Positions 1-64,000 of a stretch of 64,000 nt of DNA are shown in pieces; the stretch's first letter is position 1; each line of letters opens with the position of its first letter. The notes beneath the pieces were generated by a model, which worked only from the letters and a program-made list of their open reading frames with translations, made no database searches and had not been told where the DNA came from. This DNA comes from a virus. The stretch covers positions 32,001 to 96,000 of IMG/VR virus record IMGVR_UViG_3300026493_000016; one strand, written 5' to 3'. The position numbers were made by a program, and so were the translations under genes.

Positions 1-17
1 ACGGAGCGCAAGAATTT

Positions 18-377
18 ATGACAATTGGCGTTAACAAGAAAGGTAAATTAGTATTAATTCATACAGAGCGTGATTCAACAGAGGAAGTTACAGTTAAGCT
101 GCCAATTAAGAAAGCGGTAGAGTTCCGGAATCAACTTCGTAAGGCTGTTAACGAGAAAGACGACCGTCACTTCGAACTTGAGCATAAGAAGTATTATGTA
201 TCTGTTGAACGAGCAGATTGCACGGGTAAGGAAATTCATATAGTCATACTTTTAGAGGTTGACAAAGATGAGGTCGTTACGGTGCACTTAGCACAAGCAA
301 ACGCAGAGAGTTTCCTAGCAGCTGTAGAACAAATCATAGAACATGGAACTTTAGAGTTCCAGCCCGTAAACCGATAA
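18..377 (+). CDS. hypothetical protein (beta-hairpin/helix paralog family)
   Basis: ORF track; GGAG upstream; two V-x-L...A-xx-F units. Confidence 0.75.
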   Translation: MTIGVNKKGKLVLIHTERDSTEEVTVKLPIKKAVEFRNQLRKAVNEKDDRHFELEHKKYYVSVERADCTGKEIHIVILLEVDKDEVVTVHLAQANAESFLAAVEQIIEHGTLEFQPVNR

Positions 378-415
378 GACGAAATTTATAAACCATATTT
401 TAGGAGGAGGATACT

Positions 416-814
416 ATGTTTAAACTTAGACCGAAAATTAAATTCCCTTGCTTTTATAACGACCGAGCGTTCGACCAGAAAGACTTCCTTATCGTAAAGG
501 AAACTAAGACTGGGATTAAATTTACCATACAGGACAAGCTAAACGGAGTAGAAGTAGCAATCAATGTTCCTCTACTAAACGCGATGGAGATACGAACAGC
601 AATTAGTTCAGCTATGATAGGAACGATAGACGAACGTTTCGACATCAACCATAACATAGGTATATGGGTGCGTGACACTCGCGCGTATAACACGCCGCTA
701 GTATCCCTACTATTAGCAGGACTTAATGACTCCGAGAGTATCTGCATCACAACTAAGCAAGCATTGCAGATAAACAACTTTATCAAGGAGGCGTATAACA
801 ATGGAATGGCGTAA
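416..814 (+). CDS. hypothetical protein (same paralog family)
   Basis: ORF track; RBS AGGAGGAGG. Confidence 0.8.
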   Translation: MFKLRPKIKFPCFYNDRAFDQKDFLIVKETKTGIKFTIQDKLNGVEVAINVPLLNAMEIRTAISSAMIGTIDERFDINHNIGIWVRDTRAYNTPLVSLLLAGLNDSESICITTKQALQINNFIKEAYNNGMA

Positions 815-889
815 TTGGAAACCGCGCTTCTACAATGGACAAGATGTATACATTATTACTTGGTTCGGTTATGAGTTGGTGATTTCTAA

Positions 890-1093
890 ATGATTCTATT
901 AGGGCAGATATTCTTTGTTGTATTTGCATGCTTCGGGTGGTACGCAATATCATGCACGGTAGCCTTCTTGTTTATGTATCTGATGAACGCCTTCCAAGGT
1001 ATGGGTTCTACCGTAATTGAAGATAATGATATTGCAGTCGGTGGTTTTATCATTTGGATTCTATCAGCAGTAATTTTATGCTTTACAATTTAA
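890..1093 (+). CDS. small membrane protein
   Basis: two hydrophobic segments. Confidence 0.7.
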   Translation: MILLGQIFFVVFACFGWYAISCTVAFLFMYLMNAFQGMGSTVIEDNDIAVGGFIIWILSAVILCFTI

Positions 1094-1108
1094 TAGAGGG
1101 GTGTTATA

Positions 1109-1267
1109 ATGACTATAGGAGAGTTAAAGAGTTATATAAAGGACATGGATGACAAGCTAGACTTTATGGCATTCGACCATAAGACAGGAAAGTATACGTC
1201 ATTCTCGTTAGTTAAAGAGGATTATAGTTTAGATATCGAAGTAAATATACTAGAGGAGGAACAATAA
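1109..1267 (+). CDS. small hypothetical protein (MTIGELKSYIK..., not in ORF track)
   Basis: RBS GAGGGG; stop overlaps next ATG. Confidence 0.6.
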   Translation: MTIGELKSYIKDMDDKLDFMAFDHKTGKYTSFSLVKEDYSLDIEVNILEEEQ

Positions 1268-1638
1268 TGTTAACAATTAATACGCATAGAGATAACGCTT
1301 ATAGTGACACAGTCATTATCACAACGGAAAGAGACAACGGTAGTACGGTTTATGGAGTGACAATCATCGAAAGTCGTACGAAAGACATCCAGTACGTGCA
1401 GCGAACGATATTAAACGAAGGACAGATGCTTAAGTTAAAGTATAACATTGCACAGATGCTAGATGGTAAGGTTAAGCCAGAGACAGAACTGTATGCAACT
1501 AGACAAGACAGAAGTAGAGCAGTATCAGTTATTAATTCAACTACAGACCGTATCGGTATCGCGATTACGCCACGTCATGCATTAAGCGCAGTTACATTTA
1601 TGTCGCATGCACAAGCAACGGAATTATTAGAATACTAG
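1267..1638 (+). CDS. hypothetical protein
   Basis: ORF track; RBS GAGGAGG. Confidence 0.8.
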   Translation: MLTINTHRDNAYSDTVIITTERDNGSTVYGVTIIESRTKDIQYVQRTILNEGQMLKLKYNIAQMLDGKVKPETELYATRQDRSRAVSVINSTTDRIGIAITPRHALSAVTFMSHAQATELLEY

Positions 1639-1805
1639 GAGGGTTAATATGAGTATCCGTAAAATGATGATTGAGTTTTGTTATATGAAGATGAGAGAAC
1701 TTGGTGACGAGTATGTAGTAGGGTTTGAAGAAGTTAGTACAGCAGAGTTATGCAGCATGTATAATCGATACAAACAAAATAAGCGACTAGGGTGGGTGTG
1801 GTAGT

Positions 1806-2132
1806 ATGACGAGACATACACGCAACAGACAAAGACGTCTAGCAGCAGAAATGGAGACAGGTTTAAATCATGATTTCTTTATGAAGGATAAGAACCTCAC
1901 TATCGCTAGATATAGAAACGCATTAACTGGTAGGGAACTGGATGTAACATTCACATGGGTTCGAACAAAACGACACAACTTCGTATATGATGAGGTTAAC
2001 GGTATTACAGAGTATCTTGTAGACAAAAATGTAATCTCGTGGGTATCACAAAAAGGTGGACAACTATTTAAAAGTAATATGAATCCTAAAGGAAGCAGTA
2101 TCATGACATATCAAGTCAAGAAGGTGGTGTGA
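1806..2132 (+). CDS. basic protein with N-terminal MTRHTRNRQ tag
   Basis: shared N-terminal motif. Confidence 0.8.
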   Translation: MTRHTRNRQRRLAAEMETGLNHDFFMKDKNLTIARYRNALTGRELDVTFTWVRTKRHNFVYDEVNGITEYLVDKNVISWVSQKGGQLFKSNMNPKGSSIMTYQVKKVV

Positions 2133-2326
2133 TGAAGGATTATCTAGACATTAAAGAAGAAGTATTAGTTGACAAGATAGCTGCTGTAAAAGAACAAATG
2201 GATTTATGTACTGACAAAGATGTTAGGGCTCACTTAATAGAAATCAGAGCGAAACATCTTAAGGAGTTATATAGGCTTATAGAAAGAAAGGAGAGATATC
2301 TACGCTATGGAGGTAGTTCACGTTAA
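2129..2326 (+). CDS. hypothetical coiled-coil protein
   Basis: ORF track; coupled to neighbours. Confidence 0.7.
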   Translation: MMKDYLDIKEEVLVDKIAAVKEQMDLCTDKDVRAHLIEIRAKHLKELYRLIERKERYLRYGGSSR

Positions 2327-2546
2327 AGATGTAATACTAGGTCAGTTCGAAGCAGGAGCAACATATGACATTCGTGTGCAAGACGAAAAGACAGGTAAAA
2401 TGGAAGACTTATTAGACGTGCTTGTACATCAGGTGTGTGAAGATTATCTCGTTATCCAAGAAGTTACAGGTGAGACAAAGAACCTATACTGGGTAGTGAT
2501 TATTATGTTCATCTATAAAGGAGTGAATTCTGGTGTCGTTCATTAA
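2307..2546 (+). CDS. hypothetical protein, possible Sm/SH3-like barrel
   Basis: ORF track; beta-strand pattern. Confidence 0.65.
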   Translation: MEVVHVKDVILGQFEAGATYDIRVQDEKTGKMEDLLDVLVHQVCEDYLVIQEVTGETKNLYWVVIIMFIYKGVNSGVVH

Positions 2547-2704
2547 TAAATTAATTTGTGCGTTGTTCGGATGTAAAATGGAACATAAAGGTAGTACTGT
2601 TATGAAAAGGTTTACGATAAGGTACCACGTATGTAAGAGATGTAACTATCGTATGGAAGAAACAATCCACCATGACTTAATGATAGATAATAGGGGGGAT
2701 TAAG

Positions 2705-3130
2705 ATGAATCCGGAAGAACAGGAGTATTACGATATAGATGAAAAGAACCGTGTAATACTACGAATTGTAGACGATAGAGAGCTCAACCTAGTAGAAAGA
2801 GGACGACAATTAGGGGAAGCAATAGAGGAATGCGTAGCAAATGGTAGAAGTGAATCTACATTCCTAGAGATATTCGTTAAGGAACTAGCAATCCTTCAAC
2901 ATATACTAGGAAGGTTTGATAATCTCCGAGAGTTAGATACAGAAGGTTACGACATTGTGAACTATATAGACGCGTATCTAAAATGTAATAACGCAGTAGA
3001 CCAGATTAAACACTTAGGTAAACATAGCCTAAACATCTGGAGTGTAGGAGCAGCTTATGAGAAGTTCATCTATGATAAAGGACTAATAGAAGTCTATAAG
3101 TCTATTTTAGAAGAATTTAACAAGATTTAG
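2705..3130 (+). CDS. hypothetical protein
   Basis: ORF track; RBS AGGGGGA. Confidence 0.8.
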   Translation: MNPEEQEYYDIDEKNRVILRIVDDRELNLVERGRQLGEAIEECVANGRSESTFLEIFVKELAILQHILGRFDNLRELDTEGYDIVNYIDAYLKCNNAVDQIKHLGKHSLNIWSVGAAYEKFIYDKGLIEVYKSILEEFNKI

Positions 3131-3159
3131 TTGACTTTTCCATATGAACATAGTATTAT
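3131..3159 (+). promoter_or_regulatory. sigma-A type promoter
   Basis: TTGACT-17 nt-TATTAT upstream of RBS AAGGAGG. Confidence 0.7.
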
Positions 3160-3182
3160 AAAGATAACAAGGAGGGGGAACA

Positions 3183-3587
3183 ATGAAAGTAGATGAACTA
3201 GTACTTGCAGATGTGGATTATCCCGAGGAGGCACAGCTAGTTGCGAGAATAGAAGAGGATTACTTGTACATTCTAGCAGAAGACGATAAGAGCATACCTA
3301 GAGAAGGGAATAAAGAGAATAGAGAGTTCTTTATAGGTAAGTTAACAGCACAGAGAATGCACGACCAACTAAAGACCATTAGAGCTCCGTATACAATCAG
3401 GAGACAAATACACACAGACCTAGAAGGGAATGACTTCTACATCTCAATACTAGCTGGTACTCAAGAAGTGTTCCTAGTAGATTACGAGACATATGTAGGA
3501 GCAACAGTTACCTACGAGGATGCAATTAAGTTCCGAGAATACTTGTGGATATTCATTAACAAAGAAGAAATAGGGGTGGAAGTATGA
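3183..3587 (+). CDS. hypothetical protein
   Basis: ORF track; strong RBS. Confidence 0.8.
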   Translation: MKVDELVLADVDYPEEAQLVARIEEDYLYILAEDDKSIPREGNKENREFFIGKLTAQRMHDQLKTIRAPYTIRRQIHTDLEGNDFYISILAGTQEVFLVDYETYVGATVTYEDAIKFREYLWIFINKEEIGVEV

Positions 3588-3970
3588 GATACACACGTAA
3601 CAAGCAAATGGAGAAAGCAACAAAAGGTAAGTTCGGTAGAAGTATCCGCACAGGAGAAAAATTAGGTATCCATAATGTACCTATTGCAAAGTTTAACCTA
3701 ATCGAAATGAACTTGGACAAGTCTTTTAGATGGGAGAGCGGATTTGAAGTAGAATCCGTACACCATAAAGGTAACTATCGTCAACAGAGGACGTTCGGGT
3801 TAGGTAGATTCGGTAAATTTAAACCATTCTACATCTATACGTTTGCACAAGTGTCATTCGAACGAAAAGGTAAATCAGAGAAGACAAGAGTATACGTTTC
3901 GCACCAATCAAACGGAAAAGTAAAAGTAGAGGAAGTAATTGCAGAAAGCTGGTGGAATAATGTACAGTAA
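3584..3970 (+). CDS. basic protein with N-terminal MRYTRNKQ tag variant
   Basis: shared N-terminal motif; ATGA overlap. Confidence 0.8.
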   Translation: MRYTRNKQMEKATKGKFGRSIRTGEKLGIHNVPIAKFNLIEMNLDKSFRWESGFEVESVHHKGNYRQQRTFGLGRFGKFKPFYIYTFAQVSFERKGKSEKTRVYVSHQSNGKVKVEEVIAESWWNNVQ

Positions 3971-4364
3971 ACATAAATTCTATTGTCAACATCATAATAG
4001 CCAAGGTGTTCACGACGAGTTAATCAAAGTACACCTTAAGTCAGAGTTTGAAATGGTTGTAAAGTATGAGGATACAGATTGTGAAACTAAATTCAAACTA
4101 GTGTTAGATAAACACCGTGTAGAGCGTTTTATAAAGATGTTAGAAGCAGCATACCAAGGAGAAGATGGTTATGAATCTCCTAGCATTTTAATGGAGGATA
4201 AATACACAGAACTGTGCATCGAAAACCAAGACTGTGCAGCTTCTATGCATCATGTAATATCATTTGAAGACGATTCTCTGTACGAATGTGTACATCTATC
4301 TTCTAGTGACCTATTGTTACTTAGTGTCATTGTAGGTAATCTAAATAGAAAGATGAACTACTAA
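3960..4364 (+). CDS. hypothetical protein (paralog family), start revised to MYSKHK
   Basis: RBS GGTGG before ATG 3960. Confidence 0.75.
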   Translation: MYSKHKFYCQHHNSQGVHDELIKVHLKSEFEMVVKYEDTDCETKFKLVLDKHRVERFIKMLEAAYQGEDGYESPSILMEDKYTELCIENQDCAASMHHVISFEDDSLYECVHLSSSDLLLLSVIVGNLNRKMNY

Positions 4365-4479
4365 TGAAAGAACTATTCGAATTCTATCTGTCACTAGCAG
4401 TTATTATTCTAATTGGGTATGCAGGGATTAACTCTCTTGTATACCTAATATGCGCATATATAGAACGGAGGAACAAAAG

Positions 4480-4689
4480 ATGACTAGACATACTCGTAAC
4501 AGACAATTAAAGAAGATAGGAGTAAAGCACTATAAGTTGAACGTAAGTATACCAGTTAGATGTTACCTAGCTATAGCAGAAGGTGAACTGGACCATACGT
4601 ATAATTACTATGAATACGTACCTAACTTTGTACTACCAGCAAAAGGATTCAAGAACTTCCATAAAACTGCATTGGAGAGATATGAATGA
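4480..4689 (+). CDS. basic protein with MTRHTRNRQ tag (start revised)
   Basis: GGAGG before ATG 4480. Confidence 0.8.
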   Translation: MTRHTRNRQLKKIGVKHYKLNVSIPVRCYLAIAEGELDHTYNYYEYVPNFVLPAKGFKNFHKTALERYE

Positions 4690-4967
4690 CTAGACATACA
4701 AGGAATAAACAGTTAAGAGACATTAACAAAGAGATGTACGAGAGCTACGAGATTAACATGAAAATGCCAACTAGTATTATGTTCGAGAAAGGTGCAGGTA
4801 ACATTGATAAAGATTTCATGTGGTTACGTAACCCTAGATGTGAAGTATCAGTTGAACGATGGAAGAAGAAACGATATAAAGAGAAAGATAGATTTAACAT
4901 TCACACGAATATCGAGAACTTAATTTTCTTCGGTAAGAATGGTTTTGTCAAGAGTAAATATAAATAA
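4686..4967 (+). CDS. basic protein with MTRHTRNKQ tag
   Basis: shared motif; ATGA overlap. Confidence 0.8.
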   Translation: MTRHTRNKQLRDINKEMYESYEINMKMPTSIMFEKGAGNIDKDFMWLRNPRCEVSVERWKKKRYKEKDRFNIHTNIENLIFFGKNGFVKSKYK

Positions 4968-4979
4968 GGAGTGATTCAC

Positions 4980-5546
4980 ATGACAAGACATACACGTAAT
5001 AGACAAATGGTAGAGGTTAATAGACTTAACCCTAAGAAGAGATTGCATGTAAGACAAGAGATGGGTTTTCTAAACGTGTCCATGAAGTCTGTATACGCAG
5101 AGCCTAAAGTATGGGACCTAGACCCTAACTTCCACGCTGAACGTTTAAACGTAATTCGTATCACGCATCGTAAAGGTGATTTTGCCTACCGTACAAATAA
5201 ACGTATTATCGATAAACATCGTAAGCAAAAGCATAAGGAGATATACGAACAGTTAAATCATGGAGACAAGTATCCGGTATTCGTAGTATATAACGAAGAC
5301 GGTACACCACACTTCCATGCTATGACGTATAGACGTACACTGAAGACAGTATATTATCACACTGTCAAACAACCACACATCTCCGGTAACGGTAATTACT
5401 TTAATAGAATACTAGGAGTCACTAAACGAGGAGAACGTTATTACAGCAGCAAAGACTTACCTAGAGATATGGTAGGACTGTTCGATGAGTGGGGATACAG
5501 ACTAGTGAGAGAGAATAACGATGGTACATTCCATAAAACTTGGTAA
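4980..5546 (+). CDS. basic protein with MTRHTRNRQ tag (start revised)
   Basis: AAGGAGTG before ATG 4980. Confidence 0.8.
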   Translation: MTRHTRNRQMVEVNRLNPKKRLHVRQEMGFLNVSMKSVYAEPKVWDLDPNFHAERLNVIRITHRKGDFAYRTNKRIIDKHRKQKHKEIYEQLNHGDKYPVFVVYNEDGTPHFHAMTYRRTLKTVYYHTVKQPHISGNGNYFNRILGVTKRGERYYSSKDLPRDMVGLFDEWGYRLVRENNDGTFHKTW

Positions 5547-5629
5547 GAGAGATTACAATGTTACCATAATATGGAAGTACTCCATAACCAACGTTTAAAA
5601 TTTTCTGGAAAATGATAGGGGGTGGGTGA

Positions 5630-6496
5630 ATGGGTGTTATTCTCATTATACTAGGTATAGGACTTTTAGTGTTATGGTATATTGTTAACGACGAGGTAAG
5701 TAAAGCACAGAAAATAAAAGACCAGATAGGATATAACCCTAGTACGTTCGATGAGATGATGAACTTTATATTTGTAATGGTAACTATCATTCTAACAATA
5801 CTATACGGCGTGTGTACGGTGTGTTATGTTATGGGGGTGATATAGATGATAACACTGTATATGATTACTACTTTAATTGTAATGGGGTGGGGTGTTAAAG
5901 TAATCTGGTATATGTGCGAGGATGTTATAACGGACCCAGACCCTCCATCAGATACTCATGTAGCATATATCATTGTTATGGTAGTACTTGTTTCATTTAT
6001 GGAAGTAGGTTTGTCAGGATTACTTGCAATGTTCTGGAGTATGTGGTAAGATATACTTATAAATAGATATGGGGTAGGTATTATGGGTTTACTGTTTGTT
6101 CTCGTTATGATGGGAGTAGGTATATACTTCCTTAAGTTAGTATGGGATTACGTATCAATATTCGGACTAAAGCTAAACGGAACATCTGTTCTGCTTATTA
6201 TTTTAAGCGTATTAATTTTTTGTCTGGAAATTTTCCTAATATGGGTACTTGCAATTGCTTCTAGAATGTTGTAAAATAAAAGTATAGGGGGTGGGTATCT
6301 AGTGATAATCTCAATACTACAGACTATACTATTTCTTTCAATGATAGCTGTTTGTCCGATGCTACTATATGTAGCTTGTGTAAGACTAAAAACTGAGACG
6401 GTAGGAGATAAATTATTTGTGGGGGCGGTAATAGTCCTTACATTAGCTGCTGAAGTAATATTGTATTCATCGTTTACGATGCTGTCTACTATATAA
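5630..6496 (+). CDS. cluster of four small two-TM membrane proteins (5630-5845, 5846-6049, 6083-6274, 6302-6496)
   Basis: each 63-71 aa with two hydrophobic helices and a G-rich RBS. Confidence 0.7.
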
Positions 6497-6648
6497 AACT
6501 TTTTCTCAGTCTCAAAAATTTTTACCTCAGGTACAGTGGGGTACAAATAATACTTGACATTTGTATGGGAATTTGGTAGGGGCGGGGTTATAGCACATCT
6601 GGTCGAGTATGTCAAGTATGCACATCGAATTAAATTTGTCAACTAATA

Positions 6649-6672
6649 ATTGGAGGGGGTACCCCCTCCAAT
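6649..6672. terminator. perfect 24-bp palindrome at the point where + and - strand genes converge
   Basis: ATTGGAGGGGGTACCCCCTCCAAT. Confidence 0.6.
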
Positions 6673-6675
6673 ATA

Positions 6676-7011
6676 CTATTTATTCCATTTGCGCAAATTG
6701 TCTATTAAGTCCTCACACGCTCTGTCTATATGCTTTAATCCGCTATCCGTAACGTGTTCACCCTTAACCACTCCTGACACTACTGCACTAATACGCTTGG
6801 ACACATAGCCAGCCTCAATCGTAGCAAGTTCACGCTTTAAGCCGCTCATACCCTTACCTATAAGGTTGATAGCGTCCACTATACCCACGTGCATATGAGC
6901 AGGTAATACAACCGAGTATGTCTTTCTAGTAGTGTACATAGCACCAAGCACCTCAGCATGCTTAGCAATAGTTTCAAGTTCAATAATAGCCAGTTCTATA
7001 TTAGCGTTCAT
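6676..7011 (-). CDS. hypothetical protein
   Basis: ORF track; RBS AAGGATGG. Confidence 0.75.
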   Translation of the reverse strand: MNANIELAIIELETIAKHAEVLGAMYTTRKTYSVVLPAHMHVGIVDAINLIGKGMSGLKRELATIEAGYVSKRISAVVSGVVKGEHVTDSGLKHIDRACEDLIDNLRKWNK

Positions 7012-7075
7012 AGTAATCCCATCCTTATATAATAGTATTTGTCAAGCGTTAATTATAAGGGGCTCAGCGCCCCGA

Positions 7076-7591
7076 CTAGCAAGTGTATACTGATACTGCA
7101 CCTTCGATATCGAAGTACTTTTTAAGCTTCGTACGCATCGCCTTAGCTGCCTTAACTGCTTCCTTCTCATTGTAGTACGTACCGAAGTATACGCAGAACA
7201 TATAATTCCCATTCTCATCATATGCAGAGAATTCGCAGTCATATACTTCCTCTCCGTCTTCGTCGTTATTATATACCATAACTGTATGGTAGTCAGCGTC
7301 TTCCCATTGCTCCGCTAACTCCTCTTTATATTCTGCTTTAATAGCAGTAATATTCTTGACATCATATGGAAGTTTAACCTCTTTAGTTTCTTCCTTAACC
7401 GGATGCACTAAAGACATTTTATCGTTATCTAAATCAATTGGGAACCAGTCTAAACCATTGTCAACCCATGCAATATTACCAGCGTCATTTAAGTCAACCA
7501 TACGTCCAGTGAAAGAACGTCCATCTAAAGTAGTAACCATTACCTCTTGATTCATCATATCAACCGCATTAATTGTGTTAGTCATTTTCAT
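7076..7591 (-). CDS. protein with N-terminal LSm/Sm-like domain and acidic C-terminal domain
   Basis: NQEVMVTTLDGRSFTGRMVDLNDAGNI resembles the Sm1 motif; own promoter TTGCAA-17-GATATT. Confidence 0.65.
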   Translation of the reverse strand: MKMTNTINAVDMMNQEVMVTTLDGRSFTGRMVDLNDAGNIAWVDNGLDWFPIDLDNDKMSLVHPVKEETKEVKLPYDVKNITAIKAEYKEELAEQWEDADYHTVMVYNNDEDGEEVYDCEFSAYDENGNYMFCVYFGTYYNEKEAVKAAKAMRTKLKKYFDIEGAVSVYTC

Positions 7592-7699
7592 CTACCATCC
7601 TTCGTTATGTAAGCTAGCAAGGTGTTTCCCTGCTGCTCTTATAATATCTCATATATCGACGGCAATTGCAAGCACTATTCTTAAAGTAAAACTATTCAT

Positions 7700-8837
7700 A
7701 ATTGTCAGAATCTTTTATACAATTAAATTGTCAGAATATTACGAATAAACTATTAACTTGACATAAGTCTAATAGTATGATAGATACACGCACGCACACT
7801 CATGCAATATAATAGGGCATTCTAATTGTCAGATAGTTTGAATTGTCTGATAACTTCCCATAACATACTATTGGCTGTTTGTCAAATCTTATTTAAGAGC
7901 CCTCACAAGCCCGTACAGCGATTCTAGGATATCCCACTAGTATTTGTATTAGGAAGGCTGCTAGAAGCCCATACAGAGCAAATAGCCTCCCAAGCCAGTC
8001 ATACCAAGGGCTCACAAATTGACAGACTATTCTAACAGCTTACCATTGTCAGATAATTCATACTATTCTAATTGTCAGAATATTAAGACTGCTATTACTA
8101 TCACATACACTGCTCCTTGTCAAGTATACAGTGTATTCTAAATTGTCTGATAACTTGAATAGTCTGATAACTTAACAGCAGTTCAGTCACCCAACAATTG
8201 TCAGAATATTCACGCTAGTGATAATTGTTTGAAAAGTCTGACTAACATAATAGTTCGAATTGTCAGTTAATTCTATTGTACACCTCTACAATTGTCAGAC
8301 TATTTGAAACATTCATACTGTTCAAACTGTCAGACTATTCACAATATACCGAACATTCTAATTGTCAGACTATTCAATCATTCGCAATTATCAGACTATT
8401 CATAATAATCAAACAAAAATCACCGAGGGTTTTTAAATAAATTATCAGACAATTCAAATAAATCCGAACAATGGCAATATTTAGAGCATTTTAATAGTCA
8501 GACTATTTAGAACATTCATACTATTAACGCAATTGGCAATATACTAGCTATTCTTATTGTCAGACTATTCATACAACTTACCTACATGTATATTGTCGGA
8601 CTATTTAGAACATACTAATTGTCAGACTAATCTTTTAACTTGACAAACTGCCTCATCTGTGGTATTTATACGTGAGCTAATTGTCAGACTACTCAATTTG
8701 TCAGAATACTTACAATATTACGCGTATTCGACAGCACTTTACATGCGTCAACATAAATGATATTCTTATGGAGCAGGACGAATAAATATTTGTCGTCTTG
8801 TGTAGCAGAGGTATAACGACTGAATTGTCAGATAACT
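7700..8837. repeat. array of 24 copies of a 15-bp imperfect palindrome, consensus AATTGTCAGACTATT (CodY-box-like)
   Basis: copies start at 7700, 7726, 7824, 7841, 8017, 8044, 8070, 8141, 8158, 8196, 8232, 8258, 8290, 8325, 8360, 8386, 8440, 8493, 8555, 8591, 8617, 8679, 8696, 8823. Confidence 0.9.
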
Positions 8838-8969
8838 GCTAATAGTACGATGGGCTTGTTTGCTCATGTACTAAATGGGACAAGGTATACAATTGCCCAT
8901 GTGTTCTAGGGAGCTACTAAGCAACCTCGAGCCTTTCCAGTGAGCTACTAGTAGATTTAATGATTACAT

Positions 8970-9005
8970 AAGAAAAGCCCCGCAATCGCTGCGAGGGCTC
9001 TTTTG
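8970..9005. terminator. bidirectional intrinsic terminator
   Basis: AAGAAAAGCCCCGCA...TGCGAGGGCTCTTTTG. Confidence 0.65.
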
Positions 9006-9305
9006 TTGTTCATAATACATTTGTACTAGTTAGTTTGTAAAACGACGTGTAACGGAGTGTGAGACACCTTAAAACACCTGTACAAGTTTGCAGAACGGGC
9101 ATATACTCGTGTACAAGGATGCAATCTACTCTATCTAGCATGAAGCGTGTATCCGAGAAAAACCTGAGGCTCTGATATCAGTCTTTCAATTAGTTGTTCT
9201 GATATAACTCTTTAGGGAGGCTCTGATATAGTGTTATTGTAATGATTGATATTAATTAGTTATTGTAAGGCTTCTTATTGCCTCTCTGTACGCTATTGCA
9301 TCAGT

Positions 9306-9596
9306 CTAGTGTAATACAATCCCCTTAACACTGATAAGCTCATACAAAGGAAGTGTGAACGCCTCACTGTTATTATCCGTGAATTCTACCCATGAATTAT
9401 GTTGTTCATGTACATCATATATAATACGTTCTAGTTTAACTAAGTCCGATGTGATAAACTCACGTACCTTAGAATCATTACCCATTATCTTATACTCCCT
9501 ATATACAATATGGAAGTGTGTTGCATCTTCCTTTAATGCTTGTAATAGTTCTTGCCATTCCATAACCATTGTTGATGAATAGTATTTGATTGCCAT
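9306..9596 (-). CDS. hypothetical protein, paralog of 10809-11090
   Basis: shared R.F..T....L..I.Y and F.D......P...L/I pattern. Confidence 0.75.
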   Translation of the reverse strand: MAIKYYSSTMVMEWQELLQALKEDATHFHIVYREYKIMGNDSKVREFITSDLVKLERIIYDVHEQHNSWVEFTDNNSEAFTLPLYELISVKGIVLH

Positions 9597-10094
9597 TTAT
9601 AACACTTCCTTATATAGTTCTATTCTTTTATCACGTGCTCTTTGTTCTTCTAATAAAGTCGCCACACCTCTATACACGGGATGATTATATTTTACGTTAT
9701 CTTTGTTTTTATTATTCATTAAACTTAATCGAATATCTATTACCGTTTGTATTAATGTAATCGCCTCATCAATTGGAACTGTTACAAATACGCGTTCTTC
9801 TAAAGGGTGTGCGAATACTGTTGTTTCTTTCAATGTTTGTTCGAAATCCATTTTGATGTGTATAAGCATCCAACCTACCGCCTCATCAAAGCTATTGAAG
9901 TTACAATTGAGTTGCTTAATGTCTTTGACTGATTCAGTTGCTTTCTGTATCCATACTTGTTCTTTAATGCTTAGTTGTTGTACAGTGTCTACATTGATTG
10001 TATAATCTGTATGCCCTGTTTGTAAGTAGAGCATGATATGTTTTAATGCTAAACGTTTAATAACTGTTAACTCATGACCTTCGAAACTGTACAT
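9597..10094 (-). CDS. hypothetical protein
   Basis: ORF track; RBS AAGGAG. Confidence 0.8.
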   Translation of the reverse strand: MYSFEGHELTVIKRLALKHIMLYLQTGHTDYTINVDTVQQLSIKEQVWIQKATESVKDIKQLNCNFNSFDEAVGWMLIHIKMDFEQTLKETTVFAHPLEERVFVTVPIDEAITLIQTVIDIRLSLMNNKNKDNVKYNHPVYRGVATLLEEQRARDKRIELYKEVL

Positions 10095-10224
10095 ATTCTA
10101 TCGCTCCTTTTTCGCTATGATGAATGGTTTTCTTTTCAAGTACTTATCTAGTGCTTCCTCGTTTGGGAAGTCTCTCTTTTCTTTTGTACCACCGATAATG
10201 TTAATTAACGTTACCTTTAACATA

Positions 10225-10515
10225 TTACATTCCCCCTTGTATTGAACTGTTTACGAATTGTCTTTCTGTGACATCCTTGTTCGTATTGTTTCTTTTCTTT
10301 CTTATGATACCTGTGTTTACTAACATTCTTGTTATTTCATTATCTTTACTGAAGTATGCATGCGTGTTATTTCTTCTGTGTTCTTCTTCTCTTAGTTGTT
10401 TTAGTCTGTCCTTACTACGTTTAATAATATGCTCCAGTGTAACAATTTGCGTATCTAGTTCTTTATCTGTCCATGTGCTTATATCATTTACTTTGTTTCT
10501 TTTTATCATATACAC
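10225..10515 (-). CDS. hypothetical coiled-coil protein
   Basis: ORF track. Confidence 0.65.
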   Translation of the reverse strand: MYMIKRNKVNDISTWTDKELDTQIVTLEHIIKRSKDRLKQLREEEHRRNNTHAYFSKDNEITRMLVNTGIIRKKRNNTNKDVTERQFVNSSIQGGM

Positions 10516-10546
10516 CTACACCCTTTCATTATCATTTAGTTATTGT

Positions 10547-10786
10547 TTAGTCTTCGTTTAGATAATATTCTTCGTAGCTAAAGATATTTCCCCCGAGGTC
10601 TTTGTTTGCTTGGTCACATCTAGCCTTTGCTTTCTCCTCTGTACTGTAAACCCCTTCAAAGTCGTTCGTATCATACCCATAATTAGATGTAACAATGTAT
10701 ACGTATATCTTGCCATCTTTGATTGTAAGCTCTTTTAATAAGTCTACTAATGATAAACATATCGCTAATTCCTTTTCCTTTGTCAT
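10547..10786 (-). CDS. hypothetical protein (VY+V...GVYST.EKA phage family)
   Basis: motif EGVYSTEEKA. Confidence 0.75.
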   Translation of the reverse strand: MTKEKELAICLSLVDLLKELTIKDGKIYVYIVTSNYGYDTNDFEGVYSTEEKAKARCDQANKDLGGNIFSYEEYYLNED

Positions 10787-10808
10787 GGTTATGCCCCTTT
10801 CATTTCGT

Positions 10809-11090
10809 TTAAGTACATGTTTTGATAATCAATATATCTTCCATAGGGATAACTAATATATTCCCCTCATAGTCAACGAATCGAATGTGTGTTACCTTTA
10901 ACGCTGTGCTATATACAATCTCATGTAGCTTGTACACTGTTGTTACTAAGAACTTTCTTTCTGGTTTTCCCTCTTTACGTCTGATATGTGTTACCATAAA
11001 GAATTGTGTGTCTCTTGTTCGGGGTCTTGCTAGTGTTTTCATGATAACATCATAACTTGTTATCTCCTCTGACTTATATAGACCTAACAT
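10809..11090 (-). CDS. hypothetical protein, paralog of 9306-9596
   Basis: pattern similarity. Confidence 0.75.
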   Translation of the reverse strand: MLGLYKSEEITSYDVIMKTLARPRTRDTQFFMVTHIRRKEGKPERKFLVTTVYKLHEIVYSTALKVTHIRFVDYEGNILVIPMEDILIIKTCT

Positions 11091-12609
11091 TATAATATTT
11101 CATCCTCTAATCTTTCTTTTGTCGCTTTACTGTTTAATACTCGCATCAACCCTATATAAGCGTTGTCTAAATGATTATTTATCTTGTTCCATTCTTCAAA
11201 GGACATTTCCCCTTCACTACACCCGATACTTATTTTCTTTTTAGCTGATTCAATCAGTTCTAATGTTCTATAAGAGTTCATTCTCATTGTTAAATTCCCC
11301 AATCTAACAAATCTAGAATCGTTTGTTTGCTGTCTTGTGATGCTATAATGTCACTGCTGTTGTATGAGAATGTAATAGTATGATTCCAGTTATCAATTGA
11401 CACTTCTAATTCGTTTGTACCATCATCAAAACGAATGCTGTTATCAATGTTCACCCCGTCAATGTAATCATAAAGAATATTTTCTTCTTTCTTGTCCAAT
11501 AATACTGTATAATTGATTCGCTTGTGTCTCTTGTCCTGTACATCTCTAATGAATTCGAATTCAAGTTTTAAATCACTTGTATTGGATGACTTAGTGAGCG
11601 TCAATGTGTCTTTGTTGAACTCCTCACAGATTAAACAAATAGAAACGTCTTTTTGGTGTCTCATGCATTTAACCCCCTTTCTAACTCATCTCTAAACTTA
11701 CTGCACGTTGTACGGTTTAAAGCGATAGTGTCAACGCCTATATAAATGTATGCGCGCTTTCTGGCTGCGTCTGATACGATTGCAACTGTATCCTTAATGT
11801 CATAACCCTTGTTAATTTCTTCATGTACATCCTCGTACATGCATATAGATAATGTTTTGATAAGGCGTAACGTTTCAACACGTGATAATAGTTGATGTTT
11901 TGTAAGTGGTTCTTCATTAAAGATTACATGCATGAATAGGTTTGTCATGCCTTTGTCATTCATTGCCACTGTTAAATTATCACTTTCCATTACATCACAC
12001 ACAATATGAAATTCATTTACTTTTGTCATTATAATCTACCATCCTTTATAATTGTTTTAGTTTAGTGTTGCGCGAAATACCAAATACCTTGTAATTCTTC
12101 TTTTGTAAACTTTGTAGCAGCTTTCTTATAATCCCCTTCGCCTAACAAATTGACAAATGTCTCTGCCTTTTGTTCTCCGCAAAAGTCTGCACCATTCCAT
12201 ACACGCGACACCTTAATGTTATGAGGTAAAAACCTTAATTCATTATCAATTGCATGTACATACTCTAATTTATTAGCTGGTTTCATAGTGTAGCACCTCC
12301 ATAGATTGCGAAGAATTCTGCTTTACGCGCCATTACCTCCGGAGCTGGTCCGAACTGGTTATATAGGTTGCAAGTGTCTTCGTAAAGATTTTCTAATGCT
12401 ATGATTTCCTTAATCCAAGCAATACGATATTTTTTGAATTCATTGTAACGAATGTCAGTAGGACTTAATTGAACTGCTTTATACAATCTATCCTTCTCCT
12501 CCATAACATCAACACCAAGTGCATAGATGTTTGTAACCTCCTCAACCTTAGTTGGAAAAGCTTTTTCTACTACAGTACCATTACTTAACAAGATTTGTTT
12601 GATTTTCAT
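11090..12609 (-). CDS. five coupled hypothetical genes (11090-11302, 11290-11664, 11661-12029, 12062-12286, 12283-12609)
   Basis: ORF track; overlapping stop/start codons and RBSs. Confidence 0.75.
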
Positions 12610-12703
12610 TTTTAACTACCTCCGTTAATTTAGTTGTTTATGTATTTCTTAACTGACTTCATTGTATCATATTTATAAAGGGGGTGCAACCCCTTATTTT
12701 AAA

Positions 12704-13129
12704 TTAGTTGAAAGAAATGTTTCCTTTAACTCTTTCCTTTTGGATTAAATCCATAATTTTCTCAATCTGCTCTAACACGAGGATAACACCGGAGCCGTTA
12801 AGCTCAATCAAAACTTCCTGTTCTTCTACATCATGACCTATACGCAAATCAATGTCATTTTCTTCATCATGTACAATACGTTCAACCATATTACCCATAA
12901 CACCAGTATTTTGATACATTGATAATAGAAGTTGTGTGATTTTATCCGTGAACGATGCTGTTTGTTCTGCTGTTAATTGACGTTCAACACGCTCAACAGT
13001 TTCGCCCATGTCATCGTGCATTAAGATTGAGATGTTTTCTTCAGCAGTAATACCCACATTAACATAATCCGTACCAGAGCACACACAACCAAGACTAACC
13101 ATTTCCACAACTGCTTTTAATTCTCTCAT
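12704..13129 (-). CDS. hypothetical protein, paralog of 18365-18814
   Basis: aligned EMV...C....DY..V and GE....V...L...F. Confidence 0.8.
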   Translation of the reverse strand: MRELKAVVEMVSLGCVCSGTDYVNVGITAEENISILMHDDMGETVERVERQLTAEQTASFTDKITQLLLSMYQNTGVMGNMVERIVHDEENDIDLRIGHDVEEQEVLIELNGSGVILVLEQIEKIMDLIQKERVKGNISFN

Positions 13130-13216
13130 ATTCAACTACCACCTTATAAGTTTTTTTTTGTATTTCTTAACTGACTTCATTGTATCATGTATGTAAGGGG
13201 GTTGCAACCCCCAATT

Positions 13217-13603
13217 TTATAAATCACTTAAAAAGTTATCTATGTTATCAAGTTGTTCCGTTTGTCCCCATAACTCTGTGTAGTACTTATCATATGTGCT
13301 ATCGTTTGTGTAGTCACGCTTTTCGAACTTAACAAGCGCGCTTGTCTTTACGATAGTTTGTATTAGGCTTTCCACACCCTGACACACATCGTCAATACTA
13401 TCTGGTTTCCTTAAGATTGCTAGATAACCCGAGCCAACTTCTACAATCTTACAAATATGTGTGTATAACTTACCATCGTATTCGCGATATGTCAAGTTAA
13501 TAAACTCATCTGTTGCGTGAAGGTCATGAACCGCCTCCAATAACTCAGATACGTTTAAACTAATACGTTTTGACATAATATAGTTACGATTGATTTCAGT
13601 CAT
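13217..13603 (-). CDS. hypothetical protein, YolD/Sm-like barrel candidate
   Basis: INLTYREYDGKLYTHICKIVEV. Confidence 0.65.
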   Translation of the reverse strand: MTEINRNYIMSKRISLNVSELLEAVHDLHATDEFINLTYREYDGKLYTHICKIVEVGSGYLAILRKPDSIDDVCQGVESLIQTIVKTSALVKFEKRDYTNDSTYDKYYTELWGQTEQLDNIDNFLSDL

Positions 13604-14000
13604 TGTATTCAACATCCTTCCCAGAAAAGTAAATGTATGCATTCTCCAAGATAGCGAACAACGCATACCCACCGTCGTTAGGTCGTTTTAAATCATACTC
13701 CCAACCCTCCGCGATATGTGTATGTGGTTCGTTACGCTCCAGTTCGTCCCATGCGTCATACATAGAATTATTGTTCGTTCTTCCAAGAGCAATAGTAAAC
13801 TTCTCTAACACCTCTAATTTTACAACATAGTTTGAACTCTTGTCAAATGAATCTTTTAATGTGTCTGTGTCCTGTTTTGCAAGCGCTGCGAACAACGTGT
13901 TATTATACACAGGACTCAGAGAGAATACAATGTTATCCCCTAACATAGCAAACTTATTTTTAACTCTAGTCACTTCGTTATCAAGTAATCTTTTAACCAT
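13596..14000 (-). CDS. hypothetical protein
   Basis: ORF track; RBS GAGGAGG. Confidence 0.8.
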   Translation of the reverse strand: MVKRLLDNEVTRVKNKFAMLGDNIVFSLSPVYNNTLFAALAKQDTDTLKDSFDKSSNYVVKLEVLEKFTIALGRTNNNSMYDAWDELERNEPHTHIAEGWEYDLKRPNDGGYALFAILENAYIYFSGKDVEYND

Positions 14001-14430
14001 TGTATTCTACCTCCTCATTATCCATAATTCGTTGATTACGTGTAATCTCGTTGCACATTAACTCAAATTTGTCAAGTGTGACAGTCACTTCTCCTGTTAT
14101 ATTCTTCCCTAAATGATACATTCGCATATCTGCTACAATTTCTCGTTTACCATCTGTTAAACGAACCTTGATGTCGACTGAAATTGTAATATCATCATTT
14201 TGATTACGGAAACATACATAATTGTTTTCCTTTAATTTGTCAACACCTTTTTCGAATTGCGCACGGTCTACAATTGTAGTAATCTTAGTGTAAATAAGTT
14301 CACTGTCGCGAACCTCACATACTTGTTTAAATACAATAGTATCCCTATCAAAAGTATATACTATCTTACCAGTTTTTTCAAATCCCTCACCATTAAATGG
14401 TATTGATAACTCCATAATACGTCCAGACAT
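13993..14430 (-). CDS. hypothetical protein
   Basis: ORF track; start revised to MSGRIM. Confidence 0.7.
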   Translation of the reverse strand: MSGRIMELSIPFNGEGFEKTGKIVYTFDRDTIVFKQVCEVRDSELIYTKITTIVDRAQFEKGVDKLKENNYVCFRNQNDDITISVDIKVRLTDGKREIVADMRMYHLGKNITGEVTVTLDKFELMCNEITRNQRIMDNEEVEYNG

Positions 14431-14431
14431 G

Positions 14432-14845
14432 TTATTCCCCCGCCTTTTCTCTATAGTTTTGATAACGCTTGTCAAAGTCATAAAATGTATGATTCCCTAA
14501 CTCTGCAATGATAATAATATCAACAAAGTCAATATATGTCAAGTCATAGTTTACTTGATGTTTAACAATTAGTTTACCGTCAAGTTTACCTTGTATAACT
14601 CCATCAACTATGCTATAATTCTGTTTTTTGCTGCTATCAATATATATGACGCGTACTGTATTAACCTCTAAAGACAACAAAACTTTATCTAGTAAGTCAG
14701 TTTTGAAGGTAAGTTCATCCATGACGCTGTTTGAGGGCTCTAGAGGCTCGCTGCGCGCGATTACCTCCGGAGCTGGTGCGATTGTCTTCTTTTCATCTAA
14801 CGTAGGCATAAAGTCCCACATAGAGCCTGTGTGTGTTTGTGTCAT
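14432..14845 (-). CDS. YolD/Sm-like barrel protein
   Basis: VRVIY...VDGVI...LIV...IDFVDII. Confidence 0.6.
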   Translation of the reverse strand: MTQTHTGSMWDFMPTLDEKKTIAPAPEVIARSEPLEPSNSVMDELTFKTDLLDKVLLSLEVNTVRVIYIDSSKKQNYSIVDGVIQGKLDGKLIVKHQVNYDLTYIDFVDIIIIAELGNHTFYDFDKRYQNYREKAGE

Positions 14846-15441
14846 TTTGTAGACCTCCATAGATTATTATTGATGAAAGTAAACTCAATGCTGTCTTCAT
14901 TTTGTAATCGTTCTTGAATGCTCATAACTTCCTCGAATCCAATTTCTGTACACTGACTAGGCGAGTCGTCATGTCTAACAACAAACACCTCACTTTCAGC
15001 GTTCACAACGTCGATTCGCCCTGTAATATTTCTAATAACCTTGTAATTCATGTCTTTAGCTATTACAGTAATCAATATGCGCTTTTCATCAATATTGGTA
15101 AGGTATTTAAATAACGCTGTTTCTGTAATGTCAAGAGCATGTTTAAACAAATCAGCGCGTAAATCATATATAGAACCATTCTCAAGGAATACAATTTGTT
15201 CAACATTCTGATATTGAATGTTTGTTATTTCATCAAACGCGCTTTTAACATCGAAAGATTGTAGAAACGAATTTGCTATTCTACCATCAACAGATTTTAG
15301 GGGCTTGTCTACATGCTGTACATCTCTATACCAGAAACGGAACTGCTTACCTTTCTGTATACGTTGGAATGATTTAATTAAATCACTAACGAATAAAATC
15401 TTATCCGTTTCCTCTGCATTTGTTAAAGTTACCTCTGACAT
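14842..15441 (-). CDS. tandem YolD/Sm-like barrel protein
   Basis: two repeats of (V/I).GRI....F.V......I....V..I. Confidence 0.6.
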   Translation of the reverse strand: MSEVTLTNAEETDKILFVSDLIKSFQRIQKGKQFRFWYRDVQHVDKPLKSVDGRIANSFLQSFDVKSAFDEITNIQYQNVEQIVFLENGSIYDLRADLFKHALDITETALFKYLTNIDEKRILITVIAKDMNYKVIRNITGRIDVVNAESEVFVVRHDDSPSQCTEIGFEEVMSIQERLQNEDSIEFTFINNNLWRSTK

Positions 15442-15860
15442 TATAACGACCACCCTTTATAATAGTTTGTTTTACCTAACATTTCTACCAAACTGTTAAA
15501 CTCTAAATCTTTGAACATTTTTGCTAGTTCACTAGGATTAGCACCGTATACCATGTTACACCATAATGTTTCTTTTGTCAACCACTCTAGATAATTGTTT
15601 AAATGCTCCTGCTCGTCTGCTATAATTCTAGAAGTACCTACACCGCTGTACGCTGCTAAAACCCTAACCTCAGCATCGCAGTAATCATAAGATAGTAAAC
15701 TATCACCGTTGTAAACGACGTCTTGTATCGAGCCGTAAAACCCTGCATACCGTTCCGCATAATCACAAGTTTTCCCATACATTTCGGTAATAGCTCCAGC
15801 AGGTAAACCGCCACCCATTAAAAGACTTGTCTCAGTATCGAAAGCAATCATTTGTGTCAT
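15441..15860 (-). CDS. 139-aa mosaic of DNA polymerase A and RecA/P-loop motifs
   Basis: IAFDTET; GGGLPAGAITEMYGKT; LLSYDYCDAEVRVLAAYSG; NMVYGANPSELAK; RBS AAGGAG; coupled to neighbours. Confidence 0.75.
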   Translation of the reverse strand: MTQMIAFDTETSLLMGGGLPAGAITEMYGKTCDYAERYAGFYGSIQDVVYNGDSLLSYDYCDAEVRVLAAYSGVGTSRIIADEQEHLNNYLEWLTKETLWCNMVYGANPSELAKMFKDLEFNSLVEMLGKTNYYKGWSL

Positions 15861-17660
15861 TATCCTGCACTCCTTTTCCCAAACATTTATATTTAACTGG
15901 TACTTTTAGAAACTCTATAGGGTCATACTCTTTGAATTGTTCATCTTCCCAAGAATCCCAATACACCCACCATCTAACGATGAGTGTATTACGGTCAAAG
16001 TTCTCGTTTGAATATTCCCAGCCGTTTCCATTTGTAAGACTATCGCCGCTATTCATTTTCTCCACCTGCGAACGGGTGAATTTTAATACTTGCAATCGTT
16101 GAAAGCTGTTTGAATCCTGCTTCCTTTAGTGCCTCCGCTAAAGTCTCAACGAATGGATAGAATGTGAATGTTTCGTCATGTGTATGTTCTACAAATGCCT
16201 CTTTAGAAACCCACCCCTGTGCATTGCTATAATCAGGGTTTACATATTCGATTCCCGCGATAAGCTCCATATCAACCGATAAACCGAAATCGTTACTCAT
16301 TCCCATTTGATTAAAACTTTCTAACTTATAAATCATTGTTTCCTCCTCGTTGATTGCATAAAGTGCTCCAGAGAATTCAGTTTTACCGTATACGTTTGTC
16401 ATTATAATCTACCATCCTTTAATTTGTATTTGTATTTCTTAACTGACTTAATTGTATCATATTAAAAGGGGGCTTGCAACCCCCTATTTTATTAAAATGT
16501 AATCTCGATATCTGTGATATCATGACCGCTTAAAAGATAATCAATAGTTTTAAGAATGACATATTCCGCTCCATCATAATAAACATTCCCTAAAACTTCA
16601 CTAATGAATTGATTGTCGTCAAGTCCATCCCCGCCGATATAATTTGATGCTAAATCGATATCATAAGAATAGCCGTTAACCTCAACAGTGACCGCAATAC
16701 CTTCATTTAATACCTCAACAGCATCCTTATACCATACTTGACCTTTGATTAACTCATCATTTAATGTATACATATTATTTCCCCTCTTTCATAGTTTTTG
16801 TGATTTTGATTACTTGCGATAAAACAAGAGACATAAAGTTATGTTTATCGAACTCGTAAAGCCCCGCAATAGTATTACATAATTCACTTATACGGCTGTT
16901 ATGGACATGTCCATATTCTTTGTACTCTTTGATAATCTGCATTGCAACCTCTGTCGACTTAGATGCAAATAACTTATCTTTGTTGACTTCTAAATATAAA
17001 TCATACTCATCATCATTTAGCTGATTTTTACGCTTTAATACTAGTAACGGCAACATTAACGTTTCTGTTAAGTCATCTTTGAAGTTGTAACCCGTGTATT
17101 TACACTCAACAACGCCCTCGTCAATGCTCAGGTTATCTGTTACAATAACCGTTTCCATTAACACTTTCTTATACTTTTTGTTAAAAAGATTTGTGTTGAT
17201 AATTACCATTTCTTCACCTTTTTGAATTCTATCCGTAGTCATATGTAACTACCTCCATTAATTTGTATTTGTTTTCTTAACCTGTAATCATTGTATCATG
17301 AAACCTTTGAAACTGTCAACATTTATTTTACAAATCACTATCTTTTATCTTTCTAACATAGCAAACCCATGGGAACCCTTTTTCTTTCATTTCTGCGATT
17401 GCGTCGAACGTGTCAACGATTGCCGCGATAACATCTATCATCGGGCGGTTATTTCCTACAGCCGTTACTGACTCCGTTATACGCTCGTTGTGTACAGCAG
17501 AGATAACAATGTCTTTAGTTAATGAATGAGCTTGTATATACAGTTCGTTCCCTACTTCATTTACTAAATGAAAATAGTTAGGTTTAACCCCTTTCAACTT
17601 CATGAACATAGAACCTTCAAACTCTCTCGCAACATCCTGTACAGTTATTAAGTTTTTCAT
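15832..17660 (-). CDS. hypothetical early genes (15832-16095, 16049-16402, 16492-16773, 16775-17242, 17328-17660)
   Basis: ORF track; cassette RBSs. Confidence 0.75.
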
Positions 17661-17841
17661 ATGTAACTACCACCTTATAAGTTTTTGTATTTCTTAACTG
17701 ACTTCATTGTATCATGTATGTAAGGGGGTTGCAACCCCCTATTTTATTAAAATGAATAATGTACTATTAAGTTAGATAAAACATGAAGTAGACCAAACCC
17801 GACACCAGTGTACACCGCTATTTTTAAACTGCCTCGCATGC

Positions 17842-18365
17842 TCATTTGTTTCGCTCCTCCTGTGCTTCCTCTATTAAACATTGCACTTTCGTTGTAACCT
17901 TGTTACTCGCCATCGAGAAACCTTTTAACTCTAGTTCTTCACGTAGACTATTAGACCACGCGAACCAAACCATGTACGCCGCCCTTGCCTCATCCTCAGC
18001 CCTATTAGAGTATTTGAATCTGTCAATATACTCCCCGTTCTCCAGACCTGCTAAAAGGTACACGTTAAGGTCATACATTAATATTGCGCCTTCCTTTTGT
18101 TCCCCAACATCCAAACCGAATACCGCCTGTGAATCATTACTGATAACTACAAATTGAAAGTCGTTAACATTAAACATTAGTATCTTACCTCCTCAAAAAG
18201 TTCGTTCCATAATTCACTTACTAACGCCATTCTAATTCCGCGACAATCCGCAATTAACGCTATGCACTGTTTTTTACTCATAGCCCCGCTTATAACGTCC
18301 TCATGTGCTTCTTTAATGTCTTCCATAACCTGTGCAATGTTGTTTTGTCTTAGTTTAACTTGCAT
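17842..18365 (-). CDS. hypothetical early genes (17842-18177, 18177-18365)
   Basis: ORF track; TAATG coupling. Confidence 0.75.
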
Positions 18366-18814
18366 TACTTCCCACCCCCTATAACACGCTCTGTTGTTGG
18401 TACGCTTACTAGTTTCTTATCTAACAAGCTTATGATATCCTCTAACTGCCATAACCCTAATATGACAGTGTGACCGTACGAACGGAACATGACATCCAAG
18501 TCGTTGATATTCATTTCAATAGTTAACTTTGTATTGTCGCTTTCTGGACATATAACAACTTCTTTTTCGCTCATTTCCTTATCACCTGCATTCATACTTT
18601 CAAAGAATAATACTAATGTTTCTTTAAATAATTCAGCCTCTGCACCACTAAGTACATTAGAAACGGTTTGCGTTTCTTCTCCGTAGTCAACTGCCAAACT
18701 GACCATAACCTCATTTTTAGAATCCTTATGGACTCGGATATAATCCCCTGTACCGTACTTACATTCGAACATTACCATTTCACTAACCACTTGTAACTTG
18801 TCTACGTTTTTCAT
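18365..18814 (-). CDS. hypothetical protein, paralog of 12704-13129
   Basis: pairwise similarity. Confidence 0.8.
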   Translation of the reverse strand: MKNVDKLQVVSEMVMFECKYGTGDYIRVHKDSKNEVMVSLAVDYGEETQTVSNVLSGAEAELFKETLVLFFESMNAGDKEMSEKEVVICPESDNTKLTIEMNINDLDVMFRSYGHTVILGLWQLEDIISLLDKKLVSVPTTERVIGGGK

Positions 18815-18896
18815 ATTTAACTACCACCTTATAAGTATTTGTTTTCTTTAGCCTGTAATCATTGTATCATATGTATTTTCTAGATGTCAACACTTT

Positions 18897-19100
18897 TTAT
18901 ATTACCTTATAACTCTCACTGACACCCTCATCAGTGACAAACGTTTCAACCACTAGATTACAGACGCACTCCGGACATATCACGGGTTCCCCATGGTACG
19001 CAACCGCGTAACATTCACCGTTTGCACAGTGATATACAAATCTATCATCAATCACAGCCCCATGCGCTTTATAGTTTGTGAACGAGACCACTTGACACAT
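18897..19100 (-). CDS. small zinc-ribbon protein
   Basis: CANGEC...CPEC. Confidence 0.65.
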   Translation of the reverse strand: MCQVVSFTNYKAHGAVIDDRFVYHCANGECYAVAYHGEPVICPECVCNLVVETFVTDEGVSESYKVI

Positions 19101-19101
19101 G

Positions 19102-19281
19102 TTACAAAGCCCCCTCTATTACTGTGACTTTGTCGTTTTTCAAGTCTACTACATGCATTGTTCCCTCATAGTCATTGATAACCCAGATTGTACGAGAACC
19201 CACACAAGTTGTAACTGTACCCGTGAATTTATACCCCATTTGAGTTTTAACACTAACCTTAGAACCTTCTTTAATTGTCAT
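19102..19281 (-). CDS. 59-aa Sm/SH3-like protein, paralog of the N-terminus of 7076-7591 (not in ORF track)
   Basis: MTIKEGSKVSVKTQMGYKFTGTVTTCVGSRTIWVINDYEGTMHVVDLKNDKVTVIEGAL; directly behind a cassette promoter and RBS. Confidence 0.8.
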   Translation of the reverse strand: MTIKEGSKVSVKTQMGYKFTGTVTTCVGSRTIWVINDYEGTMHVVDLKNDKVTVIEGAL

Positions 19282-19395
19282 ATGAATCTACCACCTTATA
19301 AGTATTTGTTTTCTTAACCTGTAATCATTGTATCATATGTATAATAGGAAGACAAGCCCCTATTTAAAATATTAAGCTTGTCCACCTTTATTATT

Positions 19396-20376
19396 TTAGA
19401 ACTGTATTTCTTCGTTCTCTGTGCTCCACACTACATTAACACCAGCGTTTCTAAGTGCTGCACACAAGTCTACCGCCTTTTTACACTCTGTTGTCGAAGG
19501 GTTGAAGTTGTCCATTCCCGCATAATCAAGTATAGCTGAGATTCTTTCATATGGTTCCGCGTCCATGCTAATTCCTGCATACTCGTTAATATCATACCAG
19601 TTAATCCAACCATCGTTTAAATCAATATACATACTATCTAAATAGAATGATTCAAATTCGTTACCGGACACACGCTCCACATAATAACTATTGTCTGTGT
19701 CTTCGTCTTTCTTGATAAACATTGCGCCCTCTGTGATAGTTACATCACCGATATTTTCCCAATCTTGATTATCAAGGGCTTGTCCCATTTCAAGACCTGC
19801 AATATATGAATCAATGAATTCTTCCAACTGAGAAAACATTTCGTCATCCATGTAATCAAACTCACTATAGCTATTTTCCGCCTCGTCTGCATAGTTTTCA
19901 ATTTCCTGCTCAATACCTTCTATGTCCATTTGTGTTACATGCTTGTCCACTAACATTTTATTAACACGGTAAACGATGTAGTTATATAGAATCTCATTTC
20001 TATTTGCTTGTAACTCACTATCTAAAAGATATAGATAAGCGTTTAACATTGTGTCATTCATGTCCTCCGGATTAACGACAACCATTCCCTCACTTATTGC
20101 ATCTTGAAAGGCGTCACGTGCGTCTCTCATCATTGTCCAGATATCATAAGTACTATCGGTACTATAGCGGTCAACCATATCAGAGATAACTCTGTCGAGG
20201 TCTCCGGATTGGTTATCCTCTACAATAAAACGTAATGCTTGACGAGTAACGCGGTTCCCTTCACTATCACATAATTCCTCGTTGTAACCATCATATAATG
20301 GGAAATTAAATTCCTTGCTTTCGATTTGAACTACTTCTTTTTCCTCAACTTGTACTAATTCATTTACGTTTGTCAT
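19396..20376 (-). CDS. highly acidic protein with Ocr-like N-terminal region (candidate DNA mimic)
   Basis: D/E-rich; DLDRVISDMVDRYSTDSTYDIWTMM aligns without gaps to T7 Ocr. Confidence 0.55.
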   Translation of the reverse strand: MTNVNELVQVEEKEVVQIESKEFNFPLYDGYNEELCDSEGNRVTRQALRFIVEDNQSGDLDRVISDMVDRYSTDSTYDIWTMMRDARDAFQDAISEGMVVVNPEDMNDTMLNAYLYLLDSELQANRNEILYNYIVYRVNKMLVDKHVTQMDIEGIEQEIENYADEAENSYSEFDYMDDEMFSQLEEFIDSYIAGLEMGQALDNQDWENIGDVTITEGAMFIKKDEDTDNSYYVERVSGNEFESFYLDSMYIDLNDGWINWYDINEYAGISMDAEPYERISAILDYAGMDNFNPSTTECKKAVDLCAALRNAGVNVVWSTENEEIQF

Positions 20377-20542
20377 TTAAAACTACCACCTTATAAGTTT
20401 TTTTGTATTTCTTAACTGACTTCATTGTAACATATGCCGTCGAAAAGTGTCAACACTTTTTTTTATTGGCAACCCCCGCCCTTATTAGGCGGGACGCTCT
20501 GGACTTAATGCCCTTTGACTTTCGTCACTGTCCAGACAGTTC

Positions 20543-20824
20543 TTACCAAGGCGCACCCCATTTATTGGGAGTGTAGAATGCCTTCATTTCTTCTTTCGTT
20601 TTGAATTGAAGTAATTCACCTTTCTTTTGTTTAGGTTTGTTAGCACAAATGTAAACGTATTTCATTTCCTCGCGACCTGTTCCGTTACCTGCTACAATTT
20701 GCGCTTCTTCATAAGATTCACATTCGAAAGCTAATTTGTTTTTACGGTCTTTAGCTTCACCCCACCCGCTCATGAAAGTATCAATCATAGTAACATAATA
20801 TTTGTAATCTGGAGTTTTCTTCAT
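20543..20824 (-). CDS. hypothetical phage early protein
   Basis: YYVTMIDTFMSGWG motif; own cassette promoter. Confidence 0.8.
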   Translation of the reverse strand: MKKTPDYKYYVTMIDTFMSGWGEAKDRKNKLAFECESYEEAQIVAGNGTGREEMKYVYICANKPKQKKGELLQFKTKEEMKAFYTPNKWGAPW

Positions 20825-20904
20825 TTTAATCTACCTACCTTTTTTTTTAGTTGTTTTCTTAACCTGTAATCATTATAGCATGTCCAGTTTTATAATGCAA
20901 GCGT

Positions 20905-23146
20905 TTATTTCCAAATTCCGTCGATTAATTCATTTTCATTTAAATCAAAGCGACCAACCAATTCACTTACAATGTACCCTAAAGACTTAAGTGTCTTTTG
21001 TTTGACGCCGCGACCGTCCATTTCATCTTTAACCATTTCAACACTTATACGGTGATACGCTAACATTAACTTTGTATCAGACATTTCTTTAACTTCATTG
21101 CGCTTATACATCAAGCCCAACCCCTTTCAATATCGTAACTAAAGTTTATCACAGCCGTTACAATCATGTCAAGCGTTCTTTTTCCTATATTCACGAAATA
21201 AGAAAATTCTTCGTTTACGATTGCTAGGTATATCATACTAGCCTTGTAGCATGTCATGTTAAGTCTAACACCTAGATATCTTTCTACTAATAAGCGTAAC
21301 TTTGTAGAATCATAAGAACACCTTTTATCGATAGCTTTAATGCACTCTTGAGCTCGCAAGACCATTTCTTTTTTAGTCATATGTAACTACCACCTTATAA
21401 AGTTATTTGCATTTCTTAACCTGTAATCATTGTATCATGTATGTAAGGGGGTTGCAACCCCCTATTTTAATTTAATTCTAATATACTTGTACCCGTTAAT
21501 ATCACCAATATCAGAAGTGTAACTAATTCCTAGTATGTCTAGTACGTCTTTTAACTGATATGAGCTAACATTACTAGTGAAAAATACATCAAAGAATCCG
21601 TAGTGCATAAGCTCATGCAATGCACCATGTAATGCAAGTAAACTCTTATGATTGGATGAAGTCATCTTGTGTCAACCCCGTTTCGTATAATCTCGCATCA
21701 CTAGAACTATACCAAGCTTCCTCATTCATATTATCGTCTAACATTTCCAACTTATTAGAAATATCATTAATAGATTGCTCGTGTTGTCTAATCATAGTTT
21801 TTAACGCCTGTCTTTCTTCTCCTGTAGTAGCTGCGTCGAATGCATCCATTAAGAACTCAAGATTATCCTGCAATCCTTCTCGTTGCTCCTGTAATGTTTC
21901 TGCTGTTTTCATTTTAACGACCTCCAGTTATTTAGTTTTCAATGTCCAATAATTCATAATACGACTCATAGAAATCAAGATAGAAACGTCTATCATATTC
22001 GCCTTCTATAATGTCTAACGTTTCGTTAAACTCTATGACTTCTTTCATAGAAGTTCGAGGGGCGTCAAACCCTTTAACAAAATCCTTCACCTTCATGACA
22101 AAGGTTTTATCATCTAATAACTCCCAATCCATTATTTTTCCACCTTCTTACTTTTGCGCAGCGCCTTTAACATTTCATTACTATTACTATTGTTAAATTT
22201 ACGTACCGCGCGGTGTTGGCTTTTAATGCTTGTCCCACCTTTATATAACGTAGGTTCTTTAGTCATCATAGTCTACCTCCTTATTAAGTTAACCTTAGTT
22301 TACTAAAATTGTGACAGTCTGTCAATACAATCTTTTAGAGTTTTTTCTAATCTTTCGATATTGCGGTTTGCTTCCTTTAAATCGCACACAAGCACATCTA
22401 AAACAGTGTCATTTGTCACGCTTGTCATACTTGAAATAATGCTAACTTTTTCATTAGTAAAGAACTGTAAATCTTTCTTACATTCATCAATCTTAAGTGT
22501 AACCTTTTCCTTCTTATAGTCCATACCTTCAAATTCAATACCCTTGTGTGTTAACCACTTTTCAAATAACAAACAAGTTTTCTGTAAGTCTATTTCATTA
22601 ATCCTTATAATTTGGCGGTTTAGTTCGACCGCGGTCATTTTTGAGTTAACCATATACTTAAAGTATAAAGCACGCTCACTTTTGTATAGGTCATGCTCAC
22701 GACGAAAATGTTTGTGCATAGATTTTACAAAGTTTACAACTTCTTCTTTTTCTAAATAAATAGTTGTAAGCGCTACGCCTCCGCTATCTGTAATAGAGAC
22801 GATTAATTCACATTGACTTAACGCTTCCCTAACTTCTAATTGACGCCCCATTTGCTCGTTAACTACTTCCAACTTATCTGTAAATCTCATTTTTAACTAC
22901 CTCCATTAATTTGTTATTTTCTTAACTGATTCCATTGTATCACACATATCTTATTTGTACAACACTTTTTGAAACTCTTTTTATTTTACCTTGATGTGTA
23001 TGTGATACGCATGCAATGAACATTGTATCACCTGTTATGTATAGCACTTGATATTCTTTATTGTTGTATGCAAACACATCGCCGTAACTGTATACGCGTC
23101 TTACAAAGAAACTGATATTACTATCAACTATGTATGCTCTTGTCAT
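20905..23146 (-). CDS. hypothetical early genes (20905-21120, 21111-21380, 21462-21665, 21646-21912, 21932-22132, 22303-22890, 22940-23146)
   Basis: ORF track; RBSs. Confidence 0.72.
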
Positions 23147-23313
23147 CTTGTCCCCTCCTCTCGTTTAACTCTGTAAACATCGTAACATGGTAAACAAGGA
23201 AATTGCAACTATTATTTTAAATAACTTTTTTATGTTTCCTATAATGGAAGAAACTATTCACAAAACACGAACAAACCCAGTCGCACCAAGGGTTTACAGG
23301 GTTTTAAAATAAA

Positions 23314-23345
23314 TAAAAAAGCCTGACAGAATTGTCAGACTCTTT
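23314..23345 (-). terminator. intrinsic terminator containing an AATTGTCAGACT motif copy
   Basis: AAAAAAGCCTGACA-GAAT-TGTCAGACTCTTT. Confidence 0.65.
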
Positions 23346-23396
23346 ATAACTACCACTATTATTCTTGGTCGGCGCCTCTTGTGTTCCAGTGAGCTA

Positions 23397-23849
23397 CTAG
23401 TCAAATGAACCGCATGAATCTGAGGAGCTACTAGAACCCCCTCCGTCGTCATTGTAACTGCGCCCACAACTTGGAGCTGGTGAGCTACTAGGCGTATACG
23501 TCGGTGTGTTAGGTGATGTAAAGAACGACACACTCAAATCATCTCTATCATCCCAGTTCTTACGCGTATCTTTAGGTCTAGTAGGTGTAGGTGGTCTCTT
23601 TACATGAAGCCTAAACCCTTTATCACTCAATGGTGTTTTATGTTTGCTAGGGTTAAAGTTACTCTTAATTAGATACTCTCGCGTCTCTCGTCTAACCTCT
23701 TCCAACCTAGCTTTATTATTCGCCTCAACAGCGTCATTCATGTCCTTACTTAATCGTCTATCCTTGTTCTTTGGAGGTGTACTATTAGAATACATACGCA
23801 CAATAAAGTATATTGCACACAGTCCAAAGAATGCTAATAAGATACTCAT
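23397..23849 (-). CDS. membrane-anchored protein with Ser/Gly-rich tail
   Basis: N-terminal TM; C-terminal GGGSSSSSDSCGS. Confidence 0.8.
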   Translation of the reverse strand: MSILLAFFGLCAIYFIVRMYSNSTPPKNKDRRLSKDMNDAVEANNKARLEEVRRETREYLIKSNFNPSKHKTPLSDKGFRLHVKRPPTPTRPKDTRKNWDDRDDLSVSFFTSPNTPTYTPSSSPAPSCGRSYNDDGGGSSSSSDSCGSFD

Positions 23850-23873
23850 ACCCTCATCCTTTCTAGGGAGCTA

Positions 23874-24104
23874 CTAGTTTACTAGTGAGCTCTCCACAGC
23901 TTTTAGAATTTTCTCAAATGCTTTAACACCAATTACTTTACGTGTTCCGTTCTTCCACCCTGTAGGGCTCATATACATTGGTTCCAAAACATAAGATGGG
24001 TTCGAACCTTTGTAACATTTCTTAACCGTGAATTTATTTTTATCATCCGTTTGCTCACTATAAATTTCTTCTTCTTTATCCCAACCTGTCCATTCTTTCG
24101 CCAT
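23874..24104 (-). CDS. hypothetical protein, PC4-like ssDNA-binding candidate
   Basis: FTV...KG..SY....Y....GWK.G...I....F..I. Confidence 0.45.
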   Translation of the reverse strand: MAKEWTGWDKEEEIYSEQTDDKNKFTVKKCYKGSNPSYVLEPMYMSPTGWKNGTRKVIGVKAFEKILKAVESSLVN

Positions 24105-24451
24105 TATTTAATCCTCCCAACAATTTTACACATATACTTACAATCATAATCGCTCGGTTCGAAACCAACATGGATATCGTGATTAGAGTCAACGAAAGCC
24201 CATTGAGAGATAAATCTCGTTGCGTTTATGTTAGCCACTGTACGTTTACCATATCCGAACGCATTAGCGAAATCATTGCCGCTAATGTGGTACATGTACT
24301 CACCTTCTTTAAAACTATTAAGTTTAACCGCTAGACCCTCCACTTGCATCGCAGCTCTAGCTTGGTTCCATGTACACATTGCGTCTTCGCCTTCTTGTTT
24401 CTTACGTAGGTAGTGTGTTTCCCATTTCCCAATTAATCTTTCGTTATCCAT
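24104..24451 (-). CDS. DUF2829 / Tad2-like protein (divergent)
   Basis: WNQARAAM..G..V...SF..GEYMY...GYG...VGFEPSDYD. Confidence 0.55.
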   Translation of the reverse strand: MDNERLIGKWETHYLRKKQEGEDAMCTWNQARAAMQVEGLAVKLNSFKEGEYMYHISGNDFANAFGYGKRTVANINATRFISQWAFVDSNHDIHVGFEPSDYDCKYMCKIVGRIK

Positions 24452-24470
24452 ATTAATCTCTCCTTATTAA

Positions 24471-24764
24471 CTATTTAACTCGCCATCCGCTTCTTTGAAT
24501 ATATCTATCAGGTTTATAACCTAGATTAATAACTTGACCGCTACTATACCATTTCTTATCTACTCTAACAACTTCTGCAATTGTATCCGCAAAAGCAGGT
24601 TCCCCTTCATACTCGCCATAACCATACCCAAAAGCTGCACATAATTTCTTGCTTGTAATCATGTAAAGGTAAGCTTTACCGTTAAACGACTCATGTTCAA
24701 CGGTATGTCCTTGTTTTAACAAAGTTTTAGCTTGGTCCCAATCTAGATTAAATTGCTCACTCAT
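24471..24764 (-). CDS. DUF2829 / Tad2-like protein
   Basis: WDQAKTLLKQGHTV...FNGKAYLYMI...YGYGEYEGEP.F.DT...W. Confidence 0.65.
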   Translation of the reverse strand: MSEQFNLDWDQAKTLLKQGHTVEHESFNGKAYLYMITSKKLCAAFGYGYGEYEGEPAFADTIAEVVRVDKKWYSSGQVINLGYKPDRYIQRSGWRVK

Positions 24765-25063
24765 ACGGTAACCCCTCTGTCCGTTAAGAACTTCTCATAG
24801 TTTTCATAAGAGTAGATGAATTTAACTTCTACGAAAGAGAAGTCATCACCGACTAACTCATCTAATTCGTCATCCTCGATAATAGCTCTTGCATAGTGTG
24901 TGAACTCGCTATGTCTATCCCATCCATGTTTGACAATCTCACCTTCATTTAAAATAATAGTCCCGATACCACTTTTAGTGCTTTTTAGAATGTACTCTTC
25001 TTGCTCCTTCTCAACTAAAGCCTCTTGTCGGTCTGTCTCAGTAATAATTCTTAACATGTCCAT
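24761..25063 (-). CDS. hypothetical protein
   Basis: ORF track; RBS AGGAGG. Confidence 0.75.
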   Translation of the reverse strand: MDMLRIITETDRQEALVEKEQEEYILKSTKSGIGTIILNEGEIVKHGWDRHSEFTHYARAIIEDDELDELVGDDFSFVEVKFIYSYENYEKFLTDRGVTV

Positions 25064-25175
25064 TCCTCCTAATATATTTATTGGTGTACCAAACCCACCA
25101 GAACAGAGTCTAGTCAGTATTCCAGTGAGCTACTAGTGACTTGAGTTTAGTATAGCATGACTTATTTAACCCCCG

Positions 25176-25475
25176 TTAATTGTTCTCACTCTTCTTTTCC
25201 CCCTTAAACTTTATATGATAGATAAGCATATCACGGTTGTCAAACTTAACTGTAATAGTCGAACCTTCTTGAATAGCCTTGAACTGGCTGTCTTGGATTT
25301 TAAGTTCCAATTTAACATCTGTACCTTCTACCGTAATCGTGCTGTAACGAGCTCTAGCTGTCGAGTAGTTCTTACCAACAACCTTAACATCCTCAAGTGT
25401 AGTTACATAATTATCAGTCTCACAACCTATTAATAGTGTAGCACACAAAACTAGTAAAGTCAATAATTTTTTCAT
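25176..25475 (-). CDS. lipoprotein
   Basis: signal peptide with lipobox LIGC. Confidence 0.75.
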   Translation of the reverse strand: MKKLLTLLVLCATLLIGCETDNYVTTLEDVKVVGKNYSTARARYSTITVEGTDVKLELKIQDSQFKAIQEGSTITVKFDNRDMLIYHIKFKGEKKSENN

Positions 25476-27316
25476 AGTTTAGCATCCTTCTTTCGTAGTG
25501 GGATACCCGCTTGGTCTAACGCACCTTTAGCATTATCTACACAATTCCGAAGTTGCTCCTTATACAAATTAATACATTGTTGTGGAAACATAACCTCACC
25601 CATCTCAGAGTAGAACCCTACCCATCGCTTACGACGCGCAATGTTCTTCATCGTAGCTGTTAGGATATCTACTTGGTTTCTAGCCTCATCACGCTCTTTA
25701 GTTAATAACTCTACCATTTCTTCTAATTGCTGCTGTCTCATTGTGCTGCCTCCAGTTCTGGTTTAATAGCTCTAGCCTTGTCCCACATCATTCTAATAAT
25801 CTTTCCTCTAGTTAGCCCCTCACACTCTAGCTGAAATGTCATATTGCTAGAATGACTTTTATAGTAACCTTGTAGATTCGTATCATCCGCAGACAATACT
25901 AGCGCGAACACGCCCCCAATATCATAAGATTTAACAGTCTCATCGAGTACGTGCCTACGGTAATAAGCATCGTCCTCTTTCTCCCAACGTTGATACATTC
26001 TATCTCTATAAGTCAACCTAAATCGCTCCCTCCATATAGTTCCTCTTGACAAAAGATTTCAAAAGCGTATAAGATATAGTCTTTATGATATCCCTTCACA
26101 CTCAACTCTATTATCTTATCAACATGCTTCTTTTCCTTTATCATATACCCGTTGTACTTAATACCTGTATAAAAGTCGAATGGTTTTCTAGTAACCCCAA
26201 CATATGTCATTCCCTCTACTTGTGGTACATCTTTTTTGAAGATGATGTTACTCATTAGAATTCGTCCCTTGGAATGTTATTTACATGGACAACATGTAGG
26301 TCGTTAGCCTCATCTGATAGCTCATTATGGTAGTCGTCCTCCGTCATGTCGCGAGAACCTTCAATGTAATCGTCGAATATTGATACAATTTTGCGAACTG
26401 GTTCAATAGATAGTTCTAACTCTTTCATTGTACAATTAACCTTCACAGAGTGCTTGTCCATATGTTCTTTAGCGTTAGCCATCTTCTTACGCAGCTTGTC
26501 CCACTCTGCAAACTCCCAATCCGGCGTGCTTAGTAGCTTTTCGTATAAATCAAAGATAGCTTGTACATGTCCTGCGTTTACGATTTTCATTATAACATTA
26601 CCCCCGTCATGTTAATGTATGGCGTTGTTGCCTCGTCAATTGCATCATCTACTAATTCCCTAACAGCCTCTTGTGCGTCTAAAGGCAGACTCTCGATAAA
26701 CTCATCAATATCCTTAAAGAAACTACCTTGACCATCCTCTTTTAAATCGATGTATACCATTATACAGCCCTCCCTAAAGATACAATCACTTTATTACTAT
26801 TCTCCAACTCTAGTATATTAAGTCTAACACCTGTTAACATGGCATCATATGCTCGTTGGAACACCTCTAAATGTTCTCTTGTAACTTTCACTGGTGTACC
26901 ATTAATAAGATGCGCGAACATGTTATGAACGATGAACATTTTCTCTTGGTAATTAATCTTAGAAATAACTCCTATCTCTTTAGCACTCATCTCGTAGTCC
27001 GTCTTAAAGTTCTTCAGCTCGTACATCATGTCACTCTCATCGACAATCTCTAGCGCATGCTCCTTGTCACGCGCTTTTATAGTCCTAGTAATTTCTGCTG
27101 TCATTTTACATGTGAAATATTTAAGTTCACTCATTGCTTGTCCATCCTTTCTTTTACCGCTCTAAAGTAATTGTATAAGTGGATAATCCCTCTGTCCGTG
27201 TAATCTTCAAAGTTATCGGGCAGCCCTAGCTGGGTTACCCGATTCATTTGTACACAGAACATGATAGCTTCTTCCCTTGAACACCCGATAGATGACATAG
27301 GATACAACGTACTCAT
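25472..27316 (-). CDS. hypothetical genes (25472-25741, 25738-26052, 26013-26255, 26255-26590, 26760-27134, 27131-27316)
   Basis: ORF track; translational coupling. Confidence 0.72.
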
Positions 27317-27867
27317 TACTTCACTCCATTCCCCATCTCCGCCATTACATCTCCGGTTTCATTAATGATTTGTAATGTGATTTGATGTGTCTTTGCTTTA
27401 CCTCCGTGAAAACGGTCATTCATTTCGTCTAATACGTATGATACATCTTTCGCTACCGCTGCTGCATACTCTTTGTGGATGATTGGTTTAATCCCATCAA
27501 TCCGTTCTACAGCTCGAAAGTTAACAGATAATTGGATTGTGTTCTCATCTGGAACAATCCACTCAATGTTATATTTACTTGCTTCTGGCTTTCTGTCTGC
27601 GTTCAGTGCATTTTCTAGTACTTTTGTATTGTTAGCTTCCGCAATGAGGTTCTCCGCCTTCTGAAGCGCCTCTCTGTCCTTATCTGTGACCTCGTTCTTC
27701 TTGTGCAGTGAGCTACTATAGTTTGTGTCTACTGTATCTCCCGCGTTATGTGGTACAAGGGTTTGTGCAGCGCTACCTCCGTACGTATACACACCTACCA
27801 CTAAAGTTGTAACTACTACTGTTGCCTTGAGTGTAAAGTTTACGAATCCTTTTCTGAACTTAAACAT
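27316..27867 (-). CDS. secreted or membrane-anchored hypothetical protein
   Basis: N-terminal signal/TM. Confidence 0.75.
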   Translation of the reverse strand: MFKFRKGFVNFTLKATVVVTTLVVGVYTYGGSAAQTLVPHNAGDTVDTNYSSSLHKKNEVTDKDREALQKAENLIAEANNTKVLENALNADRKPEASKYNIEWIVPDENTIQLSVNFRAVERIDGIKPIIHKEYAAAVAKDVSYVLDEMNDRFHGGKAKTHQITLQIINETGDVMAEMGNGVK

Positions 27868-28448
27868 TTTTTATCTTCCTCCAATAAGAAATATCCGAAT
27901 TTTAGTAACCGAATATTAACTCTTTCTCGGTCCTTTGTGTCATTATACTCGATAATCACGTCGGTGTCAATACCTAAGTCTGTATGTTTTAATCGTTCAA
28001 CAATTTTCACTTCTCTTCCTTTATATGTTGCTTTAGGGTCAACACCGAATAATTGCCCACTGAAGTCGATACGATAGTATCCTTCAAACTCTTGGTTGAA
28101 GTCTATCAAGTTAACTCCTACCTCCGGCTCTTCCTTTACTATAAGAGATTTGATATATTCGTGAACCTCTTCTGCTACCTCTTGACTTGCCCAGTAGAAG
28201 TTAACATCACACTTACGTCCCATTTGCGTCGAGAATGCCATCGGCTTATCATCGAAGAAGTAAACTTGGAATCCTACGATTGTATCTGTACAGTACCAGT
28301 TTGCTAACCAATAAGATGTAATTCGGCAATCTTCCGGCTCACTAATGTAATCTTCCCAGATTTGAAACTCACTAGCAATCTCACTTAAGTCTAACCATCC
28401 GCTACCCTTTGATTTGTCAACTCTGTCGAAAATGTGTTTTGCGTTCAT
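27840..28448 (-). CDS. hypothetical protein
   Basis: WYCTDTIVG motif; own promoter near 28495-28522. Confidence 0.8.
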   Translation of the reverse strand: MNAKHIFDRVDKSKGSGWLDLSEIASEFQIWEDYISEPEDCRITSYWLANWYCTDTIVGFQVYFFDDKPMAFSTQMGRKCDVNFYWASQEVAEEVHEYIKSLIVKEEPEVGVNLIDFNQEFEGYYRIDFSGQLFGVDPKATYKGREVKIVERLKHTDLGIDTDVIIEYNDTKDRERVNIRLLKFGYFLLEEDKKCLSSEKDS

Positions 28449-28531
28449 AACTTAATTCCCCCTAGTAATTTGTTGTTCTCTTAACTTGTCTTTATCTTAT
28501 CATAGGTAAAACTAGATTGCAACACTTTTAT

Positions 28532-28566
28532 AAAAAAAAATAGCCCACTATTTCTAGTGAGCTACT
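28532..28566 (-). terminator. intrinsic terminator
   Basis: TAGCTCACTA-GAAA-TAGTGGGCTA followed by a T run on the - strand. Confidence 0.7.
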
Positions 28567-28575
28567 ACAACCGTA

Positions 28576-28998
28576 TTAAATTCCTAACTTAGCAGAAATG
28601 TCTCCTAGTTTACGGTCTGCTTTCATTTCTTCAGATAACATACCATCGATTTCCTTAGAACCTGCCTCTAGCTCTTCACGCTCCTTCTTAAGGTTGTGCT
28701 TATTGATGATAGTTGCAATATCTTGCATCCAATCCATAATAGGGAATCCAGCAAACTTATACGTATATTGAACCTTAAGGTCCTTAGCCGAGATATGATG
28801 CATGTTAAGTTGTACTTGCACCTCACGCAGCTTATCAACGGATAGTGTATGGAAGTTTAACTTCTCCCCGTATAATGTAAGACTACATGGAGTCTTGAAG
28901 TCTGGTACATTAGATAAAGCTAGCTCAATAGCGTTTAATTTGTGCTTAATACTAGTCTGCATTCCTACAATTTTAGCATCTTGTTTAGTTTGAATCAT
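28576..28998 (-). CDS. hypothetical protein
   Basis: ORF track. Confidence 0.8.
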   Translation of the reverse strand: MIQTKQDAKIVGMQTSIKHKLNAIELALSNVPDFKTPCSLTLYGEKLNFHTLSVDKLREVQVQLNMHHISAKDLKVQYTYKFAGFPIMDWMQDIATIINKHNLKKEREELEAGSKEIDGMLSEEMKADRKLGDISAKLGI

Positions 28999-29019
28999 TA
29001 TAAATCTCTCCCTTTAATT

Positions 29020-30246
29020 TTATCGGTATTGGCTTTCTGCGCCAACTTCTTCGGCTAAACCTTTATTCATTTCTTTACTTCCACCATAAACTTTGTACGG
29101 CTTACCAGATGCATGACGAACAAGTAACGCATAAGGTTTGTATTCATTAGCTAGTTTCTCACGAAGTGCATTCTCTGTTAGTGAGTAAGTGCACCCCATA
29201 CTCTCATGACCACCTAAAACACAAGTCTTACAGATTGCATACTCATACTCAGGCTCTTGAGGTGTGTCTTTATGTCTAATCGTATACTGGTACTTTTGTC
29301 TACGTTCTACTCGATAGTGATACTTAGCTGCTTCTGGTCCTTCTAGATGGAACGCGAATGAATCAGCACTCTTATACCCGACATACGAAGCTAGGTAAGA
29401 CATGATATCCTCCACATCAATCTCGTAGTACTCAGGTTCCCAAATTTTTACCTCACTAGCTTCATAACTAGTATCTAGTAACTCTTGAAACGGGGTGAAA
29501 TCCTGTACACAGCCCCAATCAGCTTCCTCACAGAAGAAGTTTTTAACATTAGAACGTGTTACGATACGCCACTCTTTGTCAGACCATGAATACTTCTTAG
29601 CGAAGAACCATTGCTTTGCTTTAGTTCCATAGACGTTCTTACGACGCTGCTCCTCATCCTTCCAACCATACGATGAGTTAGATGGGTAGCTATACTTAGT
29701 GAACCTACCAAGGTAAACCCATTCCTCTTGATTCTTTGTATCAATATACGTGTATCCAATCTTAAGGTCCTTAGGTTCCACAAACTCTAGTTTCTTAATT
29801 ACAGCGGAGTATGCAGACATAGTTTGATAGACATCAGATTCTACTGGAAGTAAGTACAGCTGCTGCCCTTCCCATGCTAGAATCAACTTACCTTCAATAC
29901 CTTTACCTTTCGTTACGCTACAGTGTGCTAGGATAAACATGAGGTTGTCCAAGTCAATCTCAAACTCGAAACCTTCTGGGTGCCACACACGAATGAATGC
30001 TTTACGCTCACTCCATTTAGGTACACCTCCCCCAGAACGGTTAATAACAAATCCTTCAGTAGGTACGTTATCTAGCTCCATGATACCTAATTCTTCTCTA
30101 ATCCAACCTTTCCAACTATTCTCTTTACGCAACACTCCTTTCTCATCATAGTAAGTGATGTAGCTAAGTTTACCAGAGTACGTATCGCTACGACTCTGGA
30201 AACCTACTTTTAACTTATCAGGGATATACATTTTAGACACTGGCAA
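29020..30246 (-). CDS. hypothetical phage protein, 408 aa
   Basis: long ORF; IPDKLKVGFQ.R.DTY.GKL N-terminus. Confidence 0.85.
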   Translation of the reverse strand: MPVSKMYIPDKLKVGFQSRSDTYSGKLSYITYYDEKGVLRKENSWKGWIREELGIMELDNVPTEGFVINRSGGGVPKWSERKAFIRVWHPEGFEFEIDLDNLMFILAHCSVTKGKGIEGKLILAWEGQQLYLLPVESDVYQTMSAYSAVIKKLEFVEPKDLKIGYTYIDTKNQEEWVYLGRFTKYSYPSNSSYGWKDEEQRRKNVYGTKAKQWFFAKKYSWSDKEWRIVTRSNVKNFFCEEADWGCVQDFTPFQELLDTSYEASEVKIWEPEYYEIDVEDIMSYLASYVGYKSADSFAFHLEGPEAAKYHYRVERRQKYQYTIRHKDTPQEPEYEYAICKTCVLGGHESMGCTYSLTENALREKLANEYKPYALLVRHASGKPYKVYGGSKEMNKGLAEEVGAESQYR

Positions 30247-30959
30247 TCGTCAACTCCTCTAACAATAGTTTAACAGGGACAACATTAAATGTATCATCAA
30301 TCTCTGATAATAGAATTGTATTATCTACATGACCGCCATCCCATCTAACAGTCGTAATAACAAGCCTTGTGTCATTGTACTCGTTGACGATACCGTATTC
30401 CTCTTCCCATCTCATTGCTACCGGACCGGATGTGTATGTTTGAATGAGTACAGGAGACCCTACTGAAAAATGGTCCTTATTGAATACCTCTTTCGTCGTT
30501 GTTACTTTACCCTCTACAAAATACTTTGCGTCTACATGTGGTTTTTCCATTATTTCTCCCCCTTAATAGATTTCGTTATACATTACTTGTAATGCTGATT
30601 GCATTGCGTAGTCTGCGGAGATGATATCTCGACCTAGACTAATAATATGACTCGCATCCGCATCTCTTTCGATTGCATCTTTAAGCTCCTCGTGCAAATC
30701 TTTCCACTCTTGATAGATTTCACTGTATTCCCTAATCGAGTCTAACATATTACCCCTCCACTGGCTGGTACGTATCAAACGCATCCATACCTGTTTTCTC
30801 TGCTGTACGATACATCTGGTAAGCTAGTATTTCTAGTTGGTCATCTGTAAAGTCTACCAATAACGCTTTGATTCGTTCGTAAGACGCCCCGTATCCGTGA
30901 CGTGTCATGTTCCAAGCTAACACCTCTGCTGGTGTTTCTGGCATCATATCTGTGTTCAT
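30233..30959 (-). CDS. hypothetical genes (30233-30550, 30563-30748, 30750-30959)
   Basis: ORF track. Confidence 0.7.
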
Positions 30960-31121
30960 TCTACCACTCCTCTTCCCAATCTACATTTGTTAGTCCCCAA
31001 GTCTGTTCATACGCCCATTGTGCGCTCTCCAATACTTGCTCCATCTCGTGACCTACTATACTTTCGATAACAAATGAACCAACTTCTACGTTATCCACAT
31101 AAGCTACACATTTTACATCCC

Positions 31122-31862
31122 TTACTTGAAACATTCTTCAACCTCCACTACCTTAAACCCTAAAGACCTGACAGCTCCCATGTGTTCTACCATTCCTTTA
31201 TCTAAGTGCATACAATACACACGTTGTCGTAAATCTCTATCAGGGATAGCCTCTACTAGGTTAGTTAGCGATAAGTGAACATTCCCTTCGTAGTGTAACC
31301 AGCTCGTATCTTGATAGATGTAATCAAACTTGTTGACAATCGTCGGCTTCTTAACGAACCAAGGTAGTGTACTAGTGTCACCGCTATAATAGATTGTCTT
31401 ATCACCGATTTCGATAACATACCCATAAGATAGAATCTCCTTTACGTGTTTTTGTGGTACCGCTATGAGTTTAATATCATTATAACCTTCGAACTTCATA
31501 TCAATGTTATTATCGAAGTTTCTAGGATGATAATAATCTGTTGTACATCCTGCTTTTTCTAAAACTTCTTTTAGTTTAATGTCGTAAGGTGAGTACACCC
31601 AGATATTCTTTTCTCCCATCACACCCATGTTAAAGTAGTTACGCATGATAAGTGTTCCCAGAGAGCCTACATGGTCGTCATGAGTATGTGTAACAATCAC
31701 GCGGATATTCGTGAACTCATCTAGAATACCGGAGTTGTCCAGTCTGTCAAATGTTACATTACCACAATCAATCAGAATTAACTCTTTTCCATATACAAAG
31801 TAAGCTGCGTTGTTTCCTTCTTTAGAATTAAATGCGCTACCTCTACCAATAAACTTTAACAA
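31122..31862 (-). CDS. metallo-beta-lactamase-fold hydrolase, Apyc1 (anti-Pycsar)-like
   Basis: G.GSAF, IDCG, THTHDDH, YSGDT, VH.SL, MH motifs. Confidence 0.8.
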   Translation of the reverse strand: MLKFIGRGSAFNSKEGNNAAYFVYGKELILIDCGNVTFDRLDNSGILDEFTNIRVIVTHTHDDHVGSLGTLIMRNYFNMGVMGEKNIWVYSPYDIKLKEVLEKAGCTTDYYHPRNFDNNIDMKFEGYNDIKLIAVPQKHVKEILSYGYVIEIGDKTIYYSGDTSTLPWFVKKPTIVNKFDYIYQDTSWLHYEGNVHLSLTNLVEAIPDRDLRQRVYCMHLDKGMVEHMGAVRSLGFKVVEVEECFK

Positions 31863-31873
31863 GCTAATCCCTC

Positions 31874-32866
31874 CTATTTAATTTCGTTGTAAGCTTTAGC
31901 GAATACAGGAATCATAAGAAGTATCGAAATGACTACAGAGATAAGTCCGATTACGATGGCGCTTTGACGTAATGATTCATCATCACTAGTAATAGCTACC
32001 GACATAAACGCGATACTCATAAGACTGATATAGATAATGGATAACGCTGTAGTGATATTCTTTAATAGTTTCATAATTTATCCCCTTTTAAACATAATGT
32101 ATGCAAATGCTACTAACAAACACCACACTAACGGAGGTCCTAGTAGAACTACCGCTAGTACACCTAACCAGAAATCCGGAATAGTGAAACTAATGTCCAT
32201 TACTTATCCTCCCCGAACGCTTTATTTACTGCGAAGCGGAGACCGATTAATTCACACATCCTATCATCGGTATGACCGTGTTCTTCTTGTACATTGTCCC
32301 AGAATTCGAAGTACTCTTCCTTAGTTGCGTTCTCACTTAACCAAATTAGCTTGTCCGCTTGCGCTGGTGTCATTAGTTCTCCTCCTTAATCTCTGCTCGT
32401 AAGAACCACTTCATGTCCGATACGGCTTGTTCGACTTTGTCTAGTTCACCTAGCATACGTTGTACATCCTGTTCTGTATATAGTTGTACTTCCGCCTTAG
32501 CTAGTGCACTGTCAATCTTACTAATCTTCCCTTGAATAAAATCCTGCATTGCCGCTTTCTCCTCTTTCGTATACTTACTCATTATTTACCCTCCTTAGCG
32601 TTATAGATTAACTCAGTAATCTCAGCAACAGTATTCTCTGTTTGAATGTACATTATGCCACCACCCTTCAATAATCTAGTGAGCTACTTACTCTCTTTGT
32701 GTTTCTTAACTTTTAGAGCCACATAAGCCCCGATACCACCTAACAATACGTAGAATAGTAGAGTTGAAATGGATGGGAATAGCTGGATGATAATATTAGC
32801 GACGGTTAACCCTCCTATAATAGCAAGAACACCTACAATAGCTTCCTTAACCTTGTCCGGTAACAC
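31874..32866 (-). CDS. small genes incl. two membrane proteins (31874-32074, 32373-32582, 32684-32866)
   Basis: ORF track; hydrophobic helices. Confidence 0.7.
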
Positions 32867-32932
32867 GTTAACTCCTCCTCTCTTTAACTTACTTTTATTC
32901 TATCACACACCCTATCAATTTGCAAGCACTTT

Positions 32933-33812
32933 TTACATTTTTCCTTCCCTAACTTTTTTAGCCCATGTAGAGATAGTTCCTAGCGGTACACCTGTTAATC
33001 TACTAATTTCTTTGTGTCCGCTGTTTCTAGCTCGCAGTAGCTCGATACACAGGTTTTTATCACCTACTTGTGGTTTTACCCCTCTACTAGACGGTAATGC
33101 TTTATCGCCACCTACCATGCGTCTAAGGTTGCGCAATGCATCTAACTCAATATTCTTTACTGTGTTCTTTGTAACTCGCATTTCACTGGCGATATCAATC
33201 TGCTGTTCGTTATCAAAGTACAGTTTAGAGATAATGTACTTCTCTTTAGAAGGGAGTCTATTAATCAAATCTCGAAGTGCAACTCTATCGTCTACGGGCA
33301 TCTCATTTGAGGTGATAATATCTCCCAGCGTAACTGTATCCGAATTACTATTACTCTTACTCGTCTTAATTTCACGGTCAATATGCATTGGTTCGAATGC
33401 AGGTAACCACGCCATCGCATCTTGTAATTCTTCTATAGAACAATCTAACTCTACCATTAATTCTAGATTTGTCAGATTTGATATCTCCATCTTACGTAAC
33501 TTTAGTACGATAGGCTCTAGTCTGACAGGTATTTTAAATCCTTTTGTGTCTCTCATAAAGTTTTTTTAGTACGCCTTTCATAGACGTTGTTAGATACGTA
33601 ACTAGTTCGAATCCTCTGTTTACATCAAAGGCTTGTACTACTTTAAAGAAGCATTGTGATAGTTCTTGGTACGCGTCATCCTGACTATTCTGGTTTACTT
33701 TATGCTTGTTAATCAGTGACCACATTAGTCCATTGTACTTAATAAACAATACCTCCATTGCATCTTCGTCTCCACCTTGTGCTCGTAAAATTAGTTCTTT
33801 GTTTTTAATCAT
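32933..33812 (-). pseudogene. SigF/SigG-like RNA polymerase sigma factor with extra C-terminal HTH, frameshifted at an A7 run (33561-33567)
   Basis: ELILRAQGGDEDA...DDAYQ...FDVNRGFELVTY in one frame; LRDLINRLPSKEKYII...QIDIASEM..TKNTV in the next; removing one A gives KGVLKNFMRD. Confidence 0.8.
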
Positions 33813-33884
33813 CTGTAACTCCCCCTCGATAACTGATAAGTTAATAGTATCATAGAGCTCAACAAATTGCAACATATTTTTACA

Positions 33885-33911
33885 AAAAAAAAAAGAGGCG
33901 TTAGCCCCTTA
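33885..33911 (-). terminator. intrinsic terminator
   Basis: AAGGGGC-TAAC-GCCTCTT followed by a T run on the - strand. Confidence 0.65.
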
Positions 33912-34960
33912 ATTTTGTTTTACTGTGAAGCGAGTGCTCCCTCCATGATAAATTTTAGCGGATTCGATTCGTTCTTTAATGTCCGCTGACATATTGCTCT
34001 CTTTCATTAGAGCACGTAACTTAGTAGCGTCAATTTTTAGTGCAACTACTTTATTGAAATTGTGAGTAGCAAGAATGTCTCTAACAGCCTTCATGTCGTA
34101 CGTCGTGAAGTTGTTTGTTGAACCTGTCTTCTCTGTATGTGACAATTTAGCCTCAAATCCGTCAATACCCATTACGTTATTCAAGTTGTGCAGTTCCATA
34201 AAGTTCTGGATACGTTTTTTAATCTTATCTTTCTTTGTTTTAGCTGCTGACTCCTCTTTTGCCGCCAAGCTGTAATCTTTAATAGCTTTTTGGATGTCCA
34301 TAGGTACCTTAACTTCATCACTTTTAAACACCGCATGCTTGTCCGTTACGTCAACCCATCCAGAAGTTACGAACTGACGTACAACGTCTTCCATTGTGAA
34401 TTCCTCATTATACACATTTGTTGTAGGCTCTTTAGTTGGGTGATTTACATCGATTGTTACCGTTACTGCTCCGTCACGGTTAACCTCCACAAACACTACC
34501 TCACCAGTTGCAATATTCTTTAACATTGTTTTTTTATTCATATTTTTTTCCTCCTAATAGTCCATTTTTAACTTCCACTAACAAGTTGATAGCTAAATCA
34601 TACTTATAGATAGCCACCTCTGCCCATGCATAATTCTTAGCCACACGCGATAGGTACTCCGCGTTTCTATCCCCACCCTTTTGATTATCCAGCATATCCT
34701 TTCTTCGTTTGTTCTTAGCTTTCATTTCTGATAACTCATAGTGTAAGTGGTCTAGCGCGCTCATATTAACTCGCCCCTTTCATAATATTTAACGCTGCCT
34801 CTAAGTCTTGAATCTTCATCTCATCCATAAACAAGCCATTACGAACACTCTGCCGATGTGGGTGGTTGTCCTCTTCTCGGTTCAACCATAATTTACGGTG
34901 CTTGATTAACTGCTTAAGTCGGGTAATCTCCTGCTCTAAAATATATTGTGCGTGTGTCAT
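33909..34960 (-). CDS. hypothetical genes (33909-34541, 34534-34764, 34766-34960)
   Basis: ORF track. Confidence 0.78.
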
Positions 34961-35676
34961 TTGTATTGCACCACGATGTTACTAACATCCTCTTTAGGTA
35001 CGTAGATATCTACTAATATGTCCTTTCCTTTTAAGATAACCTTACCTGCAATTTTGGTTACATCCGACTCAGTAAGGATAATTCCTGCTTGTAACTCACC
35101 AGATGCTTTCATAGCATTTAGTTTGTCAATTACCTCTTGAGCTGTCTTATTATCTACTTTAGCTACGATTGGTTTACCTGAGTAGGTTACACCACCAGAA
35201 GCCATAGGGTCGTACCCTTCATCAACAACACCGATAGATTTATTTCTTTTAGCGTTAGGGGCAATACCTTTCTCTGAGCGACGAACGACCGCTCTTTCAT
35301 CTAATATATCATACACCGTCTGGTAGTTAACTCCAAACTTCTTAGCGATATCGAGTACAGGTTTACCTACAATGTACAAGTCTGTGATACATTTCTTTTG
35401 GTAATCACTAAGCTCTAGTATACGTTGTGCTGATTCTCGTTTGTAAGGTCTGCGACGCTTTTCAATACCGTTACGACGTAATATACGGTAAACCTTTCCG
35501 GCAGAAAGTTTATGTTCATTCATAATTTTTGTTACATTTTCACCTTCAACATATTTCTTGATAACCGATTCCTCTAACTCTATTGTTAAAGCTTCCTCTG
35601 AACCCCAAGATGCTGTAACAGCACCTTGAATTAACGTTTCTTTCTTAACGTCGTTCTCCATATCAATTACTGCCAT
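34957..35676 (-). CDS. double helix-turn-helix DNA-binding protein
   Basis: KIMNEHKLSAGKVYRILRR and DIAKKFGVNYQTVYDIL. Confidence 0.75.
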   Translation of the reverse strand: MAVIDMENDVKKETLIQGAVTASWGSEEALTIELEESVIKKYVEGENVTKIMNEHKLSAGKVYRILRRNGIEKRRRPYKRESAQRILELSDYQKKCITDLYIVGKPVLDIAKKFGVNYQTVYDILDERAVVRRSEKGIAPNAKRNKSIGVVDEGYDPMASGGVTYSGKPIVAKVDNKTAQEVIDKLNAMKASGELQAGIILTESDVTKIAGKVILKGKDILVDIYVPKEDVSNIVVQYK

Positions 35677-35722
35677 TTCTTTCTCCCCCTATTTTATCTA
35701 TGATAATATGTTAACACGAAAT

Positions 35723-37466
35723 CTATAGTTTGTCAATAGCATTACTCCACGAAATAGTTAATCTGCTCATGTATTGTCTATCACCATCATTAGCATATGC
35801 AGGTGTCACTGTGTAACCCGCTTTTCTAAAACGACGTGTTAGAATCATGTAATGCTGGAAGTTATCAAACATAACTCTAGATACTAGATTCCCTTCGTTC
35901 TTAGTAAAGACTACACTAAATTCACCTTTACTAACAGCTTCCTCGATACTACCTAAAAGATAGTTAACTAGAGAAGCTTCAGTTACGTTATTCCTTTTTA
36001 GTATTTCCAATACCGACCTGTTACGCATGGTATACGCACTCTCTAATCTCCTAACTTGTTCCGGTATTTCTATGCTTCTATTAGTCATTGTCTAACTCCC
36101 CCGTTCCATTACAAGTTTCACAATCCCAGAATGCATCATCTCCGCGGTCTAGACAAACGCCTTTCCCGTCACAGTTCCAACATGTACGTACAGGTATAAC
36201 CTTCTCAACTTTAACTTCCCAATCTTCCAGAGCAGACTCCAAATCTAGCTCTCTCATCATCTCGTTAACATCGTCATCAATCATTTCCTCGATTGATTCT
36301 GGTAACTCATCATCCATAGTTTTAAATTTTAACTTAACTGTAAAGGTTACTTCGCGCTCTCTCATTATTCTGCTCCTCTCAATTCATTCTCTTCGTAGGC
36401 ATAGTTATCTTCCCTAGACAAGTTATAAAGATAGTGACCTTTCTTGTTAGGGTCTAGACTACGATAAACATCTGTAACAAACGCTGTATCGTATTTGCTA
36501 TTTTCTAGAGACTCGTAGTATACTACATCACCAACTTGAAACTTATTCGTCTCCTTCAGTTCTGTAATATCATAAACTTGCATCACAGGTAGTAGAGATA
36601 AATCGTTTATACCAATATTATATATCACCCAGAACGCATCGTCAATAGAAGATTTCATAGTATCATAACTAATCATAGAGACTCTCTGACCTTTAACTGT
36701 GCTGAGCTTAACCATTACATCCCTATTAGAGAATTGTTCGAATCCTCTAATAAACAATACATCCCCATTAACTAGCGCATCTAGTTTATCTTCTAGTGTT
36801 GTAAGCAACTCAAAACTCATAATCTCCCACGCTGTGTCAAAACCAATATCATTAAAATCAACTGCCATTACTTGTCATCTCCCTTTTCTAATGTAATCTT
36901 TTCCCATGATACTAATATATGAGGAGGTGTATCCATACCACCAACTAACTTAGACTCCAGTGCCGGAGTATATTTCATTGAGTACCCCTTATTCTCAAAC
37001 TCTTTAATAATATAATTAAATTCGTCGTACCTGTTGAATAGTGTGAATACCGGAGATAAAACATCGTATTTATCTGCACTTAATAAACATGCTGTATTTC
37101 CGCGTTTGGCTGATTCATCTATCTCCTTTACAATTGATTCCCTAATATCTTTTGCTATACCCGTATCTATTACAGTTCTGTGCAACGTTGATACGGTTCT
37201 CATTGCGTTTGCATGAGGGATGTCTGCGTACATCATACTAACTCCTCCAACTCCTCTAATACAGTTACTTTACTCCAGTCACCTGCACTATGGTATTTAT
37301 CTTTCAAAATACTAACCTCATCTAAGAACTCGCTGTACGTAGCTCCATCTGAGTAGCACCAGTCTAACACACCTTTCAATTCTAGTAGAACACTCGTCTT
37401 GCTCCAATCGCCATACTCGGCATACTTATCGTACACCTTATTAATATCATCTTTAAAGTTAATCAT
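35723..37466 (-). CDS. hypothetical genes (35723-36088; 36081-36365 with CxxCxGxG zinc finger; 36365-36868; 36868-37236; 37233-37466 with internal DKY...GDWSK repeat)
   Basis: ORF track; coupling. Confidence 0.75.
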
Positions 37467-37666
37467 TCTTGTACACCCCTTTAAAATATCTGAACACAAG
37501 TGCTGATACTGCGAAAGATAAGGTAATGACCGCGTTCGTTACTGTTGTCTCTTTAAAAGAAACACCTAAGGAAATCGCACCCATAAACACCGCTGCTGAC
37601 TCTAGTTCTCTAAAAATCTTGTATTTCAATTTATCTCCTCCTTAACTTACTTATATCTTAACATAG

Positions 37667-37693
37667 AAAAAGAGCCCCGTCAAGGACTCTTTT
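37667..37693 (-). terminator. terminator overlapping the -35 of the next promoter
   Basis: AAAAAGAGCC-CCGTCAA-GGACTCTTTT. Confidence 0.55.
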
Positions 37694-37707
37694 AAAAGTT
37701 TTTTCTA

Positions 37708-38403
37708 TTAAATACCGAATGCTTGCATTGCATCTTTAACTCTTCTATCTTCTTCCGTTAAGTCTAAGTTCTCGTAGAATGACTTCTCTGCTAACTCTAG
37801 GTCTGCGAATAAAGCATCATGATGTTCTTCCGGAACGTACTTCATAACCACTTCAGTTAATGCTGATTCCTTTGCTCTTACTTTAATAGACATTTCTTTT
37901 AATGCTGAGATTGATAGACCGCCTAAAGCGTTGTTTGTAATCTTAGCTTTAACTTCCATAGCTTTGATTGCTAGAGGGATATCGATAATATCAAACTCTT
38001 GTAATCCTACAAATGCTTTAGCGATAACTGTATCTAAGAACTCTACATCATTGAATACGTTGTTCACTTTATCAACTGCACCGAAAGGCATTGCTGCTGC
38101 CTGTGATTCTTCATTAAACTCTTGTACTCTCTTATCATTAATATATGTTACATTGTCACGCTGCCTTTTGTCAAGTAAAGAGATTAATGGGACACCTTCT
38201 GTAATAGCTTCTTCACGCTTCTTCTTATAGTTTGTTAGAGAAGATTTACTGATAGAGAATCCTTGGTCCTCACAGAAAGCAATAATGTAGTCATAGGTTC
38301 TACCATCGTCTAGCATATTATCAACCTTAGTTACTAGTTTCTTATTATTATACAGTTGCACCAATACTGAACTTGCTTGTAAATTCTTTTTATCTTTAGT
38401 CAT
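37708..38403 (-). CDS. hypothetical protein with N-terminal HTH-like region
   Basis: YDYII.FC...GFSISKSSLTNYKK. Confidence 0.8.
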   Translation of the reverse strand: MTKDKKNLQASSVLVQLYNNKKLVTKVDNMLDDGRTYDYIIAFCEDQGFSISKSSLTNYKKKREEAITEGVPLISLLDKRQRDNVTYINDKRVQEFNEESQAAAMPFGAVDKVNNVFNDVEFLDTVIAKAFVGLQEFDIIDIPLAIKAMEVKAKITNNALGGLSISALKEMSIKVRAKESALTEVVMKYVPEEHHDALFADLELAEKSFYENLDLTEEDRRVKDAMQAFGI

Positions 38404-38700
38404 CTTAATAGTCTCCTTCTGACCTTAATGGTCTACGTTTTTAGAATATCTTGCATGAATTATATACCTTGAGAATGCTGTCATTACAGCTGTCTTGGCT
38501 TCTACATCTAATATAGCAGATAGGTTACCCTGTTTGGAACGTAAACGTAAATTCATTAAAAAGAACCACTACTTTGTTATGTATTTTAGGGAACTACTAT
38601 GTTTACGATATTGAACAAAATACAGGTCGTACAAGATAATCGTAAACAGAGCAAACAAGACAAAATAAAAAGCCCCACTATATAGTGAGACTTTTTTAAC

Positions 38701-39137
38701 CTAAAACTTCCTAGTTTTAACAGAATTTAATAACTTTTTCCATAAGTCATAGTTAATATGTGTAGCTGTATGAATTACAAGACCGCCAGATAATAGTCCG
38801 AAGAACCCAATACATCCACCAATCCAGATACTAGTATTATCGTATCCATCTCGACTAAACGGGTTTATACTAATCATGTTAACCTCGCCCCCATCTTCAG
38901 CATACGACAATCTAGGTCAGTAGTCTTACGTTCAGCATCTGCGATACGTCTAACCATCTCTAGTTGTTCTTTCTCCTCATTTAACTGTTGTAAGATAGAG
39001 CTAAGGTACAACATCTGGTCACTATTCTCTTGCATTTTAGCTGATAGAGTTGACTGTTCTCTGGATTTTGCACTAAGTCTCAAAATAGTTTTGGTTATCT
39101 CTTGATTCAAATTATCTAGAGTCTCTTTGATTTCCAT
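38701..39137 (-). CDS. small membrane protein (38701-38877) and coiled-coil protein (38874-39137)
   Basis: ORF track. Confidence 0.65.
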
Positions 39138-39139
39138 GA

Positions 39140-40003
39140 TTACACCTCGAAATAAAGAGTAATTGACGTATCTAACTCGTCATTATTTAACTCAATGTAC
39201 TTTTCATTTGTAATTCCGTCTGTATCAACGACGATTTTGTTAACACCTTCCAAGAATAACCCTGTAATTGATGCGGTAGAGTCTTCAGATTCAATGTTAT
39301 ACCCCTCGGAACCAACTCGTTTACGAATACTCATCATCTCTGTACGAGGTTCCATCGTAACTAACGTCGTTGGAGTATCAATCATCATACCTGTGAAGGC
39401 TTTTCCTGTAACATTTTTGCTAGATAATAAATCTAAGAACGTTTTGATGTCTTTAATTGTCGGTTCACCTGTAGATAATAGCCCAATAACGCTATTAAAG
39501 TTAGCATCACCGATGATTAATGTGATTTCTTGGTCAATATTTAGCTCATCGATGAACATTGTGTCCTTAATTTTAACCTCGTACACCTTATACTTATTAA
39601 TTGTGTGAGGTTTGATGACCACATTAGGGTTTTCTAGAGAAACAAACATATCAGCTGTGAATAAACTCATGTGATTTGTAATCTTTTCTTCTAAATGAGG
39701 TTTGTCCATTACATCTCCCTCAGAAATGTACCCCATAACATCACCTTTACCAGAAATTTCGAACATGTTTAACGTTAATTCTAATGCTGGGAAGTCGTTA
39801 TAAGGTAGTCGTAAGAAGAACCCAATGTCAATTCTATTACTATCAATCTTAGTTAGCTCTTTAATGTAGAAGCTGCGAGTGATATGGTTCTTAGCAAAGT
39901 AAGCATTTGTGTAATGAATACCTAAAATCTTCATATCACCGTACGTTAAAATTTGTTTAACTCGGTCCAGTTTAGTTGTTTCTGTAATGATTTCGTTTGT
40001 CAT
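39140..40003 (-). CDS. hypothetical protein
   Basis: long ORF with RBS. Confidence 0.82.
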   Translation of the reverse strand: MTNEIITETTKLDRVKQILTYGDMKILGIHYTNAYFAKNHITRSFYIKELTKIDSNRIDIGFFLRLPYNDFPALELTLNMFEISGKGDVMGYISEGDVMDKPHLEEKITNHMSLFTADMFVSLENPNVVIKPHTINKYKVYEVKIKDTMFIDELNIDQEITLIIGDANFNSVIGLLSTGEPTIKDIKTFLDLLSSKNVTGKAFTGMMIDTPTTLVTMEPRTEMMSIRKRVGSEGYNIESEDSTASITGLFLEGVNKIVVDTDGITNEKYIELNNDELDTSITLYFEV

Positions 40004-42342
40004 GTGCTATCTCCCCTTTGGTTTTCTTAACGAAGGTATCGTTTCTCGTATAAGCTTTACGTTCTCCAGACTCCTTAAGTACTTTAGTCTTATAAACTAT
40101 CATAATACTGCGTCCTCGGAACGTCCTTTGTACCCTTATACTAACCTTACCAAGTATCGTTGTACCTATTTTAACATAGTATACACTATCAAGGCAAGTT
40201 AAAGTTACAACTTCTCCGTTTCTTTTTGGTACTAGCCTGATAATGTCGATACTAGTTCCGGTATGCTTAGCTACTAACTCTAGTGCATACTTCTCTTTAA
40301 ACTCCACATTACGCTCTGTGACGTTCTTAAACTCTTCAATGAACTCTACACGGTAATTACCGGAACTCTTCTTCAGTACGCCTTGCATAGCGTTACGTCC
40401 GTTGTCATTTAACCCGTTCATCCCACGAGCACCTAATCCGCGGGAATGTGAACGAGAATTAAAACTACTCTTCTTCAATTGACATCATATCCACATAAGT
40501 CTTAATCTCTGCATATCCGAAGTCAGTGTACGATTCAACTAAGGCTACCATTTTGTCGTACTCCTCATCCCAACCAGTAATATCACATAGTATCTGCATA
40601 TGGTGTGCTATATGTGAGTACATCATCATATCTCCTGCAACCTTAGCGATAAATTCACGGGTAAAACCGTGGAACGACAAGTCAACTTTCTTTTTACATG
40701 TGTGACACGCTATAGTATAGTTTGTGCTCACTATAACCCTGCCTCCTCAATCTCTTTATCTGACATGGTAACAACACTATCTAGAGTTAAATCTGCCTCT
40801 AGAATATCATCCTCATAAGTTTTCCCTGCTCGGATAAGGTCTTTCACTTCATCAATACTATCTGCTTTAACATAGCAATCAGAACGAATTGTTTCCGTAT
40901 ATTCTACTCGAACCCACTTAGCCATGGAACTCCTCCTTACATGCATCACACTCTTCTTTCGTGTACACTCTCTTCATAATAATAGTTTCATATGGGAATG
41001 TCGACCATAACTCATTCGCGTGTTTAGGGCATAAGGCTTGATGCTGTTTTAATGTTAGTTTTTTCTCATGGACTATATTTGCCGCCACAGTTATTGCTTC
41101 TTTACCGTCAAAGATAACAACGGCTTTCCCTTCGCTGTAGCTCTCTTCGTCGAACGCATGAAGAATGGCTACTTCTGTACCTTTAGGCATATCGACTGCT
41201 CTCATATTATTTTCATCTCGTAAAACAATGGAATTTTGTAATATGTGTGTCTTCTTCACTAGAACGCCTCCGTTGAGCTGATTACAAGTGGTTCTTTCAC
41301 GTTCATCCAACCAATCGCGTACCAGAATGGGACTTTAAAGTACTTACTGTTATACACTTCAACCAACTCGAATCCGAATGTGTGGAAATCTCGTAAAGGC
41401 ACGTCATTAACATCAAACAACATTGTTTGGTTCAATGATACTTCTCCTGCGTAATACTCTTCGATGTCCTCTTGGTCTATTCCGCATTCTTCTTTATAGA
41501 ATCGCATAGCCTCGTCTTCATCACGAGCTGCTACATGGTCGCAGTCATTCATTTTGTATACACGGAACATACGTGTATCTCTCGGTACGTTATTGTCAAC
41601 TAGTTTCATACCGACTGCTGCAAACTGGTCCTGTAGCACTTCAATGTCTACGTAGTTATACGCATACCCTGTTTTATTAACAAAGTCGTTGTATACCTCT
41701 ACCATTAATGTTGTATCGGAACCACAACCACCTACTGTAACTGCATGTTTACGTTCTGTCATATTAGTTTTCCTCCTTAAAGTTTATACGCCCAGATTCT
41801 GTTCCATTTAAGTTAACCTCTTTTAACTCACCGTTAATAGGTATAAAAAGTCTAGTCATGTAAACCTTTCCGTCTTGCACGTATTTCAGCAAGAAGTTAG
41901 TAATTGACATATCGTTATACTTAGCGAGGTCTTTGATTACTGCTGATGAATTCTTAAAAGTTGTAGCACCAACACCGATATCTAGGTATTCGAAGATGTC
42001 TACATACCATCCGTTTAGGATAGCTTCATCGTCGTCATTTAAGTCATCTTCTAACCAGCACAACATGTCATGACCATTGACTGTAGCTGTATGTCTAGGG
42101 ACCCCTAAATTACTTCCTACAGGATTACTCCATCCAGCATCTTTCCAGTTACTATCGTCAATACACATATCATTTACTAGTTTAGCATAGTCAGCCGGAG
42201 TTAATGATGCTACTTTAACTTCTTTTGTGTGGCTGATAAACTTTAGATGTGTTACTGGTTTGATACCTAGTCGGTAAAATTGCTCCTCGATGTCTCCGAT
42301 TGTAAATACCTCAATTTGCCCTACAACTTCTAACTTATCCAT
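39972..42342 (-). CDS. hypothetical genes (39972-40478, 40465-40731, 40731-40925, 40918-41310, 41259-41762, 41764-42342)
   Basis: ORF track; coupling. Confidence 0.72.
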
Positions 42343-42634
42343 TAATTTTATCCTCCCATTTGTTTAGTTTCTGATTAAACATAGCATTGAATCTAGCGTC
42401 ACTCACATTATATCGATGTAATAGTGACTCTACTACCATACTTACATCTACCAATTCTTCGATAACATCATCTCTGCCTTTAGCTTTGTACTCGCACCCT
42501 TGAGCTCCTTTGAAAGATAGTATTGCCTGAGCTACCTCGCCAACTTCCTCCATAAGCTTTAACACAATTTCCTCAGATGTTTTCGTGTTCATTTCACATA
42601 GACGGTCTAATTTAACCCTATCTAATGTTGTCAT
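42335..42634 (-). CDS. MazG-like nucleotide pyrophosphohydrolase
   Basis: KLMEEVGEVAQA...EELVDV. Confidence 0.8.
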   Translation of the reverse strand: MTTLDRVKLDRLCEMNTKTSEEIVLKLMEEVGEVAQAILSFKGAQGCEYKAKGRDDVIEELVDVSMVVESLLHRYNVSDARFNAMFNQKLNKWEDKING

Positions 42635-42851
42635 GTTATCTCCTCCTTAACTAACTCTATCTTACCATATTCTCTTTTGTTTGTAAACTACTAATTTAAA
42701 TAATTCCAAAAATAGATAGAACTACGAGTATTAATATACCTACAGGGAATCCTACAAGAACCATTACAATACATTTACCCATCTCTTGAAACACCATATG
42801 CTGCCGCTCTATCAGTTCAATGTCCTTCTTTGTTCTAAACATAGTAACCTC

Positions 42852-43571
42852 CTACTGGAAATAGTATTTGTTTAATGTCTTCTCTGGATGCATCTTACCA
42901 TTGATATACATATTACATAGTAGATGCTTAGCTCTATCTGGTCCTAGACGCTCTACAATATGTGATGCAATCTGACTCTTCTTCATACGAGAGCTGACAC
43001 CAGACTGAACAAGTAGTCCGTTCATACCGATTGCTCCTCGGCTATCTGCGGAACCTACTTTAGCACCATCACCGGATAATGTAGATACTTGTCGTTTAAA
43101 GGAACCAGCAATGTTAATAAGCTCCTCTTTCCAGAACAATGAGTTAAATGCTGCCTTCACATCATGTCTAGGCGACGGATAAGCCTCACTGTACATACCA
43201 AGAATACCTTCACCACGGAACTCGGTATAAGCAATAATACCTACTCCATGATGCTTGTACTCTTTAATAATAGCATCTACCTTTTCAACGTGCTTATCCT
43301 CGCACACAACATACACTAGGTCGCATATCTTGCTGTATGCTCTAAGCTGTTTATTGAGCCGTGTAGTCGAGTCTCTAGCTGTCTTAACTTCCACTCCTAT
43401 TAGTATACCATCACTACGGAAGATTAGCAAGTCTGCAATTACTGAGTTGATGTCGATACCTTTCTCACTAAGGACAACAGACTGCATCCCCTTAAAAGGT
43501 AGGAACAGTCGTTTATTATTTAAAACGAGCTGCTTCACATCATCCTCATAGAATGATTGTTTAGTAGACAT
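42852..43571 (-). CDS. PD-(D/E)XK nuclease-like protein (sce7726-like)
   Basis: IADLL...GVEVKTARDS..RL..QL.AY. Confidence 0.7.
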   Translation of the reverse strand: MSTKQSFYEDDVKQLVLNNKRLFLPFKGMQSVVLSEKGIDINSVIADLLIFRSDGILIGVEVKTARDSTTRLNKQLRAYSKICDLVYVVCEDKHVEKVDAIIKEYKHHGVGIIAYTEFRGEGILGMYSEAYPSPRHDVKAAFNSLFWKEELINIAGSFKRQVSTLSGDGAKVGSADSRGAIGMNGLLVQSGVSSRMKKSQIASHIVERLGPDRAKHLLCNMYINGKMHPEKTLNKYYFQ

Positions 43572-44819
43572 ATTCACCCTCCCCATCGATGCGTGACGTT
43601 AGTCGCATTAACGCATCCGTATAACTATACCCGTATACATTGTATCCTTTATTCCAAGTAGGATTTGTGATATAATACTCTATCCACTTACTCTCTACGT
43701 CTAACCATCCTTTTCGTCTTTTAATCTCATAAGGGTGGATAGCCACTGCGATGACTTCTCCTCGTATTAGGATTTCACTATAGATAGTCTCTCCCGTCCA
43801 CGTTCGATAGTAGTATCTTTTATTTTTAAAAAACTTAAACATATTATCTCTCCTTACATTTTAGGTCGTATTGTAGTTCTGCGATGATGTAAGCAATTGC
43901 GTCCTTTCTGTTCATTCCTGATGCATCTATAAATTCTTGAAGTATCTGGTCGAATAGTACTTTTCTATCTTCTGTCATAGCTTAGCTCCTATTAAAGTAT
44001 CATATAAGTCTTGCTTAGACTCTAACGCTGCTAACTCTTCCTCTTTCTTCTGCGCCAATGTACCAAAGTGAACAACAGAGTTCCAATAGCTGCGATTAGC
44101 TGCATCTTTTATAGCGTTTCTGATGTGTTTAATGTCTTTCTTGATTAGCTCAATGTTACAGGTCTCATCAGGGATACCGATAATCTCATGCTTCCAATCA
44201 TTCGTAAAAGAAGTACGCTTTTCTGAGCTCATTTAATCTCGCCTCCTCTTCTCTAATTCCAGCTAAAGCGGACCACATACCTGCATCAGCAGCCATGGTA
44301 GCCATTCTATCTAGCAAACTTAGTTTATGTTTAATCGCACGCAACTCATTCAAACTAGTAGTGATAAATTCATGTGGATTACTCATCGTCCGAACCTCGC
44401 TTCACGTTCACTTTTTCTAGAGCGCAATTCATACTCCATAGCTCGTGCCTTTCTAGACAATCGTTCAACCTCTGACCAGAAGCTATTACGTACTGCTCGA
44501 ACGATGTCGTCTTTTGTTTCATCTAACACTTCATAAATCTCCTCGTCTGTTGCAGCATTAATTAGCTCTCTCGCTTGTTCTGGTGTCATTTACCTTCCTC
44601 CTCAATATCAATCCATAATGGGTGATTCTTATACTCTCCTTCAAACTTTCGATATGATGCATATTTACCTGTACCTATTTGTAATTGTTTAACTCCGTCT
44701 TTCATTACAATAGAGCCCCTCCACGCGCCGTTACACACATAGAATTTAGTTCCGACAGGTAAACTACTAATAATCGTTTTCGTGCCTCCATACGGATTAT
44801 ATTCTTCTCCGGTCATCAA
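43561..44819 (-). CDS. hypothetical genes (43561-43842, 43975-44232, 44198-44386, 44383-44589, 44586-44819)
   Basis: ORF track; coupling. Confidence 0.72.
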
Positions 44820-46070
44820 TTTCTTCCAACCCCTTATCTAGAACTTCGTAATATCGTGACAATGGACTACTTACGTTTTCGTTACTATGTTCTAGGTCAT
44901 AAAAATCTGATATAAACTCTCCTTGCTGCATAGATAGAGCTTGTACAATATTCTTGACTCCGACAGAGAACTCATTAAACCAGTGCACATCATTAAGATG
45001 AATAAATACTCCTGTATATTCACCTCGAACCATAACCATTTCTCCTCCGCGAGGTTTAAGTACATCAGGTTCTCTCTCGTAGAAACCTTGTCCACGTCTA
45101 CCGGATAAAGTAGACACACCGTTTACAATAGGACATACGAACAAGGGGTCATCGATTACCCATTTCTTCTTATACTTAGCGGGTAGTTTACTATTCGCCC
45201 ATGCACCTAAAGTTGTATTAAGACTGAATGGGTTCATTCGTTCACTTTTAGATGTTGCTTTCTTTTTAGGTGTGACACCTTTCGGATGCGGAGTATGCGC
45301 CTTGAACACAATTGCGTACATCGTACCGTCATGTTCCTTGATAAGGTCTACAATGTAGTGAGGTTCCCCTCCTACACTGATTGCACCTTGTTTTGTATAT
45401 CGTAAATACTTACCTGACAAATGTGGCATTGCATTCTCGATAACACCTATCATTCATTACACCTCCCATTGAAATTCTAACCCGTATACTCCTAACGTGT
45501 CATTTCGTTTTCGGTATACTTTTATCTTGTTATAATGAAGCTCCTCGATTATCATTTGACGGATAATTTTCGACTCAAATATACATCCAATTCCCATCTC
45601 ATTTGCGTTATCCTTTGGTAACATGTACTGTGTTTTACCTTGTCTCGCTTCATGAATTAACTCAGTTTTGATAACGTCATAGATGTCTTTAATAGCAATC
45701 CCGTAATCGATTAGTTCTTTTTCTCGAACTAAGTGTTTCAATTCGATTCCTAATGGTAAATGAAAACCTTCACCTTCATCATGTACATGTTTCTCTAAAG
45801 TCATTCTACATCCTCCTCACAATCGCGAATGTATGCTTCTAAATCTTGAATTAGTAGTTTAGCTGTTTCTGGTGTAAGGTTAACAGACGGATTCTCTCCT
45901 GATTCGTCTTCAGATGTGTAGTGCATTTCAATATTAAATGCGAATCGCTGCTCTTCATCAAAAGCTGTTCCTACTTCTATAAAATCGTCACCAGATGTCA
46001 CACAGTGTAATCTACGATATAATCCTCCGTTACCTCCATCTACAAAATAACCTGTTTTAACGTCACTCAC
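44797..46070 (-). CDS. hypothetical genes (44797-45453, 45457-45804, 45801-46070)
   Basis: ORF track. Confidence 0.78.
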
Positions 46071-46099
46071 GTTATCTCCTCCTTAATTATTATATTACT

Positions 46100-46128
46100 A
46101 ATATAGCACACTATTTTAAAAAAGTCAA
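46100..46128 (-). promoter_or_regulatory. sigma-A type promoter
   Basis: TTGACT-17-TATATT with extended TG. Confidence 0.7.
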
Positions 46129-46145
46129 CAAAAAAGAGAGACTTT

Positions 46146-46529
46146 TTAAGCCTCTCCTCCCATTTTCTTAATATCTCTTTTTAAGCTCTCTTTAAACTTC
46201 TTCTCATTTCGCTTAACTACGATTGCCCAATACCCGAGAGCAGTGTAGTGAGCTACTATGTTTTTAATAAAGAATAACGAGATACCAAACGCCATAGCTG
46301 TTAAGTAATAGATTTCGATAAAGTTAAAGTAGAGTTGTGTGTAAAAGAAGGCAAACACAATCTCAGCTACTAAAGTTAATCCGAAACCTAGCAATACTGT
46401 CCCATATAGTGGTGTCTCTCCTTTAGTTTTAATCTCTTTAAACTGTGCTACAACGCCTAGCAACTTCAACCCGTAGTTAACGCCGATACTCGCTGCGATA
46501 ACACATAATACTAAATCGATATTCGTCAT
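46146..46529 (-). CDS. membrane protein
   Basis: three hydrophobic segments. Confidence 0.8.
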   Translation of the reverse strand: MTNIDLVLCVIAASIGVNYGLKLLGVVAQFKEIKTKGETPLYGTVLLGFGLTLVAEIVFAFFYTQLYFNFIEIYYLTAMAFGISLFFIKNIVAHYTALGYWAIVVKRNEKKFKESLKRDIKKMGGEA

Positions 46530-46864
46530 ACTAGCTCATACCCCGTTTCATCCATCTTAACATTCTCTACGATAGCGTATTTATTTCCTGATTGGATTAA
46601 TAGCTCTTTGATGAATTCTTTCTTAGGTACATACTCGCATCTAAATGGAGTGTACACGTTACGAACTGTTCTAGCTAACTCTTTACTTGGATACATCTTA
46701 ACAACACAAGATACTAACTGTCCACTAGCCTCGCAACATGATAGTTTTGGTTCCTTACTATCTTCCAACTTAGCTAATCCATGGTTAATCGCCGCTGTAA
46801 CTGGGTGTACTTTCCCGTCCTCTGTGTGCCATACATCTTTATAACATACTAGTCTTCTAGTCAT
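46526..46864 (-). CDS. hypothetical protein
   Basis: RBS AGGAGG before MTRRL. Confidence 0.75.
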   Translation of the reverse strand: MTRRLVCYKDVWHTEDGKVHPVTAAINHGLAKLEDSKEPKLSCCEASGQLVSCVVKMYPSKELARTVRNVYTPFRCEYVPKKEFIKELLIQSGNKYAIVENVKMDETGYELV

Positions 46865-46889
46865 TCTATTACCTCCTAAGGGAGCCAGC

Positions 46890-48167
46890 TTATGCCAGCT
46901 CTCCGTTTTCTCCAAACATTAGTGTAGTAGATTCATATGTTTCCTTACCGCGATATAACACAACAGCAGACTGAGATGGCATTGTTGCTGGTAGGTTCAG
47001 CGAGCTACTATAGTCGTTCTCTCCTACTGGTGACGATACTTGATAATGCATGCGACCGAATGACTCTTGTGTAATGTCTAGGTAATGTAGGTGACCAGAG
47101 AATAAGATTTTAATAGTTTTACCATTCTTCATAAACACTGGAATCTTCTCTTTTGCCTTAGGCATCTTGTCCCCATGTGTACCTACTACACGATGACCTA
47201 CAACCTCGATATCAAACATATCATTCTTGTTTCGGTTGTCAGTAATAACTACGTTAGGCATCTGGTTCAACTCTTCTTGAATCATAATAAGCGTGTCTAG
47301 GATAATGTACTCGACATTATTATTTGCTAGATTATCATTCTTATTCTGGAAGAATCGTGAATGGTTACCTGTAATCATGCTGAAGTGTACCGTATGGTTT
47401 TCTGATAGGTCGTTAAGCATTTCTACGAACAATCTGATAGACTTGCTAATCTGTGCTGCCATGTGAAACTCCAAGTCGAATGACTGTGTATTACGCATTA
47501 CTTGGTTCTCGATTATATCACCTAAGAATAGTACATGAATCTCGTCGAATACGCGAGTATCCATCTGCTGCTTAGCCCAACCTACTACACTATTAATCGA
47601 GTTCTGTAGTCTCTCGAAGTTGTAGTCACCAGTACGACTGTGGAACGTTTCAAGACCTACGTGCCAATCGGAGAATGCTAGAATCAATGCTTTCCCATTC
47701 TCAGCAACCTTAACATTCTTAGGCTCGGCTAAGTACTTAGGTGTTGGTAAGTCTTTAATCTCTGCTACGATTTCCTTTTTAAGGTCATCCATTAAGATTT
47801 TAAGAGCTGTACCTTCACGTTGTACTTTCTTGTATTCTCGTAAAAACTCCGTTTGTTTCTGTCTTTCCATAATGTGAGGTGTTACCATAGAGAACACATT
47901 CTCCTCTACCACAGCGACCTCATTACCAATTGGTTCGATGTTATCTACGGTTAAATCACCGTTCGTAGCTGCCATGTAAATAGCTGCAAGTGATTCACTG
48001 TTATTAATGTCATCGATACAAAACTGTAAGTCCTCTTTCGTTACCTTATCTCGTCCTAGTCCTGTTAATAGTTTATTTACAAGCGTGCGGTCAATTACCC
48101 CGCGCTCACGCTTGCTATATCCCATTAGTACTGCAATCACATCTTCGTATAGTTCAATCTTCTTCAT
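46890..48167 (-). CDS. calcineurin-like metallophosphoesterase (DNA repair exonuclease-like)
   Basis: SDWH, LGD, GNH, HGD, GHLH motifs. Confidence 0.88.
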   Translation of the reverse strand: MKKIELYEDVIAVLMGYSKRERGVIDRTLVNKLLTGLGRDKVTKEDLQFCIDDINNSESLAAIYMAATNGDLTVDNIEPIGNEVAVVEENVFSMVTPHIMERQKQTEFLREYKKVQREGTALKILMDDLKKEIVAEIKDLPTPKYLAEPKNVKVAENGKALILAFSDWHVGLETFHSRTGDYNFERLQNSINSVVGWAKQQMDTRVFDEIHVLFLGDIIENQVMRNTQSFDLEFHMAAQISKSIRLFVEMLNDLSENHTVHFSMITGNHSRFFQNKNDNLANNNVEYIILDTLIMIQEELNQMPNVVITDNRNKNDMFDIEVVGHRVVGTHGDKMPKAKEKIPVFMKNGKTIKILFSGHLHYLDITQESFGRMHYQVSSPVGENDYSSSLNLPATMPSQSAVVLYRGKETYESTTLMFGENGELA

Positions 48168-48327
48168 TCATTAACACTCCTCGTTTAATTAGTTCTTCTT
48201 CAGCTGCTTTCATACATTGGAAGAAGTGAGCTCTATTTATCATGTTCCAAGGGGAATCGTCTAAGAATGCTGCTTTAAAGTCTCGATATACCTTCAGTAC
48301 CTTTTCGTCTGACCATCCGTCGTACAT

Positions 48328-50201
48328 CTACTCACCGCTCTCCGCCATGGCTTTAATCGCTGCTGCAATTACGTTAGCTGTGCCAGTAGGCAAAAACATT
48401 GTCCCTACATAACCAGAACCTGTAGTACCATCTTTCATATTAGCTGCCGCAAAGAACTGTTCGACTGTTACACCTTTCGTTCGTACTTGAACCATATCAG
48501 ATGTACGGGTTGTGCTAGCTACTAAAGTAACGCCATTCTCTCCACCGATATCCTTAAGGTTCCGGTGAGCCACTTCGTTTGTCCAGTCTTCTGCGTATAC
48601 AGTGCCAACTTGTACAGGTTCTCCATTAATGTTAATCATCATCCACTTCGTTTGCTGTCGTTTCTTCTCTACGAAGTCTGACTGCTGCTTAAGTTGACTC
48701 TTGATAACTGGTAGATTCTCTTTCATAATCTCCTGTAACGGCTTGTCCGCTAATACAGCTGTGATGTTACGACCGAATGCTCGATACAGTGCCATTAAAA
48801 TCTTGATACTATTATTCGTGTCTACGTCCTTCCACTGTTGATACTTAATACTAGCATGGATAACATTCATATCATTTTTAGAGGTATCTTGTACATTTTG
48901 GAATGTCGTCATTTCACTAGTTAATAGCAACGTTCTTAGGTAAACAATAGGTGGAAAGTCCGAGCTTACTACAGAGCGTCCTACACTAACTTTCTTTCCG
49001 TAAGTGTTAACGTGTATAAAGTCGCTAAACGGATTGTTCAGCGGCTCGATAGCCTTCTTAAAATCTTCGTTATCGAAGATAGGTAACCCGATAACAATAA
49101 TCTTACTTACCAACTGTGCTTGTGTCCCTAATGCGTGTATATCAAGCTTGTCCACAAATTCAACATCAACTTCGTAATCCGGTAGCATACGCTTAATTAC
49201 CGGAAGTGTAATTGTATTCATGAAGTTATCTTTCATGTACAACTTCACTATTTCTTTTTCCATTAGTATCCCCATCCTCCATAAGTTCTAGGTTCCATCG
49301 CTGTGTGTCTGTGCTCTCTCGTATACACATCAAGGTATCTCACAAAAGTTAGCACACCGTTCTCGACTGTGTATTGTTTCTCTATATCCCATTCCTCGTA
49401 GTGCTCATACATGTAAATAACTTTTTCTGCTATTTTCGCTAAGATAGTGTTCATGAAGCATTGTATTTCACCATCGTAGTTTTTAAGAGCGAAAATAAAC
49501 TCCCACTCTCTCGTTTCTTTATTTAGCGTGTTGACGTTGTGTTCTCCCCATTCATCCGGCATATATGCAGGTGACATGGAAGGTACTTGGTCTCCACGGC
49601 TCTTATTAGCCAGCGTCTCTACGAAAGGGAAAGCTTGAACTGCCTCACCCCATTCACCATCGCTGTCGATAACATGCTCGACTAAAGGTAAATACTCTTC
49701 TTTCACTACAATCTTAGCTCGTAACCCTGTGTAGTTACCCATAATATCCCTCCTCTTTTAATCTACTAATCTATCTTATCACACTAATTCTGTAATGTCA
49801 ACATAATTCTTAAATTTAATTTCTTCTGTTTCTGTGATTGTGAAGAAAGTAGGTTGTAGTTCATTCTTTTTCATCCAAGTGATAAATGTATCGGTTAACA
49901 TGTCACTCAGCTCGTGTCTCATATCCATTGACACTCCTGATAAGAACCCTTCTGCAAACTCACCGCACTGGTCATATACATCTTCTTGCACTTCATCGAT
50001 AGCGTGGTCACCACAAACACCAATAGACGGTTCAGAAACCTTTCCTACAAACAACGCTGTCCAACCCATCTCAGTAGCATGCCTTACTCCCTCTAAAATA
50101 GCCTCTTCACGAGAATCAAACATATCATTACCCCAGTAGTCACATGACTGATGATTAAATGTCCATTGCTCTTTTTCACTTACTGCTTTTAACTGGTCCA
50201 T
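48328..50201 (-). CDS. hypothetical genes (48328-49263, 49263-49742, 49779-50201)
   Basis: ORF track; RBSs. Confidence 0.78.
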
Positions 50202-50227
50202 TCTAACTCCTCCTTGTTTACGGCAAT

Positions 50228-50260
50228 AAAAAAGTAGATACCGTTTATAGTATCTACTTT
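50228..50260 (-). terminator. intrinsic terminator
   Basis: AAGTAGATAC...GTATCTACTT inverted repeat flanked by an A run. Confidence 0.7.
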
Positions 50261-50299
50261 ATCACACTCTATTAATTTTGTCAACTACTAAATTTAATA

Positions 50300-50812
50300 T
50301 TAACCTTGTTCTCCTGTGCCACCTTCAGTTTCTCCGCCGCCTTCTGGTGGTGTAGCAGGTGTTGATTCGACTGTTGTTTCTTCGATACGGAAGTCATTAA
50401 CTCCAAGAGATAATGTGCTGTCAGCGAAGTCTAGGAATGCAAGAACCATCTCTTTATCTACGTTATCTGCTGCGACATCCACGTATACGTCAAAACCAGT
50501 ACCATTGTATCCTTGGCGACCATTTGTGTTCTGACCAAGAGCAAATACGATTTTTGTTCCATCAACGTAAACAACTGGTTCAGTTTCTTTAAACTTCAAT
50601 TCTTGTGCCTCATGGTCAATGTACGCAGGTAGGATAGATTTCTTTCCAGCTACTGTCGCTACTTTAAACACTAATTGACCTTGAGCTAGTGAGGTAGTAT
50701 CCCCAATAGATGGTAAGTACCCTTCGCTACGAATATGTGCGAATAAGATATCACCGTCTGATAGTTTTGCTGTTTCGCTTTTTAAGAACTCCGATACTTT
50801 AACAATTGCCAT
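50300..50812 (-). CDS. hypothetical protein, possibly virion-associated
   Basis: co-transcribed with holin; P/G/E-rich tail. Confidence 0.7.
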   Translation of the reverse strand: MAIVKVSEFLKSETAKLSDGDILFAHIRSEGYLPSIGDTTSLAQGQLVFKVATVAGKKSILPAYIDHEAQELKFKETEPVVYVDGTKIVFALGQNTNGRQGYNGTGFDVYVDVAADNVDKEMVLAFLDFADSTLSLGVNDFRIEETTVESTPATPPEGGGETEGGTGEQG

Positions 50813-51105
50813 TATTTAGTCTCTCCTTTTTCTAGTTCAATTTGTTTTGCTGCGTGTTCTCGTAATCGTGCTTGTTTTGTTACTGCGTTATTTTTCCAAG
50901 CCATCTGACTAGCTGAACCGAACAACAGGACTGCGGATACAATATCGTACGTTACGTTTTGGTCAATTTCTAATCCTAACTCATGTCCGCATAAGCGAGC
51001 AATAGCGTTAATTAGTGCAACACCGAAAACGATGAAACGAACAATCGTGGCAGCACCAATCTTAGGCGCGGACTCAGGTACAAATACTTCGTGTTTATTT
51101 TCCAT
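50812..51105 (-). CDS. phage holin (SPP1 holin family)
   Basis: TIVRFIV...ALIN and WKNNAVTK.A; two TMs. Confidence 0.82.
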   Translation of the reverse strand: MENKHEVFVPESAPKIGAATIVRFIVFGVALINAIARLCGHELGLEIDQNVTYDIVSAVLLFGSASQMAWKNNAVTKQARLREHAAKQIELEKGETK

Positions 51106-51142
51106 TTATATCATCCTCACTTTCTACTATCTAATATAGCGC

Positions 51143-51463
51143 TTAGTGTATTTCGATGTCAGACACTAACCTACTAGACCAGTAAACACGTGCTACGGAA
51201 TCACTAGGGGTTACGATATCGAACCACCTACCAGCAACATCTCTACCTTCTGCAACAATACCACACGTCACATCGGCGTAGTCTAGATAACCGATTATGA
51301 AGTGAGTTGGTACTTCGTCATCCTCATCAGGAACTAGCTTAACCTCTTTCACATCAGCGGAACCGTTATACGAATCGATTGCATCTTCTACAACTTCTTT
51401 AACCTGCTCTTCTGTCCAGTTATCTACGTCAAACCATACATCTACAGTCACCCGTGCTTTCAT
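51143..51463 (-). CDS. hypothetical protein
   Basis: ORF track. Confidence 0.75.
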   Translation of the reverse strand: MKARVTVDVWFDVDNWTEEQVKEVVEDAIDSYNGSADVKEVKLVPDEDDEVPTHFIIGYLDYADVTCGIVAEGRDVAGRWFDIVTPSDSVARVYWSSRLVSDIEIH

Positions 51464-52107
51464 CCGTTTCGCTCCTTTATCATATCGTGTAGTCTAGTTC
51501 GTAACAGCTCTTTCAAGTCTGCGAGCTTCTCTTCTATGAGCAATGCAGGTACTGCACCATCTCTAGCGTACTTAGCTACTAGAATCTTAATGATGTAGCT
51601 ATCTGTATTCTCACGAACTAGCAATGTTAAGATATCTCTATCAATCTCGTCTAGTTTAACTCCGTATAACGCAGCCTCTAGTACTTCCATTTCTTCTAGT
51701 AATGAATCCATAGATTCGTTCATCTCTATTAAATCCGTCACATCGAAATCATGTTTCGTAGTGAATACGCGGCTCTTGTCTCTATAGTTATTCTTGATGA
51801 AGCTGTTCTTGACACGGAGCTTTAACTTGTTATCTACGTAGAACGGGAAGTCTACCGGACCATTAATATCATACTCCTTAACCAGTCGTAGAAACTGCTC
51901 AGATATATATGACATCAACTCTGCTCTAGTAGCTTCATCTGGGATGTATCCTTTATACTTGTTGTACACTGACACTCTCAGATTCTTGTATTGGTGAAAT
52001 AGTTGCTCTGGGTCCCGCGAGAACACACCGTTAGTCTCCTCAACATTCTTAAGGAACCCAGCACCATTTAAAATCTTATTTGCTTCTTTTTCTAGGTCTC
52101 TACTCAT
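51460..52107 (-). CDS. phage RNA polymerase sigma factor
   Basis: LFHQYKNL...ELMSYISEQFLRLVKEYD..GPVDFPFY; position after recA as in Herelleviridae. Confidence 0.78.
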   Translation of the reverse strand: MSRDLEKEANKILNGAGFLKNVEETNGVFSRDPEQLFHQYKNLRVSVYNKYKGYIPDEATRAELMSYISEQFLRLVKEYDINGPVDFPFYVDNKLKLRVKNSFIKNNYRDKSRVFTTKHDFDVTDLIEMNESMDSLLEEMEVLEAALYGVKLDEIDRDILTLLVRENTDSYIIKILVAKYARDGAVPALLIEEKLADLKELLRTRLHDMIKERNG

Positions 52108-52118
52108 CTAAACCACGT

Positions 52119-52478
52119 TTAGAATCCATCCGGCAACATTCCTTTCGATATTGTTTTTACACCCGTCTTCTTACACAAGATATCTGAGTAATGGATTGTT
52201 TGAGGTATCTTGACTAACTCCCCTTCAATGTATCCTTCAGCGTACCCTGTAGCCCATCTATCGAATGCCTTTGTGAGATGCATAACAGACGTTTGAACAG
52301 CATAAGCTGTCTTTACTTCTACTATAACAGGTAGTTTCTTAGAAATCAAATGTTGCATTTCTGTTTTCACTACTGCATATGAAGTTGGGGCTTCATAAGG
52401 TGTGATTTCTAATCGCTCTCTGTACGTTTCTAGTAATTCTGTTACTAAGTCCATATTTGATGCTTTGGTTACTTTCAT
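52119..52478 (-). CDS. hypothetical protein
   Basis: ORF between recA and sigma. Confidence 0.8.
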   Translation of the reverse strand: MKVTKASNMDLVTELLETYRERLEITPYEAPTSYAVVKTEMQHLISKKLPVIVEVKTAYAVQTSVMHLTKAFDRWATGYAEGYIEGELVKIPQTIHYSDILCKKTGVKTISKGMLPDGF

Positions 52479-52520
52479 CCAACCCCTCCTTAAAAAATCA
52501 AGAGAGAGGAACCCCTCTCT

Positions 52521-53768
52521 CTATAACTCTAGTACTGCATTTAATTTTTCTGAGTCAATCTCACTTAACTCATCATCGTCGTCTTCTGGAGCTTCCTCAT
52601 CCGGTGTGATATCACTGATATCGTAGATAGGGTCAATCCAGTTGTCTAACTTAAGGATTTCATTGTTAGATGCTGGGAATGGTTCCCCTCGACTACCAAA
52701 CTCTTCCCAGATTAGACGATTTAGAAGTTCGGCACGTACTTTGTTACCTTCCTCTTCATTTCGTAACCAATCTAAGAATCTAGCTGTCTGCATCTTGTGT
52801 TCGTTACCCTTAAGGTCAACGTAAATGTAACTTTGACCAGATTGTTTAGCGATACCACAATCGATAGCTTGATGAACCATGTTGTACTCATAATCGAAAC
52901 CAGTGTCAGCGATTAAGTAGATATCCTCTTCCTGCATTGGTCGAGCTACTTTGTTTTTACGGGTACGAATACCTGCGATATGTCCAATACGCTCTTCCTT
53001 ACCTTTGATTGTCTTCTTAATAGCTTTCTTCTGTTTAACTTCCCATCGTTGAGACATTGCGTGTTCCCAAGCTTTACCGCCAGGGGTTTTGTATTGTTTT
53101 ACAAAGCTCATACCACCGATATCATCACGAACTTGGTTAATCCCGATGAACATTGCCTTAGACTCTGCAATCAATGGAGATAACTTCGTACATAACTGTG
53201 CTAGTGCGTTGGCTCGTGAGCCGACATCTTTCTCACCGAAGTCTTTTTCGTACTGGACCATAGATGGTGTTTGTCCTAATGAGTCCCAGATGTAAACGAT
53301 TGGACGATTAGGTGCTTTCTCTTCGAAAGTTTTAAGTGTCTTGGCTACTGTTTTACCAACTTCCTCAATCGTTAATGGTCGACCAGCTTTAGCGTCTGGT
53401 TCTTTAATCATAATCTTCTTAGTGTTGATACCTAGAGTAGTTAGTCGGACCTTATCGCTCGTACCCTCTACATCAATTAGAACTACAATACAACCTAACG
53501 CGGATGCTACACGTGCGATGTGATGTGTCATAGTTGATTTACCACCTGATGGGATACCTGCAATCTCAATCATACGTCCGAACGGTAACCCTCCACCTAA
53601 CGCTCTATCTAAGCGTGGGAAGAATGTCGGTAACCAGTCTTTTACTTCCGCGAAACCAGAGTCTTGTAGTAATACCAGACCATCAGATTCACTTGTCAAC
53701 TCACTCATATCGAAGTCTGCGGATAAATCTAAAATAGGTCCTTTACCTTTAACTTTAACTTTTGCCAT
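52521..53768 (-). CDS. recA: RecA/UvsX-like recombinase
   Basis: GGGLPFGR.IEI, Walker A GIPSGGKST, WDS, INQVR, TPGG. Confidence 0.95.
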   Translation of the reverse strand: MAKVKVKGKGPILDLSADFDMSELTSESDGLVLLQDSGFAEVKDWLPTFFPRLDRALGGGLPFGRMIEIAGIPSGGKSTMTHHIARVASALGCIVVLIDVEGTSDKVRLTTLGINTKKIMIKEPDAKAGRPLTIEEVGKTVAKTLKTFEEKAPNRPIVYIWDSLGQTPSMVQYEKDFGEKDVGSRANALAQLCTKLSPLIAESKAMFIGINQVRDDIGGMSFVKQYKTPGGKAWEHAMSQRWEVKQKKAIKKTIKGKEERIGHIAGIRTRKNKVARPMQEEDIYLIADTGFDYEYNMVHQAIDCGIAKQSGQSYIYVDLKGNEHKMQTARFLDWLRNEEEGNKVRAELLNRLIWEEFGSRGEPFPASNNEILKLDNWIDPIYDISDITPDEEAPEDDDDELSEIDSEKLNAVLEL

Positions 53769-53826
53769 TTAATTTCCTCCTAATGTTGTATTTCCTCCGA
53801 AGAGGAGAGTAGGTATTACCCTACTC

Positions 53827-54891
53827 TTACAGTCCCGCCTCGTCAATCAATGCATCGATGTCGACAGCATCTAAATCGTTAAGGTCGATTTCTGTATCAT
53901 TAAGAGGTGTCTCTAAGTCAACGCCTTCTAGGTCATCTACTTTAACTTCTTCTGTTTTTACAGGAGCTGCTTTGACAGGTTGAGTTGCTGTAGTTGCCGC
54001 TTGAGTTTGATAAGGGTTTGTAGCTTGTGCTGTGTTTGCTGGTGTTACTGGTTGGTTAGTAGTAGCAGGTGCTGATTGACCACCTTCTTTGGGAACATTT
54101 GAATCAGGGTCGTTACTGTTTTTCCCTTCCAATACATCCGCAAATCGTTGCACCCAGTTTAGTCCATTCTCTAATAACTCAGTTGCACGACCATGGAACG
54201 ATAAATCTTCCAATTCATTCTGCCATCCTTCACCTAATGGAGGTAGCTGGTTTTGGTAAACTGTAACAGGTGCTTCCATTTGACCTTGTTTAGGCTTCTG
54301 GATTAAGACTGGTGAACCCGCATTAGGGTCTAAGAATGACAATTGACGACCGCCAGCTAAACGCTTATCAGTTAATGATGAATTGATAGTTTTCATAGCT
54401 GAGTGAGGTACATCGAATAATCGAACAACTAACTTACCCTTCTCGTCTCGCTCTTGTTTTTGAGTTCCATCTGGATTCTCAATGATTTTAACACAGTTAA
54501 CTGTGAAGAACTGCTTAGGTTTTTGTTGTCCGCCGAATGGAGTAGGAATCATCTCCTTAGCTGTCCATTCGTCAATCTTAGCATCCAAGAATAAGCTACC
54601 GTCTTTCTTACCTGTTAATGTAAAAGTATTAGATAGTTTCTTTTGGTTCTTAGTTGTTGCTTGTAAGAAGATTTTACGGCAGTGTTCTGCAAATTTACCA
54701 TATAAATCAGCCGATGGTAAGATTTGAATGAATACTTCCGGTTCGTCCTTGCTTAAGAATAGACGTTTATGTTTAGCTGTAGGATAAACAACCTTAGGGT
54801 TGTTACCACTGTTACCAGAACCTCCACGTCCACCTCCAGAACCTTCTAATTCCTTACGTTGTTGTTCAATAATATCTGCAAAGTTTACCAT
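53827..54891 (-). CDS. single-stranded DNA-binding protein
   Basis: directly upstream of recA; IQILPS motif; acidic C-terminal tail. Confidence 0.7.
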   Translation of the reverse strand: MVNFADIIEQQRKELEGSGGGRGGSGNSGNNPKVVYPTAKHKRLFLSKDEPEVFIQILPSADLYGKFAEHCRKIFLQATTKNQKKLSNTFTLTGKKDGSLFLDAKIDEWTAKEMIPTPFGGQQKPKQFFTVNCVKIIENPDGTQKQERDEKGKLVVRLFDVPHSAMKTINSSLTDKRLAGGRQLSFLDPNAGSPVLIQKPKQGQMEAPVTVYQNQLPPLGEGWQNELEDLSFHGRATELLENGLNWVQRFADVLEGKNSNDPDSNVPKEGGQSAPATTNQPVTPANTAQATNPYQTQAATTATQPVKAAPVKTEEVKVDDLEGVDLETPLNDTEIDLNDLDAVDIDALIDEAGL

Positions 54892-55144
54892 TATTCATTT
54901 CTCCCTTGTTTTATAATTTTTGGTTTTTTACGTCCTCTTTGGGACAGCTGTTTAAAAGGGTTTAGCTACCTTTTTTCATCTCTCTGTACCTCTACCCTCC
55001 TTTAGTAGTTTGTAAGAATCCCTTCTTACTATTTCTATATACCATCAATCTATCAAAAAGGTAACTACATTGTGGTATTTTTTAATTTACTTTCTAAATA
55101 CTCTAATGCCCACTCGGAACCATCATCAGATAAAGCATAGTCTA

Positions 55145-55351
55145 CTACTTTATCGATAATACATTCGATAGCTTCATCTCGTGTATACTCATCTGCGTTG
55201 TACATATTAATCGTTCTTTGGACTTCGTATAACATGGTAATTCACCTGCCCCTCCGCAGTTGTCGCACACTGCATCATAACCTGTTCCATATCCAGAAAA
55301 GCCACTGCCACCACAGACAGTGCACTCCTCTGTAATTATTTTCTTATCCAT
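55145..55351 (-). CDS. small CxxCxGxG zinc-finger protein
   Basis: CTVCGGSG...CDNCGGAG. Confidence 0.7.
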   Translation of the reverse strand: MDKKIITEECTVCGGSGFSGYGTGYDAVCDNCGGAGELPCYTKSKERLICTTQMSIHEMKLSNVLSIK

Positions 55352-55752
55352 TATTTATCCCCACTAGTACGCAGCTTAATATCGGGGATAATCTCCTCTG
55401 GACGGAATACAACTTTGTAATGATATGCATCTTCGTATTTAGCATCTGTTTGTTCGATGAAGTAACTTACATTGTCGCTAAGACCTAAGTAATGCTTCTT
55501 ATACGTGTTGTCTTTTGTTTTACATGTTACAGTTACCTTCTTAGCGTCTGATGCATCCATAGCACATAACCCTTCAATAGATAACAGATACTTGTCTGTA
55601 ATACCGTTGAAGAATACTACTCGGCGTTGCACCTCAAAATTATCTGCTGATTCTGATAGGTTCTTAGAAACAGTGTCTGCCTCATTGGAACATGCTGCCA
55701 ATCCTGTTAACGCCATTAATGATATTAAACCTGCAATAATCTTCTTTTTCAT
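55351..55752 (-). CDS. phage lipoprotein
   Basis: lipobox LAAC; RRVVFFNGITD. Confidence 0.85.
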   Translation of the reverse strand: MKKKIIAGLISLMALTGLAACSNEADTVSKNLSESADNFEVQRRVVFFNGITDKYLLSIEGLCAMDASDAKKVTVTCKTKDNTYKKHYLGLSDNVSYFIEQTDAKYEDAYHYKVVFRPEEIIPDIKLRTSGDK

Positions 55753-55767
55753 AATAAACCCCTCCTA

Positions 55768-56158
55768 TTAGTTATCTAGTAAAGATAGTTCCTTTTGTAT
55801 TCTAGTACTTTCTAAAATCTCTCTAGCTTTTCTAAGGTCATGTATAACGCTGTCGGGCTTCTTCGTACCGTCCATGTTGTGCGTACACTTCGTGCAGTTA
55901 GAAGATAATTCCCCATCTTCACATATACATACATCGTTCCACCCACCTTTATATATTGTCCCTCTATTGGTTGAATACGCTCCGTCGTAAGTGCTCATAA
56001 TTCTGTTTCGCCTCCAATTTAGGAATTACTAATTCTTCTATAAACATCTCACATAGCTGCATGTCTGTCATATCTGGGAAGCATCCGTCCTGTTTTGCCT
56101 CCTGTGCAAGACGGTACGCGTACCCATAATAAAAGTACACCTTTTGCTCAGACGTCAT
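55768..56158 (-). CDS. hypothetical genes (55768-55998, 55964-56158)
   Basis: ORF track. Confidence 0.65.
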
Positions 56159-56165
56159 CTGTTCT

Positions 56166-56654
56166 CTAATTGCCACTAAACACACTCCCCGCTTTATGTC
56201 CGTATTGTGAATCGTTAGCCAACTGCTTACCGATAGATTGAAGCATGTTGCTACGTTGTTCAAATGCCTTTACAATACGAGATGTACGACCTAAAATCTG
56301 TTCAAATTCTATTACACGTTTACGCTGCTGGTCATATTCAGTTCGAGTCTTAATATAAGCATCGACGGCATCCTTTGTAGGTTTCTCGCTTTTGGCTTTG
56401 ATTTCCGCTCTCGCTGCGGCGTCCAGCGTGGCTACTATCTGCTCTAGTTTTAGTTCTTGGCGTTCTAGTAGGTAACGTACTTTCTCGTGCAGAGCGGACC
56501 AATAGACGTATTTAACAGGTTGCTCTAACATCTCCTCCTGTAAGTTTACAGGGTTAATTTTTAACTCTTCTCGCAAATCGAACGATTCTACTAACCCGTT
56601 TGTATCTTTAATAGTAATCTCATCGAAATCGAGGAAATCTACTGGAATGTTCAC
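56166..56654 (-). CDS. UvsY-like recombination mediator
   Basis: ELKIN..NL.EEM..QP.KY.YW...T..AV..YI; helical. Confidence 0.6.
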   Translation of the reverse strand: MNIPVDFLDFDEITIKDTNGLVESFDLREELKINPVNLQEEMLEQPVKYVYWSALHEKVRYLLERQELKLEQIVATLDAAARAEIKAKSEKPTKDAVDAYIKTRTEYDQQRKRVIEFEQILGRTSRIVKAFEQRSNMLQSIGKQLANDSQYGHKAGSVFSGN

Positions 56655-59600
56655 TCGACATCCTCCTCTGGTTCTACGTAGTCTTGTAATAAACTGTAAT
56701 CTAAGCTGTCTTTTAGAGGACCGTTACCTTCCTTTAGTGGTACAAAGTCAAACTTATCTAAGAAGTCTTCGACATAAACCCAATACTTTACTAGCACTGA
56801 TTTCCTGTCATAAAACTCAATACGGAATGCTTCGTTATCTTCCTCTACGATAACAACAACTTTCGTGTCAAAACCACCGTCACGCTCGTCCTCGTAACCG
56901 TACCAGAATGTTAGATTTGTGTAAGCCACATGGTTCTCTAACAGGTCTTGCAAGATTCTTCGTTGTTCGCGATAAATCTCACCTGTTCGCTCTAAGTTAT
57001 CTCTTAATCTAGTTCTTAGTTTTAGAGTAGGTTTCTGTACAATGATAAACTTCTCTAATGCTTGTTCTACAGTCATTAACACATGTTCACCAGTTTCTGC
57101 TACTATTGTTCTAGCTCTATGTGCCTCTTTTATATCGGTGTCTAGTTTCTTTGCGATATCTTTTAGCAACACATTAGCCCAATGTGACTTAGCTAGTAGA
57201 ACCTCTTTGTATACCTCATTCTTGACGAAATGTTCGTTTGTTTCACCAGTATACCTTAGCATTCTTCTTCCTCCGTTTCCTCATCGTCATGCATGTACCA
57301 AAGGTCACAATCCTCCGGTGTTACGGGTAACAGTAGAAGGAACACACCTTTACTAATCTTTTTATCTACAATATCTTTATGCTTGTACATACACTCGTCG
57401 CAAATATGTCCGTACATGTTAACTCCCCCTTATAAAATATAGAATACTTTTTGCCAATAACCGTTATCTACTACTACTGGTCGTCCTTCTTCATCGATAA
57501 AGATAAGGTAGCCCTCTGTACTTTCTTCGTATTCATCATCCACGTCTGTCTCGTTCATTGTTTTTAAGAACTCTTCTTCGGTTAAGTTAGCCCACTCTGT
57601 GTGACATCGTTTAATAGATTGATAGATGTGATTCTTCTCAAACTGCACTACTTTCTTGCCATTTTCGACATACCATTCAGTTTCTCCAGTATAAATAGCT
57701 TTCATATTAAATTTCCCCTTTCACTTTATCTTCGAATTTAATAACCCATTGGTCATCATCAACTTCTAAGAAGAATAACTCGGTCTTGATTATACTTGAA
57801 TCTAACACCTCAGCTGTAGCCCTAGTAACGATGTACATAACACCGTCAATGTTAACTAATTTACCCTTTCTAAGGTCTTCATGAGATTTATCTGTAGTAT
57901 GACCATACTTTATGATACCTTCATCCCCTCGTAAAACCCAAGAGTAGTTATACTCATCTCCTTTAAGTCTAACCTCCGTTATCGTTAACCGTCTTTCTCT
58001 AGCTATATACACGCTACACACTCCTATCCGATTTTAATAGTTCAGTAATTTCCCCACCGTGAATCGTGTTTAAGAATGTTGAAAACTTTGTTTCTCGTAC
58101 GTTCATTAAACCTTGTAATCCAAAGCTCGTCCCTGATACGATATACCTTGTCCCATCCATAGTGTACGAGCGTCCTTGATTAAAAAAGAACTCCCCTCTT
58201 CCTTGGTCAATTATATTTTCATTCGCTTGCATCAATACCCAAGATGATTCTTTTGTTTCTTGGTGCTTAAACTGTTTTAACGTTAGTTCTTGTCTGCAAG
58301 ATGGCATTTAATAAACTCCTCCTCCGTCTTATTTGCTAACTCTACCAATTTCCTTCCCATCTCTCTAGCATTAGATGGATGTAGATATATGATACCGCTC
58401 TCGTAAATGTAATCGGTTATGTCTAGTTCTATACTAGCCTCAAGCGTTTTATCTTTTCGTTCCTCTACATAACCTGATACAGCTACGTAAGCCTTGTCCG
58501 TACCATCTATATCGAAACAATCAATCTGTTTCCTCCTCATGTTCTACCTCCTTATCATAGCATGGTTTTTGAATGATGTCAACACTTTCTTGAAATTCTT
58601 GTGACACTTCAAAACAAGCTGCCATTTTAGCTAAATCCCTAGTTTCATAGAAAACATCCCATCCCATAACACGTCTACCTTCTCGATATCCGTTAGATAA
58701 CGCTTGTTTTGATACATCAATCTTGACTGCTAGCTCTGCCCATGTATCCGCTTTGTGTAGTTCCCCTCCTTTTTCTACACCTTTTATCATGTATGCTGGA
58801 GGTGTGTCACCTACATACCACATTCGCCAACCCATTATCTGTTCCCATTCCTTGTTTAACACCTTACTTACTGAGTTGCGAGATAATCTGTTGTCATCTG
58901 CGAACACTGATGCGTTATCATGTATCGTAATCTCATTTTCATAAGGGTCATAAACATAGAATGGTAGTTTAGTTTGGTTAGGTAGTACACGTAGTACAAA
59001 CATGTCCCTATTCGCACTACCTGTCATGTCACCTATAATATGATAGTAACCTTCCATCATAATTATTTCTGTTAGTGGATACGTCTTTATATATTGTTTA
59101 CCTGTAAATGTATCTGTAGCTAAGAACGTTACTGTTGATGTTAGCGGTCTTCGGATTTTAGATACGTACGCTATTTTCTTGTTCATCAGAAGTTCTTCGC
59201 CGCATCTAAAATGTCATCGTAATCTACACCAGCTTCATATGCTGCCTTTAACGCAATATCTAACTTCTTCTTAGCTTCTTCGATTTTGTGTTGCTTTTGT
59301 TTCTCAATAAAGTCCTCTAACTCTTCTAGCGTGTAATCATATAGATTAGGTACGGTATACGTCTTACCCCATCTAGATTGCAATAATGTAGAAATAATCA
59401 TGTGCACACGCTGCTCATTTAACATAACATTTGCTGATTCCCCATCTGATGTATCCGTCATCAACAACGATGCGTATAAATCGTGCGCCCCATCCTCTAA
59501 TTCAAATTTACAACCTAAGTGGTCTGCGAAAGTTAATTTTACCGCCATGTGTATCTCCTCCTTGTTTGGTATAATATTATTCTATCACACTATTTATAGT

Positions 59601-60166
59601 TTGTCAATAAAAAAAAAAGAAGAGATTATTTCTCTTCTTCTACGTAGTACCCATATTCCCATTTAACTGTTTCTCCGTGATACTCTATTGCGTTACAATT
59701 CTTACATTTAGTACCTACTAGATGATACACGCGATTATCATCCCCGATACGCTCGGAGTGGATTGTACGCGATGTTTCGGTAATATGTTTATGCTTGCAA
59801 AATTGACGCTTAATAAAATCAACGATTTTCATCCCATTCTCTCCCTTATCTCTTTAGTAGCCATTTTGTTTAATCTTTCTAGTAGTTTTTCTAAGTCTAG
59901 TAAGTCATCCCAATCCGCTTGATATAGGTCTAATTTCTTTGTTTGTCCTAATAATTTAATTAATTCTTCTATCTTACCCATCTGTTTCCCCACGCTCCTT
60001 CCTCCATCCGTATTGCTAGTTCTGTCTCTAAGTTCTCAGTTAACTTCTTAGATAGAGAGGTAAGACGTGCTAAGTCTTCCCAATCCATCTCTTGTATATT
60101 GTTAGTTAACAAGCGCTGTGTATACTCTGTCAGGTTTCTTAAGTGATTAACGTTTTCTGTATGCAT
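56651..60166 (-). CDS. hypothetical genes (56651-57262 and its paralog 57430-57705, 57707-58021, 58014-58307, 58283-58540, 58521-59186 with HTH-like repeats, 59186-59548, 59626-59832, 59969-60166)
   Basis: ORF track; coupling and RBSs. Confidence 0.72.
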
Positions 60167-63100
60167 CTTTATTAGCCTCCATTAGATTAATAAACTCATC
60201 GTACTTCTCTTCTGTTAACTTACCACAGTTCTTACAGTTTTTCAAGTGTTTCTTTTTCATATGGTAGTCACAATATCCTTTAACTGTAGCGAAAGTAGAT
60301 AGGTCTTCTGCATCGTAGTCTACCATATCATTGTAAGTGATACCAATCTCTGCATCAGCTGTTACTGGGAATCTAGTACGTTCTCCTTCCCAATCGATAT
60401 ATAACCAGTCGATAGGTAAATTTTCCATTACGTGAACACCAATCTTAGCCATTTGTTTAATCTCTTCTGGTGGGCAATCGATTACGATACTATCGTGTAC
60501 TGTCATAACGATACGAGAACGTAAGTTTAGCTTCTCGATAATCTTGTTGATTAGGATAACTGAAGAGTTTGTTAAGAATGCGCCAGTACCCTGTACACGT
60601 GTATTGTTCGATTGACGAAGTGCCTCGTTCTGTTTACTTTTATCTTTAGAGAAAATATCTCGAAGGTTACGAGTGAATCCTTGTTTCGTTTCGATATATC
60701 CATGGTCACGTACAAACTGCTTGTTACCTTCGATGTATGCTTCTACCGTTGGTTTCCCTGCGAAGAAGTCTTTAAATAGCTGCTCTGCCTCTTCTAATGT
60801 CATGTCCCACTTCGGCGCGAAGGACATCGGTACCTCACCATATACTACACCGAACGATACGGCTTTTGCTTTTGTACGTTCATCATCTGTGATTTCATCG
60901 ATAAGCTTCTTGAATGTTAATGCTGCTGTCTCTTTATGGATGTCAGCACCTTCAATGAACGACTTAATCATTTCATAGTCACCAGAATCTAATGCTAGAA
61001 TACGAGATTCTAAGGCACTATAATCGAGCTGGATTAATGCTCCGCCATCGAATGATGTAACGAACTCTCGTTTAATCGGGTTGATATAGTCGAATCGAGT
61101 AATATCACCAGACTTCCTTGGTAAATTTTGTAAATTAGGACCAGCTGATGATAACCGAGATGTCGCTGTACCTGTAGGATTGAATCGTCCGTGTAATCGT
61201 CCATCCGCATCTACCATTTCCAAGAACTTATAAGTGAATGATTGTTTACGAGTTTTAACTAAAGAATACTCTAGGTAAATCTCTGCAAGTTCTTTATGTT
61301 CCGGATAGTTGTCCTTAATGTACTCGAACGCTGTCTTATCCGCTTTAAAGTGATACCATTCTGCCTCATGCTCTGTTATGTTGTTGTTTAAAGCAGTATC
61401 TGTAAGATACTCTCGGTTAAATGGTAACTGTACCTCATTGATAAGGTACCATGCGCGTTGTTTGTCATCTGAAGATGCTGGATTAAACTTTCGTTTCTCT
61501 GGGTCCATAAGTTTAGTTCGCAATTTCTCAGTTTCTGGGTCACGCTCTGCTTTTGGTTTAGCAAACTCTTCTACACCCATCTGGTACAGTTCTTCTTTGT
61601 AAGCTTCAACATCCTTCGACGTTTTATATGTGCGTATAAGCTCGATTAAGCGCTGTTCTTCTGCGATGTATATCTCAGCCATATGTTTCACATAAGGGAT
61701 GTCTAATTGGACGCCAGTAGCCTCTAACTTAGCTAGTACATTAGTTAGTTCTACATAATGGTTCGAGTACAGGTCAATCTTCTTCGTTAACCCTTCATCG
61801 TGTGCTCGTTTATCTAACGCGTTGTAGATACGTAAACACACATCAACGTCACCTGCTGCATAAGGACTTAGCATTTCAAAGAAAGGAATCCATTCATAAT
61901 TAAAATCACTACCATCAATTTCATTACGCGGACTCTGTGGTGTTCCGAAATCGGGCATCTTAGGCTTCACATATTTTAAATCCTGCTGTTTTAATAGAAG
62001 CTCACCAATCTGCTCCATAATGGTAGGGTTATCCTCTTTTGTTTTCATGTCTTTCTTGTAAGCTGTATTCTGTTTCTTGAGTACTTTTACTACTTCTTTT
62101 AACTCTTTAATCTGTGCGTTAGCTTCTGCACGGTCAAGTGTACATTGTTCTTTCCATTCATCCTTAAGTTTGTCGATACGCTTCTTATCTTCAGCGAGAG
62201 CATTCTTCTTAAAGTTTTCCTTGAAGTCTTCTAGCTCTCTATCATATCCGCCCATATCTGTAAATTCATATGTTAAGTCTGATAGTCGTAAAGAGTCTTT
62301 TACTTCTTGGTTGACTAGTAGCCAGTACATAACCTGTGTATCTCGGTTATTATTAAACACTGTGATGTTTCTAGTTAAACGAAGGAAGCGAATATCGAAC
62401 TTAATATTATGCCCGACTTTAATCTGTTTAGAACCTACGAACTCTTCTACGAATTTATAAATCTCAGCTAACTCTCCTAGATTCCAAGTGAAACATTTAT
62501 GCTGCAAAGGTATGGTGACACCTTGTCCCTCACGCCACGATAAGCTAATACATAAAGGTTTAGCTCCTACCTTCTCTGCACTTAATGTGTTAGTCTCTAA
62601 ATCCCATGCAACTACAGGAGCATTAACAATCTCTTTAGTGAATATCTCACGTACACGTGCAATCGTGGTAACGTCCTCGTACGTCACTTTCTTAGGCATG
62701 AACGCTGAGTAACCATCCTCTACATATTTCTTTAAGATACCCATATCTGCCACTACTAAGTTAGTAATCTTAGGCTGGAACAACAAATATTCCATAGAAT
62801 AAGTAGGGAGAATCCAACATTCATGTGTCTCGTCTGTTAATTTAGATGTGATAATCTCTCGTCTAGGCACACCTCGAAGTTTAGAAATCTCTGATTTTCC
62901 TATTGTAGCCTTACACGACATATTACCCATCGGAACAATAACATCGGGTTTGTCTTTAATAACCCGAGCTGAGAACTCTTCGTATAACGGGTTTGCTTCT
63001 TTCTGCGTTACGGGTACGTATGATACTGCTTTCTTATTTCTATTACGCGTACGGACCTTAGGGACACGTTTAAACGCGTAATCGATGTACCACTGGTCTT

Positions 63101-63248
63101 GTTTAAGGTTCAATCCTTTCTTACCTACCAGAGCTGCTAGTGTTTTACCTGCTTCAGTATTGTGGTAGTTAAATTCTAGTTCGTTTGTTCCGCGCTTCTG
63201 TTTGAAGTGCTCTTCGCGGATGTGGTCTAGCGCAAACATAATTTTCAT
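60147..63248 (-). CDS. polA: family A DNA polymerase with N-terminal uracil-DNA-glycosylase-like domain and 3'-5' exonuclease
   Basis: WDLET, GHNIKFD, YAAGDV, TSRLSS..PNLQN, DYSALESR, K..SFGVVYG, VHDS. Confidence 0.97.
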   Translation of the reverse strand: MKIMFALDHIREEHFKQKRGTNELEFNYHNTEAGKTLAALVGKKGLNLKQDQWYIDYAFKRVPKVRTRNRNKKAVSYVPVTQKEANPLYEEFSARVIKDKPDVIVPMGNMSCKATIGKSEISKLRGVPRREIITSKLTDETHECWILPTYSMEYLLFQPKITNLVVADMGILKKYVEDGYSAFMPKKVTYEDVTTIARVREIFTKEIVNAPVVAWDLETNTLSAEKVGAKPLCISLSWREGQGVTIPLQHKCFTWNLGELAEIYKFVEEFVGSKQIKVGHNIKFDIRFLRLTRNITVFNNNRDTQVMYWLLVNQEVKDSLRLSDLTYEFTDMGGYDRELEDFKENFKKNALAEDKKRIDKLKDEWKEQCTLDRAEANAQIKELKEVVKVLKKQNTAYKKDMKTKEDNPTIMEQIGELLLKQQDLKYVKPKMPDFGTPQSPRNEIDGSDFNYEWIPFFEMLSPYAAGDVDVCLRIYNALDKRAHDEGLTKKIDLYSNHYVELTNVLAKLEATGVQLDIPYVKHMAEIYIAEEQRLIELIRTYKTSKDVEAYKEELYQMGVEEFAKPKAERDPETEKLRTKLMDPEKRKFNPASSDDKQRAWYLINEVQLPFNREYLTDTALNNNITEHEAEWYHFKADKTAFEYIKDNYPEHKELAEIYLEYSLVKTRKQSFTYKFLEMVDADGRLHGRFNPTGTATSRLSSAGPNLQNLPRKSGDITRFDYINPIKREFVTSFDGGALIQLDYSALESRILALDSGDYEMIKSFIEGADIHKETAALTFKKLIDEITDDERTKAKAVSFGVVYGEVPMSFAPKWDMTLEEAEQLFKDFFAGKPTVEAYIEGNKQFVRDHGYIETKQGFTRNLRDIFSKDKSKQNEALRQSNNTRVQGTGAFLTNSSVILINKIIEKLNLRSRIVMTVHDSIVIDCPPEEIKQMAKIGVHVMENLPIDWLYIDWEGERTRFPVTADAEIGITYNDMVDYDAEDLSTFATVKGYCDYHMKKKHLKNCKNCGKLTEEKYDEFINLMEANKDAYRKR

Positions 63249-63459
63249 TAAATCTCCTCCTTGCTACTATAATACCATAATATCATAAATCTGTCAATAC
63301 AAAAAAGAGAAGAGCTATTTGCTCTCCTCTTTCTCTTTCATTCTCTTTTTCATTTCCTCGATACGGTCTCGACAATCACAGCAACATCCGCCTTGAGTTC
63401 TATGAATCACTGGATAAACTTCGATACCACAAGCATCACATGTAGGTCTATAACTCATA

Positions 63460-63982
63460 CTACCAACTCTCCTTATCTACTATAATACGTTCACCTTCTG
63501 TGTATGTTTTGTATACGTAATAGTAGTTAACTTTGTTAGTGTTGATGTTTATGTCATTAAACGTAATCCACTCATAATTACTGTTGTTATCGCAGAAGTC
63601 GTTGAATGACTCTGTCTCTACGTTTACAATAGACTTCATGCTACCATCATCGAATACAAAGTGTAATGTCATTAACACCTTTTCTTTTTCTTCAACTACT
63701 TCTTCTACTTTCTTCTTCTTAAAAAAGTTTAGTATCCACATATTAAATCTCCTTCCAGAACGTCGCGTTCTTAAGGATATTCTGGATGTCAACTAAGTCT
63801 AATTGATGTAACTCATACAATAAGTCATCTACAGACACAGGTTTATAATTACCATCATCTAACATTGGAATATCCATCATACGTGTTTCCTCATGTTCAA
63901 CAATAACTAGTTTCTTACCAGCAGTCATTACACCTGCTAAATCTGTCTTCTCCATAATCCAGTCACTGTATTTTGCTTTCAC
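63460..63982 (-). CDS. hypothetical genes (63460-63741; 63743-63982, possibly 5'-truncated)
   Basis: ORF track. Confidence 0.65.
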
Positions 63983-64000
63983 ATGGTTGTATTCTTTTGC

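Follow-up and report, generated by a model that had tools for sequence, protein, structure and literature searches.

CodY-box-like repeats in the predicted terminal repeat of a large Bacillus phage: a possible operator array for a host nutrient sensor

Around 100 sequenced phages of the Bacillus cereus group, several of which have been proposed for biocontrol, start with an "empty" 1.1-1.5 kb in which no feature is recorded. What is held in this DNA, and which protein reads it? A tract of this kind lies in the window considered here, which is the whole stretch of 64,000 nucleotides that was analysed, corresponding to positions 32,001 to 96,000 of the IMG/VR virus record IMGVR_UViG_3300026493_000016. 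By its sequence the source is a B. cereus-group myophage of the Herelleviridae, within the Bastillevirinae and near the genus Wphvirus, and from these relatives the host is inferred to be a member of the B. cereus group. The tract falls in a 1.7-kb gap (7592-9305) that had been described in the initial annotation as non-coding, and this description holds: the only ORFs are of 57 aa or less and none is credible, with several or many of them beginning at the TTG of a repeated box. An Rfam scan of the gap returned no family and a tRNA scan no tRNA. The reading developed below is that the tract would be an array of operator boxes of the CodY type, placed in the outer, non-coding stretch of the terminal repeat and regulating local transcription, a proposal that is about as likely as not; the phage, on the sequence evidence, probably reads or soaks up host CodY. 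Neither the tract nor any CodY box in a phage genome was found described in full-text searches of PubMed Central and bioRxiv.

The repeated element is a box of 15 bp, and its copies are arranged as follows.

7700 to 8837, plus strand: box array, 15-bp boxes of consensus AATTGTCAGA(A/C)TATT, 23 clear copies and 1 weak copy
7700, 7726, 7824, 7841, 8017, 8044, 8070, 8141, 8158, 8196, 8258 and 8290, plus strand: box starts, first half
8325, 8360, 8386, 8440, 8493, 8555, 8591, 8617, 8679, 8696 and 8823, plus strand: box starts, second half
8493 to 8507, either strand: perfect 7-1-7 palindrome AATAGTC-A-GACTATT (AATAGTCAGACTATT), scoring equally on both strands

The 24 copies in about 1.1 kb that were originally reported therefore resolve into 23 clear boxes and a weak one at 8223, which is picked up only by a scan with the CodY consensus; all lie on the plus strand, and the perfectly inverted arms noted at 8493 are confirmed. 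A position weight matrix of the copies reads A-A-T-T-G-T-C-A-G-A-(C/A/T)-T-A-T-T, with C7 and G9 invariant, such that the consensus, AATnGTC-A-GACnATT, is nearly palindromic. The concentration of these boxes is seen with each of the patterns used. When AATTGTCWGACTATT is sought on both strands with up to three mismatches, 49 matches are found in the window, whereas shuffled sequence gives 8.1 +/- 3.4, and 42 of the 49 fall inside 7700-8837, where they mark 23 distinct places. The 9-mer core ATTGTCAGA, allowing one mismatch, has 22 plus-strand copies in the tract as compared with 16 copies, on both strands, in the remaining 62.9 kb. In the whole record of 145,872 bp the exact AATTGTCAGA occurs 11 times in the forward and never in the reverse direction, ten of the 11 being within the array. 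Overall, the array copies stand at about 100 times the density expected by chance.

Where does the array sit within the genome? The initial annotation had not placed it in a terminal repeat. In relatives with mapped ends, the homologous DNA fills record positions 1 to about 1,535 and appears again at the right end, and the annotated terminal repeats of BJ4 (repeat_region, 2,823 bp) and BigBertha (repeat_region, 2,577 bp) contain it. The motif (A/G)GGTTTT opens ten phage records with mapped ends, and position 9165 of the window aligns with this start. The inner boundary of the repeat, at about 6575 (+/- about 50 bp), is derived from the sequences at the repeat boundaries in BigBertha and TsarBomba (...CTACC, with the boundary after the last C).

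6575 to 9165, minus strand: predicted direct terminal repeat of about 2.6 kb, from homology to end-mapped phages
8997 to 9165, minus strand: conserved terminal block, with the predicted physical left end at 9165 and the minus-strand genome start AGGTTTTTCTC...

Since homology maps the end to 9165 and the boundary to about 6575, the array would form the gene-free outer part of a terminal repeat of about 2.6 kb, of which the assembly holds one collapsed copy, and would lie 330-1,470 bp from the predicted physical end. The same layout, with the end followed by 1.1-1.5 kb of gene-free DNA and then by the first terminal-repeat gene, gp1, recurs in 98 phage records. Such a position inside the terminal repeat, together with repeats that lie on the same strand and are semi-regularly spaced in AT-rich DNA, is what might be expected of replication-initiator iterons or of sites recognised by the repeat-making terminase. 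This explanation, which the initial annotation had raised as an alternative, is very unlikely. Conservation is much higher in the terminal 170 bp (8997-9165) than in the array, and this block, with the (A/G)GGTTTT end, is from its conservation the better candidate for a packaging or terminase signal. Moreover, iterons would be expected at one locus, in the same sense and beside an initiator gene, a pattern that the boxes do not follow across the phages compared, and an initiator-like gene linked to the array was not found.

The surroundings of the array are ordered as follows. A leftward operon ends at 9306 and is followed by a terminator, the array, the gp1 promoter region, the gp1-gp2 genes and a further terminator.

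8978 to 8996, either strand: terminator hairpin of the leftward operon that stops at 9306, GC-rich and flanked by T-runs
8911 to 8919 and 8942 to 8950, plus strand: two copies of GAGCTACTA, within the conserved stretch TTCCAGTGAGCTACTAG (8911 to 8950)
8617 to 8710, plus strand: conserved box-promoter-box module, a candidate promoter with boxes on either side
7753 to 7781, plus strand: candidate sigma-A-like promoter (TTAACT, 17 nt, TATGAT), directed toward the genome end
7076 to 7591, minus strand: gp1, 171 aa, phrog_2236, first gene of the terminal repeat
6676 to 7011, minus strand: gp2, 111 aa, phrog_2782, second gene of the terminal repeat
6649 to 6672, either strand: bidirectional terminator hairpin after gp2

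Both TTGACA hexamers that had been pointed out, at 7758 and 8640, are present, and each is associated with a candidate promoter. The first overlaps the promoter candidate at 7753, which has a box 12 bp upstream (7726-7740) and two more downstream (7824 and 7841), and whose ACTTGACAT and TATGATA elements are kept in six Wphvirus phages. The second is itself the -35 element (8640-8645) of a candidate that continues with a 17-nt spacer and with TGG then TATTTA at 8660-8668. Here the -35 element is preceded, at a distance of 8 bp, by one box (8617-8631), and two others (8679-8693 and 8696-8710) span the region from about +3 to about +35 relative to the predicted start, all elements of this module being kept in Hakuna, Megatron, SalinJah and W.Ph. 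The boxes themselves were also considered as sigma-A promoters, with TTGTCA as the -35 element, and this was rejected as neither inspection by eye nor a promoter scan gave a consistent -10 element at 16-18 bp. Beyond the array, GAGCTACTA is present in three copies in Hakuna and Megatron, and the hairpin at 8978-8996, which possibly also terminates rightward transcripts of the array, has four stem pairs kept in relatives via compensatory changes. Among the phages compared locally a gp2 homologue was found only in Hakuna. The predicted structure of gp1 (pLDDT 88) combines an N-terminal barrel of the Sm/LSm/Hfq type with a C-terminal alpha/beta domain that is unmatched.

This anatomy allows for a role of the repeats as RNA, in which the promoters at about 7753 and about 8640 would give rise to a non-coding transcript of AAUUGUCAGA units that runs to the 8978-8996 hairpin and is perhaps bound by the Sm-like gp1. 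All 23 copies do lie on the strand that these candidate promoters would transcribe, the promoters and the terminator are conserved, and the predicted gp1 fold would suit such a partner. Yet the boxes are palindrome-like, no Rfam match is found, there is little covariation beyond the terminator, and the array of TsarBomba exists without gp1, so that an RNA function is extremely unlikely.

The resemblance that points to CodY as the reader of the tract is seen at several levels. Scoring by mismatch count against the CodY consensus AATTTTCWGAAAATT gives two mismatches for 4 of the 23 copies, three for 10, four for 8 and five for 1, with a median of 3. Within the record, 21 sites have three mismatches or fewer and 15 of these fall in the 1.15 kb of the array, for which a composition-matched Markov model predicts 0.15, a density well above the AT-rich background. 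In crystal structures of CodY with DNA recognition is mostly through shape readout, with base-specific contacts only at the T6C7/GA step (PMC10415144), and G9 and A10 are "very highly conserved", with changes there lowering the affinity for CodY at least 10-fold (PMC4608796). These critical bases are kept in the array, with T6 in 22, C7 in 23, G9 in 23 and A10 in 22 of the 23 copies, and they are likewise kept across four genera of phage. The centre of the box is only ever A or T, equivalent to the W of the consensus.

Individual copies are also close to published boxes. In Streptococcus salivarius, boxes upstream of CodY-regulated genes include AATATTCTGACAATT (thrC), AATTGTCAGAATTTT (ilvE and lysC) and AATTGTCTGATAATT (livK) (PMC5966866), and the copies at 7726, 8070 and 8196, which read AATTGTCAGAATATT, match the predicted thrC box exactly when reverse-complemented. 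At braB of B. subtilis the strong CodY site II, which has been footprinted, is made up of AATTgaCAGAAtATT and tATTaTCTGAcAATT, with motif 3 of this site also having been mutated (PMC4608796), and the same three copies are one base from motif 3. The likeness to a CodY box that the initial annotation had recognised is thus substantiated by the thrC identity, by the braB near-identity and by the retained critical bases. Spo0A 0A boxes, DnaA boxes, the sites of Fur/PerR/Zur and of TnrA/GlnR, and those of ScoC, as well as parS, Chi and the SpoIIIE/FtsK polarity motifs, were all rejected as the identity of the box, each fitting more poorly than CodY. CodY is present in B. cereus and B. anthracis according to the literature. 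A scan of bacterial genomes with the exact pattern of the box gave scattered single matches only, and no CodY GAF or HTH domain was found in the phages examined here, including the uncultured ones.

How far, then, does the array behave as a set of CodY operators? Those of the Firmicutes, such as braB, hutP and ureA of B. subtilis, are 15-bp elements of the AATTTTCWGAAAATT type, which can form 24-nt sites from two boxes that overlap by 6 bp (PMC4608796, PMC10415144). The array boxes share with them the 7-1-7 pseudo-palindrome, T6, C7, G9 and A10, the AAT/ATT ends and the W centre, and they have two to five mismatches, as working sites do, with some copies identical to published boxes or one base away. 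Unlike these operators, the array is carried by the genome of a virulent phage rather than by a host chromosome. It differs too from host promoters, which have 1-5 CodY boxes, in having 23 in 1.1 kb of gene-free terminal repeat, and in its nearly fixed G5 and the single direction of all its copies.

Position 5 deserves separate mention. G is found there in 75-87% of copies and the T of the consensus almost never, which would be unexpected if CodY alone had shaped the boxes. The fixed G5 was considered as grounds for excluding CodY, and this objection was dropped because boxes with G5 are common among real CodY boxes, being found at the strong site of braB and in numerous boxes of the S. salivarius regulon. 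A second observation that was counted against CodY is the single orientation of the 23 copies, for which a symmetric dimer has no need.

CodY dimers bind cooperatively to boxes that are offset by 9 bp (PMC10415144), and the literature thereby bears out the 9-bp register of overlapping CodY boxes on which the earlier description had relied. The array has a lattice of about 9 bp as well, which, like the truly overlapping boxes of some relatives, may correspond to the register of the CodY operators. In the window 18 of the 22 start-to-start spacings equal 0 or 8 modulo 9, and a periodogram peaks at 8.8 bp with a power of 10.7. The lattice of the window array is real because this power exceeds that of all 300 null arrays, whose maximum was 10.2. 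This peak also reaches significance in Hakuna and Goe5 and is weak in SalinJah, W.Ph. and Evoli, and the periodogram shows no lattice of about 9 bp in the arrays of BigBertha, AvesoBmore and TsarBomba, which represent Bequatrovirus and Tsarbombavirus. The claim of such a lattice therefore stands for the window array, Hakuna and Goe5 and fails as a family-wide feature, as its weakness or absence in several relatives means that it is no general requirement. It may be largely a record of the growth of the array in units of 17, 26 and 35 bp. Truly overlapping pairs are rare in the window since full boxes never start less than 17 bp apart, and this rarity was counted against CodY together with the absence of the array from Bcp1 and phiAGATE. 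Overlapping pairs do occur in relatives, namely Megatron, W.Ph. and TsarBomba, and in TsarBomba the sequence AATTTTCAGAATTGTCAGAATATT equals the optimal overlapping CodY double site at 22 of 24 positions.

Is the box maintained by selection within the Bastillevirinae? A common consensus emerges from the pooled copies of Wphvirus (179), Bastillevirus (44), Bequatrovirus (37) and Tsarbombavirus (12). In comparison with five aligned Wphvirus phages, the identity is 79-85% over the 10-bp core of the box, 73-76% over the 5-bp arm and 56-61% over the spacers, a contrast that is somewhat inflated by the tendency of the aligner to lock repeats together; on these alignments the boxes are more tightly constrained than the spacers. 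Relative to the genome end the orientation of the boxes is uniform in Wphvirus and Bastillevirus and goes both ways in Bequatrovirus and Tsarbombavirus, and the latter arrangement counts against iterons or terminase sites and, with the use of both strands in uncultured phages, against repeats that work as RNA. The array of TsarBomba lies within a terminal repeat of 6,364 bp that has no homologue of gp1 or gp2. Both proteins were consequently rejected as a required binder of the box, for a phage with the array and neither gene shows that they are not obligatory partners. Finally, of the Bastillevirinae examined two have no array, Bcp1 (Caeruleovirus), which has the same host group, and phiAGATE, which infects B. 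pumilus, and in the corresponding gap of Bcp1 a different repeat takes its place.

These comparisons bear on whether the boxes might be bound by some other protein, phage-encoded or from the host, for instance a repressor of the terminal repeat or of early promoters, with the CodY likeness being a coincidence or a form of mimicry. The G5 is stricter than the loose, shape-based readout of CodY would require, all copies in the window have one orientation, and the related Bcp1, with its different repeat, and phiAGATE do without the array; in addition, most of the phage proteins of this genome have no known function. Against this, a phage factor that co-evolves with its sites should drift in specificity, whereas four genera keep one consensus, and the box of TsarBomba persists without gp1 and gp2. 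It is also improbable by chance that a box would match one known regulator at 13 of 15 positions with the critical bases and the 9-bp register. A binder other than CodY is accordingly somewhat unlikely, and the case for a conserved host factor is strengthened by phages that lie well outside the Bastillevirinae.

When IMG/VR was scanned with the exact pattern, the same 15-mer turned up many times in contigs from outside the Bastillevirinae. One uncultured fragment of 38.5 kb has 30 exact cores in 12 kb, and a complete uncultured phage of 123 kb has 15, all in about 11 kb around the ends of the record. The endolysin of this 123-kb phage combines an Amidase_2 domain with three CW_binding_2 domains, from which its host would be a Gram-positive bacterium of the Clostridia type. 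In these phages the boxes lie between genes, on both strands, where a terminator hairpin precedes them and a strong sigma-A-like promoter is close by; one, two or three boxes may share such a terminator-promoter junction, and tandem 9-mer boxes are also seen, such as AATTGTCAG AATTTTCAG AATATTCAG. The distance between box and promoter is not fixed in the uncultured phages, as 14 of 46 boxes have a promoter within 90 nt to one side, the figure for the opposite side being 10 of 46, and the gaps measure 16-59 nt. Such single boxes, dispersed over 11-12 kb of early genes, further weaken the alternative of origin or packaging iterons. Only 1 of the 418 ORFs of the record weakly matches the 119 kb of box-bearing uncultured phage sequence. 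The occurrence of one box in lineages without shared proteins is therefore most simply explained by a host factor conserved across the Firmicutes, like CodY, and is difficult to reconcile with a binder that each phage encodes for itself. Conservation of the box in four genera and in unrelated phages favours, as far as such comparisons go, a conserved host factor.

If CodY is taken as the reader of the boxes, what might the array do? In well-fed cells CodY would bind cooperatively where boxes fall on the register of about 9 bp and would coat some 1.1 kb, from the terminator at 8978-8996 to the gp1 promoter. In doing so it would repress or block the embedded promoters at about 7753 and about 8640 and perhaps also gate the gp1-gp2 operon, so that transcription of the terminal repeat would track the nutritional state of the host. 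Coating and repression are proposed because the array has the same plan of terminator, boxes and promoter as the uncultured phages, in a greatly expanded form. A second effect might follow late in replication, when the 23 boxes carried by each replicated genome would drain free CodY. A B. subtilis cell contains at most 10,000 CodY protomers (PMC5314169), and titration is arithmetically possible because 23 boxes per genome would face at most a few thousand dimers per cell.

That possibility can be taken further, with the CodY sites having been selected purely as a copy-number-dependent sponge that, by draining free CodY as the genome replicates, turns on the genes of host amino-acid supply and uptake to the benefit of the phage, the local promoters being irrelevant. 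The 23 boxes in 1.1 kb far exceed the need of one promoter, they lie in otherwise gene-free DNA, and when multiplied by about 200 genome copies they become comparable to a pool of at most 5,000 CodY dimers. Elsewhere, though, a terminator-promoter junction has just one to three boxes, with a regulatory appearance, two box-flanked promoter modules are conserved inside the array, and many copies carry four or five mismatches. A function as a sponge and nothing else is unlikely. A broader form of the idea, that the arrays of several unrelated virulent lineages are operators for the host nutrient sensor and that the present one is a decoy, dosed by replication, which strips CodY from the chromosome, is from the sequence evidence similarly improbable. 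Were it true, the host genes for amino-acid synthesis, peptide uptake and proteases would be switched on to feed phage production.

The reading of the tract as CodY-type operators that regulate local transcription has its nearest precedent in the Spo0A boxes of phi29 and Nf (PMC2731898). These virulent Bacillus phages carry Spo0A boxes and parS sites that tie early transcription and replication to the physiological state of the host (PMC2731898), and the theme of sites for a host global regulator on a lytic phage is the same. The two cases differ in the regulator and its signal, which are Spo0A and sporulation in phi29 as against CodY and nutrient supply here, and in number, with a few sites, placed at particular promoters and origins, as against an array of 23 copies. 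They differ too in standing, the phi29 case being shown by footprints and genetics and the array being a prediction from nucleotide comparisons. If CodY does bind, the array would be a second case, beside the Spo0A boxes of phi29, of a strictly lytic phage wired to a global regulator of its host, and 23 sites at both genome ends would make titration of the regulator plausible. This raises the question of whether large Bacillus phages sense, or reset, the nutritional state of the cells that they infect.

Two further comparisons concern the form of the tract. The long terminal repeat of coliphage T5 contains a non-coding repeat region, the injection-stop, which is linked to the injection of its DNA in two steps. 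T5 and the present phage are both large and virulent, and in both a gene-free, repeat-rich tract lies within a long terminal repeat; the T5 repeats are unrelated in sequence to the boxes, and in other phages the boxes are also found outside terminal repeats. Two-step injection is not known from the Bastillevirinae. Clustered repeats of a protein-binding type and in the same sense are likewise a feature of plasmid and phage origin iterons and of loci that titrate a regulator, such as datA of Escherichia coli, which does so for DnaA. The datA locus is a precedent for the soaking up of a regulator. Unlike iterons, the array was found without a linked initiator gene, and its box resembles the site of a transcription regulator rather than that of an initiator. 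Finally, the only exact AATTGTCAGA of the 146-kb record that lies outside the array is a satellite box further along the window, which stands singly and inside a palindrome.

23330 to 23344, plus strand: satellite box AATTGTCAGACTCTT, single, inside the palindrome CTGACAGAATTGTCAG

A candidate processing signal at the genome end lies immediately inside the predicted physical terminus, where approximately 170 bp (window 8997-9165) are near-invariant across the Wphvirus phages and include the conserved sequences ATACATTTGTAC...GTAAAACGACGTGTAACGGAG...CTTAAAACACCTGTACAAGTTTG. The genome starts of four genera have (A/G)GGTTTT in common, which is followed by CTAGA and TGCATC motifs, and the block with its common start motifs is likely to represent a terminase or end-processing signal. 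The sequences flanking the two terminal-repeat boundaries (window ~9158-9168 and ~6570-6580; L016:2570-2590 in BigBertha; L143:6355-6375 in TsarBomba) also appear to be akin in inverted sense.

Sequences at the terminal-repeat boundaries (vertical bar, boundary)
Window ~9158-9168: left boundary, GAGCCTC|AGG
L016:2570-2590 (BigBertha) and L143:6355-6375 (TsarBomba): right boundary, ...CTACC(C)|C(A/C)GG(C/G)CT

The predicted inner boundary of the window (~6570-6580) lacks the second half of the right-boundary sequence found in BigBertha and TsarBomba.

Beside the array of CodY-type boxes is found the motif GAGCTACTA (window 8911-8950), which is embedded in the stretch TTCCAGTGAGCTACTAG that is invariant in all the Wphvirus phages compared, the number of motif copies differing among these phages from 2 to 3. 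The same motif recurs at window 23391-23490, beyond the singleton box at 23330, which is the sole box outside the array (window 23280-23345). This box sits within the palindrome CTGACAGAATTGTCAG and is preceded by GGGTTTTAAAATAAATAAAAAAGCC, a sequence similar to GGGTTTTTAAATAAATTATCAGAC at 8428-8450 within the array. The stretch 23280-23345, at a junction of early genes, may be a small array fragment that has been duplicated. In the related phage Bcp1 (Caeruleovirus) the equivalent gene-free gap (L141:2892-3712) contains no CodY-like boxes and houses another repeat, TACTATATAG-like, in about 6 copies.

The first gene of the terminal repeat encodes gp1 (window 7076-7591, minus strand), for which a two-domain fold is predicted with high confidence (pLDDT 88). 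The model places an Sm/LSm/Hfq-like barrel at N-terminal residues ~13-62 and a helix-sheet-helix at the C-terminus, the latter domain giving zero matches in a Foldseek search of the PDB. In Megatron-type phages gp1 is longer by ~75 aa. An assembly of Bacillus thuringiensis serovar toumanoffi includes a 99-kb contig that encodes a gp1 homologue with 49% identity (P0014), which suggests that this bacterial genome project contains phage DNA of the present group.

CodY-type boxes are also present in uncultured phages outside the Bastillevirinae. Contigs G303 and G304 are one phage, and G304 (L261-L263) is complete at 123,246 bp. It encodes gyrase A and B, PhoH and an endolysin composed of Amidase_2 and three CW_binding_2 domains, along with at least 23 tRNAs; all 15 of its exact boxes fall within ~11 kb that spans the record ends. 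In a further contig, G302 (L148:7600-7900), four to five 9-mers stand in tandem (AATTGTCAG AATTTTCAG AATATTCAG AATATTCGG), these runs bordering promoters rich in TATATATA, and CGGC(A/G) precedes many of the boxes.
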